Assembly (NCBI RefSeq): GCF_009914755.1 | Contig: NC_060925.1 | From: the human T2T-CHM13v2.0 reference genome, Homo sapiens | Direction: 5' to 3' (one strand) | Length of the DNA: 64,000 nucleotides | In this document: in pieces, positions 1-64,000 of the stretch | Position numbering within the stretch: the first letter of the stretch is position 1 | How the letters are laid out: each line of letters opens with the position of its first letter | Made by a program: the position numbers and the translations under genes | The notes under the pieces: generated by a model | The model's input: the letters and a program-made list of their open reading frames with translations, nothing else | The model's database searches: none | Told to the model about the DNA's origin: nothing

Positions 1-1839
1 ACTGGGGGCTGCGTGGGCCTTGTTTCCCAACAACTCCACCTCCACCTCCACCACAGCCACCTCCACCACCTTCATCATTTGTCTTCTGGTCAAGAAAGAG
101 TGGCTTTCAGCTCTCATTTATCTACCTAATGGGCTAGAAAAGAGGCATGGGTGACCCTAAATCACTGTTTCAGTAAAACCTTAGAAATTTAGATAGAGTG
201 GAAGAGAGGGGAGTCCAGATTTAAGAATGGAAAGCAGAGGTAGCAGCTGGGAAGAGGGTAGCCATGAGGGAGATAAAGATTGTAAGCAAATTGGGGAGAT
301 GTCTTGAATCCCCCCAAGACAGCTAACTGGCTGTCCTTGGGCGAGCCACTCAGGGTGCCAATGCAATTGCAAGGTGCCTTTCTGGATGCACGCAGCCCTG
401 AGCCTCATCTTGGCAAGCAGAGTGCTGGCTGGATTTCAGCACCCCCCACCCCCTGCCACCTGTTACCCTGTGACCCCCCTTAGCCCAATGTCCTTGTGTA
501 GTGAATAACCTACCCCACCATACAGGCAGCCCTGGAGCCCCTCCTCTGATCTGAGTCTCAGCTGCCGCACATGTGAAATGAGGACATTGAATGTGATAAT
601 ACATGCAGCACCCACACCACTAAGCTCTAAAATGCCTTGTTCTCAGCAGCTGAATTACAGATTTTAAGGAAATTGCTGTTTTATTGCTTCCAAATACATA
701 GCGTGATTAGAACTAATTGCACGAAGCTGCCAAGCAGCCGTCCTTAGGAGTTCTGCTTTGACAATAGATAAGAACGATTTGAATTAGCAGATCAGTTACT
801 AGAAATGTCAATGGGTGTTTCTACTGTGCTTGATCGTGTTTGGAAGCAGCTTGTCCTCTTAAGTGATGTAAATATCCCCCCTGTAATCTTTGTTTATACT
901 ATTAGTGTGCCCAGCAAATCATTTCTCTTTCATATCACAAATCCCACCAGACTGAACTGGCATTAACGAGGTTTTTCTCTGCTTGACTTTGGAATGCTGT
1001 CAGAGACTGAGCCCTCCTGTTGTCACCAGAATGCTCTCCCACTGGCCTCATTTCCACTGAGACTCAGGATTTACTCATCAACCTGTATAGAAAGGGGAAT
1101 CCATGGCTAGGACACCAGGATATCAGTTTGTTCAGTGACCAGATATCGAGCACCCACTATTTGCCAGCACTACAGAGCTAAGTTTACTAAGCTAACAAGA
1201 CAGAGCCCCCACCTCTGGGCCCCTCCTTCACAGCATTTTGCACCCTCATAATTATTTAATTAATTATTCATAATCATTTTGTATTTGTCTTTCTCACCAA
1301 ACTGTAAGCTCCAGAAGGCTAGGAATGTGTTTGTTTTCTTGCCTGACTTAATAAATGCTTGTCATCTCTTGTTGACTGACTGACATATTGTGAGAGAAAT
1401 ACTACAAAAAGAGATAGAGTGCTTGGAGAGCTCAGAGCCATGCCTGGGAAGGCTTCACAGTCAAGGCATTAAGCAATGTGTTCAAGCTGGGCCTTGAAGG
1501 ATGGGTAGAAGTTTTCTAGGAGGACAAGAAGGGAAAGGCATCTGTGTGCGCAGATGAATTATGTGAAAGCATGAAAGATATTCAAGAGCATGACATGTTT
1601 GGGAAAACTGCAAATTAATTAGGATGAGCAGGGAGAAGCAGCAGGAGGTACAGCTGGAGAGATGGGCATGAATCGTTTCCTGAAAGGTTTTGAATATCAA
1701 GCTAAGGAATTCAGCTTCTGTCCTGTGGGCAGTGGAAAGCCAGACAAGATTTTGGAACAAGAGAGGCCTAGCCAGAGGTGGCATCTAACCCTGGGTAGAT
1801 CCCAGAGCCAGAGATGTGGGCCCTGCCCAGCATCCCTGA

Positions 1840-2444
<605 letters not shown>

Positions 2445-3479
2445 TAGGCTTCAGATGGTCTGCCCCTTCCTACCTCTCCCACCTCATCTCTTGGCCTTCT
2501 CTAGCTCATATCTTGGTTTACAACCAGACTCAACTACTTGAAGTCTCTTATGTGGTTCTCCAAATGAACTGTTCTCTCACATCCATCTGCAGACCTTTGT
2601 ACATTGTATTCCCTCTGCCTGGAACACACTTTCCATGATTTCCCACCCAGCCTCCCCCCTTCATGTGGCTATCTCATACTCAGTCTTCAAGGTGTGCTTG
2701 CTCCAGAAAGCCTTCCCTGATTGCCCCAATACTCAGGCTGATTAACATCCTTTCTTCAATCTCCATTGCTTACCCCAATCAGAGAACTACTTACATTTAC
2801 TTCCCCACTGAATTCTGAGCCCTTAAAAGGAGGATGCTGGGTCAACACTGGGCATGTCAGTGGTTCCCAGAACACAACTCTTCCTGAAACATAGCTGGTA
2901 TCGACAAACATTGTTGAGTGGGAGTCTAAATGACTCCGAACCCCTTCTTGCCTGAGATTTCTACAAAATGGCTCCCTAAGATAAGCTACTCCCTGGCCAG
3001 TGGCTGATAGGGTTGCCTTCTTGAGAAGAGGAAGGAAGGGGAAACTCCAAGATCAGACCTGGTTCTAAGCTCTACATACAGCTCAGTCCCTTCCTCTGCC
3101 GCAGGATGCCCTGCCCCTGAAAGAACTACCCGACTGACCAGGGCTCCGTGGTCATTTCCATGCCAGGCTGTCGGAGCTGGCTTGTCCCAAGGTGGAGAAA
3201 GGGAGTCAGCAAGGAGGAGTCACTGAGCCCTCACTATGGTGGGTGTGTCCCAGAAGGCAGGGTCTGGGTCCAGCCTCTAAGCATGGGGACAGGCAATGCT
3301 GATTCCTGTTCATTCTCTCCAGCAGAGAGAAGGGCAAGAGGGAACAGCTGAGCCTGCACTCCACCTGAAGGCCCCATCTGCTGTGGGAGGGTATTGCCCT
3401 GGCCCCTGGCCCCTGGCCCCTGCCCCAAGAGTCCCCAGGATTTGTGATAAGAAAGTGGAAGCCAGGAAAACAGCAGGGA

Positions 3480-3800
3480 AAAAATACCTTTATTGAGATA
3501 TAATTCACATAGCATACAATTCACCTATTTAAAGTATACAATTCGATGCCTTTTAGTGTATTCGCAGAGTTGGGCATCCACCTTCACAACCAATTTTAAA
3601 ACATTTCTATTACCTCCCCCAAAACCCCATAACCCCTTAGCCATCACCTCCCAAATCCCCCATTCCTCCCACAGCACTAGTCTGCTTTCTGCCTCTATGC
3701 TTTTGTCTTTCCTGGACATTTCATATAAATAGAACTATACACTATGTGGCCCTTTGGCCAGGCTTTTTTCACTTAGTGTCATGTCCTCAAGGCTCATAAA
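3480..3800 (-). mobile_element. Old L1M 3'-end fragment carrying AATAAA (3489-3494 on the minus strand)
   Basis: tttattgagatataattcacatagcatacaattcacctatttaaagtataca is typical reverse-complemented L1MB/MC 3' UTR. Confidence 0.75.
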
Positions 3801-4087
3801 ATAGCATCTTTGGCCACTGAGAAGGGACCCAACAACCTGGGATAGTAGAAAGCTCCATGCAGGGAGTCCAGAAGCTGGTTCTGGCTCTGCCTCATGGCTT
3901 CTGTCCAGTGATTTAACTGGGTCCACCACAGTCCTAACTTTCCATACCTTCTACAATTAAATGTATGGCATAGTTGCAGGCCAAGGTTAGATACTAGGAA
4001 GAATTTCCTATTCTTGAAGAGCCTCCCTTTCCAGGGTGTTGGAAGACCAGGAGAAATGTTCCTTTACCTAAGGTGACCTTGGGCTAA

Positions 4088-4255
<168 letters not shown>

Positions 4256-6490
4256 AGGACAATATGAACTGATGCCTGGACTATCAGTAACCCCACTGCA
4301 CAGGCACACGATGCTCTGGGACATAACTGGTGCCTGGAAATCACCATGGTCCTCATATCTCCCATGGGAATCCTGTCCTGCCTCGAAGGAGCAGCCTGGG
4401 CAGCCATCACACCACGAGGACAGGAAGCACCAGCACGTTTCACACCTCCCCCTTCCCTCTCCCATCTTCTCATATCCTGGCTCTTCTCTGGGCAAGATGA
4501 GCCAAGCAGAACATTCCATCCAGGACACTGGAAGTTCTCCAGGATCCAGATCCATGGGGACATTAATAGTCCAAGGCATTCCCTCCCCCACCACTATTCA
4601 TAAAGTATTAACCAACTGGCACCAAGGAATTGCCTCCAGCCTGAGTCCTAGGCTCTAAAAGATATTACATATTTGAACTAATAGAGGAACTCTGAGTCAC
4701 CCATGCCAGCATCAGCTTCAGCCCCAGACCCTGCAGTTTGAGATCTGATGCTTCCTGAGGGCCAAGGCATTGCTGTAAGAAAAGGTCTAGAAATAGGTGA
4801 AAGTGAGAGGTGGGGGACAGGGGTTTCTCTTTCTGGCCTAAGGACTTTCAGGTAATCAGAGTTCATGGGCCCTCAAAGGTAAATTGCAGTTGTAGACACC
4901 GAGGATGGTTGACAACCCATGGTTGAGATGGGCACCGTTTTGCAGGAAACACCATATTAATAGACATCCTCACCATCTCCATCCGCTCTCACGCCTCCTG
5001 CAGGATCTGGGAGTGAGGGTGGAGAGTCTTTCCTCACGCTCCAGCACAGTGGCCAGGAAAAGAAATACTGAATTTGCCCCAGCCAACAGGACGTTCTTGC
5101 ACAACTTCAAGAAAAGCAGCTCAGCTCAGGATGAGTCTTCCTGCCTGAAACTGAGAGAGTGAAGAACCATAAAACGCTATGCAGAAGGAACATTATGGAG
5201 AGAAAGGGTACTGAGGCACTCTAGAATCTGCCACATTCATTTTCAAATGCAAATGCAGAAGACTTACCTTAGTTCAAGGGGAGGGGACAAAGACCCCACA
5301 GCCCAACAGCAGGACTGTAGAGGTCACTCTGACTCCATCAAACTTTTTATTGTGGCCATCTTAGGAAAATACATTCTGCCCCTGAATGATTCTGTCTAGA
5401 AAAGCTCTGGAGTATTGATCACTACTGGAAAAACACTTAAGGAGCTAAACTTACCTTCGGGGATTATTAGCTGATAAGGTTCACAGTTTCTCTCACCCAG
5501 GTGTAACTGGATTTTTTCTGGGGCCTCAATCCAGTCTTGATAACAGCGAGGAAAGAGGTATTGAAGAAACAGGGGTGGGTTTGAAGTACTATTTTCCCAG
5601 GGTGGCTTCAATCTCCCCACCTAGGATGTCAGCCCTGTCCAAGGACCTTCCCTCTTCTCCCCAGTTCCTGGGCAATCACTTCACCTTGGACAAAGGATCA
5701 GCACAGCTGGCCTCCAGATCCACATCACCACTCTTCCACTCGATTGTTCCCAGATCCTCCCTGCCTGGCCTGCTCAGAGGTTCCCTGTTGGTAACCTGGC
5801 TTTATCAAATTCTCATCCCTTTCCCACACCCACTTCTCTCCTATCACCTTCCCCCAAGATTACCTGAACAGGGTCCATGGCCACTCAACCTGTCAGCTTG
5901 CACCATCCCCACCTGCCACCTACAGTCAGGCCACATGCCTGGTCACTGAATCATGCAAAACTGGCCTCAGTCCCTAAAAATGATGTGGAAAGGAAAGCCC
6001 AGGATCTGACAATGAGCCCTGGTGGATTTGTGGGGAAAAAATACACAGCACTCCCCACCTTTCTTTCGTTCATCTCCAGGGCCCCACCTCAGATCAAAGC
6101 AGCTCTGGATGAGATGGGACCTGCAGCTCTCCCTCCACAAGGTGACTCTTAGCAACCTCATTTCGACAGTGGTTTGTAGCGTGGTGCACCAGGGCCTTGT
6201 TGAACAGATCCACACTGCTCTAATAAAGTTCCCATCCTTAATGACTCACTTGTCAACTAGTGGACTAATTAACCCTCCACCAAAAAAACACAAAGTGCTT
6301 CTGTGAGACCAATTTTGTGCTAATGAGCATTGAGACTGATGCTTTGTAAGTCACACCACAACAAATATTGATTGAGGGCGCTGCATGTGCTGGGTACATT
6401 TCTTGGCACTTGGGAATCAGTAGTCAAGCGAAACCCTTGCCTTTGAGAGTTTATGGTCTGGATAATATAAATAAACAAGTAAGCATATGT
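4256..6490 (+). other. SLAMF8: SLAMF8 3' UTR with AATAAA signals at 6222-6227 and 6470-6475
   Basis: follows the stop codon; two canonical hexamers visible; exact cleavage site is inferred. Confidence 0.7.
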
Positions 6491-6912
6491 CAGATGTTGT
6501 TAGTTTCTGTTAAAGACAAGGCAGAGTAAAGGGCTAGAGAACAATCTGTTGGGGAGACAGGGTCTGTCTTAGATAAAGCAATCAGATGACACCCTCAATG
6601 GGGTGACATTTGAACAGAGGCCCAGTGAAGTGGAGGAGTGAGCATGCAGTGACAGAGTGTTCCAGACAAAGAGACCAGAAAATGCAACGGCCCTAAAATG
6701 GCAGCATGGTTGGTGTTTGCAAAGAAGAGAGTGGAGGCCAGAGGGGCTGGATCCAAACAAGGGAGAGAGAGGGGAAGGACAAGAGTACAGAGAGATGGCC
6801 TGGGGCCACATCATATGGGACTTCGTCGGAATGCCCCTTTGTTGGAGTTACAATGACAGAAAGAACCCCTCGAGAGTCCAGATATCAGACTCCTCCCAGA
6901 ACACCCTCTACC

Positions 6913-7022
6913 TCATTGCTCCAGGATGCTTGTGGTCAGGTGAGAGCCCTCTCCAGATCTTCTTTTGCTTTTCCTCGTTTTCACTTTATTTTCCTTGAGC
7001 AATAGTTTTTGCATCTGTTCTC
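6913..7022 (-). CDS. SNHG28: SNHG28/C1orf204 putative ORF exon 5 (GEQMQKLLLKENKVKTRKSKRRSGEGSHLTTSILEQ*)
   Basis: tttgtcttttgtacAG acceptor (7023-7024), phase 1, TGA at 6915-6913, donor G|GTAGAG one base after the stop. Confidence 0.65.
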
Positions 7023-7188
7023 CTGTACAAAAGACAAATACAAGAGCTGCTAGGGCAAAGGGCTCATGAAACATGATATCAGAGAGAATAGGAAAGGGGA
7101 ATAGCATAAGAAAAGGGTTAGAGAGGACATTTTTCTCATCAATGGAGACATGAACATTCAGTGCCTCATTTTTAAAAAAACTGCTGCA

Positions 7189-7266
7189 TGAGCTGAGATT
7201 GTGCCACTGCACTTCAGCCCGGGCAACAGAGTGAGACTCCGTCTCAATTAAAAAAAAAAAAAAAAA
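7189..7266 (+). mobile_element. Heavily 5'-truncated Alu (3' ~60 nt plus A-tail)
   Basis: gagattgtgccactgcacttcagcccgggcaacagagtgagactccgtctc + A-tail; target-site duplication aaaaaaactgctgca on both sides. Confidence 0.9.
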
Positions 7267-8164
7267 CTGCTGCAAACATTAATGACACCTGTAGCAAATC
7301 TTTCTTCCATGTGTATTAAGAACTAGCACCTGTTCAGTTAATCACTCTTGGTTACTTACTGATCTTCAGAGGAAGCATCATCTCCTTCCAGATTTGGCTT
7401 CATGGCTACCTGCATCTGTTCTGCATGCAGCCTGAAGGAAGGGCCTCTAAAATGACAAAAAATAACTATCCCTAGATCTAGGAAAGTTATGGTGGCTGCC
7501 TCCCCTTGGGCTGTGCCTTAGTCAACATTATGTGCCAGGAGGGGCAGGCTGAGCACACGGGTAAGTAGTGGGGAGACTCCCACAGCATGACTAGTCCAGG
7601 TCCAGGTCTCGAAGCCACACTTTCAGGAAGACACTGAAAAACTGGAGTGTCTGGAAGAGAATGACCAGAATGGTGAAAAGTCTAAAAACCTTACCATATG
7701 AGAAATGATTACAGAAACTGGTTATGTTGGGCCTAGAACAAAACACTCGCAGGAGCATAGGTTCTCAAATATTTGAAGGGTTATCACATAAGCCCAGACC
7801 ATGTAACTGGGGCCAATGGAGCATATCACTAAAAGGCAGATATTGACTCATATGAATAATAGGATCTTAAAGCTGGAAGGAAATCTGTGGTTACTCAGTT
7901 CAAGTTTTTTTATTTCTCATGTGGAAACTGAAATCCAAAGAGAATGTTACTCCTCTGAAATTACATAATTAGTGGCACAGTCAGAATTACCTTTAGATTA
8001 TCTAAATCAGTCCAGTCCCTTCTACTGCACCACACTACCAAGGAAGAATGTTCTGACAAATGGAAAAATCCAAATATGAAGTAAACTGTTTCAATGAATC
8101 TGCTTAAGCAGAAACCATCTCAGAGCAATACTTTAGAAGATTTAAAAATAACAGGAAAACACTT

Positions 8165-8480
8165 ATATCAGTCAGGGTTCTTTGGAGGCAAGCAACAGAA
8201 ACCAACTCTGGTTTTAACTAAAGTAAAAGAGGAAATGTATTAGAAAGATGTGAGTAACTCAGAGAACCAAGGAAAATGTTGACCGAGCCTCAGAAAAGAC
8301 AAAGCCAGGTAGCCTTGAGGATGCAGGCCTCGGGGCCTCCGAAAATAGTTCTGTTCTGTTTTCTCTTCCCCAGTTGCTCACTGAAGATTCAACTCCCCAC
8401 CAACAGAGCCTGATTGGCCTATTTGAGGCCAAGGGCCCTCCTCTTTGATGGGGTGGGGAGGAGCTGTAGAACTTCTTGTC
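8165..8480. mobile_element. MLT1-like (MaLR) solo LTR remnant
   Basis: tcagtcagggttctttgg..gcaagcaacagaaaccaactctgg resembles MLT1J/K termini. Confidence 0.5.
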
Positions 8481-9705
8481 AGAAGCATTAACTGGGTTAA
8501 CAAAATAAAGTACAAAACAAAGTTTGAACAGGTATCTGTAGAACAGGAAATGCACCCATCCATTCATTCAGTAAGCACTTACTATGCACCTACTATGTGT
8601 CAGCACCAACTGGGATACAGGAATTACTAAATAGTAGCATCACAAGCCCTGCCCTCAAAGAGCTCACAGACTGGTAAGAAAGCAATGTGTCAACAAAGGA
8701 TTCCAGTGAGTTCACAGGCACACAGCCCCTAGCATGAGCTCAAAGGCACCTCCTGGCCTGTAAGACCTCAGTCCCCAAAGACAGCCAGTCAGGTCCCCAC
8801 GGGAAACGGTAAAAGGAGAAAGCATTGCCTGGGAATAAAACTTCAGCTGGCAGGAACTGAAGACAGCATGGTATGGTGGTGTCCTGGGGCAGGCTTTCCC
8901 ACAGCAGCATCACACTTTTGTTTAACTGTGTTCCCTGAACACCAGGACATCTCATGCTGGTAGCTTGTCTTCAGGTTTCCCTTGAGATGGTACAGAAAAG
9001 GGAGAGCCACTCACAAGGGCTAGGGGCTGGTTCCATCCTCCTGGTGGTGGTTAGGGTGGTCCTGGCTGGGACGCCTGGACTGAGATGCTGATACTGTCTC
9101 ATCTGCCAGCCCACCCTGTTGGTCTTCAAGCCTGTACCCACTGGCTGGACCTGCTTAGACTCCTCAGGAGTCTTCCAAAGTCAGGTAAAGCCATTTAAAC
9201 TCTGTCTAACCAGAGAGAAAATGAAGAGGTCGGAGCTCTGTCTGCTGGCTGACCCACTCAACCATATGCCCACCTGCAGTTAACCACTCAACCATACGCC
9301 CACCTTCAGTTGGCTTAACTGCAGGAGCTCAGAGCTCCAGCATACTCACTGCAGTCCTGCTCCCAGACCAGGGAGCCACTACCCCCGCTCCCACCCCCCA
9401 GCAAAGAAGACACAACCAGTTGGTAGCCTGGACCTCTCTCTTCGATGCTCAGAAATACCCTGGGATCCCTCCTGCCCCTCATTGATAACAACCTGACAGC
9501 CTAACAGTCCCAGAAAATCCCTAACAATCCACAGACACCCAGGGTGCTGGATGCCTCCTGAGCACTGAGCACAGATCCCCACACGTAGGGATGCCTCCGC
9601 ATGAGGACATGAGAGAGGCAGATGGTGGAAGGACTGACCACAGGCCTGGCCACTCCCAGCAGAAGGACAAGAAGTGCAGGGGAAGGCCTGAGCCTCTTGG
9701 CTTAC

Positions 9706-9861
9706 CTGTTGTCCTGAGGCCTGGGCAGTCAGGAGAAGGTAGAGCTCTCATCCATGCACTCACCTGAGGGAAGTCTACACCAGAGGCCAGAGTCACCAGC
9801 CAGAGCCTCAGCCAGCTCCAGCCAGCTGCTAATGGAGCATTTATTCTTCTGGAGGCTGCGT
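9706..9861 (-). CDS. SNHG28: SNHG28/C1orf204 putative ORF exon 4 (DAASRRINAPLAAGWSWLRLWLVTLASG...CPGLRTT)
   Basis: cttgtcctttctAG acceptor, CAG|GTAAGC donor; 156 nt, phase 1-1; an internal alternative donor CAG|GTGAGT lies near 9763. Confidence 0.65.
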
Positions 9862-10120
9862 CTAGAAAGGACAAGCCTAACAGGATGCCTGTCGGTCTAT
9901 TCCCTACCTGATTACCCCAGGAAGCCACAAGCACAGACAATATCACCCCTACACCAAGGCAAGAAGGCTGCTGCCCTGGCCTGTACTACAGAAAGGCAGC
10001 TCTGGCTCTCCTCCATAGGCAAGGAGACAACGGTGCATTCACCCGTAGCTGCCTCTCCCCCTTTTAGATCACACTTCAGAAATACAGATGGGAATTCTGA
10101 AGATGGACTAAAATGCCTAC

Positions 10121-10230
10121 CTGTATCCTGGGTCTGAAGGTAGCTGAGGGGCAGTTTATGGACAAGGTGTGGAGGAAGCCCAGGATGTGCACAGCTGTGG
10201 GCACAAGGCTCTTCACAGTGTGGGCTGGAG
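10121..10230 (-). CDS. SNHG28: SNHG28/C1orf204 putative ORF exon 3 (SSPHCEEPCAHSCAHPGLPPHLVHKLPLSYLQTQDT)
   Basis: ctttctcttctcacctgcAG acceptor, CAG|GTAGGC donor; 110 nt, phase 2-1. Confidence 0.65.
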
Positions 10231-10639
10231 CTGCAGGTGAGAAGAGAAAGGATCTGATTTAAGGCCTGGGCAAGGGAGCCAGTTCTTCCTATGCTGGGAG
10301 TTCTGGTATGAAACCCCAAAGAGTCCAAGATTTCTGAATCCAAACCTGGCCTTCCAGGTCATTGTGAAGGTATATTTGTCAAGCTAGGAGAATAGAACAT
10401 ATTTTACGTAATAATGTGTTAGCTCAACTTACAATTACAAATGTTATGGGTGGGCCTCAATATGCGGACCCCTCCCCCTGGACTTTTTCCATCATAATTC
10501 CCTCCCACCCCCTGAAACTGACACCTCCCCCATGACTAAGAGCAAACCCCCAGCTCTCGCTGCAGCTCAGAAGGAGCACAGCAGTGTGGGTCTGGAGTCA
10601 CACTCAGGACAGCGGGCTCTGATTTCCTGGAGAACTGAT

Positions 10640-11527
10640 TCGCGGGTCCACAGCACTCATTCTCTCAGCACGTCTTTAGTGAGTACCCACTCCATGCCAG
10701 ACACACTAGGAATAGAGCTGTGGGCATGACAGGCGAGTCTCTGCATTCATGAATCTTGCAGACTTGTCAGGCAGAAACAGACACTGTACAAGTGTACACA
10801 AATGTTTAATTAAAACTGTGCTAATCTCTATAGAAGAAAATAGCTGAAAACCAAGAGCCAGAATAACAAGGGATCAAAATATAGCTGGCGGGAGTACAGA
10901 GGGAAGGGCCTCCCTGAGGAAGGAGAGTCAAGCTGAGGCCAGTGGGGAGAGGAGGAGTCAGCAAAGCAGAGTGGAGGAGCTGCCATGCTGGGAATGAGCA
11001 TCCATGAAAGCCCTTCCAGAAAGATCTCTGCCTGTGTAAGCATCTGGGGGAAGGTCCCCAGGGCCAGAGGGCAATGAGCAGGAGGGACTCTGGGAGGAGA
11101 GGACGGCAGAGGTCAGATCATGCAGGGTCTGATAGGACATGGAGAATTTAAAAGTTAATTATAAATGTAAAAGCAGACCACTGAAGAGCTTTAAGACAGG
11201 AAATGACATGATCAGACTCACATTTTAAAAGATCACGCTGGCAGCTGCATGGAGAATGGATTGAAGGTGCCGAGAGTGAAGGCAGGAAAATGAAGTTATT
11301 GCAGGAATCCTAGGAAAAAACCATCATAGCTTGGAATGAAGGTGGGGAGAGAGAGGGAGACAAGTGGATGGCTTCAGTGCATATTTAGGAGCTAGAAGAG
11401 AATAGACAAGACTTAGTATCCTTGGTTGAGGGAGGGGTCAAGGATGACACTGAGGTCTCTGACATGAGTAACCAGGCAGATGGAGGTACCATTTACCAAA
11501 CCTGGAAATACAGAAAGAGTTAGTTTT
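10640..11527 (+). mobile_element. L2 LINE fragment, interrupted at its end by an Alu
   Basis: L2-type motifs (gaaatgacatgatcagactcacattttaaaagatcac, gagtcaaggatgacactgaggt-like). Confidence 0.65.
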
Positions 11528-11820
<293 letters not shown>

Positions 11821-11906
11821 AGAAAGAGTTAGTTTTAGGGTGAAGTCAGAAGTTAATTGATCCTTAATTATCAGGGAAGAGGGGCTTTAAAAGGAACAAA
11901 TTCTTG

Positions 11907-12552
11907 GAGGCTGAGCAATATATTGGGTTGAATCATATGAAAATTTCATTTTTTAAGTGTAAAAATAGTCAAACACAGGTAATTTCATATGATTCAATCT
12001 AACAATTTAAATGTAAGATGACTTGAGGAAGAAAAGTCATCTCTTCAGCTGCCCTGACTCCACCTCCTATAAGGACAACTGGGACATGCCTGTAACCTAG
12101 TAGATGTTGGCAGAGCTCCTTCAACATGAACCTGGGCATGGAGGGACTGCAAGACAAGAGGGCCTCCCACAGCACTCTCAGCCCACACTGGTCGGGGGCC
12201 ATGGTGTCCTGGTCAGCTTCTCTACCACCTGGACTGAATCCTGCCTGCCCAGCTCCAGAAAGTCCTGAAACATTCAGGAGCCAAGGTTCAGAATGGCAGG
12301 GAGTGATGGAACTGCCTCAGCAACCATGGAGAACTGTCCTTGACCCCAACCCCTCTGAATCCAACCCACCTCATGCCTAGTCCTGCAGCATTCAGAGCCC
12401 CATATAGATTGTGGAAGTGAGGCCCCTGATGCTGTCTGAGGAGCCTTTCCAAGCAACAGGGGCAGTGACTTGGCCAGGCAGGCATGGTCAGACACAGAAG
12501 GGCAGTGCATCAGTCATTCCAAAGTTGCTGGCTTCATAGATACCGTGATTGT
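11907..12552. repeat. Left arm of 646-bp inverted duplication
   Basis: position x pairs with 26658-x with no indels; mirrored ORFs 12126..12380(+)/14278..14532(-) are identical. Confidence 0.97.
11921..12004. mobile_element. MADE2-like mariner MITE (~84 bp, terminal inverted repeats) in the left arm
   Basis: tattgggttgaatcatatgaaa...aatttcatatgattcaatctaa, matches MADE2 TIR pattern. Confidence 0.75.
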
Positions 12553-14105
12553 CCCTATGCCCACCCCTGCTGGGGAGCATAGCAGCTGGAAGACTTCTTT
12601 CCCTCTCAGCCAACCTGGGCCCTCAGAGGCCTTAAGATGGAGATGACTCAGCTATTGGCAGCGCCAGCTCAGCACCCTCGATTCCAGACAGACTCGGCTC
12701 TTCTCTGTCCCTTGCACCTGACATACTCATGTACTCTGCCCCTTTAACCAGGCTTCCCCCTCTGCCTCCCAGCTGAGAATATCCTTCTTTATCCATCTTG
12801 GTCTCCAGCCATCACTTCCAGGCTCAGCCCCAGGCACTCCTCCTCTCAGAAGCCTTTTCCTCAAGTGGTCTCATAGCATCAACTCTCCCAGCTTTGCATG
12901 AGCCTGAATCAACAGTTGTGTGCATTGTTCTTTAATTTTTCTAAATGAGATTAATCATCTCACTTGGAAGGCTCCATGTTCCTAGAAGGATCAGGTTTAA
13001 CACACAGTCCTACTGGTGACACTCAGTAAGCACATCGCCAAAACACACTTTTTAACGAAGTGGTTAACTCAGAGGGTGGGGAACATGCAGCTAGACAAAA
13101 TGGGCATTCTCCAGATATCTCCTCCACTGAGGAAGGCAAAACTCTCAGGCCAAGAGATTCCACATCTGCACCTCCTCTTCCAGGCAGTATAATCAGTCGG
13201 CTGGGTTCAGACAAACTTCTGCACCTCTTAGGGACCTCTTAGCCACCCAGGAGGAGATAGGCAGCTCCTTACTAAAGTCTCACCTCCTGGAGATGGGGGT
13301 TAGCTCTTCCTGCTGCAGTTTGCCTGTCTCCTCCATCCCCTTTCTTTCTTGGAAACAATATTTATTGAGTGTGTGCCATATGCCTGGCACTTTTTAGGAG
13401 CTTAAGTACATTAGTGAATAAAGCAGACAAAGACCCTTGCCTTGTGCCCCTCCTTGTGGAGCTTGCAGTGTGGGGAAAGGCGAGGACAAGTCAATTAGCA
13501 AACATCGTAACAAATAAATGTTACAGCATGTTGGAAGAGGATAAGTGCTACAGATTAAAGGGAAAAAAGCAGTGTAGGAGGGGGGGATAAGGGCGATGAG
13601 GAGCGCAGGCAGGTGGGTGCTGCAATCTTAAACGAGGTGGCCGTGGTAGACATCACTAAGAGGGAGAAAACTGAGCAAAGATTTGAAGGACGTGAGAATT
13701 AAGCCATTGGGAAATCCAGAGGAGAGCCATTCTGGGCAAAGAGAACAGCCAGAACAAGGACCCTAAGGTGTTCAAGAAACAATGAAGAGCCAGTGATGCT
13801 CAGGGGAGAGAGCCAGGAAGAAGAGTGATCAATTAGGTCAGAGAGGTGACATGGATGGCCTGGGGCACTAGTGTAAGGAACTTGATCTTGGGAAGCCATT
13901 TCAGGGGTTTGAGCAGAAGAATGATTTAACTATTCCTCTGGCTTCTCTGCTGAGAATGAACTGAAGGTGAGAGAGAGGAAGCAGGGAAATCAGTCAGGAC
14001 ACTGCTGCCGTAATCCAGGCAAGAGATGAGGGTGGCTGTGAGCTGGGAGGTAACAGGAAAGAAGGGTTTGCTTCTGGATTTGCACTGAAGACAAAGCCAA
14101 TAGAT

Positions 14106-14751
14106 ACAATCACCGTATCTATGAAGCCAGCAACTTTGGAATGACTGATGCACTGCCCTTCTGTGTCTGACCCTGCCTGCCTGGCCAAGTCATTGCCCCT
14201 GTTGCTTGGAAAGGCTCCTCAGACAGCATCAGGGGCCTCACCTCCACAATCTATATGGGGCTCTGAATGCTGCAGGACTAGGCATGAGGTGGGTTGGATT
14301 CAGAGGGGTTGGGGTCAAGGACAGTTCTCCATGGTTGCTGAGGCAGTTCCATCACTCCCTGCCATTCTGAACCTTGGCTCCTGAATGTTTCAGGACTTTC
14401 TGGAGCTGGGCAGGCAGGATTCAGTCCAGGTGGTAGAGAAGCTGACCAGGACACCATGGCCCCCGACCAGTGTGGGCTGAGAGTGCTGTGGGAGGCCCTC
14501 TTGTCTTGCAGTCCCTCCATGCCCAAGTTCATGTTGAAGGAGCTCTGCCAACATCTACTAGGTTACAGGCATGTCCCAGTTGTCCTTATAGGAGGTGGAG
14601 TCAGGGCAGCTGAAGAGATGACTTTTCTTCCTCAAGTCATCTTACATTTAAATTGTTAGATTGAATCATATGAAATTACCTGTGTTTGACTATTTTTACA
14701 CTTAAAAAATGAAATTTTCATATGATTCAACCCAATATATTGCTCAGCCTC
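14106..14751. repeat. Right arm of 646-bp inverted duplication
   Basis: reverse complement of 11907-12552; I found 5 substitutions by eye. Confidence 0.97.
14654..14737. mobile_element. MADE2-like MITE, duplicated copy in the right arm
   Basis: mirror of 11921-12004. Confidence 0.75.
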
Positions 14752-17700
14752 GTGACCCAGTGGATGTGGTGGGAGAGTGGTGAGAGAGAAAAAGGAGTTA
14801 AACAAGGACGGAGTCCCCATCAGCTGAGACAGGGAAGACAATAGGTAGGGTAGAGGCAGTATGTGGGACATGCTACATTTGAGACATCTGTTAAACATCT
14901 AAGCAGGTATGTGAGTGTGGAATGCAGGAGAAAGGGCTGGCCTGGCTGTATAAATTTTGGGTATTATTGGCATGCAGGTCTTAGGTGAATAGGTAGAGAG
15001 GTGGTGGGGGACTGGGGAGGAGATTATTCCCATCCTCATTCCTCACTTTCTCAGACTGTGTGCTACAGTCTCGGGACGGCTAATGTTTATTGAAAAGACA
15101 GAAGCAGATTTCCCCACAGGAACAACGTTGTAATAGCAGGTTAGTCTCCTGACCGAGGATCTGTTGCTCAATGTTTTCATGGCAGTGATCACAAACATGG
15201 CCTACCTTTAAGTCCTTAGTAAACTGTGAGTGAGAAGCCTGCATGCGGGACAGGAAAGAGCTTTCAACAGAGTCTGTTAAACTGTGACCTATCCTGCAGA
15301 GCTGAGCCTGACATGGCCCACGCCCTATGCCTGGGAGGCCCAGAGCTCCTGTGAGGCTGTTCCCCAGGCCCTGGCTGACTCTGCTCACCAGGTGATGAGC
15401 GCGCTTGGGGAGGGCAATGTTCACATGCACCTCTGAGAAGGATCTGGGAGAACACACGTGGCATTTTCCACCTCATGTCCTGGAGGTAACCACAGGCATT
15501 AGCTGTTGTCATTAGACTCCTCCCTAAGCTGAGGGAGCAGTCTCTAATACAAACTTTGTCCGCCACATTAATTTTAAGACAGGTCAGCGCAGAGAGGCAT
15601 TCTGAGTTCTCAAGAAAGTAGATGTTGAGAAGGGAAGAGACACAGCCCCGGCCCTCAGGGGTAAACCTAGTCTGATGGAAATGGGAGGATAACAGGATAC
15701 TCCCAAGACAGGGTGAGGATAACAAACACTGTCTGGGAGCAGGCAAGAGACTGGGATAAGAGGACAGGGTAAGGTCAGTCTGCCTTTCTGAAGAAAGAGG
15801 ACAAGGAGAGAGAGGTAGGGGAGTTTCACGGACCAGCCTTGGCAAAGGGCTGAGGTGAGGTGGGGACGGTGCTGGGACAGGGACTTGGAGCCACAACCCC
15901 AGTGTTTGGGGAGGCACAGGAGCCAGTTCAGGTGAGTGACTGCAGGGAAGAGCCACAAGGCTGCAGATGGCATCTGGGCAGAAGAAGGGGGCAGACCAGG
16001 GGGCATCTGAAGGGACTGACAGGAGGACGCTTCCCAGGCCAGAGGCAAGCCAGAAGTGGGGCCTGGATTGGGCTAAAGGAGTTCACTTCCAAGGCTGAAT
16101 GAATTCTCCCAAAAACGGTGAAGAAAATCTATGTGCCCTCCCACCCACACACCTGCCAGGAAGGTCCCTCCTCAGCTCTGGGAAAGCTGTGTGGCAACCC
16201 TTCAGGAGCGACCCTCCACCTGGGAGGGGTTGTCAAAGTCAGGGCTACAGAGGGCACCACAGTGAGCCCTGGGCTCAGAGGGAGACCATCAGGGGCCTGA
16301 GTGCCAGGAACTGAGGTCAGGCAGATGGGAAACGGCACGGGAGAACACACCCTGGCCCAGGTGGGCCACCCTGAGGATTCTGGCAGCTTATCCCCAGACT
16401 GACTCTGGGACCCTGTCGAGCTTGTGTTTCAGGTGCTTCCTGTTATCATTAGGATTATTATTACTAGTGAGGATTCTTGTCATTATTCACACCTGCATGT
16501 GGATTCCAGGACTCAGAGGCAAGTCCTGGTTCTCCTCCTTCTCTACTGGTGGCTTTCTGGACTCCTTGCCTCTTCCCCCAGATGGTGAGCCATCTCCAAA
16601 TTCAATCCCAAGGCTTCATTCTTTGTACTCCGTCCCCCTCCCTGTGGACCTCCCACTCCCCCAGCCTCTGCCGTTGACCTCTGTGTGGTTAGATCCGTGC
16701 CTCCAGGCCTGTCCTCTTGTGAGAGATGCAATTACTTTCTAGGGGTGTGGAGGGTTGAGGATCAACCATTTGCTGAGCCGTATGTTCCAGGCTCTGTAAT
16801 ATACCTGTCACACAAAACAGCCCTATTACTATTCCATTTTACAGACAAAGAAATTGAGGCTTTGGAAGCTTATTAAATAACTATAAACCCACATCTGTCT
16901 GGCTCCAAAACTGAAGCTTTTTTTCTTTGCAGATGGGAACATGGTTAACTCACAAACATGTATTACAAGTTTTCTTCCTCCTCCCTTCTTTAATTCCTCA
17001 AGAAACCTACACAGGAGTCCACTATCACCTCAAACTCAGCCTCTGCGACAATGTGATCAGCAGTTTCACCCCATCCTCCTCTGCTCAATTTCCTGCCTTT
17101 GTCAAGGCTTCAGTCTCCTCCTTGGTGCTCAGTGTCCCATCCTGCCCATCCTGCTGAAATGCATCTAAGAAGACTGGGGAGGGCAATGGCCACAGAGGGG
17201 TGGCAGAAGGCCATCCTGTCCACTCCCCACCGGCAGGCACAATGACCACGCCCAGCTCCTCCAGATTCCCCAAAGTAGCCACTATCCCCACCTTGTCTGC
17301 AAGTTCCCATGTCCTCCACACACCCCTCTGCTGCACATTCTTCCCAACCTAACTGCAAAGAACTGAATGGAATCAGTTTTGTTTCCATACACCAGGAATA
17401 AATAAAATGGTTACTCCAGATGGGCTGAATGAACGTTGAGTTAACTCCAGAATGTTAACTGTTAACTCCAGAGCAGGGGTTTCCCAGGTTCCCACCAAAT
17501 CAGGGAAATGAGCCATGAGGAGACTCCCTGGGCAGCTTAGTGGACAGGGCTACAGATTCAGTCCCCTGCCTCCAGGCAGGCCCCAACCTAAACCCATAGG
17601 AGTGAAGTAGTTTTTGTAACTCTGGAAGGATCATGATTGGGTAATTCCCAAAACTTCCTTGTTCCCAGAGAGGCAAAATAATAATAATTATTATTATTAA

Positions 17701-17797
17701 CCCCTCCCCAGAGTCACTGCAGTCTGACTGGGCCTTGAGTAGCTGAAATGTAATTGAGCAGCATACATGGTAATAGTTACTCAAAGAGGAGCACACA

Positions 17798-18163
<366 letters not shown>

Positions 18164-18559
18164 CTAGAGGATGACTTCCTAGAGCCTGGGGAGAGAGTCA
18201 GAGAAGGAACTGAAACAATGAGGACTCACAGGCATCTCTTGAATAGATTTCCCATGGCTAGATGCCCTGGGAGACAAATGTAGGCAAATTCTGTGGATGC
18301 CAACGCAGGTTTCTGACGGCTATCAAAAGAGTAACCTGGAACCAAGGGGATACAAATTCTCTCAATAATTCTTCAGTGACCTGAGGAACCAGAATTCAGC
18401 TCCAGCAAGGCGGGGGAGAGACGGAAAAGGCGGAACTAGGAAGTAGGATGAAGACAATTTATGTAGTATTTAATAGAAGTAGCATAACTTTGTGCTGTTT
18501 GCATCTCTCTAGAAAAATAGAGAAAAATCAAGATGTACTTGAGATTTCCATTCTTGAGG

Positions 18560-19000
18560 CAACACTTGTGTGCCCAGCGTTCTGCTTGCCTGGGGTGACA
18601 TGGTCCACCTAACTTTCCCAAGCCAGTTGTTAAATGCAGCCATTATTAAAAAGTAAATTACATACATTTATAATTAAATGATATTAAAACAAAGGCGATA
18701 AGTACTCAAAACTCACCACTTCCTGATGACTTTACTACAGTTCACTATTACCTAAGCTCTTAAAGTTATTTACTTCCTCCATTGTATCTGTATCATGGAA
18801 ATACTATACAATCATGTGCTACTAAACATTTCTCCCAATTCCATGCCAGTCACATCATGTTGGTAGCTTGAATTCAGCCATAGTGGAAGCATTGACATCA
18901 TGGAAATCAGCAAAGGCTACAAATCAGGGCTTCCCAGTCCCTACCCCACCCTACACCCTACTCCCAAAGCCACTGTTGAACATATGTCACCACAAGTGCT
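18560..19000. mobile_element. hAT-Tip100 (Arthur1-like) DNA transposon remnant
   Basis: ggtagcttgaattcagccatagtggaagcattgacatcatggaaatcagcaaaggctacaaatcagggc resembles Arthur1. Confidence 0.5.
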
Positions 19001-20349
19001 CTCCTCCAGCACTGAACAAGGTTTCATGCAGGAGAAATGAACAAAAAACACCAAGGCATCCCTGAAGCAAAATTGTTCAAACAGAAACTTCCTTCCCTCG
19101 TTCTCCTGGGGTGGTAAGTACAGTGACGACTGTGATCTCAGCATTGGATTTAGGAAATCTCTACCTTCCCTGTTGACTCACCCTAACAGGAAGCTGTTCT
19201 CAGAGTCTCTATAAAATCTCTCTTGCTGCTTTTTAGTGAGCCTTTCTTGCCAGAGCCTCACTGGTCCCACCCCCCAAATAGAGGCCAAGTCTGATCATGG
19301 CTCCCTTGTTCCTGGAATAGGGAAGATTATATCATTCAACAACCTGCACAGCCAACTGGCTGCCTCTGTCCCTCAGCACCTTTCAGGAAGCTAAGCTGGA
19401 GGCTCCTCAGACAGGGAGCACCCTCCCCAAGTCATCCTATACCATCCCCTGCCTTAGGGGATATTTTGCCTTAGGGCAAAAATATGCCAGGCACAGTGCC
19501 CTGCTGAAGATCTCTTCATCTATGACAAGTCGTCTTATAGGTGCTCATAAATATGACCAAATAAATGAAGGGATGGATGGTTCCTGGAGTTCTCTGCTCT
19601 TCTCCTTATTTAACGTCCTTTCCCTATACCTCTTCCCATTCCCAAGAACTCCCCACCTTCCCACCCCCAAGACAGTGGTCTCTGGTTCCTTTTGCCTCAT
19701 TACTATCTCTCATGTCTCTCAGCACGCTCTATAAAAGCAGAGCTGGCAATGCCATCACCCCTTTGCAAATACCCAAGTCATCTTGAGGGTTTCCTAGTTA
19801 TGTGTTACTAAGAAGTGTTTAGGGGCTTCCTAAAGACACTTTGAGGCCCATGCACACCCCACACCTCCTGTGGCCCTAGAATAGGAGCAGGAAAAATGAG
19901 GAAGACTAGCTTCTCCTCAAGAGAAAAGAGACAAAGAGAGAAGAAAGAGGCTGGGCTCTCAACAAGCAAGCAGCTGGGGAAAGGAAAGTAGAACGAAGTG
20001 ACCTTGAAGTACTGTGCTCTTCTGAACACCTCCTACCAACTAGACCAGACAAGTGTCCAGTTGTGTCCCTGTTGCAGCCATCCTGTATGGAGTGCAACCA
20101 CTTTGTCCACTAGAGGCAGCTGAATTAGAAATACAATGCTCTGGGGTCCCTAAGAGTAGAACTTGGATCAAGGGATAAAAGCTATATGGGGACAAAAACC
20201 GGGTTCAGAGAAATGTTCTGTTGAATATTGACAGTCAGAGGCCAAGTGGCCTGCCTTGGAAGGTAGTGAGCTGCCATTGGAGGTTGTCAAGAAGACGTTA
20301 CATACCCTTTGTCAGGAATGCTATAGAAGGAATTCAAATGCCAGAGAAA

Positions 20350-20560
20350 CAGCCTGCTGTCCTGGAATCAAACATGCCTAGATCAAATCCTGAATTATCT
20401 TTATTATCTTTGTTGCCTTGGTCAAGATACCTAATCCCTCTGAGCCTCAGTTTATTCATCTGTATAATGGGGATAATACACAACCTCATAGGACTAAAGT
20501 AAGGAATAAATAAGACAAAAAATCAAAAAGCACCTAACACTTAATAGGTGCTCAATAAAT
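20350..20560. mobile_element. MIR SINE
   Basis: core ctctgagcctcagtttattcatctgtataatggggataata. Confidence 0.75.
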
Positions 20561-20900
20561 GCCAATCCCCTTCCCACCAAAAGGGGGAGCTGGGTTAGTT
20601 GGCCTTGAAGGTCTTTCTACACCAGAGAGTATGACTCTAAAACACTTCCTGGCTATTAAGAAAGAAGGCATACATCTGAAAGAGATAAAAGAAGTCAAGA
20701 TTAGGTCAATGAGGGGAAGAGAAAGAAGGATGCTAAGAATGGTCAGGGATCATTTAGAGGTCATCCATGACAGAGCCGTGTTTCCTCTCAACTGACCTTC
20801 TAGAATAAAATGGAAAAGTAAGATTGGGGATTTAAAGTCCAGCCTGAGGGGCCTCAGTTTCCCTATCTGTATAGTGAAGGAGTAGGATTTTTTTTAGGTC

Positions 20901-20967
20901 AGACTTCAGAGTAATCATATTGAACTTTACTTCATAATGCTCAGTAAACACAGCTCATTATAAATCC
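20901..20967 (-). ncRNA. SNORD64: SNORD64 (HBII-13)-like box C/D snoRNA copy, probably a retro-pseudogene
   Basis: minus strand GGATTT-ATAATGA-GCTGTGTTTA-CTGA-GC-ATTATGA-AGTAAAGTTCAATATGATTACT-CTGA-AGTCT: 67 nt, terminal stem, boxes C/D'/C'/D; closely matches HBII-13 as I recall it; A8 tail 5 nt downstream (T-run 20888-20895). Confidence 0.85.
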
Positions 20968-21155
20968 AGCCAAGGCCTTTCCCAGCAACTCATGCAGCTA
21001 TATAAAATCACTAATACCTGCAGAGTGCACATCCCTTCCCAAGGACAGGGGGCCTGGGAGAATGAGATGACTAGTTTTATGTGACAATGGATGTGAAACA
21101 GCAACAGTATTGACCGACACCGAATTAAGGGGAAAATATGAAGGAAAAAAATCAA

Positions 21156-21178
21156 AGACAGACAGACAGACAGACAGA

Positions 21179-21223
<45 letters not shown>
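21156..21223. repeat. Compound microsatellite (GACA)n(CA)n
   Basis: direct reading. Confidence 0.95.
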
Positions 21224-21226
<3 letters not shown>

Positions 21227-23337
21227 GCAACCTGCCAAAAGAATAATATTGAGATCCTGGTTTTGATAGAACTAAATATAACATCTTATATTTCCACAAG
21301 CAAATTGCCCAACAAATTGAAATGGAAATATTCTAATGTTACTACAGACAGATATAATGTCAACAACTTGCTATTCTCCTCAATAATTCATTATAAACCA
21401 ATTTAAAGACCTACAGTACATTGAAAACAACCACCAAAATATTCCAGAGTTAAGTGTAAACAAATAATATGAAAGAATCAAGAAGGATGACCAAATAAAA
21501 TCAAGGCAGGCCAAACAAATGAAACACAAAGTCCAAAAGGATTCTGAGGAAGGTCTAAGCTAAGTTCTAACATCCCTGAAACAAGGGACCAAAGTGGTAA
21601 GGTAACACCATCCAAGTTGTAGCATGGAAATGATAGAACCCACACTACTTTTCCTGATACTTGTCTCCTAGCAGACATGAAACTGCTGATTTCAGGAACT
21701 TACCCTTTCAAATATATTTTTGCTACCAAAGCACAAATAATCTAACATAAAATGAACTCTTTAAATACAAATAAATTACATATAAAATAAGAAACAGCCC
21801 AGACAATTCAGATGTACAAGCACCTACCCTCTGCATCACTATACTGTCCTCATCAGCTCATCAAATACAAAATCATTCACATTCATCAAATACCCAGTTG
21901 AACTATGAGGTTCCTTCTTAAATCTTGGGCATTTAGGATGGACCTAACTGTTTTTTTTTAAGTTTAATCTTTCTCAGCACAGGAAATTAATCCAGCCAAG
22001 CTTCTCCTATTAATCATTTCTATTCCATATTAGAAATTCTTAAATTATAGGCAAGTGGGCATTGCATTAGCAAAGTAGATTCCAATGCCCAACAGAGATG
22101 ATGTTGAACAAAGAAGGATTAGTAGAGCTTGTCTACTTGTCTGCATCCCCCTCCTTGCTGTGTGACCACCTGGTCCCTTTATCAACAAAGGAACATCTAT
22201 AACACTGCCCACTTTACTTACTGTTTGCTTAGCAAATATATCCTTGGAACTTTATCTCAAACATTACTCTTCAATTAAGCACTCCCCATCTCACTAAACA
22301 AGAGAGGACGTCTTGCGCCTATTAACAAAAACAGTGCTTATTGATTTCCACTTTTGAACCAAAAATGACTAAAACATCCCCCAAAATACATTGTAAATAT
22401 CATGACAAGGTGTTTAACAAAACAAGTGCTGGTAAATACTAAATAGCTCAATTAATCCCTATCTAGGAGTGGCTGACTACTTCAGGGTGTAAGAACGTGG
22501 AGCTGGATCTCAGAAAGGCCTAGATTCTCACCACAGAATATTCCATCATAAGGCAGTAACTGTAAAATATCTAAAAACTTTTTTTTTCTAGCATAAAGTA
22601 ATGCTGCCACACTCATTCACTTGGTATTTCTCAAACATCTCCTGCAGAATGGGCTCTGCACAAGTTGACCAACTGCAGACAAATGAAAAAAAAAAAAGAA
22701 CCACAAAAATAATTGTTCTAAAACACCAGCAGCATCTAGGTGAAGGGATTTACCATACTCTCCGAGTTCCATAATATATGCTATATAAATATTATTCCCC
22801 CTCCTTCCTGCACTTCACCCAGCACCCTAGAACTGTGGCACTTAGTTTTTTAATATAAGAGGTTGTAGTCTTATTTTCACATGTCCTTGTTTCTGTCTCA
22901 CCGGATGCCTGTGCCTTCTGTGCTCCAAGGACTGGTTTCCTTTTAGCTTTCAGCAACATACAAAGACTCCCTAGACCTTCAGAGCACATTATTCTCAATA
23001 GAAAATCTTGACATGTGAAAACTTTGAATATTTAGAAATGGCAAGTGTATTGCACTTTGTCGGTTCCTCAGTTTATTTTACGGTCGTAGATATTCTGAGC
23101 TAATTCTTTTTGTCTTTGTTTTCCTTTTATCTGCACTTTGTATGTTGTTCAGAGGAGTTGCCCTGGATGGCCCCTTCCAGCTCTGACTGCCAGGGATCTA
23201 AGCAGGAGGGAGGAGAGGGGGCGTGGTCGAGGCGAGCGACAGAAGCAACCCTCCCCGGCCCTGGGCAGGGTTCGCCACCCCGTGCCCAACCTCCGTGGAA
23301 CGCGGACAGCCACTTCGGACTCACGTCTCAATGTTTC

Positions 23338-23343
23338 TTTATT
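23338..23343 (-). terminator. VSIG8: VSIG8 polyadenylation signal AATAAA
   Basis: tttatt on +, ~415 nt after the stop codon. Confidence 0.8.
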
Positions 23344-23757
23344 GTGCTAACACTGCTGCCTCAGAGCTCAGACCTCACACACAGAACAATTCGTCCAGAC
23401 AGACCCCCACCCACCCGGCCCCCGGGGCCCTCTGCTTAGGCTGGGGACACCAGGCCTCCGGCCTCAGCCGCTCTAGGACACTCAGCCTCCTCCTCCCTCC
23501 CTCTCCCCCAAGCCTTCGGTCCCGGGGGTGCGGAGAAGGCTCAGGATCGCCTTCCTCCGCCCTCGCCCGCCCCTTCCCACTTTTGGGGAGGAGGCTCTGC
23601 CTCCCTACGCATTTCCTTAGGGAAATGCCTTCACCCCCAGCCGCCTGGCAGCCTGGGGCGAGCGAGGTCGTCCCCAGCCCCGACGTGTCCCCAGCTGCAG
23701 ACAGAGAGCCCCGCGCCCTCCTCCTGGCTGGGGCGCAGCCCGGCCCGGCGCGCGCGC

Positions 23758-24031
23758 TCACACCAAGAGGCCGTTCTTGCACTGCACCGGCCCCTCGGCG
23801 CAGTCAGCCGGCTCCGCGCTCTTGACCTTGACGTAGACCGGGGAGGGGCCCGCTTCGCAGGCGGCGGCGGCGGTGCAGGGCGCCAGGGCCACGTCCTCGG
23901 GGCCGCCGCAGGGGGGAGGCGCGTACTTGCGGCGCAGGGAGCGGCTGACGTTCTGCGTCGGGTACCCCAGGAGGTGGGTGACGCGGCTGCCGCGCCCGCT
24001 GGCCTTGCACCCGGGCGCCACGGCGTCCTCT
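23758..24031 (-). CDS. VSIG8: VSIG8 exon 7, cytoplasmic tail (EDAVAPG...CKNGLLV*)
   Basis: ttttccacAG acceptor, phase 2, TGA 23760-23758; the seven exons sum to 1245 nt = 414 aa + stop. Confidence 0.95.
23762..24031 (-). CDS. SNHG28: SNHG28/C1orf204 putative ORF exon 2, same acceptor and frame as VSIG8 exon 7 but leaving through a donor inside the last VSIG8 codons
   Basis: TTG GT|GTGAGC donor at 23761-23756 overlaps VSIG8 GTG-TGA; 270 nt, phase 2-2. Confidence 0.65.
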
Positions 24032-24180
24032 CTGTGGAAAACAACAGGCGGGCGGGTGAGCGGGCTGCTCCGCAGCGGGGCGTGGGCACGGCCTGGGCAG
24101 AGCCGGGGGCTCTTGGCAACCTCTTGTCTCCCGCGCCTCCCTCCACCTGCCCTCGTCTCTCTCCCTCGGCCTCGACCTAC

Positions 24181-24242
24181 TCTCCTTTGTGACCCTTCCT
24201 GGGTCGGCGACCCTGCAGCGGTCCCGGAGCCAGCATCCCCAT
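24181..24242 (-). CDS. SNHG28: SNHG28/C1orf204 putative ORF exon 1 (MGMLAPGPLQGRRPRKGHKG), inside VSIG8 intron 6
   Basis: ATG at 24242, GA|GTAGGT donor at 24180, phase 2 matches the exon 7 acceptor. Confidence 0.6.
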
Positions 24243-24887
24243 CCTCCAGACAGGGCTTGTCCACGCGTATCTGGAGAGCCCTGCAGGCAGCCCCCTCCAG
24301 GCCCCTGCAATCCCTTTCTGATGTTTCGCAGGCCCAGAAGAAGGTGCTTTTCCTCTTCTTCTTTCCTTAGCTAATCCTGACCTTGCTCGAGCAATCTCTC
24401 TCTTTCTCACCTCCTGCCCCTCAGTCTTCTCCATCTTTCCCTCCATCCCCGAGGCATTGCAATCATTAGCACTACTAGACTTGTTCTATTTTTATTTCTA
24501 GTTTGCTTCTAATATAAGTTATTAGCACTATTCTTATTATTAGCTCTTCTTAAATAATAATGTCAGAGTTCTTACCGGCGCAGTACAGGGGAAACGTGAA
24601 AAAACATAGGCCCTGCCCTCCAGGAGCTTACAGTCTAGACAAGACAGACAGGTGCGTAGGCAGGAGGGAAATGGAAGGCAGGGAGCAGAGGTGAAGACTG
24701 GGGTGGCAGGGGGAGGGGAAAGCCATGAGTTGGGTGGCAGGTCGACATGCCGCAGTCCCAGCACTCCGTGGCGATGGCGGGCAGGGTTGGGGTGGGGGGC
24801 CCAGCCGGCCGGTGGCAGGCAGGAGTGAGGTGGGCAGGGCGCCGGTTCCCTGCCGCACAGCAGCATGCAGCATGCATCAGGTTTTAC

Positions 24888-25086
24888 CTGATCTCACTAG
24901 CCAAGTCGCCGCAGGCCCCTCCGCCGACCCCGCCGCCGTTGCCGTAGCCGAAGGCACCGCGGGCGCCGCCAGCCCCGGAGCCCCCGCAGCAGCAGCAGAC
25001 GAGCCCCCAGATGCCTACGGCCAGGCAGCCCAGCGCGAGCAGAGAGCCCAGGACGATGCCGATGATCACGCCTATACGCCGGGAGT
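24888..25086 (-). CDS. VSIG8: VSIG8 exon 6, transmembrane helix, CCCC cluster, Gly-rich segment, ASEIR
   Basis: ctccacAG / AG|GTAAAA; 199 nt; IGVIIGIVLGSLLALGCLAVGIWGLV. Confidence 0.95.
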
Positions 25087-25528
25087 CTGTGGAGAGAAGT
25101 GGAGGCAGGTCAGGCTTTCTCACAGCCTGGTAGGTGCCTGAGGGAACAGCACCAGGAGGTGCCAGGTCAGGGGTTAATGGGAAAGAGGGAGAGGGACCCA
25201 GGGGGTCTCTTAGCCCTGGAACACCCAGTGGGGAAGATATGGGGAGATGCAAGTTAACCCCTTGTGTCAGCATGCTTCTCCCAGGGCTTCCAGCTGCTCT
25301 GGGCTCTAGAGCTCAGAGTGGAAGCTGTGCTGGGCGAGCTTGACCCAGCTCAATAGGGTCAAGATCGTACCCACTGATCTTGGCCCACTTGTAGGAAAGG
25401 GGCTGGGAGCCCCCACTGGCAAATGGATGGCAGTGGAAAGGCAGAAGCAGCTGAGGCTCCAAACCAGAGCCCAGCCTCCTCCAGTTCAACCCTCCCAACC
25501 ACCCAGCCCTCAAGACTGCTGCACCTAC

Positions 25529-25648
25529 CTGAGACCTTCACCTCCACCACACAAACACTGTAGCCCACGTTGTTGGCCACTGTGCACTGATACAGCCCAT
25601 CATCTGCTCTGGAGATATCCTTCAACACCAGGTCCCCATTGTTCAGGC
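25529..25648 (-). CDS. VSIG8: VSIG8 exon 5, second half of Ig domain 2 (GLNNGDLVL...DDGLYQCTVANNVG...)
   Basis: cactttcAG / G|GTAGGT; 120 nt; DxGxYxC motif. Confidence 0.96.
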
Positions 25649-26296
25649 CTGAAAGTGAAGTGGAGAGAGGCCTGGTCTCTGAGAGCTCCCACCCCAACCT
25701 CAGTCCCTGTGGGGTGGGGGATGGGACACCCACTCTAGAAGAAGGGAAGGCTTATGCATGTGTGTACACCCACACCCACACACACACACACACACTCCAC
25801 TCTCCAGGTGAGTCACCTTCCCCCTGCTGTGAAAGAGATGCAAGAAAGGACCTCTCTCCCAGTAGCAAGACAGGGACACCATTAATTCACTCTGACCTTA
25901 GGGAAATATGTACGCTCTCTGAGCCTTGGTCTCCTCCTTTGTACAGTGAGGACAGGAGAAGCCAGGGGAAGAGGAACTCTAAGGTCCCTCCTAGCTCTAT
26001 TATTCTTTGTTTGACTGAATATTTTCAGCTTCTCTATGTACTAGGAGCTTTACACACCTCCCCCATTTAATCCTTGCATGCCCATGAAAGGTATATGTTA
26101 GTATTCCCTTTCCATATATGAAGAAATTAAGGCACAGGGAGGGTAAGCCACTTGCCTTAAACTTGGAGCCAGTCAGTGTCCCAGCCAGGATTCAAGCCCA
26201 GCTCTGTCTGAGACCAGGCTCCCTCCAAATTCGCCATAGTACTTTTGACTGACTCTCCACATTTGCCTTATCATCTGCTCTCAATAGCAGCTGCTG

Positions 26297-26717
<421 letters not shown>

Positions 26718-26752
26718 TCACCCCCGACTGCCCTCATCCAGGGCCCTCTCAC

Positions 26753-26974
26753 CTTGGTTTATGGAGCTGTGGAAGGACTCCTGGTAGGACAGCTCTGAGT
26801 GGTAGCTGTGCTGGGAGGTGTAAGACCCAGCTCGATAGGGGTAATGGTGCCCACTGATCTTGGCCCACTTGTAGGAGAGGGGCTGGGAGCCCCCACTGGC
26901 ATAGCACTTCAGCACCACATCGTTGCCATATGTCATGTGGCCCTCTGTCCAGCACATGGGCACTGCAGGTCGTG
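26753..26974 (-). CDS. VSIG8: VSIG8 exon 4, first half of Ig domain 2 (ARPAVPMCW...LKCYASGGSQPLSYKWAKISG...SSINQ)
   Basis: ccttgcAG / G|GTGAGA; 222 nt, phase 1-1. Confidence 0.96.
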
Positions 26975-27097
26975 CTGCAAGGAGGCAGACAATTGTAAGC
27001 CAGGGCCCAGCCAAGAGACAGAGCCAGGCTCAAAGTGGCCAAGCTGCCCTTGGCTCTTAAGCCAGGGGGAGAGGAGCTTAGAGGAGTCTGGCCATAC

Positions 27098-27299
27098 CTT
27101 GGACAGTGACAATGACCTTCCGGGTGGCCATGGTGGTCTTCTTCACCCGGCACTCATAAGTGGCTGTATCAGATACCTGCAGGTTCATGAGGTTGATGGA
27201 GGCATCGTACTGGCTTGGGTCTGAGGCTGCAAAGCGGACCCTCTGCTGCAGATGGGGAAGGCTGCCATGGTTGATCCTCTTGTCCTGGTAACTAAGGAA
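27098..27299 (-). CDS. VSIG8: VSIG8 exon 3, second half of IgV (FLSYQDKR...DTATYECRV...VIVTVQ)
   Basis: cttcacAG / G|GTATGG; 202 nt, phase 0-1. Confidence 0.96.
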
Positions 27300-27741
27300 C
27301 TGTGAAGAGGAGAGGAAAACAGGTGGTGAAACAGGCAGAGCCAAGGAGGGCCATGTGGATTGGCTGCTTTGGGCAATTCACTGAACTTCTCTGAGACTCT
27401 TTTCTCAGCTGAAAAAATGAGAATAATGATGCCTGAGCCACTGACCTCTTACAGAACTGGTGAGATCAGGTGAGATCAAGCACTTGGAAAGATATATGGT
27501 CAGACTGGGAACTTTTTGAAGGCAAAGACTACAACTTATCTTCCTTTTAGAATGGGATGGGAGGAGGTAGACTGACTGGCTAGCTTAATTCACAATTGCA
27601 GAGCTCTCATCCCCATTGCCTCATTCCCTGAAAGGCCTTGGGGGAGGTTCAAGGTCAGTCTTCTCCCTTTGGGATGTTGGCTGTCCAACAGGTAGACATC
27701 ATGAAGCCTAGAGGAAGGAGACCCCTGTGCCCAGCACTCAC

Positions 27742-27920
27742 CACGTTCTCTCGGTGGTGGGCGGGGTCTGAGTTGACCTGCATCCACTCGATGTCCAGCC
27801 CATTGGGACCATAGTCCTCAGGGTCCAGGACGTAGGGGCAGCCCAGCCTCACATTATCACCTTCTGCCAGGTACAGGACCTCCTGTCCATCCCCGTTGAT
27901 CCGCACAGCAGACAGCAGTG
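27742..27920 (-). CDS. VSIG8: VSIG8 exon 2, first half of IgV (LLSAVRING...LGCPY...LDIEW...HRENV)
   Basis: cccctAG / GTG|GTGAGT; 179 nt; V domain split by a phase-0 intron as in CTX-family genes. Confidence 0.96.
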
Positions 27921-28059
27921 CTAGGGGGAGGGCAGAGAAGATGGGGTGGTAGGAGCAGAAGCAAGGCTTCAGGAGGAGTCAGTGTCAGCCCTTCCCTTCA
28001 TATTCTCTGTCCACGGCACCCAGAGGTCAGCAGTGCTTTCATAAAAAGGAGGGCTGCTC

Positions 28060-28800
28060 GTAGTGGGTGTGTATGTGTGTGTGCATGAATTGTCACAGGC
28101 ATATAACAGCTATACATATAGCTGTTATATATGTAGCTGTTATGTATGCTTGTATGTATATATGATTATGTGTATGCATGTATGAATATGTACACGTATG
28201 TACATTGTATGCTTATGAGTATTTGTGGCTGTTTATGTGTACTGTGAGGATATTCATGTACATGACCACGTAGCGTGTCTGCTTATATATTTATATGATA
28301 GTGTGGATGTGTTTGTGTGTGTGAAGGCATGTGGTACACACAGAGTTGTTAAATGCTCTGATAGAAGAGCCTGGCTGATTAAATGTCACCTATGTGGGCT
28401 CTGTCTGGGCTGAGTGAAGTCCTCCTGTCCAGAGGCAGCGGGGTGGTTACAATGGCTTCTGGGACTCCTCTCCAGCCTGAGAAGCCAAAGACTAAGTGTG
28501 TCTATGTGTGTCTGTGTATGACAGTGTGAGTCTGTGGCTGTATGCCTCTGTGTGGTTTTGTATAGTGATGTGTGACCATGTGAGCTATGTAAGTGCTTAA
28601 AAGTGACAGTGTGTGCTTGTGCATGACAGTGGACAGCTGTGACCAGGAGCCTGGCTGTGTTCGTGTGTGATAGTGAGTGATGGTGTGTGCCTGGGACTAT
28701 GGCCACAGGTATCTGTAGGACATTGTGAGTCTTTCTTGACTACACAGCATTGTGTACTGTGTGTGCTTCCTCTTATGTGATTGTGTGGCTCGCATGCAGC
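28060..28800. repeat. Degenerate (TG/TA)n low-complexity tract in VSIG8 intron 1
   Basis: direct reading. Confidence 0.8.
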
Positions 28801-31480
28801 TGCCCCCACAAGCTGGCTTCCAGTGAGGCCCCTCCTGCCACTGAGTCAGTGGCAGGCAATCCTGGGTGAGGAGCCAGGATCCCAGGACCCAGGAGCTCAG
28901 GACTGAGCTCTTGTCCCTCCCTACCCTGAAGCCCCAGGCAGGCCTATCCCCAACCGGTTGGACCTAGAGAGGGATAAGACCGGGGGGTGTAGCCAGGGCC
29001 CCACCCTGGACACTCTGCCCTCCACCTCCCAGTCTCCAGCAACCCTGCCTCTGCAGGCCCCTCACCAGGCCTCACACACTCTCCGTCTGCGTTCTTTTTT
29101 GAGTCAACATGTCTTCTGGAGTCACAGCCCCAGGTCTCAGCAATCATTCTGTTCTATCATGTGGCTCAGGACCATGTTTACACATAGAGATCTCACACAT
29201 GCACACACACAATTACACCATCACAGGCAAACAAATCGGCACGTGGCCCACTCTTACAAGGCTTCAAAATGCAGATACATACCTATATGGCCCCACCTTC
29301 CTACAAACACAGACACTATATAGATTCATTCAGACACAGACACAATCTGCACACAAACACAGAACATATTAATTCAAAAGACACACCCACCGTGTGTTCA
29401 TATAGTCCCTGTATGTGTTCATTCAAGACCAGACATATCTATGGAAGCCCTGCCAGGAAGGCTTAGCCTGGCTCCAGAGAGGCCAGCAAGGGCCCTTTCA
29501 ACACCCTCAACAGCTCAGGGATCCCTGAACATCCCCCCTAGGAACACTGGCTGGGCCATCAGCTCTGTCATAACCCAGCTAGACTCCAAGGTGACCCAGA
29601 GCAGGCAGGCTGACTGCTGGGGCTCTAACGGGACCTAGTGATGCCTCTTCCAGCTCCAGGCCAAGAGAACAACAGCTCATTCCTGAGATAAGGATCCTGC
29701 TGCCATCTGCCAGATCCTGAGGCTGCTCAAGGCAAGCCAGGGATGAGCCAGAACTCGGCTGAGAGCAGAGGCTCCACCCTGGAGAAGCACCGCTGGAAGC
29801 ACCCACACAGGAAGGACTCTCTCCATGCCATAGGAGCCTGCCAGGCAGGATGGTAAGCATTCAGGGAGAGGGGCTTGGGAAGGAGCGACAGGCTGCAAGA
29901 AAAGCACCTCCACCCTGCACCAGGCTGAGAGATTCTTCAATTGTCCCAGACCAGGGAGCCTCACCCAGCTTTTCTATCTCCTTAGAAGTCTTCTCAACCT
30001 CCTCCCAAGGGTTCCAGCCTTTCCGCACCCCTCCCTCTCCTTGGGAAGTTGCTCCTAATGTCTCACCTTGATTCCTCTTGCTGTAGCACTAAGGAAGTAC
30101 TACAGGGAATGTGAGAGGAGAGGCTGGAGAGAGGGAAGAAAGGCAAAGTGGAAGAGAGAGCTGGATGGGAGACTTGAGGAGAGACAGGAATGGAGGAATC
30201 ACATGGGCTCTCCAAGGAAGAGGACAGTGGTGATTCTTTGCCCCCCAAAAGCACCAGAAACTGGCCATGCTTTACGGGGTGTCATCTCAATAGTGGTGCC
30301 TACTCTCTGCTTGCAAATTCTTTCTGAATCTTCAAGGTGCTTCCAGAACTCCTGATCTTCCCTCTGGAGGTAAGGGAGGGGAGAAAAGGCGGCTCCAGCT
30401 GAGGGTATTGATGCGTTAATGCAGCCAGTGCTGAGTTGTCCTCACACACCCATTGACACACCACACAGGGGGAAGTCCGGGTCCCCACAGCACAGCTGGA
30501 GCCTCCCGAGTGGACTCTGCCAGCCCTGCTCTCATCAGACAGAGAAGGGCTGCAGCTATCCTGCCGGAAATGTCATCATTCCCATGCGGGTGCACGCACC
30601 CACACACTCACATACACATTCACACTCACACAAAGGCTGAAAATGTCACCCCGCCTTCCCAAATTCCTCCTTCATGCCCCTTCATCCCAAATCCAGACTG
30701 CAAGAGGGACTCGGAGCCCTTTCCAGTGATGTTGGCATAGAATGCCCCTTGGTGGAACTTGCCCCAACCTGGGCAGGAAGCCACAATGTCCAAACTTGAG
30801 CCCTGCCCTGTGGACCTGTCCTGGTGGGGTGAGAAGTCTCTGGAGTTGCCATCCCCACCACCCTCAGGCCTCATCCTAGAGTGGGGCACTGCCCTGTCAT
30901 AGCACAGGGGGCCCAAGGCTGAGGTCTCAGGCCTGAGCTGTCACTGGCCATGATGGAAGAAACCACTCAGACTTACACCAGACTTAGTCTCTTGCCCTTT
31001 CAAGGCAAGTGACTTCCCTGCCCCTTGGCCCTGGCCTTGGGAGAGAAGGAGTAGCGTTGGGAATAGCACACAGTCTGATGAAAATTGATCCTTCCCAAGC
31101 TCCTCCTGAGCCCTCACCCAATGCCCGTGCTTACCCCTCTCCTACCCCACCTCCAGCTCCTGCAGAGCAATCAATCCCTCTCCTCCTAGTCACGGCATGA
31201 GCTTGCAGGGCACCTGCACACATGTGTGAGCCCGACAGGGGACATATAAAGATCCACTCAAAGACCTCTGCACTACAGACACACACCCTGAACATCAGGC
31301 ACAGGGTCTCCTGGGGAAAGGTCCCCTGGTAATACCCACACCCGGCTGCAGCAGGGCAAGGGTGGGCAGCACCCTGCCAGGCAACTCAGGCAGCCCCAGG
31401 CTCCACTGTGAGCCCTTGCTGCCCCTTTCCTTCCCACCTAGCCTCATGCTGGCTACCCTGCCCCCTGCCCAGCCCCGTAC

Positions 31481-31529
31481 CTGGGCTCAGGCACACGAGT
31501 AGAAGGTGGAATGCTCCTCCAACTCTCAT
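31481..31529 (-). CDS. VSIG8: VSIG8 exon 1 coding part, signal peptide MRVGGAFHLLLVCLSP
   Basis: ATG at 31529, G|GTACGG donor at 31480; 49 nt, phase 1. Confidence 0.93.
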
Positions 31530-33384
31530 GTCTCTAGGCTCGGTGTTTCCTCCGTCTGGGCTGGGTATCCCGTGGGGTCGTAGTGGTGGGTGTGAGGGGG
31601 TAGGTGGAGGGAGGGGGAGCTGAGGGCCCAGACACTGCCTGGAGTGGCAGGAAGGTGCAATGAGTGCCCAGCTGGGGAGCAGCTGGAGTTATTTCTATGG
31701 GAGGGAGGGGGCCTGGTCCCCGCCTTGGGGAGGAGTCCCAGGAACCCTAATTAGCAGGGTGACAGGGTGGCCTACCTGGGCATTACCCAGCCCTCACCCA
31801 AGCTCTTCCCTGTCCTAAGAGTGGCACAGGACAGCCAGCGGGACTTGTAATTAGGCACCTGTTAAACTTCACTTCCTCCTGGCCACATCCTCAGGGTGAC
31901 AACAGTCACCTCATTTACAGCTTCCAAGGGCTCCCCTCACCACTCATTTGCTGCCTCCTTCCCTGGGGGAAGTGGGGAAGAGGAAGGAGAAGCCAGGCTT
32001 GGGAGAAAGAGTGGCCAGGACCTGAAGAGTTAATCCTGATCCCAGGGCATAGGGTTCCCCAGGAGTGTCCAGCCCACCTTCCCCCAGGCTTCAGGCCTTT
32101 CAAAGGGACTCAGGCCTCCTGAGCTGAAAGAGAAGAGAAGGGGTGTGTGCAGGAACAGAGTCTCCTCCTGGCTGTCCCCTCTGGAACTGTCCTCCACACC
32201 CATACTCGACTCAAGGCCATCCCCAAGTGTAGGGGACCCCTGGGAGCAGGGGTGCTATGGGGGGTCCAGGGTGTGTGCTAGGAGTAAGGTGACTGATGGG
32301 CTAGTGAGGGAGTGTTGGAGAGAACAGCGCCAAGAGGACCAGGGAAGGGGGTGCCTGTGTAAGCGTGTGCACCCCTCAGCAATGTCTGTGGGAGGGAGGC
32401 AGGATGTCTGTGTCAGGGTGTCTCTGTGAGGATGGCTAAGCCCCTCTGAGTGAACTTCTTGAGGGATCGCTTGGTGTCCTGGCTTCTCTGCCCAGAAAGA
32501 GTAGCCAGGTCTTGAGGGTTAATGCAGTCCCAGTATTAACTGGGTCCTTGAGACCAAGGACCCTCATAACCTGGACTGGTCATCGGGCTGACTAAACCAG
32601 CACAGTTCTGGGTAAGTTCGTGCTGGGGTGGGGAGGGTCCTGGTAGGCATGGGGAGCAAGTGAAGGGCCCCCCCTTGTTGGCTTGTCTAAGGGGGACAGA
32701 ATGGGCATGTGCCTTGTTGGACTCCATGGTGGGAGTCAGGACATGAGTGACCCCATTCAATAGCTCAACTCCCTCAAAGGAGTCAGGGACTGCCCCCATC
32801 CCTACCATGGGGCACAGAAAGGGCAGAGGAGGAAGAGTGTTAGGGAGAGTTATGGGGCTCAGGGATGCTGCCAGGGCCCACCCCTCTGGGGAAAAATAAG
32901 TCAGAACATTAAGGAAACACAAGGAGTCCACGCGTCTCTGCATTCCAAGCCGTTGCACCTGAACTCCCAACAATAACAGGGCGCTCTGAGACCTACCAGA
33001 TGTACACAATGAATATCTTTATTTCCTTATTTATTTTTAGGTTTATGGGATTGTCCTGCTCCCTTTGAAGAGCAGGGATCATTATCCCCATTTTACAGAT
33101 GGGGAAACAGAGACCTGGAGAAACATGGGGATTCAGCCAATGCGGCTGGTGCCTAAGCTGGGATACCCAGGTACCCAGGGTCTCAGTCCAGAGAGGTCCA
33201 AAAAATGGTCTTGGTGATCCTGTGGATTACTAGACCCACTCACGAACAAGAACCATGGAAGGTCAGGGTGAGTGGGAGGGAAAACAGGTCAGACCACGAA
33301 CAGAGAGACTGAGGAGAAAGCAGTAACATTGTGGTTCCACTAAACTACAGTGCAGGCTTCAGATTTAATTGGGTTCTGGATGTG

Positions 33385-33685
33385 GGCTAATGTTAGAGCT
33401 GGGGTTAAGTTTGGGGTTAGTTGAATTATGAATGAGGTTGAGGTCAGATTTGAGGTTGGGATTAGAGTTAAGGTTGGGATTAGGGTTAGAAATACAGCTA
33501 GAATTGAGGCTCAGGTTTATGGCTGGGATTTGTGTTACGATAAGGAATAGAGTTTTAGTTTCATTTACAGCTCTGCCTGGGAATACAGTTAGGGCTAAAT
33601 CAAAGGCTGGGTTTAGATTGATTTAGCATTGGGTTAGAACTAAGTTTGAGATTCACGTTGAAATAGGCTGTGGTTAGGGTTGGAA
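33385..33685 (+). repeat. Degenerate hexameric (GGGTTA-like) tract
   Basis: ggggttaagtttggggttag..gggattagagttaaggttgggattagggttag..gttagggttgg; LRLGLELRLGLGL periodicity in the spurious ORF. Confidence 0.6.
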
Positions 33686-36600
33686 CATGGTTTAAAGACA
33701 CGTAAGCAGCGGGAGTTGATGGGGATCAAAGATGAGGTTTTATTTCTAATATAGAAAGACTTCAGCCTCCATCTGCTAAATCCAGGTTTGGCTAGAATTT
33801 TCAATCCTTAGTGCGGGGAGACTACTAATGGCACATGTTGATTGGGGTCCCAAGACTTGGAGGAGGAAGCCAAATGTACACGAGCCCATCTAAGGGGTAT
33901 GAGGCAACTAAATCCCATAGAGAATGGACCCTCTGAAGTCCTGCTCCACTACTAAAGCTCACCACCTGGCCAAGCTCCAGAAAAACATCTGGGGAGGAGA
34001 CGCAGGAAGCTACTGACAATGAGTTGGGCTCTGACACCAAACCGAACTAGAAGATGGGGTCCATCAGAGGGAGTCTTACTGAGTGGGGAGGAGGGGTGGT
34101 CTGGATTTGGAGTCCTTAGGAGATGGGAGTTGGGAGAAACTGAGGGCCTACATGCTCCTAGAACAGCCACTTTATGGGGCACCACATGGGGGTCTTTCAA
34201 AGCCTGAAAGGGCAGAGTGCCATTGTTGTTTCCCCTTGACCCTCTGAGGCTTAATTGCTACCTTCTTGCAATTTGAGTCCTATAAAAGAAGCTGTCAGCC
34301 TTCCAGCCCTAAACCCTGAGCCCTGCAGGGTTTTCAGGGAGGGCAGCAGTGGGGAGGCTGTGGATGGGGTGAAGGCACTGGGGTGTCAGCATAGTTTCCA
34401 AAGCATATGTCACAGTCCTACAGTCCCCTCCCTCTGGGCCCAGCTCACAGTCCGTGTAAGTCTCTGGGCCTTATCCTCAGCAGTGGAAGAGGGCCCCACT
34501 CCTAGGAAGACCCCGTCCCAATTCCTCCCTCTCATTTTTCCCCAACCAGTCTCCAGCCCAAACATCTCATTTCCCCACCCACTTCCTTTTCAGGTTTTAT
34601 AAAGGTCTGGTCCAGGAGACTACTGGGGTTCCCCCTGTGACCCCAGAGAGAGAGAAGAAAGAGATTGGGAGAGATAGTGATGAGTTAAGGGGCAAAGACA
34701 GAGACAGGGACAGAGGCAGAGGCAGACAGAAAGACACATGGTCTAAATGGCCCCTCCAGAGACTCAGAGGGATACAGAGGAGGCAGAGGGCCCAGGCCAC
34801 GAGCTGGGAACCAATACAAATTTCCAAAAGGGCCCCTTGCTTTTTCCTAAGAAATCCATGACTCTCCAGGGAAGAATGGCCCTGCTTTGACTGGTAGTTG
34901 CTTCTATTCTAAGACAGTAACAGAAAATCAAAGACTGGCTTAGAAAGGAGTAAACAGGGAGATACAGGAGGTAGGAAGAGGCTGGACAAAAACTCAGAGA
35001 AGGCCACAGATTGCTTACCAGATGAAGTGCAGCCCAGCCCCAGAACCTTTCTGGGAAGGACGGACAGAGGGCTTGGGCTGCCTACTCTTCCTCCAAAGCC
35101 TATTCTTCCTCCAAAGTCCCTTTCATGGCAACTCCACCCCACTCCTCTAAGCCCTGCCCTCCCCTGCCTGTACTTGCCCACCCCAACCCCTCTCAGTGGC
35201 CGCCAGACTCCCTGGGCTCAGGCTCAATCAAGCTCCCCACAACCCCTGCCTTGGCTGGCACTGCAATTTGACTCATTCTAAACTCCTCCCCACACAGTCA
35301 GCAAGCTCCTCAGCCCCCTCTCCCAAGTCCCCATGTAGCCCAGGGCTCACCCTGCAGCACCCAGGGAGGAGCTGTCCTGCAGAGGAAACCTCTGAGGTAA
35401 GACTCTGGGAGCAGAAGCTGTGAGTGACAATGGATAGGCAAAGAGTCACAGAGAAGCCAAGGAGCCTTGCAGCTGCTGTCTGTCCACCCAGCTTTCAGTG
35501 ATGATTTGGAGGTGGAGGTCTGCCAGGTGAGGCCATGGTTGCATGAGAAGGGCAGGGGGCTCAGAGGTTGCATGGGTGGTGATGGGACAACGTCGGATTC
35601 TGGTTACAGAGAGGGATGAGATCGACATGTGGGGCTAAGTTTGAGGGTGTGGGTTGGGTTCGAAACTAAGGCTCAAATCAAAGCTGGCAGGGAAGAGCCG
35701 TGAACACAGGTGACACAGGGACTCCCCAAGCTCCTGCTTAGGTTTCCCAAACCTCAGTGGTTCTGACTGGTACACTTCAGAAGAAGTGGGATTCTAGGAG
35801 GAGCCTGGATATGCCCACATCTCTCCCATCAAGCAATGTCCTGAAGCTGACAGACTCAGAAGAGCAAGCAGCACACACATAGTCCCCATCAATTAAAGGA
35901 GTGGCTGGAGTTGTCACTACATCAACAAAGCACAAGAGCAAAGGGAGGCGATTGAATGCCACCAACTGAATTGTTAACAAGAGAATGAGTGGAGGCGAGA
36001 AGAAATCGCTTGTAAAGGCTATGTGATTCCCTGATGACAGATCTGAGGAAGAATGAAGAGGCTTTGAAGATAAAGGTATCTTCACCTCGCCAAGATCAAC
36101 CACATCCTGCAGAACCTTCATTCATTCAGCAAACAGCCAGGCTTTATGCTAGGCCCTGGGGAAATGGCAATTAAGGAGACTCAGTCCCTATCCTTACAGA
36201 ACACCCCATCTGACACGGAAATAGCTCCTGGCCCGCAATGTGGTAAGATGCAGTAATACGTGCAAGGCCCCTGACTTAGTGGCAATGATGTTTAAGCCGA
36301 GATCTGAAGGATAACTAACAACGGCGTGCCAGAGAAAAGAGTAGCGGGTGGAGAGAGGAGGCCAGGGGAATATTTCTGGGCTTGGTAAGTAAGCCAGGTC
36401 CCTGCCAGACATGGACTGAGAAGAGCAAAGCCAGGAGTGACAGCTGATGATTATTTTTTAACTGAGGAAGGAAGATCCTTGAGAACGGAACCTCTTGGGA
36501 CCTTCTACCCAGAACACCAGAGCACCTCACTGGGATCAGAGCCAGGCCATCGGGTGGATTAAGCAACTAAAATTGATTGTCCTGAACCATGAGTCTGTCT

Positions 36601-39600
36601 GTTTATGGGGAGAGAAACTTTGAGATGAATTAATCCACAGGTCCAATGGGACTTTGACATTTTAATTTGTAGAAATAAAACTTGCCTTTGATTTTGCCAT
36701 CTGGATTCCCCAAACACGTATCTACAGAGTGGAACTGTGGTGCCCCTTGACCTGCAGGGTGGCCCCAGGCCTGCCTTGCCCCGCTGGCAGTTGCCCAGGA
36801 AGGTGTGTAGGAGCTGGCAGGCGTCAGTACGAAGCTGCAGCTGGTGTGTGTCTCGTTCAGAGCCTTTCTCACTAAGCCCGTCCTGACCAATCCTTGCTCT
36901 GCCCTCTGTATTTGTTTCCTGTTGCCTGCACACTGGGATAGAAGGAGTCAAGGGGAAGGTGGTGCCACAGGGGCGGGGCTCAGAGGCAACAGAGCGCTGC
37001 TAGGGCTGCAGCGACAGCAGAAGTATTACCTGGCAGGAGAACAGCAGGCCCAGCCCAAGGGATAAAGTTGAAGATTCCCCACTTCTCCCAGTTTCCTCCC
37101 CTCCCTGAAATGCTCAGGAGAGCCCTGTGTTTCTATAATGACAGGCACTTCCCCTCAGAGTCAGGCTGCACAGCAGCCAGGGTAGGAGATATCTGAAGAA
37201 ATATCATGTAAAAGGAGCCTGGCCCTGCCTTGTGTGGTCACAAAGAGCAGAACTCGGTCCACACATTGGATACACAGGAAGACATATTGACTCAATATTA
37301 AGAAACTTCTGGGCATCAGGGCGAATCTGAGATGGTTTGGGTTGCCTTTTGAGGTAGTGAGCGCCGTCTCTCAGGATGTACAAGCTCAGATTGTCCAACC
37401 ATTTGACTAGAGTTTACAAAGGATATTCAAGCATCAGAGGGTCTTTGGGGTCCCTTTCTGCTTTAAGATTCTAAGATTTGGTGTCCATCCCCACTACCCA
37501 GGGAAGTCTTTCCCAGGGACCATGCAGAAAATTCATTGGCTCTGGACAGGTTCTTCCAGGCCCAGCCCTTCTGCTCCTCACTTCCATTCACCCACTTCTG
37601 ACTCTTCTTTCTGGGAGTCTTCTGAGAAAGCCCTCTAAAATCTCAACCCTACTCCTGTCCAGCCTCAAAGTTGTCAAAAGGTATTGAGATGATGACTAGC
37701 CCTTTCTTAAGAGGACATGGGTGAGAATGCAAAAAGAAACACAGAGCTTGCGCCTCAAGGAGAATGTCCCAACTGGGAGGGATGTGAGGTTTGGGGCCAG
37801 GACAGAGGGAAGGTCTGAGCTATTTAAAGCCAGACAAATCAAGAATAACTCAGGAATAACTCAGCAGTGTCAGAAATGAGGACCTTCCAGGTAACCTGGG
37901 CATGATTTCCCCTGACATATCTCAGAGTCTGGTAGGGGAGGCAGGTTGCCATAGGCAGCAGCCCAGGAGGGGAAGAGACCTATGGTCTGCAGTGAGCCAT
38001 CTGCTTCTTTCACAGTTCTCTGCCAGGCTACCACTCTTTGCAGAAGCAGCAGTTAGGAGGAGAGAGAGTGAGAGATAGAGTGAGGAGCTCACTGTCCCTG
38101 AGTCTCCACAGCCCACAAATCCAGACTTCTTGTCTGAGGTTCCAGCGTCTCCTTCCACCATCACCTAAACCACGGCCACTTGTCCTGACCCTGAAAGCCC
38201 TGTCTGTCTTTGAACTCTCTCAGCCCCTTTCATCTGAGCCTAATCCAAATGCTTTTACTGAGACCAAGTAATGTCCAGCTGTGACTCGAGTCACAGGTGG
38301 GGGTGCTGAGGCTTTCAGGGGTAGTAAAGGACATCCCAGCACCCCACTGAGTCAGGGACAGCATGGCTTAGCTACCAGGGCAGCTGCTGAGTCACATCCA
38401 GCTGGAGCTGCTTCTGCCGCAGATGCAAAAGTACTGAGACCGCCTCCAACCCACAACAGGCACATGTGGGCAGGTAGGACATAGGGCCCAGCCAGGAGCC
38501 AGGAGGCACATGCCTGGGAGGCAACTGCCTGCTGATCTGACTCAGTGCCCCGGCAGGGAGCCCAACCCCTGGATTCCCTAGAGTGGACTAGTTCAGTCTG
38601 ACATTATAAGGGCTGGAAGACCCCCAAGGCAGAAGACAGGGGGCTGGGAAGTCCACGGGAAGCTAATATGTACCTTTATACATAAAATAATGTAAAAAGT
38701 AGATATGAAAAGATCAGATACCCATATAACAATGTCAATAATAGTGTTGGCAATTAAGAAAAAAGGCTTTATATTAACAAAGATGATGCAGCAAACTGCA
38801 CTTCCTACTTATCTCTTACAGCCTCTCACACAGCCCTGTGTTGATTCAGTGGCTTAGAGGAGTACACAGAGCTCACCATCTCCACCTTTGAGCATGAGAA
38901 GGGGAAAGCTTAAACCTCCTCAGCAGAAAGCACCTCCACTAAAGGTCCAACCTCTAGCAGCAAGACTGAGCCTAGGAACCCACTGGAGTCCTCAGAAGAA
39001 TGCCCATTTTCTCTTTGTCTCCAGGCCCTAGCCTTACTCTGCAGGCTCAGCTCACACAGTGTCCTGCTGAGTCTGCCACTACTATCATGCAGCCTAACCC
39101 CACCAGTCCCCACTTAACACTGGGAGATTTCTCTGTAATTATCCCCACTGCCATTTCTGAGTGAGATTGGTAGAGGGTTTATAAAAGATTGCCGAGATGT
39201 AGTTGACTGGCCTCAGATCCCAACTACCTGCCTGGCTCTCAAGAGTGTCAGGCATCTTAGAACTAGATTCTTACTGGTTCAGACTAGTTCTGGAGCCCAT
39301 GAAAGCCTGGGTGTGACTTCTTAGGAATCCCAAGAGAAGAAATTGAAACTCTCTTCTACTTCATGGGCCAATTCCAAGATGGAGAACTCCTGATGAGAGT
39401 AAAAGGGTCAACCCTGAGGCAGAGCCCTGAGATTCTCTCCCAAACCATCTTCACTTGCTCAGAAGTGGCTATATTCTCTCTTCTCCAAAGCCAGACCTTT
39501 ATTCACGTAACCTATAACTGCCCCTGTGTCCAGGCCCAGTCGACAGTCTCACTCACTTTTAGTAAGGCTTTGGGATCTTCCCGGACCCAAAGACCTACAT

Positions 39601-41390
39601 TTTCACCAGCAGCAGCTCTGGTCAAATGCTGGCCTTACTGTCAACCTGTGATGTTGGCCCATTTTTGTCTAAGTGGGCTCAGAAGTTAGCAGTGGGTGTG
39701 GAACCCCCTTTCTCCTCAATCCTTTCTCCATAGTGGCCCATTTTTTCCAGCCCTGAGATGGATGACTTAGGTGTGAGCCTAGGCAAACTCTTAAGCACCC
39801 AGGCTCTTTCTAGCTTTCCTGGGAAAGAGTGTCTCCTGAACTAGGCAAAGCCTTGTTCCCTGGTCCCTGCAGGCATCAGCTAAGCAACAGGTGATGCTCA
39901 GAGAGAACCTTTGCCAGTGCCCCAACTGCAGATGAGTCCCAGAATCCTCAGCGGCATTGCCATGTCTTCTCTCCCATCCGAGGCTGGGTACCACATCTTC
40001 CCAAGACCCCTAGGGAGGAAGGCATCAGCTTCCCTAGGAAGGAGGGTTGCAGTTAAAGGTGCTGAGCAGGGACGGTGAGAAAGCCTCTTTCCCAAACAGT
40101 TGGTCGGGCGGGGCAACAATCTTTCCTGGTGGAAAAGGTGGAGAAGGCACCTGGGGAAGCTGTGGCTGTCCTGAGGAAAAGGAAGCACAGGAAACAGCTT
40201 ACTGACTCTCCCTGGGCCCTATGAAAAGAGGACTCTTGCCTGAGGCCCTTGTAACCTGGAGTTGTAAACATCCAGGACGCACCCAACAGATTCCTCACCT
40301 CCTCTAGTGCAGGGCCCATCAGGGAAGGCAAGACTGGGCTCTGGATTTGAGAGATGAATCCATCCCCAGGGGTAGAGAGGGACCTCATTGTCACAGCAGC
40401 TGGAGGAAAGCCCTTTCCCCTAGGCATACAAAAACAGGGTACATGGCTCCATCCCTAGAAGCTAGCAGTCCAGCCCCAAAGGGGCACCTGACAACCAGGT
40501 GAGAGGCCAAAAAGGCAGAGATGATTCCAAAGGTACAAGAAATTTGGTGGGAGCAGCTCAGGGGAGAAAACAGGAGCAGACCGGCATAAATGAGCAGCTT
40601 CTGAGTGGGCAGCAAGGTCTGTTGTGCTCAGTGAGTGCCTGAAATGTACCTGGCATGTGGTAGGCACTCAGTCAGTATCTGAATAAGTGAATGAATGATT
40701 AAAGTATAGTTTGGGGCAAAGTGAGACAAGTTAAAAACAGACGAAAATGGTTTGGGAGCCCCACCTATGGGAGTGAGGTGGACTGAGGAGAGCCCAGCCA
40801 CAGGAGGGGCTGAGTTCGGGTGAGGGGACTGGACTGGCAGGGTGGGGAGTGCAGGGCTCTTGGTGTGCCCTAGTGGGGCATGGGCCTGTGTCTGTGTTGC
40901 AGCATTGCCTGGAATTGAAAGGGTTCTGGTGGGAGAGAGCTGAGACAGGCAGAGTGAGCCCCAGGTTCAAACTTCACTCCCTCCACAGATGTGATCTGAG
41001 TCATGGGTGTGATCCCAGTAAGAGCCTTGCCTCACCTGGCCCTGGTGCCTCCTTCACCAGCTCCGCCTGGCCAAGCCTTGCCCCAGCCCCCACTGAGAGG
41101 CAACTGTAGCTCTGCCTCAATGCCCTGAAATGCTTCTGAACTGGGCGTCAGGGTGGAGCTGAGACAAGATTGTGATCCCAGGGAATCACAAAAAGGCCAG
41201 GAGACACCAGGACAAAGGGACCTCCTGGCTTAGGAGAAACCATCATAAAAGAGCATCTTCCCATTCCCTTACCCTCAGCCCCACACCACCCACACTCGGG
41301 TTCCCCCCAACCTATTTTACTCCATCTTCAGTACCCTGTAGCAGCCACATTCCCACAAGAAAGCCAAGCTGTTCCTTAAAGTCAAGTAGA

Positions 41391-41396
41391 TTTAAT
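41391..41396 (-). terminator. CFAP45: CFAP45 polyadenylation signal ATTAAA
   Basis: tttaat on +, ~100 nt after the stop codon. Confidence 0.7.
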
Positions 41397-41496
41397 CTGT
41401 AACTATGAAATGTCTAGGTTAGCAGCAATTATGGATGCCCAGAGACTGGGCAGAATCTGTCCCCCGAAGGCATCCTGAGGGCCACGAAGGCTCCCC

Positions 41497-41575
41497 TCAG
41501 TTCACAGAGGTAGCTGGCAGGATGTTAGCTTTGCGCTCAGCTTCAATGCAGTACTTCTCGGGAAGGCCAGTGGCT
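41497..41575 (-). CDS. CFAP45: CFAP45 last exon (ATGLPEKYCIEAERKANILPATSVN*)
   Basis: cggcAG acceptor, phase 2, TGA 41499-41497; exons 2-12 plus an upstream ATG give 1656 nt = 551 aa + stop. Confidence 0.95.
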
Positions 41576-41955
41576 CTGCCGGGGAAACGCAGGCAGGTAT
41601 AAGGAAAGGTATTGGACCAGACAGGAGGTGGGAGGAAGCAGGCTCTGGGTGGGGTTTACAGAACCTGGGGGCCTGCACCCCCCAACCCTGCTCTCACAAT
41701 CCACCCCCGAAACACACATTCATGCCAAGGCTCCAGCATCCTGCCAAGGAGCTCCCAGAGAGCCAGCAAGACCCCATCCCAGGACTTACTGCTGGAGCCC
41801 CCTTCAGAGGGATGAGCCCTGGGTGGGGAGAAGAGCCTCTCCCTGAGCATCTCTGCCATGGCCCTTCACCCCCAAATCCCCATGCTTTCCAGCCTGTGGT
41901 GCCATCTCTTTGGGGGAGGGAAGAGGATTTGGGAAAGGAGGAGATTCCAGCGCAC

Positions 41956-42180
41956 CTCAGCTCTTCAAGCTTTTTCCTCTTGATCTCATCGATGCGCTCA
42001 CGGCGTTTCTGGGCCTCCTCTTTGAGGCGCCGGCCCTCCTCAAAGGTGGCAATCCGGTTCTGCACTTCCTTCTGCTGGTTCTCGCGCACCTGGCGCCGGA
42101 GCTCATTGGCATGCTGTAAGCGCCCTGTGGCCTTTTTCTCCTCCTCCAGCCGCTCCTTCTCAATCTGTTCTCTCTGAGCC
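41956..42180 (-). CDS. CFAP45: CFAP45 exon 11 (AQREQIEKERL...KKLEELR), coiled coil
   Basis: ccccAG / AG|GTGCGC; 225 nt. Confidence 0.96.
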
Positions 42181-42485
42181 CTGGGGGAGGGAAACAGGAA
42201 TGGAATGAACTCAGCTGAGCTGGCCCAGGCCAGGAAAGGTGGTGGGGGAGCCTCCTGGGTGGGCTCCTTCAGTAGACATGCCTCAGAGACCACAGCCCTC
42301 TGGGCTCCAGCCCCATTTTGTAACTCAAGGATCAGCCCCCAAAAGCTGCTGCGCATGCATGCCCCCTTCTCCTACCCAGCCAGGACTAGCTCCAGGGTCG
42401 CATGACTGTATGTCATGGGCATGCTTAGAAGGGCCCCCAGCTTGGTTTGATGCTCTGCTTTCACTGTTTTGAAATTCTTAATAAT

Positions 42486-42700
42486 TTTTGAACAAGGGAG
42501 TCCACACTCTCTTGCTCTGTCACCCAGGCTGGAATGCAGTGGTGCTATCATAGCTCACCGCAGCCTCAACCACCTGGGCTCAAGTGATTCTCCCACCTCA
42601 GCCTCCCGAGTAGCTGGGACCACAAGAGAGTGCCACCACACCCAGCTAATTTTTTGTTTATTATTTGTAGAGATGAAGTCTCATTACATTGCCCAAGCTA
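42486..42700 (-). mobile_element. Partial AluJ
   Basis: reverse Alu right arm plus part of left arm. Confidence 0.85.
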
Positions 42701-42834
42701 CACATTCTCAATATTCACTGGGCCCTGAAAATTATGCAACCAGTCTTACACCCAGGGTTTCACCCACTGGGAACTATTGTTCCTACTTCTCCCTGATAAC
42801 AATGTATAACTCCTCTCCAGCTTATCCCGAGATT

Positions 42835-42952
42835 TCTTCTCCTTCCTTCCTTCCTTCCTTCCTTCCTTCCTTCCTTCCTTCCTTCTTCCTTGCTTCCTTC
42901 CTTCTTCCTTGCTTCCTTCCTTCCTTTCCTGCCTCCCTCCCTCCCTCCCTCT
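42835..42952. repeat. (CCTT)n / (CCCT)n polypyrimidine microsatellite
   Basis: direct reading. Confidence 0.95.
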
Positions 42953-43749
42953 ATGCTTGGAAATGTAAAAGATGCATAAAGTGTCATGCTAGCTCCACCC
43001 TGGTTACTGGAAGGAAGGAGCTCAGCCTGATATCGCTCAGTTCTCTTCCTGATCCACCTCTCCAAATTTCCCTTAGAAACCTCTTCCACAAAAATACCTG
43101 ATGGACCCTGACATCAGGGAGAAAATCACTAATGGCAACAGGAAAGGCTCAGAAAACACTCAAATGAAATGCATTCGCATCTCAGAAAAAAATGCATTTA
43201 TAGGCCTTCTTAAGCTAACATCTAATTTTGTTCTCAACATAATTTAAAAAATGAAATGTAAAATCATCTTAGGCAGGAATTTCTCACCTGCTCTCCTCCC
43301 CTAGAGTCACTGATACCCCAACAAAAGGTACCTACAACACTGCTTCATTTCCTCATTTCCCTCTAGCTTTCTTCCAAGATCCACCATACATGCGGCATCC
43401 TCCCCACTCCCAGAAACTCTTTCCATCATGCAAACATCTCCTAAAATTCTGTGCCTTCTACAGAGACTTCCCAGTTTACCCGAAGAATACTGTTGGCTTC
43501 CTCAGCCCTCTGTATTTAGACACCAAATCCTGACTTCCCAGACACATCTCTGATAGCAGGGGGACTCTCCTCTTTGCCTTGCCATTGTTTTCCTATATTT
43601 AGAACAGTTTTCTATTGTTTCACCCTCTTCTGAGTGAAGGGGTAAGTGTGGAAAAGGGGGACTTGTATGTGTCACTAGAGAGCCCCGGTGGTGCCAGGCA
43701 GTTGAAAATCCAAATGAGGATGAACCTGGTCGTTCCATCGGGTTAGGGC

Positions 43750-43908
43750 AGTGATCACAGAGCCTAGCTACATTTTAGAATCACCTGGGAGCTTTTGAAA
43801 CAGACTCATGCATGGGCCTAATCCCAGACCATTTAAATCACAATCTAGGAAGTGAAGCCTGGTCATCGTATTTTTCAAAAGCTCCAAGACATTTCTAAAA
43901 ACCACTTG
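43750..43908. mobile_element. MER5A-like hAT-Charlie MITE
   Basis: acattttagaatcacctgggagcttttgaaa...tttttcaaaagctccaag. Confidence 0.65.
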
Positions 43909-45598
43909 GTAGAGGAAGACAGCTATCTCTGCTTAGTCAACAGGCTGAGAAGTATGGACATCCCTCTGTCCAGAAACAAAAGTCCACATATAGGCCATAG
44001 AGGAGGCTGTGCTTTTGAGGCAGAGAAAGTTGGATTTGGGCTGTGGCAGAGATGCTTCTGAGTAAAGACACCAAACATGGTGGTCACATGGCCCTGGAGA
44101 CACTAGGCCTAGATACTAACCTACAACAATAGGTGAAGTTGAACTTCTCCAAAAAGGCTGGTCTAGCTTTAATAACTGGCTAGTGCATATGCTTCAGGCA
44201 AATGATGCAAAGGAAAGATAAATGGGTCGGCAGCAAAAGTAGGACTTAAATTTCATTTCATTAATATTTATTAGTGCCTGTTAACAGCAACACAGATGTC
44301 CAAGGGCATAGAGGCCAGGGAGGAGAGAGGAGACATCTGGAAGGCAGTCTGTAGCCCAAGGGCAGAATCTTGGGGGGCATTTAGGAAGCTACTTTCTTCA
44401 CTAGGTGTCCAGTGACCATGGCACAACCCTGGGGGCAGAGAAAATTACAGAGCCAAAGGGTATCATGGCAGGGGGGACATGCTGGGGCCTGCAGTCCAAT
44501 AAAAGGCCAAAAATCTGGCTCTCGTAAGGATAGAGGCTCCCGAAGACCTGCTCTGCCTCTAACTAGGGGTCTGGGTAGCCTGGTCTGGCATGCCACTAAC
44601 TACCCATTGCCAAGAGGAAGGACTTAGAGCATATGAACCAAGAAAGTGATGCTATACTGTTTAATCTCTACTTATCTGAGCATAATGTCTATAATTTTGT
44701 ATCCCTTCAATTCGAATTTTGCTTGGCTTGTTTCCTTTTGAAAAATTCTAATGTTGTAGAGTCTGAACCAGAGCAAAAAGAGAGTCATTCCCAGTTAGAC
44801 CAGGAGAACAGCCCCAGGGACCAGGTCTGACTGGTGGAAAACAGAGCAGAGAGGGAAACCAATGGGAGCTGTGACTGTTGACTGCTTTTGGGGAGGGAGC
44901 AGAACAGTGAGAGATGTGAACATTTAGCTTCCACTTATGTGTTGAAATTATCATTGAGCCAAAAGGGAAAACAAAAGTAAAAGGATAAAGAGCTACCAAG
45001 GAAGAAAGATGGATTGATGTAGGTGCAGTCCATCCAAACACAAATCTCTAATACCTTTCCTGTGGAATGGGCAAGAGCAGTGTTTTGTTAATTGCTAATG
45101 TCCTCCATGGCATCCAGCACAGAGCCCTGCATTTCTGTGCTTAATATATATTTGTCAAATGAACGGCAAACAGCTCCCTTAAAGTCCTGCTCCAGTGACT
45201 CACAACCCTTAGTGTCTGAAGTTCTTTTCTCTATCTTTCCTAAACCACTCCTCTTGCAGTTTCATCCCCAATTTGCAGGGGCACATGGGTCAGAGGGCAG
45301 CAGAATGGACCAGAATTTTACCTTTATTTATACTTTTACTGTTCCAGGGTAAATAATCCCAGTCATCACCAATTCCTTAAGCAATTCCAGGTGCTATCTC
45401 CCAATTCTCTAATCACATAATTCTTGGCTCAAGTGATTTTTAAAAGTTTCAATCATCCATCTAGTTATAATGATCCCACCAACCCAGACAAGATCGACGA
45501 GCATCTGTTAACATGCCAGAAAGCTTCTCTCTATCCAATATGGACCATCCCTGCTACAGTACAAGGAAAGGAATCCAAGGTTCCCAGGCCCCTCCTAC

Positions 45599-45792
45599 CG
45601 AAGAATCCTCTCGAACTCATCCCGGTCCCGTTGCACCTGAACAGCCAGAGCGTGCTCCTTGAAAGCCACCTGTTCGAGCCGACTTTTTCGCAGCTCAGCC
45701 TCTGTTTCCATCTTCTTCCGCGCATTTTCCTTTTCCTTTCTGCGCCACTCTCTGTCTGCAACCTCCTGGTTGCGCTTGGCCCGCAAGGCATC
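45599..45792 (-). CDS. CFAP45: CFAP45 exon 10 (DALRAKRNQE...DEFERILR)
   Basis: tcccAG / CG|GTAGGA; 194 nt. Confidence 0.96.
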
Positions 45793-46391
45793 CTGGGAAT
45801 GTTGGCAGGGGACCAGTGAGGGCACAAAATAGCTGGAAGTACAGACCAAGTGGCTTTAAGAAGATACCTACTTACAGACTCTGACAGTCTGCTTTGAAAA
45901 GCATCATGAATTTCTCTGGCAGCTAGTTATTCTAGGAAAAGATAAATGGAATCCTGTCATCAAACCTTTGGGTTAGAAGATAACCTGAGGGGTCATCTTG
46001 TCCTTCCAACCCACTCATCCCAGTTCTTTCCCTGTACCTCAGACATCTCCAGGCAGTCTTGAAATTGCTTCTAATTTTAAAAACTGCTAATGATGGAGAT
46101 ACCACAGGTTCCCCTGGTGACACATTTCATTGGTTGGTTAAGGTTGAAAGTTCTTCTTTATGGAGCAGCGAAAAACTTTCTCTTGAACCTTAAGCACAGG
46201 CTGCACTGCCCAATCCCTGCTGACACAGGCCCTGGGAGCAGGCCACCCCTTCCTTCTCAGACTACTGAAGTCTAGGTAACTTGCATCCTTTCCTCCGCAT
46301 CTCCACCCTCAAGGCCATTCTACAGGCTGTCAAAGGGATGGATAGGCAAGGGAGTGGGAAAAGTAGAGGGAAGTCGAGACTAAGCAGGTAC

Positions 46392-46505
46392 CTGTTCTGC
46401 CTGGTAATCCTGGGCCTTCTCCTGCATGGCCCTCAAGCGTGCGATCTCCTTCTCTTTCTCCCTCCGGATTCTCTCCTGCTCAGCCTCAAACTCTGCTTCT
46501 CGAGC
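46392..46505 (-). CDS. CFAP45: CFAP45 exon 9 (AREAEFEAEQ...QDYQAEQ)
   Basis: ccggcAG / CAG|GTACCT; 114 nt. Confidence 0.95.
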
Positions 46506-46637
46506 CTGCCGGAAGGAAAGGCCTTGTAGAATAGTTGCCATTGCCCCAGCCTTGCAGAGAGAAACAAAACCCCTACAACAGACTTTCCAATATCTCCCCT
46601 ACCACTTCCTGACTCCTTTTAAAATAGGACAAAATAA

Positions 46638-46921
46638 GGCCAGGTGCCGTGGCTCATGCCTATAATCCTAGCACTTTGGGAGGTTGAGGCAGGAGGACCA
46701 CTTGAGCCCAGGAGTTCATGACCAGCCTAGGCCACAGAGAAAGACTCTGTCTCTACTAGAAATCTAAAAATTAGCCAGGCATGGTGGCATGTGCCTATAG
46801 TCCCAGCTACTCGGGAAGCTGAGATAGGAGGACTGCTTGAACCTGGGAAGTCGAGGATGCAGTGAATCATGATTGCATTACTGCATTCCCCTGGGCAACA
46901 GAGTAAGACCTTGTCTCAAAA

Positions 46922-46956
<35 letters not shown>
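46638..46956 (+). mobile_element. AluJ with (AAAT)n tail
   Basis: diverged Alu dimer, tail microsatellite 46918-46956. Confidence 0.92.
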
Positions 46957-47385
46957 GGTAAAATGAATTTAGCAATGCATGAATATAAAACAATTAGCAT
47001 TTATAAAATGCTTTATTGTTTACAAAACACTTTCCTATGTGTTATCCTGGAGAGCCCTCACAACATTTCCTGAGACAGATATTATAGATGAGGAAACGGA
47101 TGGTCAGAAAGATCAAGGGTCTTGCCCAAGATTGCACAGGAAGTAAACTACCTAACAGGATTTGAACACAGGTACCCTGACCCTGGCTTTCACACTCCTT
47201 CCACTATGTCATAGACAATTTTCAAGTTGCAAGGCTACTGGGCCAAGAAACAACTGGTCCTGTGCCTGTCTTGTAAAGTACAGCAGGTGGAGGTTATCTC
47301 ATTAGTCCCTGGGCAAAGAGCCAACCATGCTTTGGGCAGTCCCACAGTGGTTACCAGATACTTAAAGAATGAACCACCAAAATTA

Positions 47386-47853
<468 letters not shown>

Positions 47854-49620
47854 CCTTGCCCTCATTCTACCTGCCCAGACTTCTGTGAAGCCCAGTGAGT
47901 TGTCCCTGTAAGTTGTACGGGGCTGTTGTCAAGCTGCTTCCTTTGTCCACCCTGCCCTAGATAACAGGACAGGGAACTCTGGGTGTTTCTACAACCAATT
48001 TCTGCTTTTAGCTCTGCAGGGGCAGCCCTGGCTGCAAGAATAGATACCACCGTGAGGTCGGTAAGGGCTTGTGATATACGTAGATACTTACGGTGGACTG
48101 TGGACATGCCCAAGTGCCTGATTCCGTGGCCAGTCTCCAGCCTCTCCCAGCTACACCTTGACAATGTCCTTTCCATGATAAAGACAAGATATACTCCTCT
48201 CTTGCTTAGAAATTCATGGCGACTCCTTATCATTCCACTCTTCCAGCTCCACTCAATGTCCAAGACACCCCAACAACTGCTCTTAGCTCTCTGTCATCTC
48301 ACCACCCTCATTTCTTATTATATCCACTACCAACCCTCTGCTGCAGCCAGAAAATATGTGCACTAACTCCTACACAGAATTAGCTCATCATCCCCACCTT
48401 CATTCACTTGGGAAAATAGTGGTTGAGTTCCAATGGTACAGCATTATCCTAGGTATTTTCAGCCTAGTCTGACTGGACACATATTGAAGCATCCAGTATA
48501 TTTTGAATCATCAGTGACCATTTCACAGGATTATTGTAAAGATTAAAAGAGATAACACGTGTAAAACACTTAGCACGGAGCCTATGCACAGACTAGGTGC
48601 TCACTAAATGATAGTTATGTGATTGTTATTATGTAGGAATCATCTATGTCCCCAAACCTGCATTCTCACTCTATTGCTTGCATAGAGTGTCCCCAGCATC
48701 CAATAAGAATACTAAAGCCAATAAGTGAGCTTCGCTGAGCTTCATTTTCTGTGGTTTGTATTCAGAACATATAGGTGTACCAAATATGCCATTCAAATTA
48801 TACTCACACCCTCCCCCTGGCCTTCTTTAAAAATCACTACTATAGAGGAGCATAGAGAAGTACAATGTGTTTCTGTCATCATGGAATTTCAAAACTAGCA
48901 GGGCAGACAAGATCAACACATGAAGAATTTAATAACTTTCCTGCCACCTTGAGTACTTCCTCCTCTTTTTACATAAATCCATGTTCACTTTATCTATACC
49001 ACTCTTAAAAGCCTTCTTCTACTCTCCAATCCCCGTAGATCCCAATCATTTTATTACTCAATTTTGCCCCAGAATGAGCTGACACATTCATGAGCTACAT
49101 CCATCTGCAACTGTCTGCAGGTATGGCTCTCTCCTCCACTGTGCATTTGCTCTGTCATATAGGTTCTTTGGTGGGAGATGGGGGAAGACTATTTTCTGAG
49201 TCTAGCACCCAATACAGGATGTCCAATATAGGCATTTGCACAAGAAATTTATGTAACCGCTGACTCATGATTACCGGGGGTATAATTACGCAAGTCATGA
49301 CAAATCCACAAAAAAACTCACTTTCACCAATAGTTTCAGTTTTCTTTTCTGCCTGCATATGGCCCTCATCCCAACTTCTAATCAAAGGTGTTAATGAGGT
49401 TAAAGCTAATTTGGTTGTCCTTTCTAGGCTGTCTCTGTTAACGAACAAGTGGACTGGCTAAGATGAAGAGACAAAGAAGCCAGGCCCTTGAACTAAGGAT
49501 GTGCATCTTAGAATGAAGGTGCGGCTGCCTTCCACTGGAGTTCCCTTAGTTCTCAGGCCCTCCTCTCCCTGTGACAGACATTCCATTCCTAACCAAAGGT
49601 CCCAGAAACCAAGTCCCTAC

Positions 49621-49767
49621 CATCTTCTTCTTGGTAAACTCCATCACCATCTGGTCTGCCAGCTTCTCCTGAGCCAGCAGTTCTGCTTTCTGTTTCTGGT
49701 TTTCATCATTGATGCGCTTAATCTCAGCTTGCATCTTCAGTTTTTGTTGCTGCCTTCGTTCCATGTC
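49621..49767 (-). CDS. CFAP45: CFAP45 exon 8 (DMERRQQQK...EFTKKKM)
   Basis: ctggcAG / ATG|GTAGGG; 147 nt. Confidence 0.96.
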
Positions 49768-52229
49768 CTGCCAGCAAAAGAAAGAGAGCCTCAGAGTACA
49801 AAGAGGTAAGACAAGAAGCCACTGGCATCCAGGGATAGAGAGATGCAGACAGAGGAGGGGGCAAATGCATTGCCTGCAGTCTAGTGTCCACAACTATCCT
49901 TTGTTAAAGCTGTTTTTTCAAGGGTCATAAATACCCTCTTCAACCAAATGGCCTATTTACAGTCTTCATCCAACTTGACTTTGTGGCAGCCCCTGATGCT
50001 ATTGATCTCTATATTTTCAGGAAGCAGAAGCTCTTAAAGTTCCATACAATTGCCTCTCACATGTTTTGCTAAATCCTACCCCTGTGGCTTTGCTCATGGT
50101 GCTTCTCCTGCCTTCAATGTTCCTCTCCCATTTAAACCTAACTTTCACTCTCCAGTCAATAGTGACGACTGAAATAATACATATTGCCTTAATTGAGTGC
50201 TTTCTATTTCTTGAGCACTGTACACAGACTATCTCTAATACCTAAATATGTCCAAAAATCCTAAAAGGTAGGTAGGCCTTGTTATCTCTCTTGCTCCAAT
50301 AAAGAAACTGAGGCCCAGCATTGAAGTGACTTCCCCACCGGCCACACAGCTTATAATCTCCAGAGCTAAAATTTTGAAACCTGTTCTGTCTAAATTAAAG
50401 TATCAACCTTCTCTGGAAATCTTGCTTGATTGCCTCAACTTTCAATTCTCTCTCCATTTCTAAATTCTCTCTGCACTTAAGGTGGCGACACACCTCTTGC
50501 AAGGTGATCATACACTGCCTTGCAGGTCCCCACTCATTTCATATGTGTTCGCTCTGCCCCAGTTACAGGACAAGGGACCTTGTGTCACACATCCTCTCTT
50601 CCCCAACAACATGTAGCCCAATGCAAGGAAAATAGCAAATATTCGATAAACCATTGATAAATGAGGCAGGAAAGGTAGGACCAAAGTGAGAGGCATGTGA
50701 GAAAGGAAAGAAAAAAAGTTCTTAGACACAGGGAAACATTTGACGGAGATCAGAGTACCAATGTGAACAAGGTCGTTTTTAAGGAAGGATCCCCCTGCCT
50801 TTCCCAGACCTGAGCCTTCAACAGCTCTCAATGATCAGACCACTTCTGAGCCAAGCACATTCTCAGGTGCAGAGGGGCATCGGAATTAGGGGAACAGCTG
50901 GCCCCCCAATCACCTCCAATCAATCTCAGACTCCTTAAGTTCTTCTATTGATTAACTCACCCCACCTCCCACACTGTTTCCAGCTCCCTCCATTTCTCCA
51001 AAGACTAAATCCCTCCCTGGCCTTCCAGGTCTTCCTCAGCCCAGCTGCTGCCCTGATTCATCTAACCAAGGTAACTCTCCCTGTGTGTCTTCCTGTAGTG
51101 CTGGCTCTCTGCCAGCTTGGCTCACTGCCCAGTTCAAGGCTTCTTCCTTCAGGAAGGCTTCTGAACCAGAGCGGTATGGCAACTCTCTGCCTCTGAGGTC
51201 CATGTGGTGCGTGAGTCACAGACATTCCCTCTCTCTCTCACCATACTCATTTCTTTGCTCACTCCACTTTTCCCTTTCTGCCCCTCCAACTCTCTCGCTC
51301 CTTTTCCCCCTTCTCCCTTTCTTCCTTTCCTTCCTAACTGCTTCTCACTGATTTTAGGCCTGCTATTTGTATCCCAGACATCATTTAATCTCACTGGCCC
51401 TCAAAGCTAAAGATGCTGTTGATTTCTGATGTATGACATACATACAATCATGTATTTATTTACTTCTTTCCCTATTTATTTACTTTTTGGATTGTTGTTT
51501 TTGTTGGCTCATTTCATTTCCAAGACACCAAAGGACTTTCCCTGTTTCTTTTGAAGCCCTTCCAAAGCAACCCCAGATAAATTCCCTTCACTCTTTTCCC
51601 CTTTGTTAGCAAGGTGGGAAACGCTGCCCTTCGTACCACCATGAGATGATACAGTAGGTCTAAAGCTGGGAAGGCACAGGTTTCCTTGCTAAAGTTGCCC
51701 AATAATACTTCCTGGAGACTCAGGGAGTGCCTGTTAGAAGGACATTAAAAGGATAATGACACAACATCAACATAATGGTGCTGACTCATGGACTCCTAGA
51801 ACTTCCTCAGTGAGCCCACTAATTCCCACTCCCCACATCTAGTTGGATTTTCCTGCCCTCACTTCTCACCCACTACCTTGCATATTTGCCCCATAACTTT
51901 CCTTCTTGGCCCTTTCCCACTCTCTCTCCCCTGAGCCAGGAAATGGAGTAACTTGGCCAGGTCTCTCATTGCCTTCACCCTGCTATTCTCCTTCTCATGC
52001 AGTTCACAGAGCTGTGTGCCCCTTCAGTTTCCCAACTACCCAGGTGATCTTCATTGCACTTCTCTAGCAGCTCCTCACACTGCAGATGTGATGAGAAGAC
52101 TTCATAATTACAAGTCTGCCCACCTGCAGCACTCTTCACGTCCCCCTGTCACTCACCACCATCAAATGCACTAGCTGATGACAACTTGACAATTCATAAA
52201 CACAGGGGAGGGAGAGAATCGTAAAAGAA

Positions 52230-52860
52230 TACGTGTTCCACAAGTTAAATGGCACCATGAGGAGGCAATCATACAAATTCAGAATGTGAGATATTCTTAA
52301 AGGCAACTGGCCTAGATGCTTCAAAATATCAGTGTTATAAAAATGAATGAAGAACTGAATGAATGAATGAATGAATGAATGAATGGGGGAACTCTTCTAG
52401 ATCAAAACAAACTAAAGAGGCTCAACGGAATGCAATGTGCAAACCTTGATTAAAGTCTAGTTTGGAAACAAGAGAGCCAGAAATACATATTTGGAACAAT
52501 TGGGGAATGTGAATGTGGATTAACTATTAGATGATATTATGGAATCACTGAATTCAAGTTTTTGATGGAGGAGGTGACAATGGTATTGTTGACATGTAAG
52601 AAAGTGTCCATGTTCTTCAGAGCTGCAGGCTGAAGCATTTAGTGGCAGAGTGTCAAGATATCTGCAACTTACTTTCAAATAGTTTAACAATAAAAAATAT
52701 ATATATATATATATATACACACACACCTAGAAAGAAACAAGCAACTAAGGTAAATGATTAACAATCATTAAATCTAGGTGAAGAGTTGATGGGTGTGATA
52801 CAATTTTTTCAACTTTTCTGTGTGTGCAAAATTTTTCAAAATAAAAAATTGAGGAAAAAA
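52230..52860 (+). mobile_element. Old L1M (L1MC/ME-like) 3' fragment containing (GAAT)n 52356-52385
   Basis: tggggaatgtgaatgtggat..attagatgatatt; ctgcaacttactttcaaat; ttttcaaaataaaaa. Confidence 0.65.
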
Positions 52861-53498
52861 ATAAATTATCCAAGTGCCTGCCATGTCCCTCACTGTGCTA
52901 AAGGGTTTTATACATTGTTACAGCCCAGAGAAGGCATACAGAAGATGACTTTTTAAGTCTTCTTAGTTTGGGCAGGTATGTTGTCATTTCTTTTGCAATA
53001 AATATGCTTACTAATTTTATTTGGACTAACAGGAAGAAAAGGTTTGGCTTCACAACACAGTTAATGACAATGGGATGCTATGTACTTTGAGTGAAGTAAC
53101 AGCAGGGAGTCTGGAACTAAGATATTGCTACTGTTCATCTACAAAGTATATAATATCCCTAGGTGATTGAAGGAAGACTATAAAACATCCCTATGTTTAC
53201 TTGTGCAAAGCATGCAGCCATATATTTCCTTTATGTGTCTATTCACAGTGATATGTCAGTCTTGGACCTCAAGTCCTTGGAAGGAAGGGACAATATCTAT
53301 CCAAATCACTGCTCATCCCGCAGCGTGACACCATGGTGAAATAAATATTTAACATGGCAATAAAAAGTTGACGGTGATGATGTTGTGAAATGAGCATGTG
53401 CCTGGCAGAAAATCAGTCAACACCCTGAAACCCCAGAGTCTTGAAGGGTTTTGATGCTGCAGCTGGTGAAACGTGGCATTGTCTGTCTGGCCTGTTAC

Positions 53499-53628
53499 CT
53501 TTAGATCTTCCTCTTGGAGCTGTTCCATATATTCCAGCATCTGCTCCTTCTCCTGCTCCCGCTGCTCAGCAAGCAGCGATCGCTCCTCCTGGTTCTTTTC
53601 CATCTGTTCCACAATTTGCCGCCTTCCT
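53499..53628 (-). CDS. CFAP45: CFAP45 exon 7 (GRRQIVEQME...QEEDLK)
   Basis: ctctccaAG / AAG|GTAACA; 130 nt. Confidence 0.96.
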
Positions 53629-55130
53629 CTTGGAGAGAACAGTGCCACAGTGTCTTAGAAACCCAGGGTCCACATCTCCCAGAGTCCAACCTCCACCTAA
53701 ACAACCCCCAAGATGGGTGGTGTCACCGAAACAATTTGACAAGTGCCCCCTAAACATGAATATGCTTCATGAGCCCAGACCAAAGTCCCTCCCCCAGGAA
53801 GGACCTCAAGGGTTGGCCTCCTTTCTCCTGAGCTCCTGGTTCCAGGGCTCACTCTTCCTGAGATTCTCCTTCTTTATTTGTTTGTCCAAGAGGGGTACCC
53901 CACTTGATAAAACACCTTCTACCTTCCAGTATATAAAGAGTTTCTGAAATCCTACCACCTCCCAATTCTTCCCAGAGTAATCATAGGAAGCTAGCTGAAT
54001 AGTAAAAAGCCAAACAAACAAACAAACAAACAAACCCAGGGTGTACAAGCAATGTTGTCAGTGATTCCCTATGTGTTAGTGGGATGTCAATAAACTTGGA
54101 AGCATAGACCCCATGACATATGAGTAAAGGCTGGAAGAACGGGAGAAGACACATATTAGGATCAGAATTGAGGGGAAAGAGTATGAGAGCCACATTCAGA
54201 TGGAGTGCTCGAATGGCTTCATGACTCCAGATGAAGTAAACAGGAGTAAAGAGTAAAAGGGTTACATGAAAACAAGTTTGGGCTCAATACAAGGACCAGC
54301 TCAAATCATTACAGTTGCCTAACAAGACAGAGTTTTCCTTTGCTGGAGCTGTTTATGCAGAAGATGGACAGCCACTTAGCCACTCAGTAACCTTTCACTG
54401 GGAACCTACTATAGTATACCAGGTACCTACCAGAAGTACAGAGGTGAATGTACCAGGTATAGTACACAAGACACAGAGATGAATGGTTCCAGAGAACAGG
54501 ATACAGTTGGGGAGATAAAACTGCCATTCAGTGTGGTACAAAGATTATTTATAAAGGTAATTCATGTATTGTATGGTTGGCGTTCTAAATCTAGGACACT
54601 ATTATTCTATAATTTACTTGCTCTGGGACTTGTCCTTTTCTGCACAAAATGAAGGGGAGACTGAATTTATTCATCCCAACATGAATTAAGCACCTATTAC
54701 AGGCCAAACACTCTGCTAGGCTCAGAAGCTACAGAACTGGATACGAAAGGACCTGTCCGCAATGAGCGTAGCATCTAGGAGGGTCAGAAAGCCACAGCAC
54801 AAGAGTGGGATGCTGGAGCATAAACACAGAGTGATGGGCACAGAGAAGGGAGCCACTAAGCCTGCCTAGTGACATGAGGGAGGTGACAGCAAAGCTATAT
54901 ATAAAGGGAAGGAGACAGCATTTTCCAGGAGGAAAAGGAAAGAAAAGGGTATTCAAAAAAGAGAAAACAAAAAAAAATTAAGAACTTGTCACAAGGCCTG
55001 GCATGTTGGGGGCCTGGGAAAAAGCACAGAGTAGATGGCAGGTAGGGGTGAGAAACGAGATTGATTGCAGCCAGACTGTGAAGTGCCTCCTAGGATTTGG
55101 GAAATAAGCTTCTAAAAATTCTGTGATTCT

Positions 55131-55417
<287 letters not shown>

Positions 55418-55573
55418 GTTCTGTGATTCTATGTATCACTTCGTAAAGTTTTGAGATAATAAGTAGATGACAATAATGACCATTTCTCATCTCTTCCCTC
55501 TTTGCTAGGCTACATGGACCTAAAGATACATGGAAATAGCTTAGAGAGGGAGATGCCAAAACCACATCTTTAC

Positions 55574-55752
55574 CTAATTCTTTCCTCCCTCCTCTTCCTC
55601 TCCAGTTCCTCCTGCCTTTGAATGGATTTCTGCCGCTCCACTTCCATCATCTGATCCAACCGCTTCTCTTCTGTGTCCAGTTCTTTTTGGATCTGCTGCT
55701 TCTCCAGGATTTGGGCATCCCGGATGGCATGGCACTTAGCATTGAGGATAAT
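55574..55752 (-). CDS. CFAP45: CFAP45 exon 6 (IILNAKCHAIRDAQ...REERIR)
   Basis: ctctccAG / AG|GTAAAG; 179 nt. Confidence 0.96.
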
Positions 55753-56903
55753 CTGGAGAGTGGAGATTAAACTGTAGCACTAGGCCTAGGGATGTGTAAG
55801 TTTAAGGGGAAGAAATGGAAACAGAATGCTATACTGCTGAGCATGCTGGAGGTGTGCATGACTGCTCACAAGTCCGGGGAAATAAGAATGTTCTTATATT
55901 TACCTTTCCCCTTAATATAGTTTAGCTCAAAGATTTACTGGCCTCCTGCTAGGTGCCAGGGTCTGTGCAAGGAGGGGCCTGGAATAGCATCTTTCAGGGA
56001 GCTACATCTTAGGGTTTTGGTGGTAATGGGTCACCCTTTGGAAATATGATGAAAGCAACGGCCCTCTCCTCCATAAAACTCACTTATACATGTACACACA
56101 AAATTTCTATAAAACTTCAGAGGTCCATTGTTCCACTTAGAGACCCATGAACTCCAGGTTGGACCCCTTGTTCTCCTCAGGGGAGCTAAGACACTCTTGC
56201 AGAGGCCAGGCCACAAGATTTTTAAGCTGGAAGAGCCCAACATGACACAAAAGGGATGAAAAACCACGGGCCCATGAATAAGAACCCAAAAGTAAAACCT
56301 TTAGAAAATTAAAGGAGGCATACATAGAGAAGATTTACCTGAGAGACAGAAATCAGAGGTGCAGGGATTGGGGAATCAGCACTTTTCATTTGGTAAGGAA
56401 GTGAACCACATGCAAATGAGTTACAACAGAATTCAAATGAGCCTCTGGTCTTTAGGCTCTCAGCCAAAGGAAAAGCTTTGGGTACTCCAAAAGCATCCAA
56501 TTGCCTCGACCACCATACGTGGCCAGAACTGAACTAACAGGATGAAAATAAAAGTAACACTGCACATTTAATTTACCAATCCTCAGCCCACAAAGCCTCT
56601 CCCGTCTACTACCTTATTTCATCCTGCCAATGATTCCACAAAGTAGTTTTACCACCCTCAAGTTACAAATGAAGAAAGTGAGGCTCAGGGAGGGCAAGTG
56701 ACTTGCCCATGGTCACACAGCGAACAGGTGGCAGAGCCAGTCCTCACTGTGATCACTGCAACTACCACAGCAGGTGCAGCTCTCCCCCGCCCCACCCCTG
56801 CCCACACCCCCACCAGTCCCTGGCCTTGTCCAGTGCGGGAATAAGGGGAGGGCGGAGGGATGGCAGTGAATGCTCAGAGGGAAGGGAGAGACGAAGAGCC
56901 CAC

Positions 56904-57074
56904 CTTGCTCATGTCCTTGAGCTCCTCCTCCTGCTCCATCCGCAGCTTGTTGGCTCTCTGCAGGAGGTTCTGGGCCCGTTCCTTGGCCACCTCCTCCAGG
57001 TCACTGAGCTTCTTGTTGTTGTTCCACACCATCTCCTTCTGTTTCATGATCTTCTTTCGTGTCATCACTGCATC
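56904..57074 (-). CDS. CFAP45: CFAP45 exon 5 (DAVMTRKK...LKDMSK)
   Basis: cccttAG / AAG|GTGGGC; 171 nt. Confidence 0.96.
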
Positions 57075-57414
57075 CTAAGGGAGACCAGTCTGGCTCAGTG
57101 GGAGATTATTTCATGCGCTCTGTGCCCTGGGCGCTAGCCTGGCTACCACAGGTGACCCAGTACAATTTTGCCTTGGCCAGTGATGATGTCAGAGCCAAGA
57201 AGTTCCACAGCCTGGCTTCATTCTCAGCCCTCCCCTTGGCCCCGGCTGCTCCCACCTCTCATCTCAGGTATTGCTCTTTGGTCTCCTTTCTGTAATATTT
57301 CTTCATTAAGTACATAATTTGTGCCTCATTTCAGGGTCCCCTGATGAGAGTTCCCCAGTGCATTTTGATTCTGCCACCCATCTGCAGAGGTGAAGGCTTA
57401 GGGAGGTTAACTAC

Positions 57415-57559
57415 CATGGTGGCTTCCTTCTCCTTCTTGAAGGCCTGGTCCCTGGCCTCAAGTTCTTCTCTGGTCAGGACATGGGATGCCCATTTGATTC
57501 GCTCAAACTCCTCAGGGCTGATGATTAGGGACTCCCCGGAGGGATCCTCTGTGGGAACA
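57415..57559 (-). CDS. CFAP45: CFAP45 exon 4 (VPTEDPSGES...KEKEATM)
   Basis: gtgacAG / ATG|GTAGTT; 145 nt. Confidence 0.96.
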
Positions 57560-59542
57560 CTGTCACAAGAATAAACAGAGTTAGGGAGGGGAGAGGGAAA
57601 GCTCTCAGCACCACACTTCAGGCTTCTCTGCTCTCTTCCCCTCTTCCCATCATGCCAGTGGACTCCCCCAATGGCAGAAGAGACGGCAAGTGTGCCATGG
57701 GTCCACTGGGGAGTAGATGTTCCAAGTGGGGGGTCAGGTAGCATTGAAGGCTAAAAAGAGACATTTTAAGTCCTTTTTCTATTAGGTCCTGCTCATATGT
57801 TACCTTCTCTGTGCAGCTGAGACCCCCCATCATGTCCACATGTGCCCACTCTGCCCCCCCACCAAGGACCAATAGATCACCTCCTCCTCTGAGCCCACAC
57901 TGCACTCTGTTCTTACTGCCTGTATCACAGCCAATTGGGCAGCTCTGTTTCCTTTATGAGCTCCTTCAGGACACAAACTCTGTCTTAACCACACTGGTAG
58001 CCTAGTCTCTGGCATAGCGCTTGGTACAGAGTGAGAATTCAAAACAAAGCTGTTGAATTAAATTTTAAAAACAGATTATTCCTCAAGGATGACATAAAAA
58101 CGGCAAGGGGACGCCAGACAAGGTTGATATAGATGCTAGTTAGAAACCTAAGCTTCCCTGCCCATCCAGCCTAGAGAGAAGCTTTGAACTGTAAATATTA
58201 ATTAAAATCTGTGATCAACAATAGCCAGAGACATGTCTATAGACCTCTCCTTTCTAGCTATCCAACGCATTCAACAAACCAATCGCTAATTATAATGATT
58301 ACAAGCAAATGACATATATTAAAGATGGGGGAGGGAGTAGTTAGGGGGGTGGGAAGAAAGCTGCTTCTGGGTGAGGCAGGTACATGCCAATTTGACAGGT
58401 ACATGCCAATAAGACACAGACATCTGAGACAGGAAGTGAAACCTCATCTAATAAAACTAATGTGTGTGTGTTGGGGGAGGGTGGTCCAGGAGATGGACAG
58501 AATGAGTGAGTAGATTTGCAGCTTAGCCAAGACCTTGTGTTTCACAAAGCAGCGTGGCCCTAAACAGCCTAGGATCTGGAGTGACCAGCAGTGATCCGAA
58601 TCTAAGACAGCAGTTTATACTGCTTTCAGCATCCCTGAAAAATAACCAGCCACTTGTCCTCCAATGTGTTTTCAGGACTAGATGGCTCCAAGAAGGAACC
58701 CTTCCTCCCTTCCTCTGGCTCCAGGAGTGGCTGCAGGGCTCTAGCCACATCTGGCCACTTGATGCCACGGCTGACCAGACATGCTCAGTAAGGGGCCGCA
58801 GTCCGACACAGCTCCCGGGGTGTGTGCTAGATGTGCCTCTCCAGCTTGTGACACAGGTAGGATTTTCTGGGAATTAGGGCTTTTAGTGGGTGGAGCTAGG
58901 GCAGGGAGAACGGTTGTAGAGGGTGAAGCACTAACACAAGAGTTAAACCACTGAGCACAGTGTTGGCTCATGGCACATGGTTGAGCTAGGCCTAAGTCCC
59001 ACAGGATGGGCTCAAGCCTGGGGGCAGCTCTAGTCAGGAAGTGGGGTTGAGCTAATCCCAAAGGAACCCAGGGAGCCCCTGTGAATTTCTTCCTATGGCC
59101 TTAGAGTCTGGGAGGAAGCCAGGGGGCTAATTAGGCATCTGGTCAGTTTCCCTTTGCTTCAGATTCTTAATGCAGCCGAAAGGAAGTGACTCATCTGGAT
59201 CACTTCCCTTTAGGGAGGGTACTAATGGGGACTTAGAGAGGACTCACTAAGCACCTCCTCTCTACCAGTCCCTTAGCTCACACAGCCAGCTAGAAGTAAG
59301 GAAGGACAATGAAGCTGAGAATAAAGGACAGTGGCAATAATAGATACAACAATGGGAGAAACAAGAGAGGCCAGGATGGAGAAGAAAGAAAGAACTATCA
59401 AACAAAAAGGGGAAAACGAATAGGAAAGAAGTGGGGATTGGACTGACAGAATGAAACCAGGTGGGTTTACCCATCTCCCTACAAAGATCCTTAGCAAAAG
59501 GATGAGGACTGGACATAGAAGGGCAGGGGACAGTGTACTCAC

Positions 59543-59685
59543 ATGAGTTCTCGGACCATGTCCCGGGTGATGAGCTGGATGGTCTCTGGCTTGCGATCCA
59601 AGCCCAAAGCAGTGAGAGTTTTTTGAAGGGTATGCTTATCTCGGAGCAGCACAATGGGGCTGTCGCTCTGGCCCTGGGCTGGGGA
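59543..59685 (-). CDS. CFAP45: CFAP45 exon 3 (SPAQGQSDSPIVLL...DMVRELI)
   Basis: ctcatAG / AT|GTGAGT; 143 nt. Confidence 0.95.
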
Positions 59686-59711
59686 CTATGAGTTCAGAAA
59701 GAATAGCTTAG

Positions 59712-60123
<412 letters not shown>

Positions 60124-60743
60124 TGACCAGCTTTTCTGAAAACAAGTCTCTTGTTCTTATACAGATATTCCTCGCAGAATGGTAGGGATAGCAAGGAGTG
60201 GGGGTCACTAGTGTGTGTCTATACTTAGTCTAAAATCATCAGGAATTAAAGTAAATTTCTGTTCTCTAGGTTTTCCTCTCTCCATGAAAGATTTTCCTTT
60301 ATGAAAGAAGAAATAATTATCTCTCTAGGACCACACAGTGGGTTTGAAGCAATATAATTTGTTACAGACTCTTACAATCTTTGATATTGGTAATTTTAAA
60401 TTCTTTCTTACGATTAAATTACTTTAACCCCCACAAAAAGCCATATTCAGGGAGTTAGAAATCGCTAAATGACCTGCAGAGGCCTACCCTTAAGATCTAA
60501 GGGTAGCTCTCTGCCAGCTCATTGAGTTGGTGGTGAGGAGGTCAGTGAGTTAGAATTCAGCAAGAACACAGACTAACTGTGTGATTTTTTCTTTTTTTCA
60601 AAATTCTCCGACCCTGAAGGAGTTAGATAACAATTAAATGAAATCACCTGTTTCAGAAAATGTCTAAACACAGGAAAGGATGTGTCATTAATGCAGCCAC
60701 TGTGCTCCTGACCAGAGGCAGGGGGATGGCCCCACTTGTCCTA

Positions 60744-61400
<657 letters not shown>

Positions 61401-62243
61401 TTACCAACAGGAAAACTGCTGCAGAGCGAGAGTCTTCTAAATGGATTAAGAAGCCTATCTCAATCCCTCTGGAGAGTCCTCTTCAATTCACAATGAAGAT
61501 GTTGAAGAGCAGGGACAGACATCAACACTCCTCTCCCCACCTTCCCCACTGGCAGAGGCATTCAGGTCACTACTAGTGTCTCTCTTTCTCTTTTCCCCTT
61601 CTCTTAATCTCTCACTGCCCTTCTCTCCATGTCATATTCTCTTTTTCTCCTTCCCTCTCTTCCTTCTTACCTACTAAACTCCATATGTACCAAAATCAGT
61701 CAAAGCTCTACTATCTAGCTCTCTTTATCTAGACTAAAGGAGTTGTCCACCTCTTGGTCTAGATAACACTTGCAAATAAAGACCTGCTCGTTTCCCAAAG
61801 CTAAGTAATTGTTTTAGTTGAGCAACTGGGAAAGGAGGATGGTTTTGTGTTGTACTCTGATGCTATTATCCTTGGATGGAGCGGGGAAGATGTTGCTATT
61901 GTCTGCAAGCTTAGCCCATCAGCCCTGCAATGTTTCCATCATGGAGCTCAACTGAGCAACTATTGCACTCTCTGCAGCTGAGCCTCCCTTTTGACATTAT
62001 AACAGATTTTAAACACTGTGAAGACATGAGAGATTCTAGGGTGGAAGAAGCTAGGTGTCCCTGTTTACATAGGCCCCACTAGATCCCAAAGCTCTGCAGC
62101 TCAGGTCTCAGAATTCCCCTTTGTCTTCAGTCTGAGAGTTACCTACGAGAGCAAGGTTACTCAGCAGAAGCTTTGCCCTGAGCTACATTTTTGGGCCTCT
62201 GCCTGCAGGTGGCATCAACTTGAAAGGACTTGTTGAGGATTAC

Positions 62244-62369
62244 CTTGATATCTCCAAAGAGGCTCTCATCCACCTCAGAGCTCACGGCTTTGGTCCGATA
62301 GCGAGCCTTATTCCTTGACCTGTTGGAAGCGGCAGAAGAGGAGCTCAGGATGCCAGCTGTGCTTAGTGG
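62244..62369 (-). CDS. CFAP45: CFAP45 (CCDC19) exon 2 (PLSTAGILSS...LFGDIK); exon 1 with the ATG is beyond the window
   Basis: ttcctgcAG / AAG|GTAATC; 126 nt, phase 0-0; ciliary microtubule-inner coiled-coil protein. Confidence 0.95.
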
Positions 62370-62614
62370 CTGCAGGAAGAGGCAGAAAGTTTGGGTCATC
62401 AGTACTGAGTGGCATCCAGACCCTGGGAAGTCAACAATTCACCAGCCCATGCTGGGGGAGTGGGTGGGCATGTGAAAAAGAAACAGTTAGGGAAAGCGGC
62501 TGTGTAAACTCTGAACCATAGGGGACAAGGAGCAACAGATGGAGGGCATCCCCACAGAGCAGGGAAGGGTCTCTGCAAAAAAAAGAGCTCTGCATAAAGC
62601 AGCATTTGTGTAAA

Positions 62615-63190
62615 ACAGTTGATCTCATAGAAGTACAGAGTAGAATGGTGGTTACCAGAGGCTGAAGAGAGGAAGGGGAGGGGCATGGGGAGAGGTTGGT
62701 CAGTGAGTGCGCAGTTACAGTTAGATAGGAGGAATAAGTTCTGGTGCTCTATTGCACAGAAAGGCCACTATAGTTAATAATAATGTACTGTATATCTCAA
62801 AAGAGATACACAATATCTAGGAGAGGATTTTGAGAAATATAAATGTTATAAGATTAAATGAGATGGCAAGGTCTAGTATTTGATAGCGCAATAGAATGAC
62901 TAGAGTTAACAATAATGTATATTACTATATATAAATGTATATTAATATACATGTATACAATAATATATATAAATATACATGTATACAATGTATATTAATT
63001 TACATTGTATATTTCAAACTAGCTAGAAGAGAGAATTTTGAGTGATCTCACTGCAAAGAAATGACAAGTGTTTGAGGTAATGGATATGCTAACTACCCTG
63101 ATTCAATCATTACACAATGTATATACATGTATCAAAACATCACACTATACCCCATAAATGTGTACAATCATTATGTGTCAATTAAAAACA
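62615..63190 (+). mobile_element. L1MA-type 3' end with an internal AT-rich expansion
   Basis: gatctcatagaagtacagagtagaatggtggttaccagaggctg...cccataaatgtgtacaat..gtcaattaaaaa. Confidence 0.85.
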
Positions 63191-64000
63191 AAGCTGTTTT
63201 GTTTTTTGTGGGGTTTTTTTAAGAGCATTTCTGTAGTCCCTGAAGCTGAAGGCCAAGTCGGCCACATAGTATGGAAGTAAGGATAAAGGAAGCAGGAATG
63301 GCAGGAGGAGAGAAGCAACAGTTTCTCATTATCTGCCTAGTACCAGTTTCCCAAGAGGACAATCTCTTGTGGGGCAACTTGGGCTTGCCCCCTGAGACAC
63401 GCACAGTGTCCCCTTTGCCTCCAATCTTTTCAGCTTGTGCTTCAAGTCTTTCTCACAAATGACGCTACTGTTTGACCTCCTTCGTGTCTCCACAATCTTA
63501 CAAGGTTATGGTGGGACCACAGGATATAAAGGATGGAAAAGTGCCTCACCCACTGCTTGGCATGTGGTTGATGCCCAATAAACTTGAGGCAGTGGGTGAA
63601 TGATAAATGATTACTAGCTATAATCAAGCAAACCAGTTCATAATACCCACTATTTGGCTGTTTCTCTCCCAAGACCCTTTTAGTGTGCCTTAGTCATTTT
63701 TTAACCCCCTACTAACTTCCTATTTTGGCAAATTCCCCATCTAATGAGTTGTGGGAGATAGTGCTCTTCTCCAACTACAGAAGCTGAAAACATCAAATAT
63801 TCACCTCAGACTGGCCAAGGGACCTAGGCTTAGCCAATGAGATGGCCCTGGACTGACAATGACTAGGGAACTAGTGGACCAAAAGGCAGAACAAGGAAAA
63901 CCTTTCTGACCCAAACAGAACTGGCAGCCAGACCCAGCGTCTGGGCAACACTGATAACGATACCAGCAGCGGCACCCTATGTAAGGAATTGGCAGTTTTG

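What the first reader, a model, noticed from the sequence alone, without database searches (positions are those of the whole stretch)
11907..14751. 646-bp, ~99% identical inverted duplication around a 1553-bp spacer
Seen: 11907-12552 is the reverse complement of 14106-14751 with no indels and about 5 substitutions. The arms are mostly unique sequence rather than a dispersed repeat. Established: closely spaced, near-identical inverted repeats mediate recurrent NAHR inversions, are homogenised by gene conversion, and form long dsRNA when transcribed. Inference: the spacer 12553-14105 may be a toggling inversion polymorphism. Both arms lie in the 13.5-kb SNHG28 intron ~1.7 kb upstream of the 10230 acceptor, so the pre-mRNA could fold a ~650-bp nearly perfect hairpin (ADAR, PKR/MDA5 or Dicer substrate, or a splicing bridge).
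Basis: partly seen in the sequence, partly recalled or inferred. Interest (0 to 1): 0.75.

Follow-up and report, generated by a model that had tools for sequence, protein, structure and literature searches.

The report
Recent inverted copy in lncRNA intron
A 646-base stretch of a human intron sits backwards 1.6 kb away inside an old repeat, likely pasted there by one recent DNA-copying slip; the pair is already listed in print as a barely expressed predicted RNA hairpin and is likely an ordinary, neutral duplication.

Summary
It is not an artefact and not new: Barak et al. 2020 (Table S8) list the same pair in hg19 as one of 197 long, tight intronic inverted duplications, barely expressed (FPKM 0.003), with an editing index of 4.4% on one arm that may rest on 5 calls. 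Added here: the right arm interrupts an old L2-like repeat, replacing about 3 bp, with no target-site duplication or poly(A). So the left arm is the donor and the CHM13 spacer is in ancestral orientation. Junction motifs (a perfect 8-bp hairpin; an 8/9 repeat) point to a microhomology-guided template switch, likely after the orangutan split if no conversion occurred. The locus was not found in two usable inversion catalogues or a single-genome map; its closest analogue, HsInv0061, inverted but probably only once. A common toggling inversion, an immune dsRNA or a splicing bridge is unsupported. A rare inverted allele and gene conversion stay untested (no ape or population data). Verdict: real, catalogued, likely neutral; interest 0.18.

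The parts
11907..12552 (+). Left arm; inferred donor (original) copy
   Evidence: donor status inferred from the interrupted repeat at the other arm
14106..14751 (-). Right arm; inverted copy inserted into an old repeat, replacing about 3 bp, no target-site duplication or poly(A)
12553..14105 (.). 1553-bp spacer (hairpin loop; would-be inverted segment), in ancestral orientation in CHM13
   Evidence: its right end is collinear and on the same strand as the repeat beyond the right arm
13341..14105 (.). Old dispersed repeat (L2-like; name recalled), part left of the insertion; profile match 13672-14102, left limit approximate
14752..14985 (.). Continuation of the same old repeat right of the insertion; profile match 14804-14979, E 1.1e-7
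11919..12008 (.). ~85-bp palindromic mini-transposon inside the arm (MADE2-like; name recalled), copied passively into the right arm (~14650-14739)
14100..14122 (+). Inner junction: perfect 8-bp stem with 7-nt loop straddling flank and insert
   Evidence: 12 of 3000 random joins reach a stem of 8 or more
12536..12558 (+). Donor-side imperfect version (6 of 8 pairs) of that hairpin, straddling the left arm's inner end
14732..14740 (+). 8-of-9 direct match to the last 9 bases of the flank (14097-14105), ending 11 bases before the end of the insert
   Evidence: only such site in the arm; P about 0.002 for a 17-position stretch, chosen after the fact
10231..23761 (-). SNHG28 intron (13,531 bp) that holds both arms
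   Evidence: hub annotation

Best explanation
The right arm is an inverted copy of 11907-12552 that interrupts an old repeat 1.55 kb away, likely made in one microhomology-guided template switch during DNA replication or repair within the last several million years, and the pair is likely a neutral leftover whose rare SNHG28 pre-mRNA is predicted to fold a hairpin that ADAR would lightly edit in the nucleus. Shown: arm identity, two copies found, insertion point with about 3 bp lost, no target-site duplication or poly(A), ancestral spacer orientation, junction hairpin. Inferred: the polymerase left the template at 14105, copied the donor backwards from 12552 to 11907 and resumed at 14752 (order 3-2-1-4, or its mirror 1-4-3-2, of the four-point model), aided by the quasi-palindrome at 12536-12558. 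Inferred: no common inverted allele; no selected function.
For: Flanks added separately to an alignment of 12 other copies of the repeat end and begin 3 columns apart; the 50 nt after the arm fit the continuation better than 1498 of 1500 random window 50-mers. A profile of those copies hits both flanks in order and on the same strand, 23.4 bits on the right against a best of 1.5 among 200 shuffles. Junction stem of 8 bp: 12 of 3000 random joins. Schloissnig 2025 (passages): inverted duplications are the commonest inversion-like class (277 of 733; median 284 bp) and mostly show 1-15 bp microhomology, read as replicative. Loytynoja and Goldman 2017 (passages): type 3-2-1-4/1-4-3-2 makes an inverted repeat, 31% of 794 events. 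Divergence 0.77% (95% CI 0.25-1.81%); P(5 or fewer) = 0.20 at 1.23%, 1e-4 at 3.1%. Expression and editing: Barak 2020 Table S8. No catalogue row.
Against: No ape or population sequence was available, so the pre-insertion state is inferred from an old, diverged repeat. The join score landscape is flat (111.0 against 110.3 for a join about 20 bp away), and 35 of 1000 shuffles of the right 50-mer reach its score. Only 1 of 8 single copies beat all 100 shuffles with a collinear hit in pairwise tests (L011; L022 passed by 0.5 but out of register). The junction motifs were picked after the fact, and the 8/9 match does not sit at the junction itself. An event that inverted the spacer at birth (23% of short events) followed by re-inversion gives the same sequence. 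Four of 5 differences lie in the inner 137 bp (P 0.016 for either end, 0.10 anywhere), which hints at conversion or error-prone synthesis. Absence from catalogues is not genotyping.
Confidence: 0.68

Rival explanations
1. The spacer is an uncatalogued NAHR inversion polymorphism between the two arms (rare allele, or common and recurrent).
For: Same architecture as HsInv0061 (1674 bp, repeats of 654/656 bp; minor allele 0.01), which is in the same Barak table. Longest perfect runs of 225 and 283 bp. Repeats under 1 kb were not entered in the 612-candidate set unless already predicted, so this locus was never genotyped there.
Against: No row with matching coordinates in Porubsky 2023 supplements (373 regions, 41 genomes, T2T coordinates), in Moreira-Pinhal 2026 supplements (merge of five studies with 195 people plus paired-end predictions; HsInv0061 found as control) or in the NA12878 map (control found). 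Only 6 of 319 inverted duplications picked without prior evidence were polymorphic in 54 genomes. HsInv0061 is one of 3 of 24 NAHR inversions with haplotypes fitting a single origin, so even the analogue does not toggle.
Confidence: 0.15
2. The duplication arose together with an inversion of the spacer (order 3-1-2-4, or staggered breaks), and recombination between the new arms later turned the spacer back; the locus has then flipped at least once.
For: This order gives 23% of short template-switch events; the final sequence would be identical (inference).
Against: Needs a second event and its spread to the reference haplotype. The junction keeps the flank's two bases rather than the donor's at 14104-14105, which fits a strand arriving from the spacer end or a snap-back at the donor hairpin (inference).
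Confidence: 0.07
3. The duplication is much older than its 0.8% divergence suggests and is kept alike by gene conversion between the arms.
For: The outer 509 bp hold 1 difference and the inner 137 bp hold 4. Close inverted repeats undergo conversion (established knowledge; short tracts discussed in Aguado 2014, passages).
Against: The clustering is weak (P 0.016 to 0.10). Sharp ends with no diverged outer shoulder and an intact junction hairpin fit a young event. Error-prone synthesis near a switch point would cluster differences the same way (recalled).
Confidence: 0.12
4. The hairpin is functional RNA: an innate-immune ligand, a Dicer substrate or a splicing bridge for SNHG28.
For: Predicted duplex of about -1370 kcal/mol; on the SNHG28 strand 2 of the 5 differences are G-U pairs. 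Editing index 4.39% on one arm.
Against: Intronic; FPKM 0.003 and 0.002 in two GTEx pools, about 3 and 2 reads on the weaker arm; the editing index equals 5/114 at its smallest reading. No annotated exon between or flanked by the arms; 9.0 kb from the donor. No Rfam family at threshold in the arms. Barak 2020 find such structures nearly absent from mRNA but not from pre-mRNA. The GTEx pools may under-sample introns (recalled: poly(A)-selected), so the nuclear level could be higher.
Confidence: 0.04
5. Assembly artefact of CHM13.
For: None found.
Against: Same arms, identity and spacer length in hg19, with a constant offset of 832,795 at both ends; arms differ at 5 sites; the insert splits a repeat cleanly.
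Confidence: 0.01

Closest known systems
Barak et al. 2020 (PMC7006430) Table S8, hg19 chr1:159812701-159813347 / 159814900-159815546
   Same: This very structure: 646 bp, 99.226%, spacer 1553; one of 197 inverted duplicated sequences over 300 bp and 96% in RefSeq transcripts; 25th by identity in the 34 rows seen.
   Different: The table gives only coordinates, expression and editing; nothing on origin, donor arm or polymorphism in the part read.
HsInv0061 (chr6; InvFEST)
   Same: Intronic 1.7-kb segment between ~655-bp, >99% inverted repeats; in the same Barak table.
   Different: Both orientations are seen in people (minor 0.01); its repeats are classed as transposable elements; no inverted allele is reported here.
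Four-point template switch, type 3-2-1-4 / 1-4-3-2 (Loytynoja and Goldman 2017, PMC5453318)
   Same: Reverse-complement copy of nearby sequence that creates an inverted repeat with an unchanged spacer; perfected quasi-palindrome at the junction.
   Different: Their events are short clusters confirmed with an outgroup; this one copies 646 bp from 1.55 kb away and has no outgroup here.
Polymorphic inverted duplications in long-read surveys (Schloissnig 2025, PMC12350158)
   Same: Sub-kilobase inverted copy, short microhomology, replicative origin proposed.
   Different: Present in both hg19 and CHM13; presence/absence polymorphism not shown.
Inverted Alu pairs edited by ADAR
   Same: Intramolecular intronic duplex open to A-to-I editing.
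   Different: Mostly unique sequence, twice as long and 99% paired rather than about 80%; far lower observed editing and expression.

Membership tests
Long, tight inverted duplicated sequence in pre-mRNA (Barak 2020) | Arms over 300 bp, over 96% identical, both in one RefSeq transcript | tested here: met
   hub annotation
Long, tight inverted duplicated sequence in pre-mRNA (Barak 2020) | Expressed above FPKM 0.01 (the 20 of 197 that may need ADAR) | tested here: not met
   FPKM 0.0032 and 0.0018
IR-mediated (NAHR) polymorphic inversion | Inverted repeats of 140 bp or more and over 90% identity at both ends | tested here: met
   size range and criteria
IR-mediated (NAHR) polymorphic inversion | Both orientations seen among people | tested here: inconclusive
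   No row; none in a cut file; no haplotype assemblies could be read
IR-mediated (NAHR) polymorphic inversion | Recurrence (same haplotypes in both orientations; polymorphic in apes) | not testable with these tools
   needs phased population and ape data
Segmental duplication | At least 1 kb and 90% identity | tested here: not met
   646 bp; size and identity limits as used
Retrotransposed insertion or transduction | Target-site duplication and poly(A) tail | tested here: not met
   about 3 bp lost, no duplication, no A-tail; the neighbouring Alu does have a 16-bp duplication
Template-switch inverted duplication (3-2-1-4 / 1-4-3-2) | Reverse-complement copy of nearby sequence, return at about the point of departure, spacer unchanged | tested here: met
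   model
Template-switch inverted duplication (3-2-1-4 / 1-4-3-2) | Microhomology or quasi-palindrome at switch points | tested here: inconclusive
   inner junction: 8-bp hairpin, 12 of 3000; outer junction: no match at the junction, 8/9 match ending 11 bases inside
Template-switch inverted duplication (3-2-1-4 / 1-4-3-2) | Outgroup shows the empty site | not testable with these tools
   no relatives held for this genome; the coordinate list of Hellen and Kern 2015 was not among the supplements searched
ADAR-edited non-Alu dsRNA | Clustered A-to-G on the transcribed strand in both arms | tested here: inconclusive
   4.39% and 0 in 15 tissues, 0 and 0 in muscle; computed on the 149 minus-strand As; smallest reading 5/114
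Cytosolic MDA5/PKR ligand | Both arms kept in mature, exported RNA | tested here: not met
   both arms intronic in the hub's exon table; unannotated isoforms not excluded
MADE2-type mariner MITE (arm sub-part; name recalled) | ~80 bp, terminal inverted repeats, dispersed copies | tested here: met
   palindrome and 9 aligned genomic copies of 16 short hits; no call confirmed the family name

The most novel reading that the evidence does not exclude
A human-lineage template-switch insertion created a new recombination substrate, and some people carry an uncatalogued inverted spacer (or lack the right arm). Flipping would move a repeat-derived AATAAA at 13361 off the SNHG28 strand, and the dated birth of the pair would let one time how fast a 646-bp inverted repeat starts to invert and convert.
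Probability: 0.15. Interest if true: 0.4.

Novelty: already known. Interest (0 to 1): 0.18.

Why it matters
As it stands it matters little: one of about 200 such intronic pairs, already tabulated, barely expressed. Its use is as a clean worked example of how a sub-kilobase inverted repeat is born, since the empty site can be read from the interrupted repeat. If an inverted or arm-less allele turns up in pangenomes, it would be a small addition to inversion catalogues near SLAMF8 and VSIG8 and a datable test case for inversion and conversion rates of short repeats.

Tried and rejected
Transposition as the origin: the mini-transposon lies inside the arm, 12-14 bp from the outer end, and the arm ends are not its ends; human DNA transposons are long extinct (recalled; paper not held). 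Retrotransposition: no target-site duplication or A-tail. Protein coding: 3 ATG ORFs of 80-84 aa, two being mirror copies in the arms; not pursued. Known RNA family in the arms: only a sub-threshold IRES_Bip match, 17.6 bits against 40. Pairing of the arm with the SNORD64 flank: 33 bp at 79%, E 0.044-0.59, taken as chance. An in-register 9-bp match 42-50 bases inside the spacer: purine-rich, no wider similarity, taken as chance. Pairwise alignments of the right flank to 8 single repeat copies were mostly at shuffle level; a profile was needed. A direct genome search with the right flank found only itself. Editing as a mis-mapping artefact of the 5 arm differences: the index was computed on minus-strand As of the left arm and none of the 5 is T/C there, so rejected. 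Literature: SNHG28 + inversion, 0 papers; inversion + inverted repeats + VSIG8, 0; six coordinates in main texts, 0; 30 papers naming SNHG28 or C1orf204, none on this structure by title or abstract start (listing only). Porubsky 2022 (Cell) was not held. Hellen and Kern supplements held no coordinate list, and one file was not searched.

Full report
Observation. Direct comparison gives 646-bp arms at 11907-12552 and 14106-14751 with 5 substitutions and no indels; identity stops sharply outward and shows 2 mismatches then 4 matches inward. Of 61 inverted pairs in the window it is the only long near-perfect one. A search of the whole genome gave 18 matches: the two arms and 16 short ones at arm positions 11-107. 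These are an ~85-bp palindromic mini-transposon; 9 of the 16 were aligned, and the name MADE2 is recalled and was not confirmed. The rest of the arm and the left half of the spacer matched nowhere else. The tool warns that such searches give lower bounds.

Already in print. Barak et al. 2020 (PMC7006430; abstract, passages, and part 3 of 6 of supplementary file 1, with 34 of the 197 rows of Table S8) list hg19 chr1:159812701-159813347 and 159814900-159815546, 646 bp, 99.226%. Spacer length and the offset at both ends agree with this window. So two independent assemblies hold both arms. In a pool of 30 GTEx samples from 15 tissues the editing index is 4.39% on the left arm and 0 on the right, FPKM 0.0032; in muscle 0 and 0, FPKM 0.0018. 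Only 20 of the 197 structures pass FPKM 0.01; this one does not. Dividing their inosines per transcript by the index gives 149.0, the number of As on the minus strand of the left arm, so the figure refers to the SNHG28 strand. The index equals 5/114 or a multiple, and the FPKM implies about 3 reads on the weaker arm. The editing evidence is in the expected direction but thin.

Which arm is new. The right half of the spacer resembles an old dispersed repeat (L2-like; name recalled). I took all 12 other copies that a genome search with 13880-14105 returned and built a profile. It hits 13672-14102 (model 2-488) and 14804-14979 (model 570-760, E 1.1e-7, 23.4 bits) on the same strand; of 200 shuffles of the right flank, 11 gave a hit and the best scored 1.5. 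Added to the alignment as two separate fragments, the flanks end and begin 3 columns apart; 8 of 12 copies have 3 bases there, 1 has 2, and 3 have none. The 50 bases after the arm fit the continuation with a score reached by 2 of 1500 random window 50-mers and 35 of 1000 shuffles. The best contiguous join was 14103|14754, against arm limits 14105|14752, though rival joins score within 1 bit. Single-copy pairwise tests were mostly at noise level. I conclude that the right arm is an insertion that replaced about 3 bp, that the left arm is the donor, and that the CHM13 spacer is in ancestral orientation. There is no target-site duplication or A-tail, unlike the Alu 75 bp to the left of the left arm.

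How it arose (inferred). In the four-point notation the order is 3-2-1-4 or its mirror, which makes an inverted repeat with an unchanged spacer and is 31% of 794 human-chimp events in Loytynoja and Goldman 2017 (PMC5453318; passages). The inner junction 14100-14122 is a perfect 8-bp stem with a 7-nt loop; 12 of 3000 random joins do as well. The donor's inner end, 12536-12558, is the same hairpin with 6 of 8 pairs. This fits a U-turn or snap-back at a quasi-palindrome that supplies 6 bases of microhomology. The last 9 bases of the flank recur with one mismatch near the insert's far end; how that was used is unresolved. Schloissnig 2025 (PMC12350158; passages) report inverted duplications as 277 of 733 inversion-like variants, mostly with 1-15 bp microhomology. 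An event that inverted the spacer at birth, followed by re-inversion, cannot be excluded from one sequence.

Age. Five differences in 646 give 0.77% (95% CI 0.25-1.81%). P(5 or fewer) is 0.20 at 1.23% (human-chimp figure from an abstract listed), 0.055 at 1.6% and 1e-4 at 3.1% (gorilla and orangutan figures recalled). Without conversion the event is younger than the orangutan split and may fall on either side of the chimpanzee split. Four of the 5 differences lie in the inner 137 bp (P 0.016 for either end, 0.10 anywhere), a weak hint of conversion or of error-prone synthesis. No ape sequence was available.

Inversion. Porubsky 2023 (PMC10150506; abstract, one section, supplement search): 373 regions from 41 genomes in T2T coordinates; no number starting 15897, 15898 or 15984 in 3 supplementary files whose table uses plain coordinates. 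Moreira-Pinhal 2026 (PMC13629690; abstract, three sections, supplement search): 612 candidates merged from five studies of 195 people, paired-end predictions and inverted duplications of 1 kb or more; no number starting 15984, with HsInv0061 found as control. The hg38 position rests on a recalled offset of +30,210 from hg19; the prefix tolerates about 3 kb of error. 622 of their merged regions were filtered out, and this locus was not genotyped. npInv (PMC6044046; passages, supplement search): not in the NA12878 list, control found. Schloissnig 2025: 4 prefix hits, on chr7 and chr17, in a file cut when stored that may not hold the inversion list. Base rate: 6 of 319 inverted duplications without prior evidence were polymorphic. 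The nearest analogue, HsInv0061, is polymorphic, but Giner-Delgado 2019 (PMC6748972; passages) place it among 3 of 24 NAHR inversions that fit a single origin. Aguado 2014 (PMC3961182; passages) does not mention it. A common toggling allele is unlikely; a rare one is open. The spacer orientation in hg19 was not seen directly.

RNA. The 2845-nt region on the SNHG28 strand is predicted to pair 643 of 646 arm positions in register; 2 of the 5 differences are G-U pairs on that strand. The arms lie 9,010 bp after the donor and 1,676 bp before the acceptor with no annotated exon between them, so the hairpin shortens a 13.5-kb intron by 2.8 kb without bridging splice sites. Rfam finds the SNORD64 copy at 20901-20967 and nothing at threshold in the arms. 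An AATAAA on the SNHG28 strand at 13361 lies in the loop; if used, it would end transcripts before the second arm (use untested).

Verdict. Real, catalogued as a predicted duplex, most likely a young neutral template-switch duplication (0.68). I found no paper on its origin or polymorphism in searches; subscription journals and most variant files were out of reach. Novelty: already known. Interest 0.18.

Noticed in passing
window 25310-25421 and 26791-26901: A 112-bp direct copy at 86% identity: one copy lies inside VSIG8 coding exon 26753-26974, the other in the intron 25087-25528. It looks like the remnant of a partial exon duplication.
   Followed up: no
window 13361-13366 (- strand); 13417 and 13513 (+ strand): AATAAA on the SNHG28 strand at the end of the old repeat, inside the hairpin loop; two more on the + strand. 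An inverted spacer would swap them between strands.
   Followed up: partly
window 11512-11527 and 11821-11836: 16-bp target-site duplication around the Alu that sits 75 bp left of the left arm, inserted at the end of another copy of the same old repeat (11094-11529).
   Followed up: partly
window 59868-60112 and 61079-61323: Inverted Alu-like pair 966 nt apart, 80% complementary, in a CFAP45 intron: an ordinary candidate for A-to-I editing.
   Followed up: no
window 62929-63012: 84-bp self-palindrome at 84% within a masked repeat; probably another mini-transposon.
   Followed up: no
window 60592-60687: Weak match (63%, E 0.017) to the mini-transposon part of the arm; possibly a decayed copy.
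   Followed up: no
window 20901-20967 (-): SNORD64 family match, 87.1 bits against a threshold of 40, 10.7 kb upstream of the intron's acceptor; agrees with the annotation.
   Followed up: partly
window 6361-6840: Another copy of the same old repeat (E 1.3e-6) overlaps the SLAMF8 3' end, whose AATAAA is at 6470.
   Followed up: no
Barak 2020 Table S8: Many of the 34 rows seen share this layout (300-900 bp arms, 1-5 kb spacer, about 99% or more), and at least one is a validated inversion (HsInv0061). The table could serve as a list of sub-kilobase repeats never genotyped for inversion.
   Followed up: no

What the first reader, a model, noticed from the sequence alone, without database searches (positions are those of the whole stretch)
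20888..23150. Possible retroposed fossil of a snoRNA-ended long RNA from the Prader-Willi locus
Seen: a 67-nt C/D snoRNA-like sequence (20967->20901), 5 further nt, then an A8 tract. Upstream on the same strand is ~2.2 kb of AT-rich unique-looking DNA. No TSD is visible next to the snoRNA 5' end, whereas a MIR-like element breaks at 20887 and resumes near 23151 with a degraded duplication (gaaggagtag / gaggagttg). Established: SNORD64/HBII-13 lies in the imprinted SNURF-SNRPN/SNHG14 transcript on 15q11-q13 downstream of SNORD107, and that locus makes snoRNA-ended lncRNAs (sno-lncRNAs, SPA1/2). Inference: the L1 template was a germ-line RNA trimmed to the SNORD64 3' end but extended at least 2.2 kb at the 5' side, such as a SNORD107-to-SNORD64 sno-lncRNA or a stable intron intermediate, later 5'-truncated. 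I found no SNORD107 copy in the block. It landed in sense orientation in another host intron.
Basis: partly seen in the sequence, partly recalled or inferred. Interest (0 to 1): 0.85.

Follow-up and report, generated by a model that had tools for sequence, protein, structure and literature searches.

The report
Retrocopy of Prader-Willi inter-snoRNA RNA
This 2.26-kb block on chromosome 1 is an old reverse-transcribed copy of an unspliced RNA from the Prader-Willi locus that ran from just after one small nucleolar RNA (SNORD107) to just after the next (SNORD64), which makes it a rare fossil of an RNA-processing intermediate, and the snoRNA copy it carries is dead.

Summary
Window 20888-23150 (minus strand) has one paralogue in the genome. 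It is a colinear stretch on contig C15 between SNORD107 and SNORD64, at 76% identity over 2,078 aligned sites. Homology stops 5 nt after SNORD64, where the copy has an A8 tract that the parent lacks. In the parent, +5 is the exact end of an 11-bp precursor helix. The copy lacks three Alus now in the parent and splits an old MIR-type repeat. New here: the 5'-most ~184 nt are inverted and overlap the direct part by about 11-12 nt, the signature of L1 twin priming. The furthest 5' parental base captured lies only 13 nt after the SNORD107 3' end. The template was therefore an unspliced RNA spanning almost exactly the inter-snoRNA interval, trimmed and A-tailed at SNORD64. Whether SNORD107 capped it is open. 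The TSD is short and decayed, its size is uncertain, and the target is not a canonical L1 site. The snoRNA copy has lost its C and C' boxes and is the only Rfam hit in SNHG28. It is a new variant of snoRNA retroposon; the closest precedent had 90 bp of upstream sequence.

The parts
20838..20887 (-). Right (3') half of the interrupted MIR-type SINE, which is target DNA
   Evidence: Contains the core motif shared with 17 family copies. It aligns to the family from the column where the left flank ends, and the profile alignment spans it.
20876..20885 (-). Candidate target-site duplication, right copy (CTACTCCTTC)
   Evidence: Matches the left copy at 7 of 10 positions. The profile test favours a shorter 3-4 nt overlap, so the size is uncertain.
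20888..20895 (-). A8 tail, not templated by the parent
   Evidence: The parent reads TACTGTCAG at this point. The tract is also not part of the repeat family consensus.
20896..20900 (-). 5-nt parental trailer after the snoRNA (GACCT; parent AGCCT)
   Evidence: In the parent these 5 nt form the last 5 bp of an 11-bp precursor helix.
20901..20967 (-). SNORD64 retro-pseudogene (annotated LOC124900450)
   Evidence: Rfam 87.1 bits. It differs from the parent at 7 of 67 positions, including G9>A in the C box and G32>U in the C' box. Its fold is no better than shuffled sequence (108 of 200 shuffles fold as well).
20968..22963 (-). Direct (sense) part of the retrocopy, equal to parent L007 3901-6756 minus three Alus
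   Evidence: Four colinear BLAST blocks at 72-78.5% identity. The parent-only gaps at L007 4264-4556, 4784-5075 and 5177-5476 are Alus.
21150..21232 (-). (TG)n/(TCTG)n microsatellite carried over from the parent
   Evidence: A (TG)n run lies at the orthologous position in the parent.
22964..22966 (-). 3-nt filler at the inversion junction
   Evidence: Lies between the end of the inverted alignment (22967) and the start of the direct alignment (22963) and matches neither.
22967..23150 (+). Inverted 5' segment, the reverse complement of parent L007 about 3912 to 3746
   Evidence: Minus-strand BLAST hit 23111-22967 to L007 3892-3746, E 2.7e-17. Smith-Waterman alignment gives 118 of 170 identical. 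Within the first 23 nt of the insert, 16 of 19 aligned bases match parent 3893-3911 reverse-complemented, and 11 of 2000 shuffles reach that score.
23151..23201 (-). Left (5') half of the interrupted MIR-type SINE; 23151-23160 is the candidate left TSD copy
   Evidence: Holds the 12-nt family motif at 23183-23172. Keeping the flank up to 23151 scores 53.5-55.2 bits, against 46.7 bits if it is cut at 23169.

Best explanation
An L1-type (target-primed) reverse transcription event, probably near the base of the primates, copied an unspliced RNA from the paternally expressed SNURF-SNRPN/SNHG14 locus into a MIR-type SINE about 170 bp downstream of VSIG8. That site now lies in an intron of SNHG28, in sense orientation. 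What is shown: (1) the copy is colinear with the parent from 13 nt after SNORD107 to 5 nt after SNORD64; (2) a non-templated A8 tract follows; (3) the 5'-most ~184 nt are inverted and overlap the direct part by about 11-12 nt; (4) the copy lacks three parental Alus. What is inferred: the template was a SNORD64 precursor that had not been processed at its 5' side. Its 3' side had been trimmed by 3'-5' exonuclease down to the foot of the 11-bp terminal helix/snoRNP (+5). It was then given a short A tail by a TRAMP-like polymerase, as Weber proposed for Type-1 snoRNA retroposons. L1 reverse transcriptase primed on that tail. A second priming event on the same RNA (twin priming) produced the inverted 5' piece. 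The snoRNA copy has since lost its C and C' boxes and is inert.
For: The only paralogue in the genome is colinear: four direct blocks plus one inverted block on C15, at 76.2% identity over 2,078 sites. Homology ends at snoRNA +5, and the A8 tract is absent from the parent. In the parent, GGGCU plus the snoRNA 5' end pairs with the snoRNA 3' end plus AGCCU in an uninterrupted 11-bp helix, present in both the MFE and centroid structures. None of 200 shuffles folds as well, and the helix ends exactly at +5 even when more flank is added. A trailer of 0-9 nt plus a short A tail is the defining 3' end of Weber's Type-1 snoRTs. The inverted block has E 2.7e-17, and the inverted and direct pieces abut in the parent (3912/3901). 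The three parent-only gaps are Alus with A tails. The flanks are two halves of one repeat family (17 against 0 control). A (TG)n run is shared at the orthologous place.
Against: The TSD is decayed (7 of 10), and the profile test prefers an overlap of only 3-4 nt. The target does not resemble the TTTT/aa L1 endonuclease consensus quoted by Weber. The tail is only 8 A. The snoRNA contains AGUAAA ending 30 nt before the tail; from recall, this is a known variant poly(A) hexamer, so cryptic canonical polyadenylation is not excluded. The overlap at the inversion rests on a 19-nt alignment (11 of 2000 shuffles). The first 21 nt of the insert also resemble an internal stretch of the copy at 17 of 21 positions (D6), and a weak alignment would move the boundary to about 23168. 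No outgroup genome was available, so the empty site and the age were not observed directly. The exon-intron structure of the parent interval was not available.
Confidence: 0.7

Rival explanations
1. The event was the same L1-mediated retrocopy, but the template's 3' end was made by ordinary cleavage and polyadenylation at a cryptic site inside a naked, unassembled SNORD64 in the long host transcript. On this reading the closeness of the end to the snoRNA 3' end is a coincidence.
For: AGUAAA lies at snoRNA positions 37-42 in both parent and copy, 30 nt before the A tail. That spacing is at the upper edge of the usual range, which is recalled knowledge.
Against: There is no AAUAAA or AUUAAA in the last 45 nt. 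The end coincides to the base with the foot of an 11-bp helix. It also falls in the 0-9-nt window typical of Type-1 snoRTs. Both are expected from exonuclease trimming and not from a poly(A) signal.
Confidence: 0.15
2. L1 reverse transcriptase primed internally on an A-rich stretch of a much longer host transcript, so the A8 tract was templated.
For: Short A tracts can serve as internal priming sites (recalled). The ancestral parent sequence was not seen.
Against: Today's parent has no A-run at or near +5; it reads TACTGTCAGTCTAAGG.
Confidence: 0.04
3. The block arose by DNA-level duplication or transposition of a 2.2-kb piece of the Prader-Willi locus, with a local inversion.
For: Colinear genomic (unspliced) homology alone does not prove an RNA step.
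Against: A non-templated A tract lies exactly at one end. That end is at a snoRNA-processing landmark. The inversion sits at the opposite end with abutting and overlapping breakpoints, as in twin priming. The insertion is clean within a single SINE copy. No flank homology was found.
Confidence: 0.03
4. The retrocopy is as described, but its 5' limit 13 nt after SNORD107 is a chance stop of the second cDNA and carries no information about the template's 5' end. The template could have been any long unspliced SNHG14 or SPA1 molecule.
For: 5' ends of L1-mediated insertions are usually arbitrary (recalled). Weber's Type 1-3 snoRTs show that the reverse transcriptase can read through a snoRNA to its 5' end, so a snoRNP is not an obligatory block.
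Against: My rough estimate, which is an inference, puts the chance of stopping within about 15 nt of that landmark at a few percent. The 3' end of the same molecule is clearly landmark-defined.
Confidence: 0.55

Closest known systems
Mouse U99 (SNORA57) retroposon in Weber 2006 (PMC1687206; Results part 1, Discussion part 1 and passages read)
   Same: It ends at the mature 3' end of the snoRNA, carries upstream parental sequence, and was interpreted as polyadenylation and reverse transcription after maturation of the 3' end but not the 5' end.
   Different: U99 is an H/ACA snoRNA with 90 bp of upstream sequence. Here the snoRNA is box C/D, the upstream sequence is about 2.2 kb (3.08 kb of today's parent), it reaches to the neighbouring snoRNA, and the 5' end is inverted. 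Weber states that U99 was the only snoRNA found with substantial upstream sequence.
Type-1 snoRNA retroposons (snoRTs), Weber 2006
   Same: The 3' anatomy is the same: the snoRNA, then 0-9 parental nt, then a short A-rich tail. Insertion is in sense orientation in an intron.
   Different: Type 1, like Types 2 and 3, starts at the mature 5' end of the snoRNA. This copy does not.
SPA1 lncRNA (5' SNORD107 cap, 3' poly(A), about 34 kb, seven exons)
   Same: SPA1 is a known RNA from the same locus that begins at SNORD107 and runs through SNORD64 (passages in PMC12084880 and PMC7536080). The retrocopy covers what would be its first ~3 kb after the cap, unspliced.
   Different: SPA1 ends at a poly(A) site upstream of SNORD109A, whereas the fossil ends at SNORD64 +5. 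SNORD107 itself is not in the fossil.
sno-lncRNAs (snoRNA at both ends, from one intron)
   Same: The ends are protected by snoRNPs against exonucleases. The fossil's 3' end is at a snoRNA and its 5' limit is next to another.
   Different: The described Prader-Willi sno-lncRNAs are flanked by SNORD116 copies. PMC4234469 never mentions SNORD107 or SNORD64 (0 occurrences). Those RNAs are not polyadenylated, and the fossil lacks the 5' snoRNA.
L1 twin-priming 5' inversions
   Same: An inverted 5' piece and a direct 3' piece that abut in the template, with a small overlap and a few filler bases. The mechanism itself is recalled; for PMC4476161 only the search listing was seen.
   Different: The template here is a cellular non-coding RNA intermediate, not L1.

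Membership tests
snoRNA retroposon, Type 1 (Weber 2006) | Short A-rich tail after the snoRNA | tested here: met
   A8 at 20895-20888, absent from the parent.
snoRNA retroposon, Type 1 (Weber 2006) | 0-9 parental bases between the snoRNA 3' end and the tail | tested here: met
   5 nt, GACCT against parental AGCCT.
snoRNA retroposon, Types 1-3 (Weber 2006) | The 5' end coincides with the mature 5' end of the snoRNA | tested here: not met
   Parental homology continues about 2.2 kb upstream of the snoRNA.
snoRNA retroposon / L1-mediated retrocopy | Target-site duplication of about 7-19 bp | tested here: inconclusive
   A 10-mer matches at 7 of 10 positions at the junctions. The repeat-family profile prefers a 3-4 nt overlap. 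No empty site was available.
L1-mediated retrocopy | Insertion at a TTTT/aa-like endonuclease site | tested here: not met
   The junction sequence is not T/A-rich (consensus as quoted). After this much time it may have decayed, or the insertion may have been non-canonical.
L1-mediated retrocopy | 5' inversion with abutting or overlapping breakpoints (twin priming; optional hallmark) | tested here: met
   The inverted piece corresponds to parent L007 about 3912 to 3746 and the direct piece starts at 3901.
sno-lncRNA | snoRNA at both ends of the RNA | tested here: not met
   SNORD64 is at the 3' end only. There is no SNORD107 hit in window 18000-26000 at E<=1, and the parental homology stops 13 nt short of SNORD107. 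This describes the fossil; the RNA itself cannot be examined.
sno-lncRNA | Both snoRNAs lie in one (possibly alternative) intron | not testable with these tools
   No annotation of the C15 interval was available. The prerequisite is quoted from PMC4234469.
SPA lncRNA | 5' snoRNA cap plus a canonical 3' poly(A) site | tested here: not met
   The fossil ends at snoRNA +5 without AAUAAA or AUUAAA, and it lacks the cap snoRNA.
Functional box C/D snoRNA SNORD64 | Rfam covariance-model score above the gathering score | tested here: met
   87.1 bits against 40.
Functional box C/D snoRNA SNORD64 | Intact C box and C' box | tested here: not met
   The parental C box GTGATGA and C' box ATGATGA (atlas) read ATAATGA and ATTATGA in the copy. 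That this G is needed for core-protein binding is recalled.
Functional box C/D snoRNA SNORD64 | Stable terminal stem, and listing as an expressed locus | tested here: not met
   Fold energy is -12.3 kcal/mol and 108 of 200 shuffles fold as well, against -25.6 kcal/mol and 0 of 200 for the parent. The atlas supplement, file 1, lists RF00570 only at chr15; files 2 and 3 could not be searched.

The most novel reading that the evidence does not exclude
The template was bounded by snoRNPs at both ends. It would have been a SNORD107-capped, SNORD64-ended unspliced RNA, that is, a sno-lncRNA-like derivative of a SPA1-type transcript present in the germ line of an early primate or earlier ancestor. 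The second (twin-primed) cDNA then stopped 10-13 nt short of the SNORD107 snoRNP because the particle blocked the reverse transcriptase. A close variant is that the 5' end marks the endonucleolytic cut that frees SNORD107. On this reading the chr1 block is a dated physical record that snoRNA-bounded long RNAs of the Prader-Willi locus existed tens of millions of years ago, involving a snoRNA pair for which no such RNA has been described.
Probability: 0.3. Interest if true: 0.75.

Novelty: new variant of a known kind. Interest (0 to 1): 0.6.

Why it matters
Retrocopies preserve the ends of RNAs that existed in ancient germ cells. This one records a box C/D snoRNA precursor caught with its 3' end finished and A-tailed but its 5' side untouched for about 2.2 kb, spanning almost exactly the interval between two Prader-Willi snoRNAs. 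It adds a fourth anatomy to the three described snoRNA-retroposon types. The only precedent I found had 90 bp of upstream sequence. It supports the idea that short A-tailing of 3'-trimmed precursors feeds L1 retroposition, and it shows that the trimmed end sits at the foot of the precursor helix. It also suggests a cheap genome-wide screen for similar fossils as a record of sno-lncRNA- and SPA-like RNAs in extinct ancestors. On the practical side, the snoRNA that gives SNHG28 its "host gene" name is a decayed pseudogene.

Tried and rejected
1. Whole-genome DNA searches with each flank alone returned only the flank itself, because the tool skips words of common old repeats. They therefore gave no information about the repeat family.

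2. BLAST of the flanks against the rest of the window and L007 found only the shared MIR core in four places. Two were ordinary MIRs and two were halves of an unrelated inverted duplicate. None covered the left flank, so I switched to the two-motif pattern search.

3. An alternative 5' boundary at about 23168, suggested by a weak low-gap-penalty alignment, was tested with the repeat profile and disfavoured: 46.7 bits against 53.5-55.2 bits. It is not excluded.

4. I looked for other off-locus copies of neighbouring Prader-Willi snoRNAs to generalise the pattern. SNORD107 and SNORD108 each have one locus over the cut-off, on C15. SNORD64 has two, the parent and this copy. These are lower bounds, because only 63-68 first-look candidates were scored per search.

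5. A fold of the SNORD107 3' flank showed nothing special (126 of 200 shuffles fold as well), so no structure explains the 5' limit.

6. By eye I saw a possible 38-nt exon (a splice-acceptor-like and a donor-like site at L007 about 3780 and 3818) and a branch-point-like CUCAC at 3746-3750. None of this could be verified without annotation, and I do not rely on it.

7. Literature: 14 papers contain "SNHG28". Ten were listed, all by title and abstract start expression- or signature-type studies, and I read passages of only one of them; none that I saw describes its snoRNA. One paper holds "snoRNA", "retroposition" and "twin priming" together, and it is about U6.
Full report
**What is there.**
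On the minus strand, window 20901-20967 matches Rfam SNORD64 over its full length (87.1 bits; gathering score 40). It is the only Rfam hit at gathering level in all 64 kb. It is followed by five bases (GACCT, 20900-20896) and an A8 tract (20895-20888). The 2.2 kb upstream has GC 0.32-0.41.

**The decisive test.**
I searched the window's own genome with window 20896-23150 (minus strand). Apart from the window itself, it matched only contig C15. A sensitive BLAST against a 10-kb locus from C15 (L007) gave four colinear plus-strand blocks and one minus-strand block:

| Window (minus strand) | Parent (L007) | Identity | Orientation |
|---|---|---|---|
| 22963-22597 | 3901-4263 | 78.5% | direct |
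| 22597-22357 | 4557-4783 | 76.2% | direct |
| 22355-22255 | 5076-5176 | 73.3% | direct |
| 22271-20902 | 5461-6822 | 72.2% | direct |
| 23111-22967 | 3892-3746 | 69.7%, E 2.7e-17 | inverted |

Rfam places three snoRNAs on L007 in the order known for the Prader-Willi host transcript: SNORD107 at 3659-3733, SNORD64 at 6757-6823 and SNORD108 at 8582-8652. The three stretches found only in the parent (293, 292 and 300 nt) give Alu-type SRP hits and end in A runs. A (TG)n microsatellite lies at the same place in both copies. No homology was found for the flanks, although the query ran from 20700 to 23400. The chr1 block is therefore a specific paralogue of the SNORD107-SNORD64 interval. The chr1 side carries the marks of the derived copy.

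**The 3' end.**
The parent reads ...GAAGTCC AGCCT TACTGTCAG. The copy reads ...GAAGTCT GACCT, then A8, then repeat DNA. Homology therefore ends 5 nt after the snoRNA, and the A tract is templated neither by the parent nor by the repeat.

When the parental precursor is folded, the five bases before the snoRNA and its first six bases pair with its last six bases and the five bases after it. This is one uninterrupted 11-bp helix, seen in both the MFE and centroid structures. None of 200 shuffles folds as well. With more flank added, the helix still ends exactly at +5.

This is what a 3'-5' exonuclease halted at the helix or snoRNP would leave on a precursor that still has its 5' flank. It also matches the 3' anatomy of Weber's Type-1 snoRNA retroposons: 0-9 parental bases and a short A tail, which Weber attributed to TRAMP-like adenylation of trimmed precursors.

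One rival remains. AGUAAA lies inside the snoRNA and ends 30 nt before the tail, so it could have served as a weak poly(A) signal (its status as a variant signal is recalled). The base-exact coincidence with the foot of the helix argues against this.

**The 5' end.**
The first ~184 nt of the insert (23150-22967) are the reverse complement of parent L007 about 3912 down to 3746. The evidence is 118 of 170 identical in a local alignment. In addition, 16 of 19 aligned bases within the first 23 nt of the insert match parent 3893-3911, and 11 of 2000 shuffles reach that score. After three unassignable bases (22966-22964), the direct part starts at parent 3901.

The inverted and direct pieces thus abut in the template and overlap by about 11-12 nt. 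This is the pattern produced by L1 twin priming (mechanism recalled).

Two caveats apply:
- The first 21 nt also resemble an internal stretch of the copy at 17 of 21 positions (family D6). That is at the level of chance matches in that list.
- A permissive alignment weakly extends the inverted piece to about 23168. A profile of the repeat family disfavours that boundary.

The furthest 5' parental base captured is L007 3746, which is 13 nt after the SNORD107 3' end at 3733 (uncertainty about 3 nt).

**The target.**
A two-motif pattern taken from the two flanks occurs 17 times in the genome and 0 times in the reversed control, with a spacing of 33-44 nt. Both flanks align to this MIR-type family, and they meet at nearly the same column.

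The family profile scores the rebuilt empty site at 55.2 bits with 3 nt removed, 53.5 bits with none removed and 48.1 bits with 10 removed. A short duplication is therefore likely, but its length is uncertain. The site is not a TTTT/aa-type L1 endonuclease site.

**Age.**
Over 2,078 aligned non-snoRNA sites, identity is 76.2% (K2P 0.292). Excluding CpG sites, K2P is 0.270 over 2,010 sites. That is about 0.14 per lineage if the two lineages diverged symmetrically. Using recalled calibrations for the human lineage, this points to roughly 55-90 million years, near the base of the primates. That fits the absence of the three parental Alus. It is an inference, since no other mammalian genome was available.

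**Fate of the snoRNA copy.**
- The copy differs from the parent at 7 of 67 snoRNA positions and at 2 of 5 trailer positions.
- At positions 7, 49 and 50 the copy keeps the Rfam consensus base. At positions 9, 32, 44 and 67 the copy has changed.
- Using the box positions given in the human snoRNA atlas, G9>A hits the C box and G32>U hits the C' box.
- The terminal helix is lost: -12.3 kcal/mol, with 108 of 200 shuffles folding as well.
- The atlas file I could search lists this family only at chr15; two other files could not be searched.
- The copy is best read as a pseudogene. SNHG28 holds no other Rfam snoRNA.

**Comparison with what is known.**
All three of Weber's snoRT types start at the mature 5' end of the snoRNA. 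The paper says U99 is the only snoRNA found retroposed with substantial upstream sequence, 90 bp in mouse, and interprets it as 3'-matured but 5'-unmatured. The present copy has that logic, but in a box C/D snoRNA, with about 2.2 kb of upstream sequence and a twin-priming inversion.

From the same locus, SPA1 is a ~34-kb RNA capped by SNORD107. sno-lncRNAs are bounded by two snoRNPs from one intron. No SNORD107-SNORD64 species is mentioned in PMC4234469 (0 occurrences of either name).

My searches for this copy or for SNHG28's snoRNA found nothing relevant. Subscription-journal papers, including the original sno-lncRNA and SPA papers, are not in the library.

**Reading.**
I am about 90% sure that this is an RNA-mediated copy of the inter-snoRNA interval. 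I am about 70% sure that its 3' end reflects a trimmed, A-tailed SNORD64 precursor.

Whether the 5' limit next to SNORD107 is meaningful is open. It could reflect a SNORD107 snoRNP cap blocking the second cDNA, or the cut that releases SNORD107. By my rough estimate the coincidence would arise by chance a few percent of the time. However, Weber's types show that the reverse transcriptase can read through snoRNAs. I put this bold reading at about 30%.

Noticed in passing
window 11907-12558 and 14100-14751: A pair of inverted repeats, 98.9% identical over 652 bp and about 1.5 kb apart, lies just before the RefSeq 'enhancer' at 14857. The high identity suggests a recent inverted duplication or gene conversion.
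   Followed up: partly
window 3473-24042 (SNHG28): The only Rfam RNA in the whole window is the decayed SNORD64 copy, so the 'snoRNA host gene' name of SNHG28 rests on a pseudogene with mutated C and C' boxes. One of the papers I opened notes that almost nothing is published on SNHG28.
   Followed up: partly
window 20380-20600 (minus strand): A separate, ordinary MIR copy lies about 290 bp downstream of the interrupted MIR-type element, in the same orientation.
   Followed up: no
window 23051-23071 and 23132-23152: A 21-nt direct repeat (17 of 21) within the inverted segment, 81 nt apart (D6). It may be chance, or a small duplication near the insert's 5' end. It slightly clouds the assignment of the first 21 nt.
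   Followed up: partly
L007 4264-4556, 4784-5075, 5177-5476 (contig C15): Three Alu insertions, one reversed and two forward, lie between SNORD107 and SNORD64 in the parent. They make up 885 of the 3,083 nt of the interval and all post-date the retrocopy.
   Followed up: partly
L007 6752-6828 (contig C15): The flanks of parental SNORD64 extend its terminal stem to 11 bp (GGGCU/AGCCU). This external stem may matter for its processing. It has decayed in the copy.
   Followed up: partly
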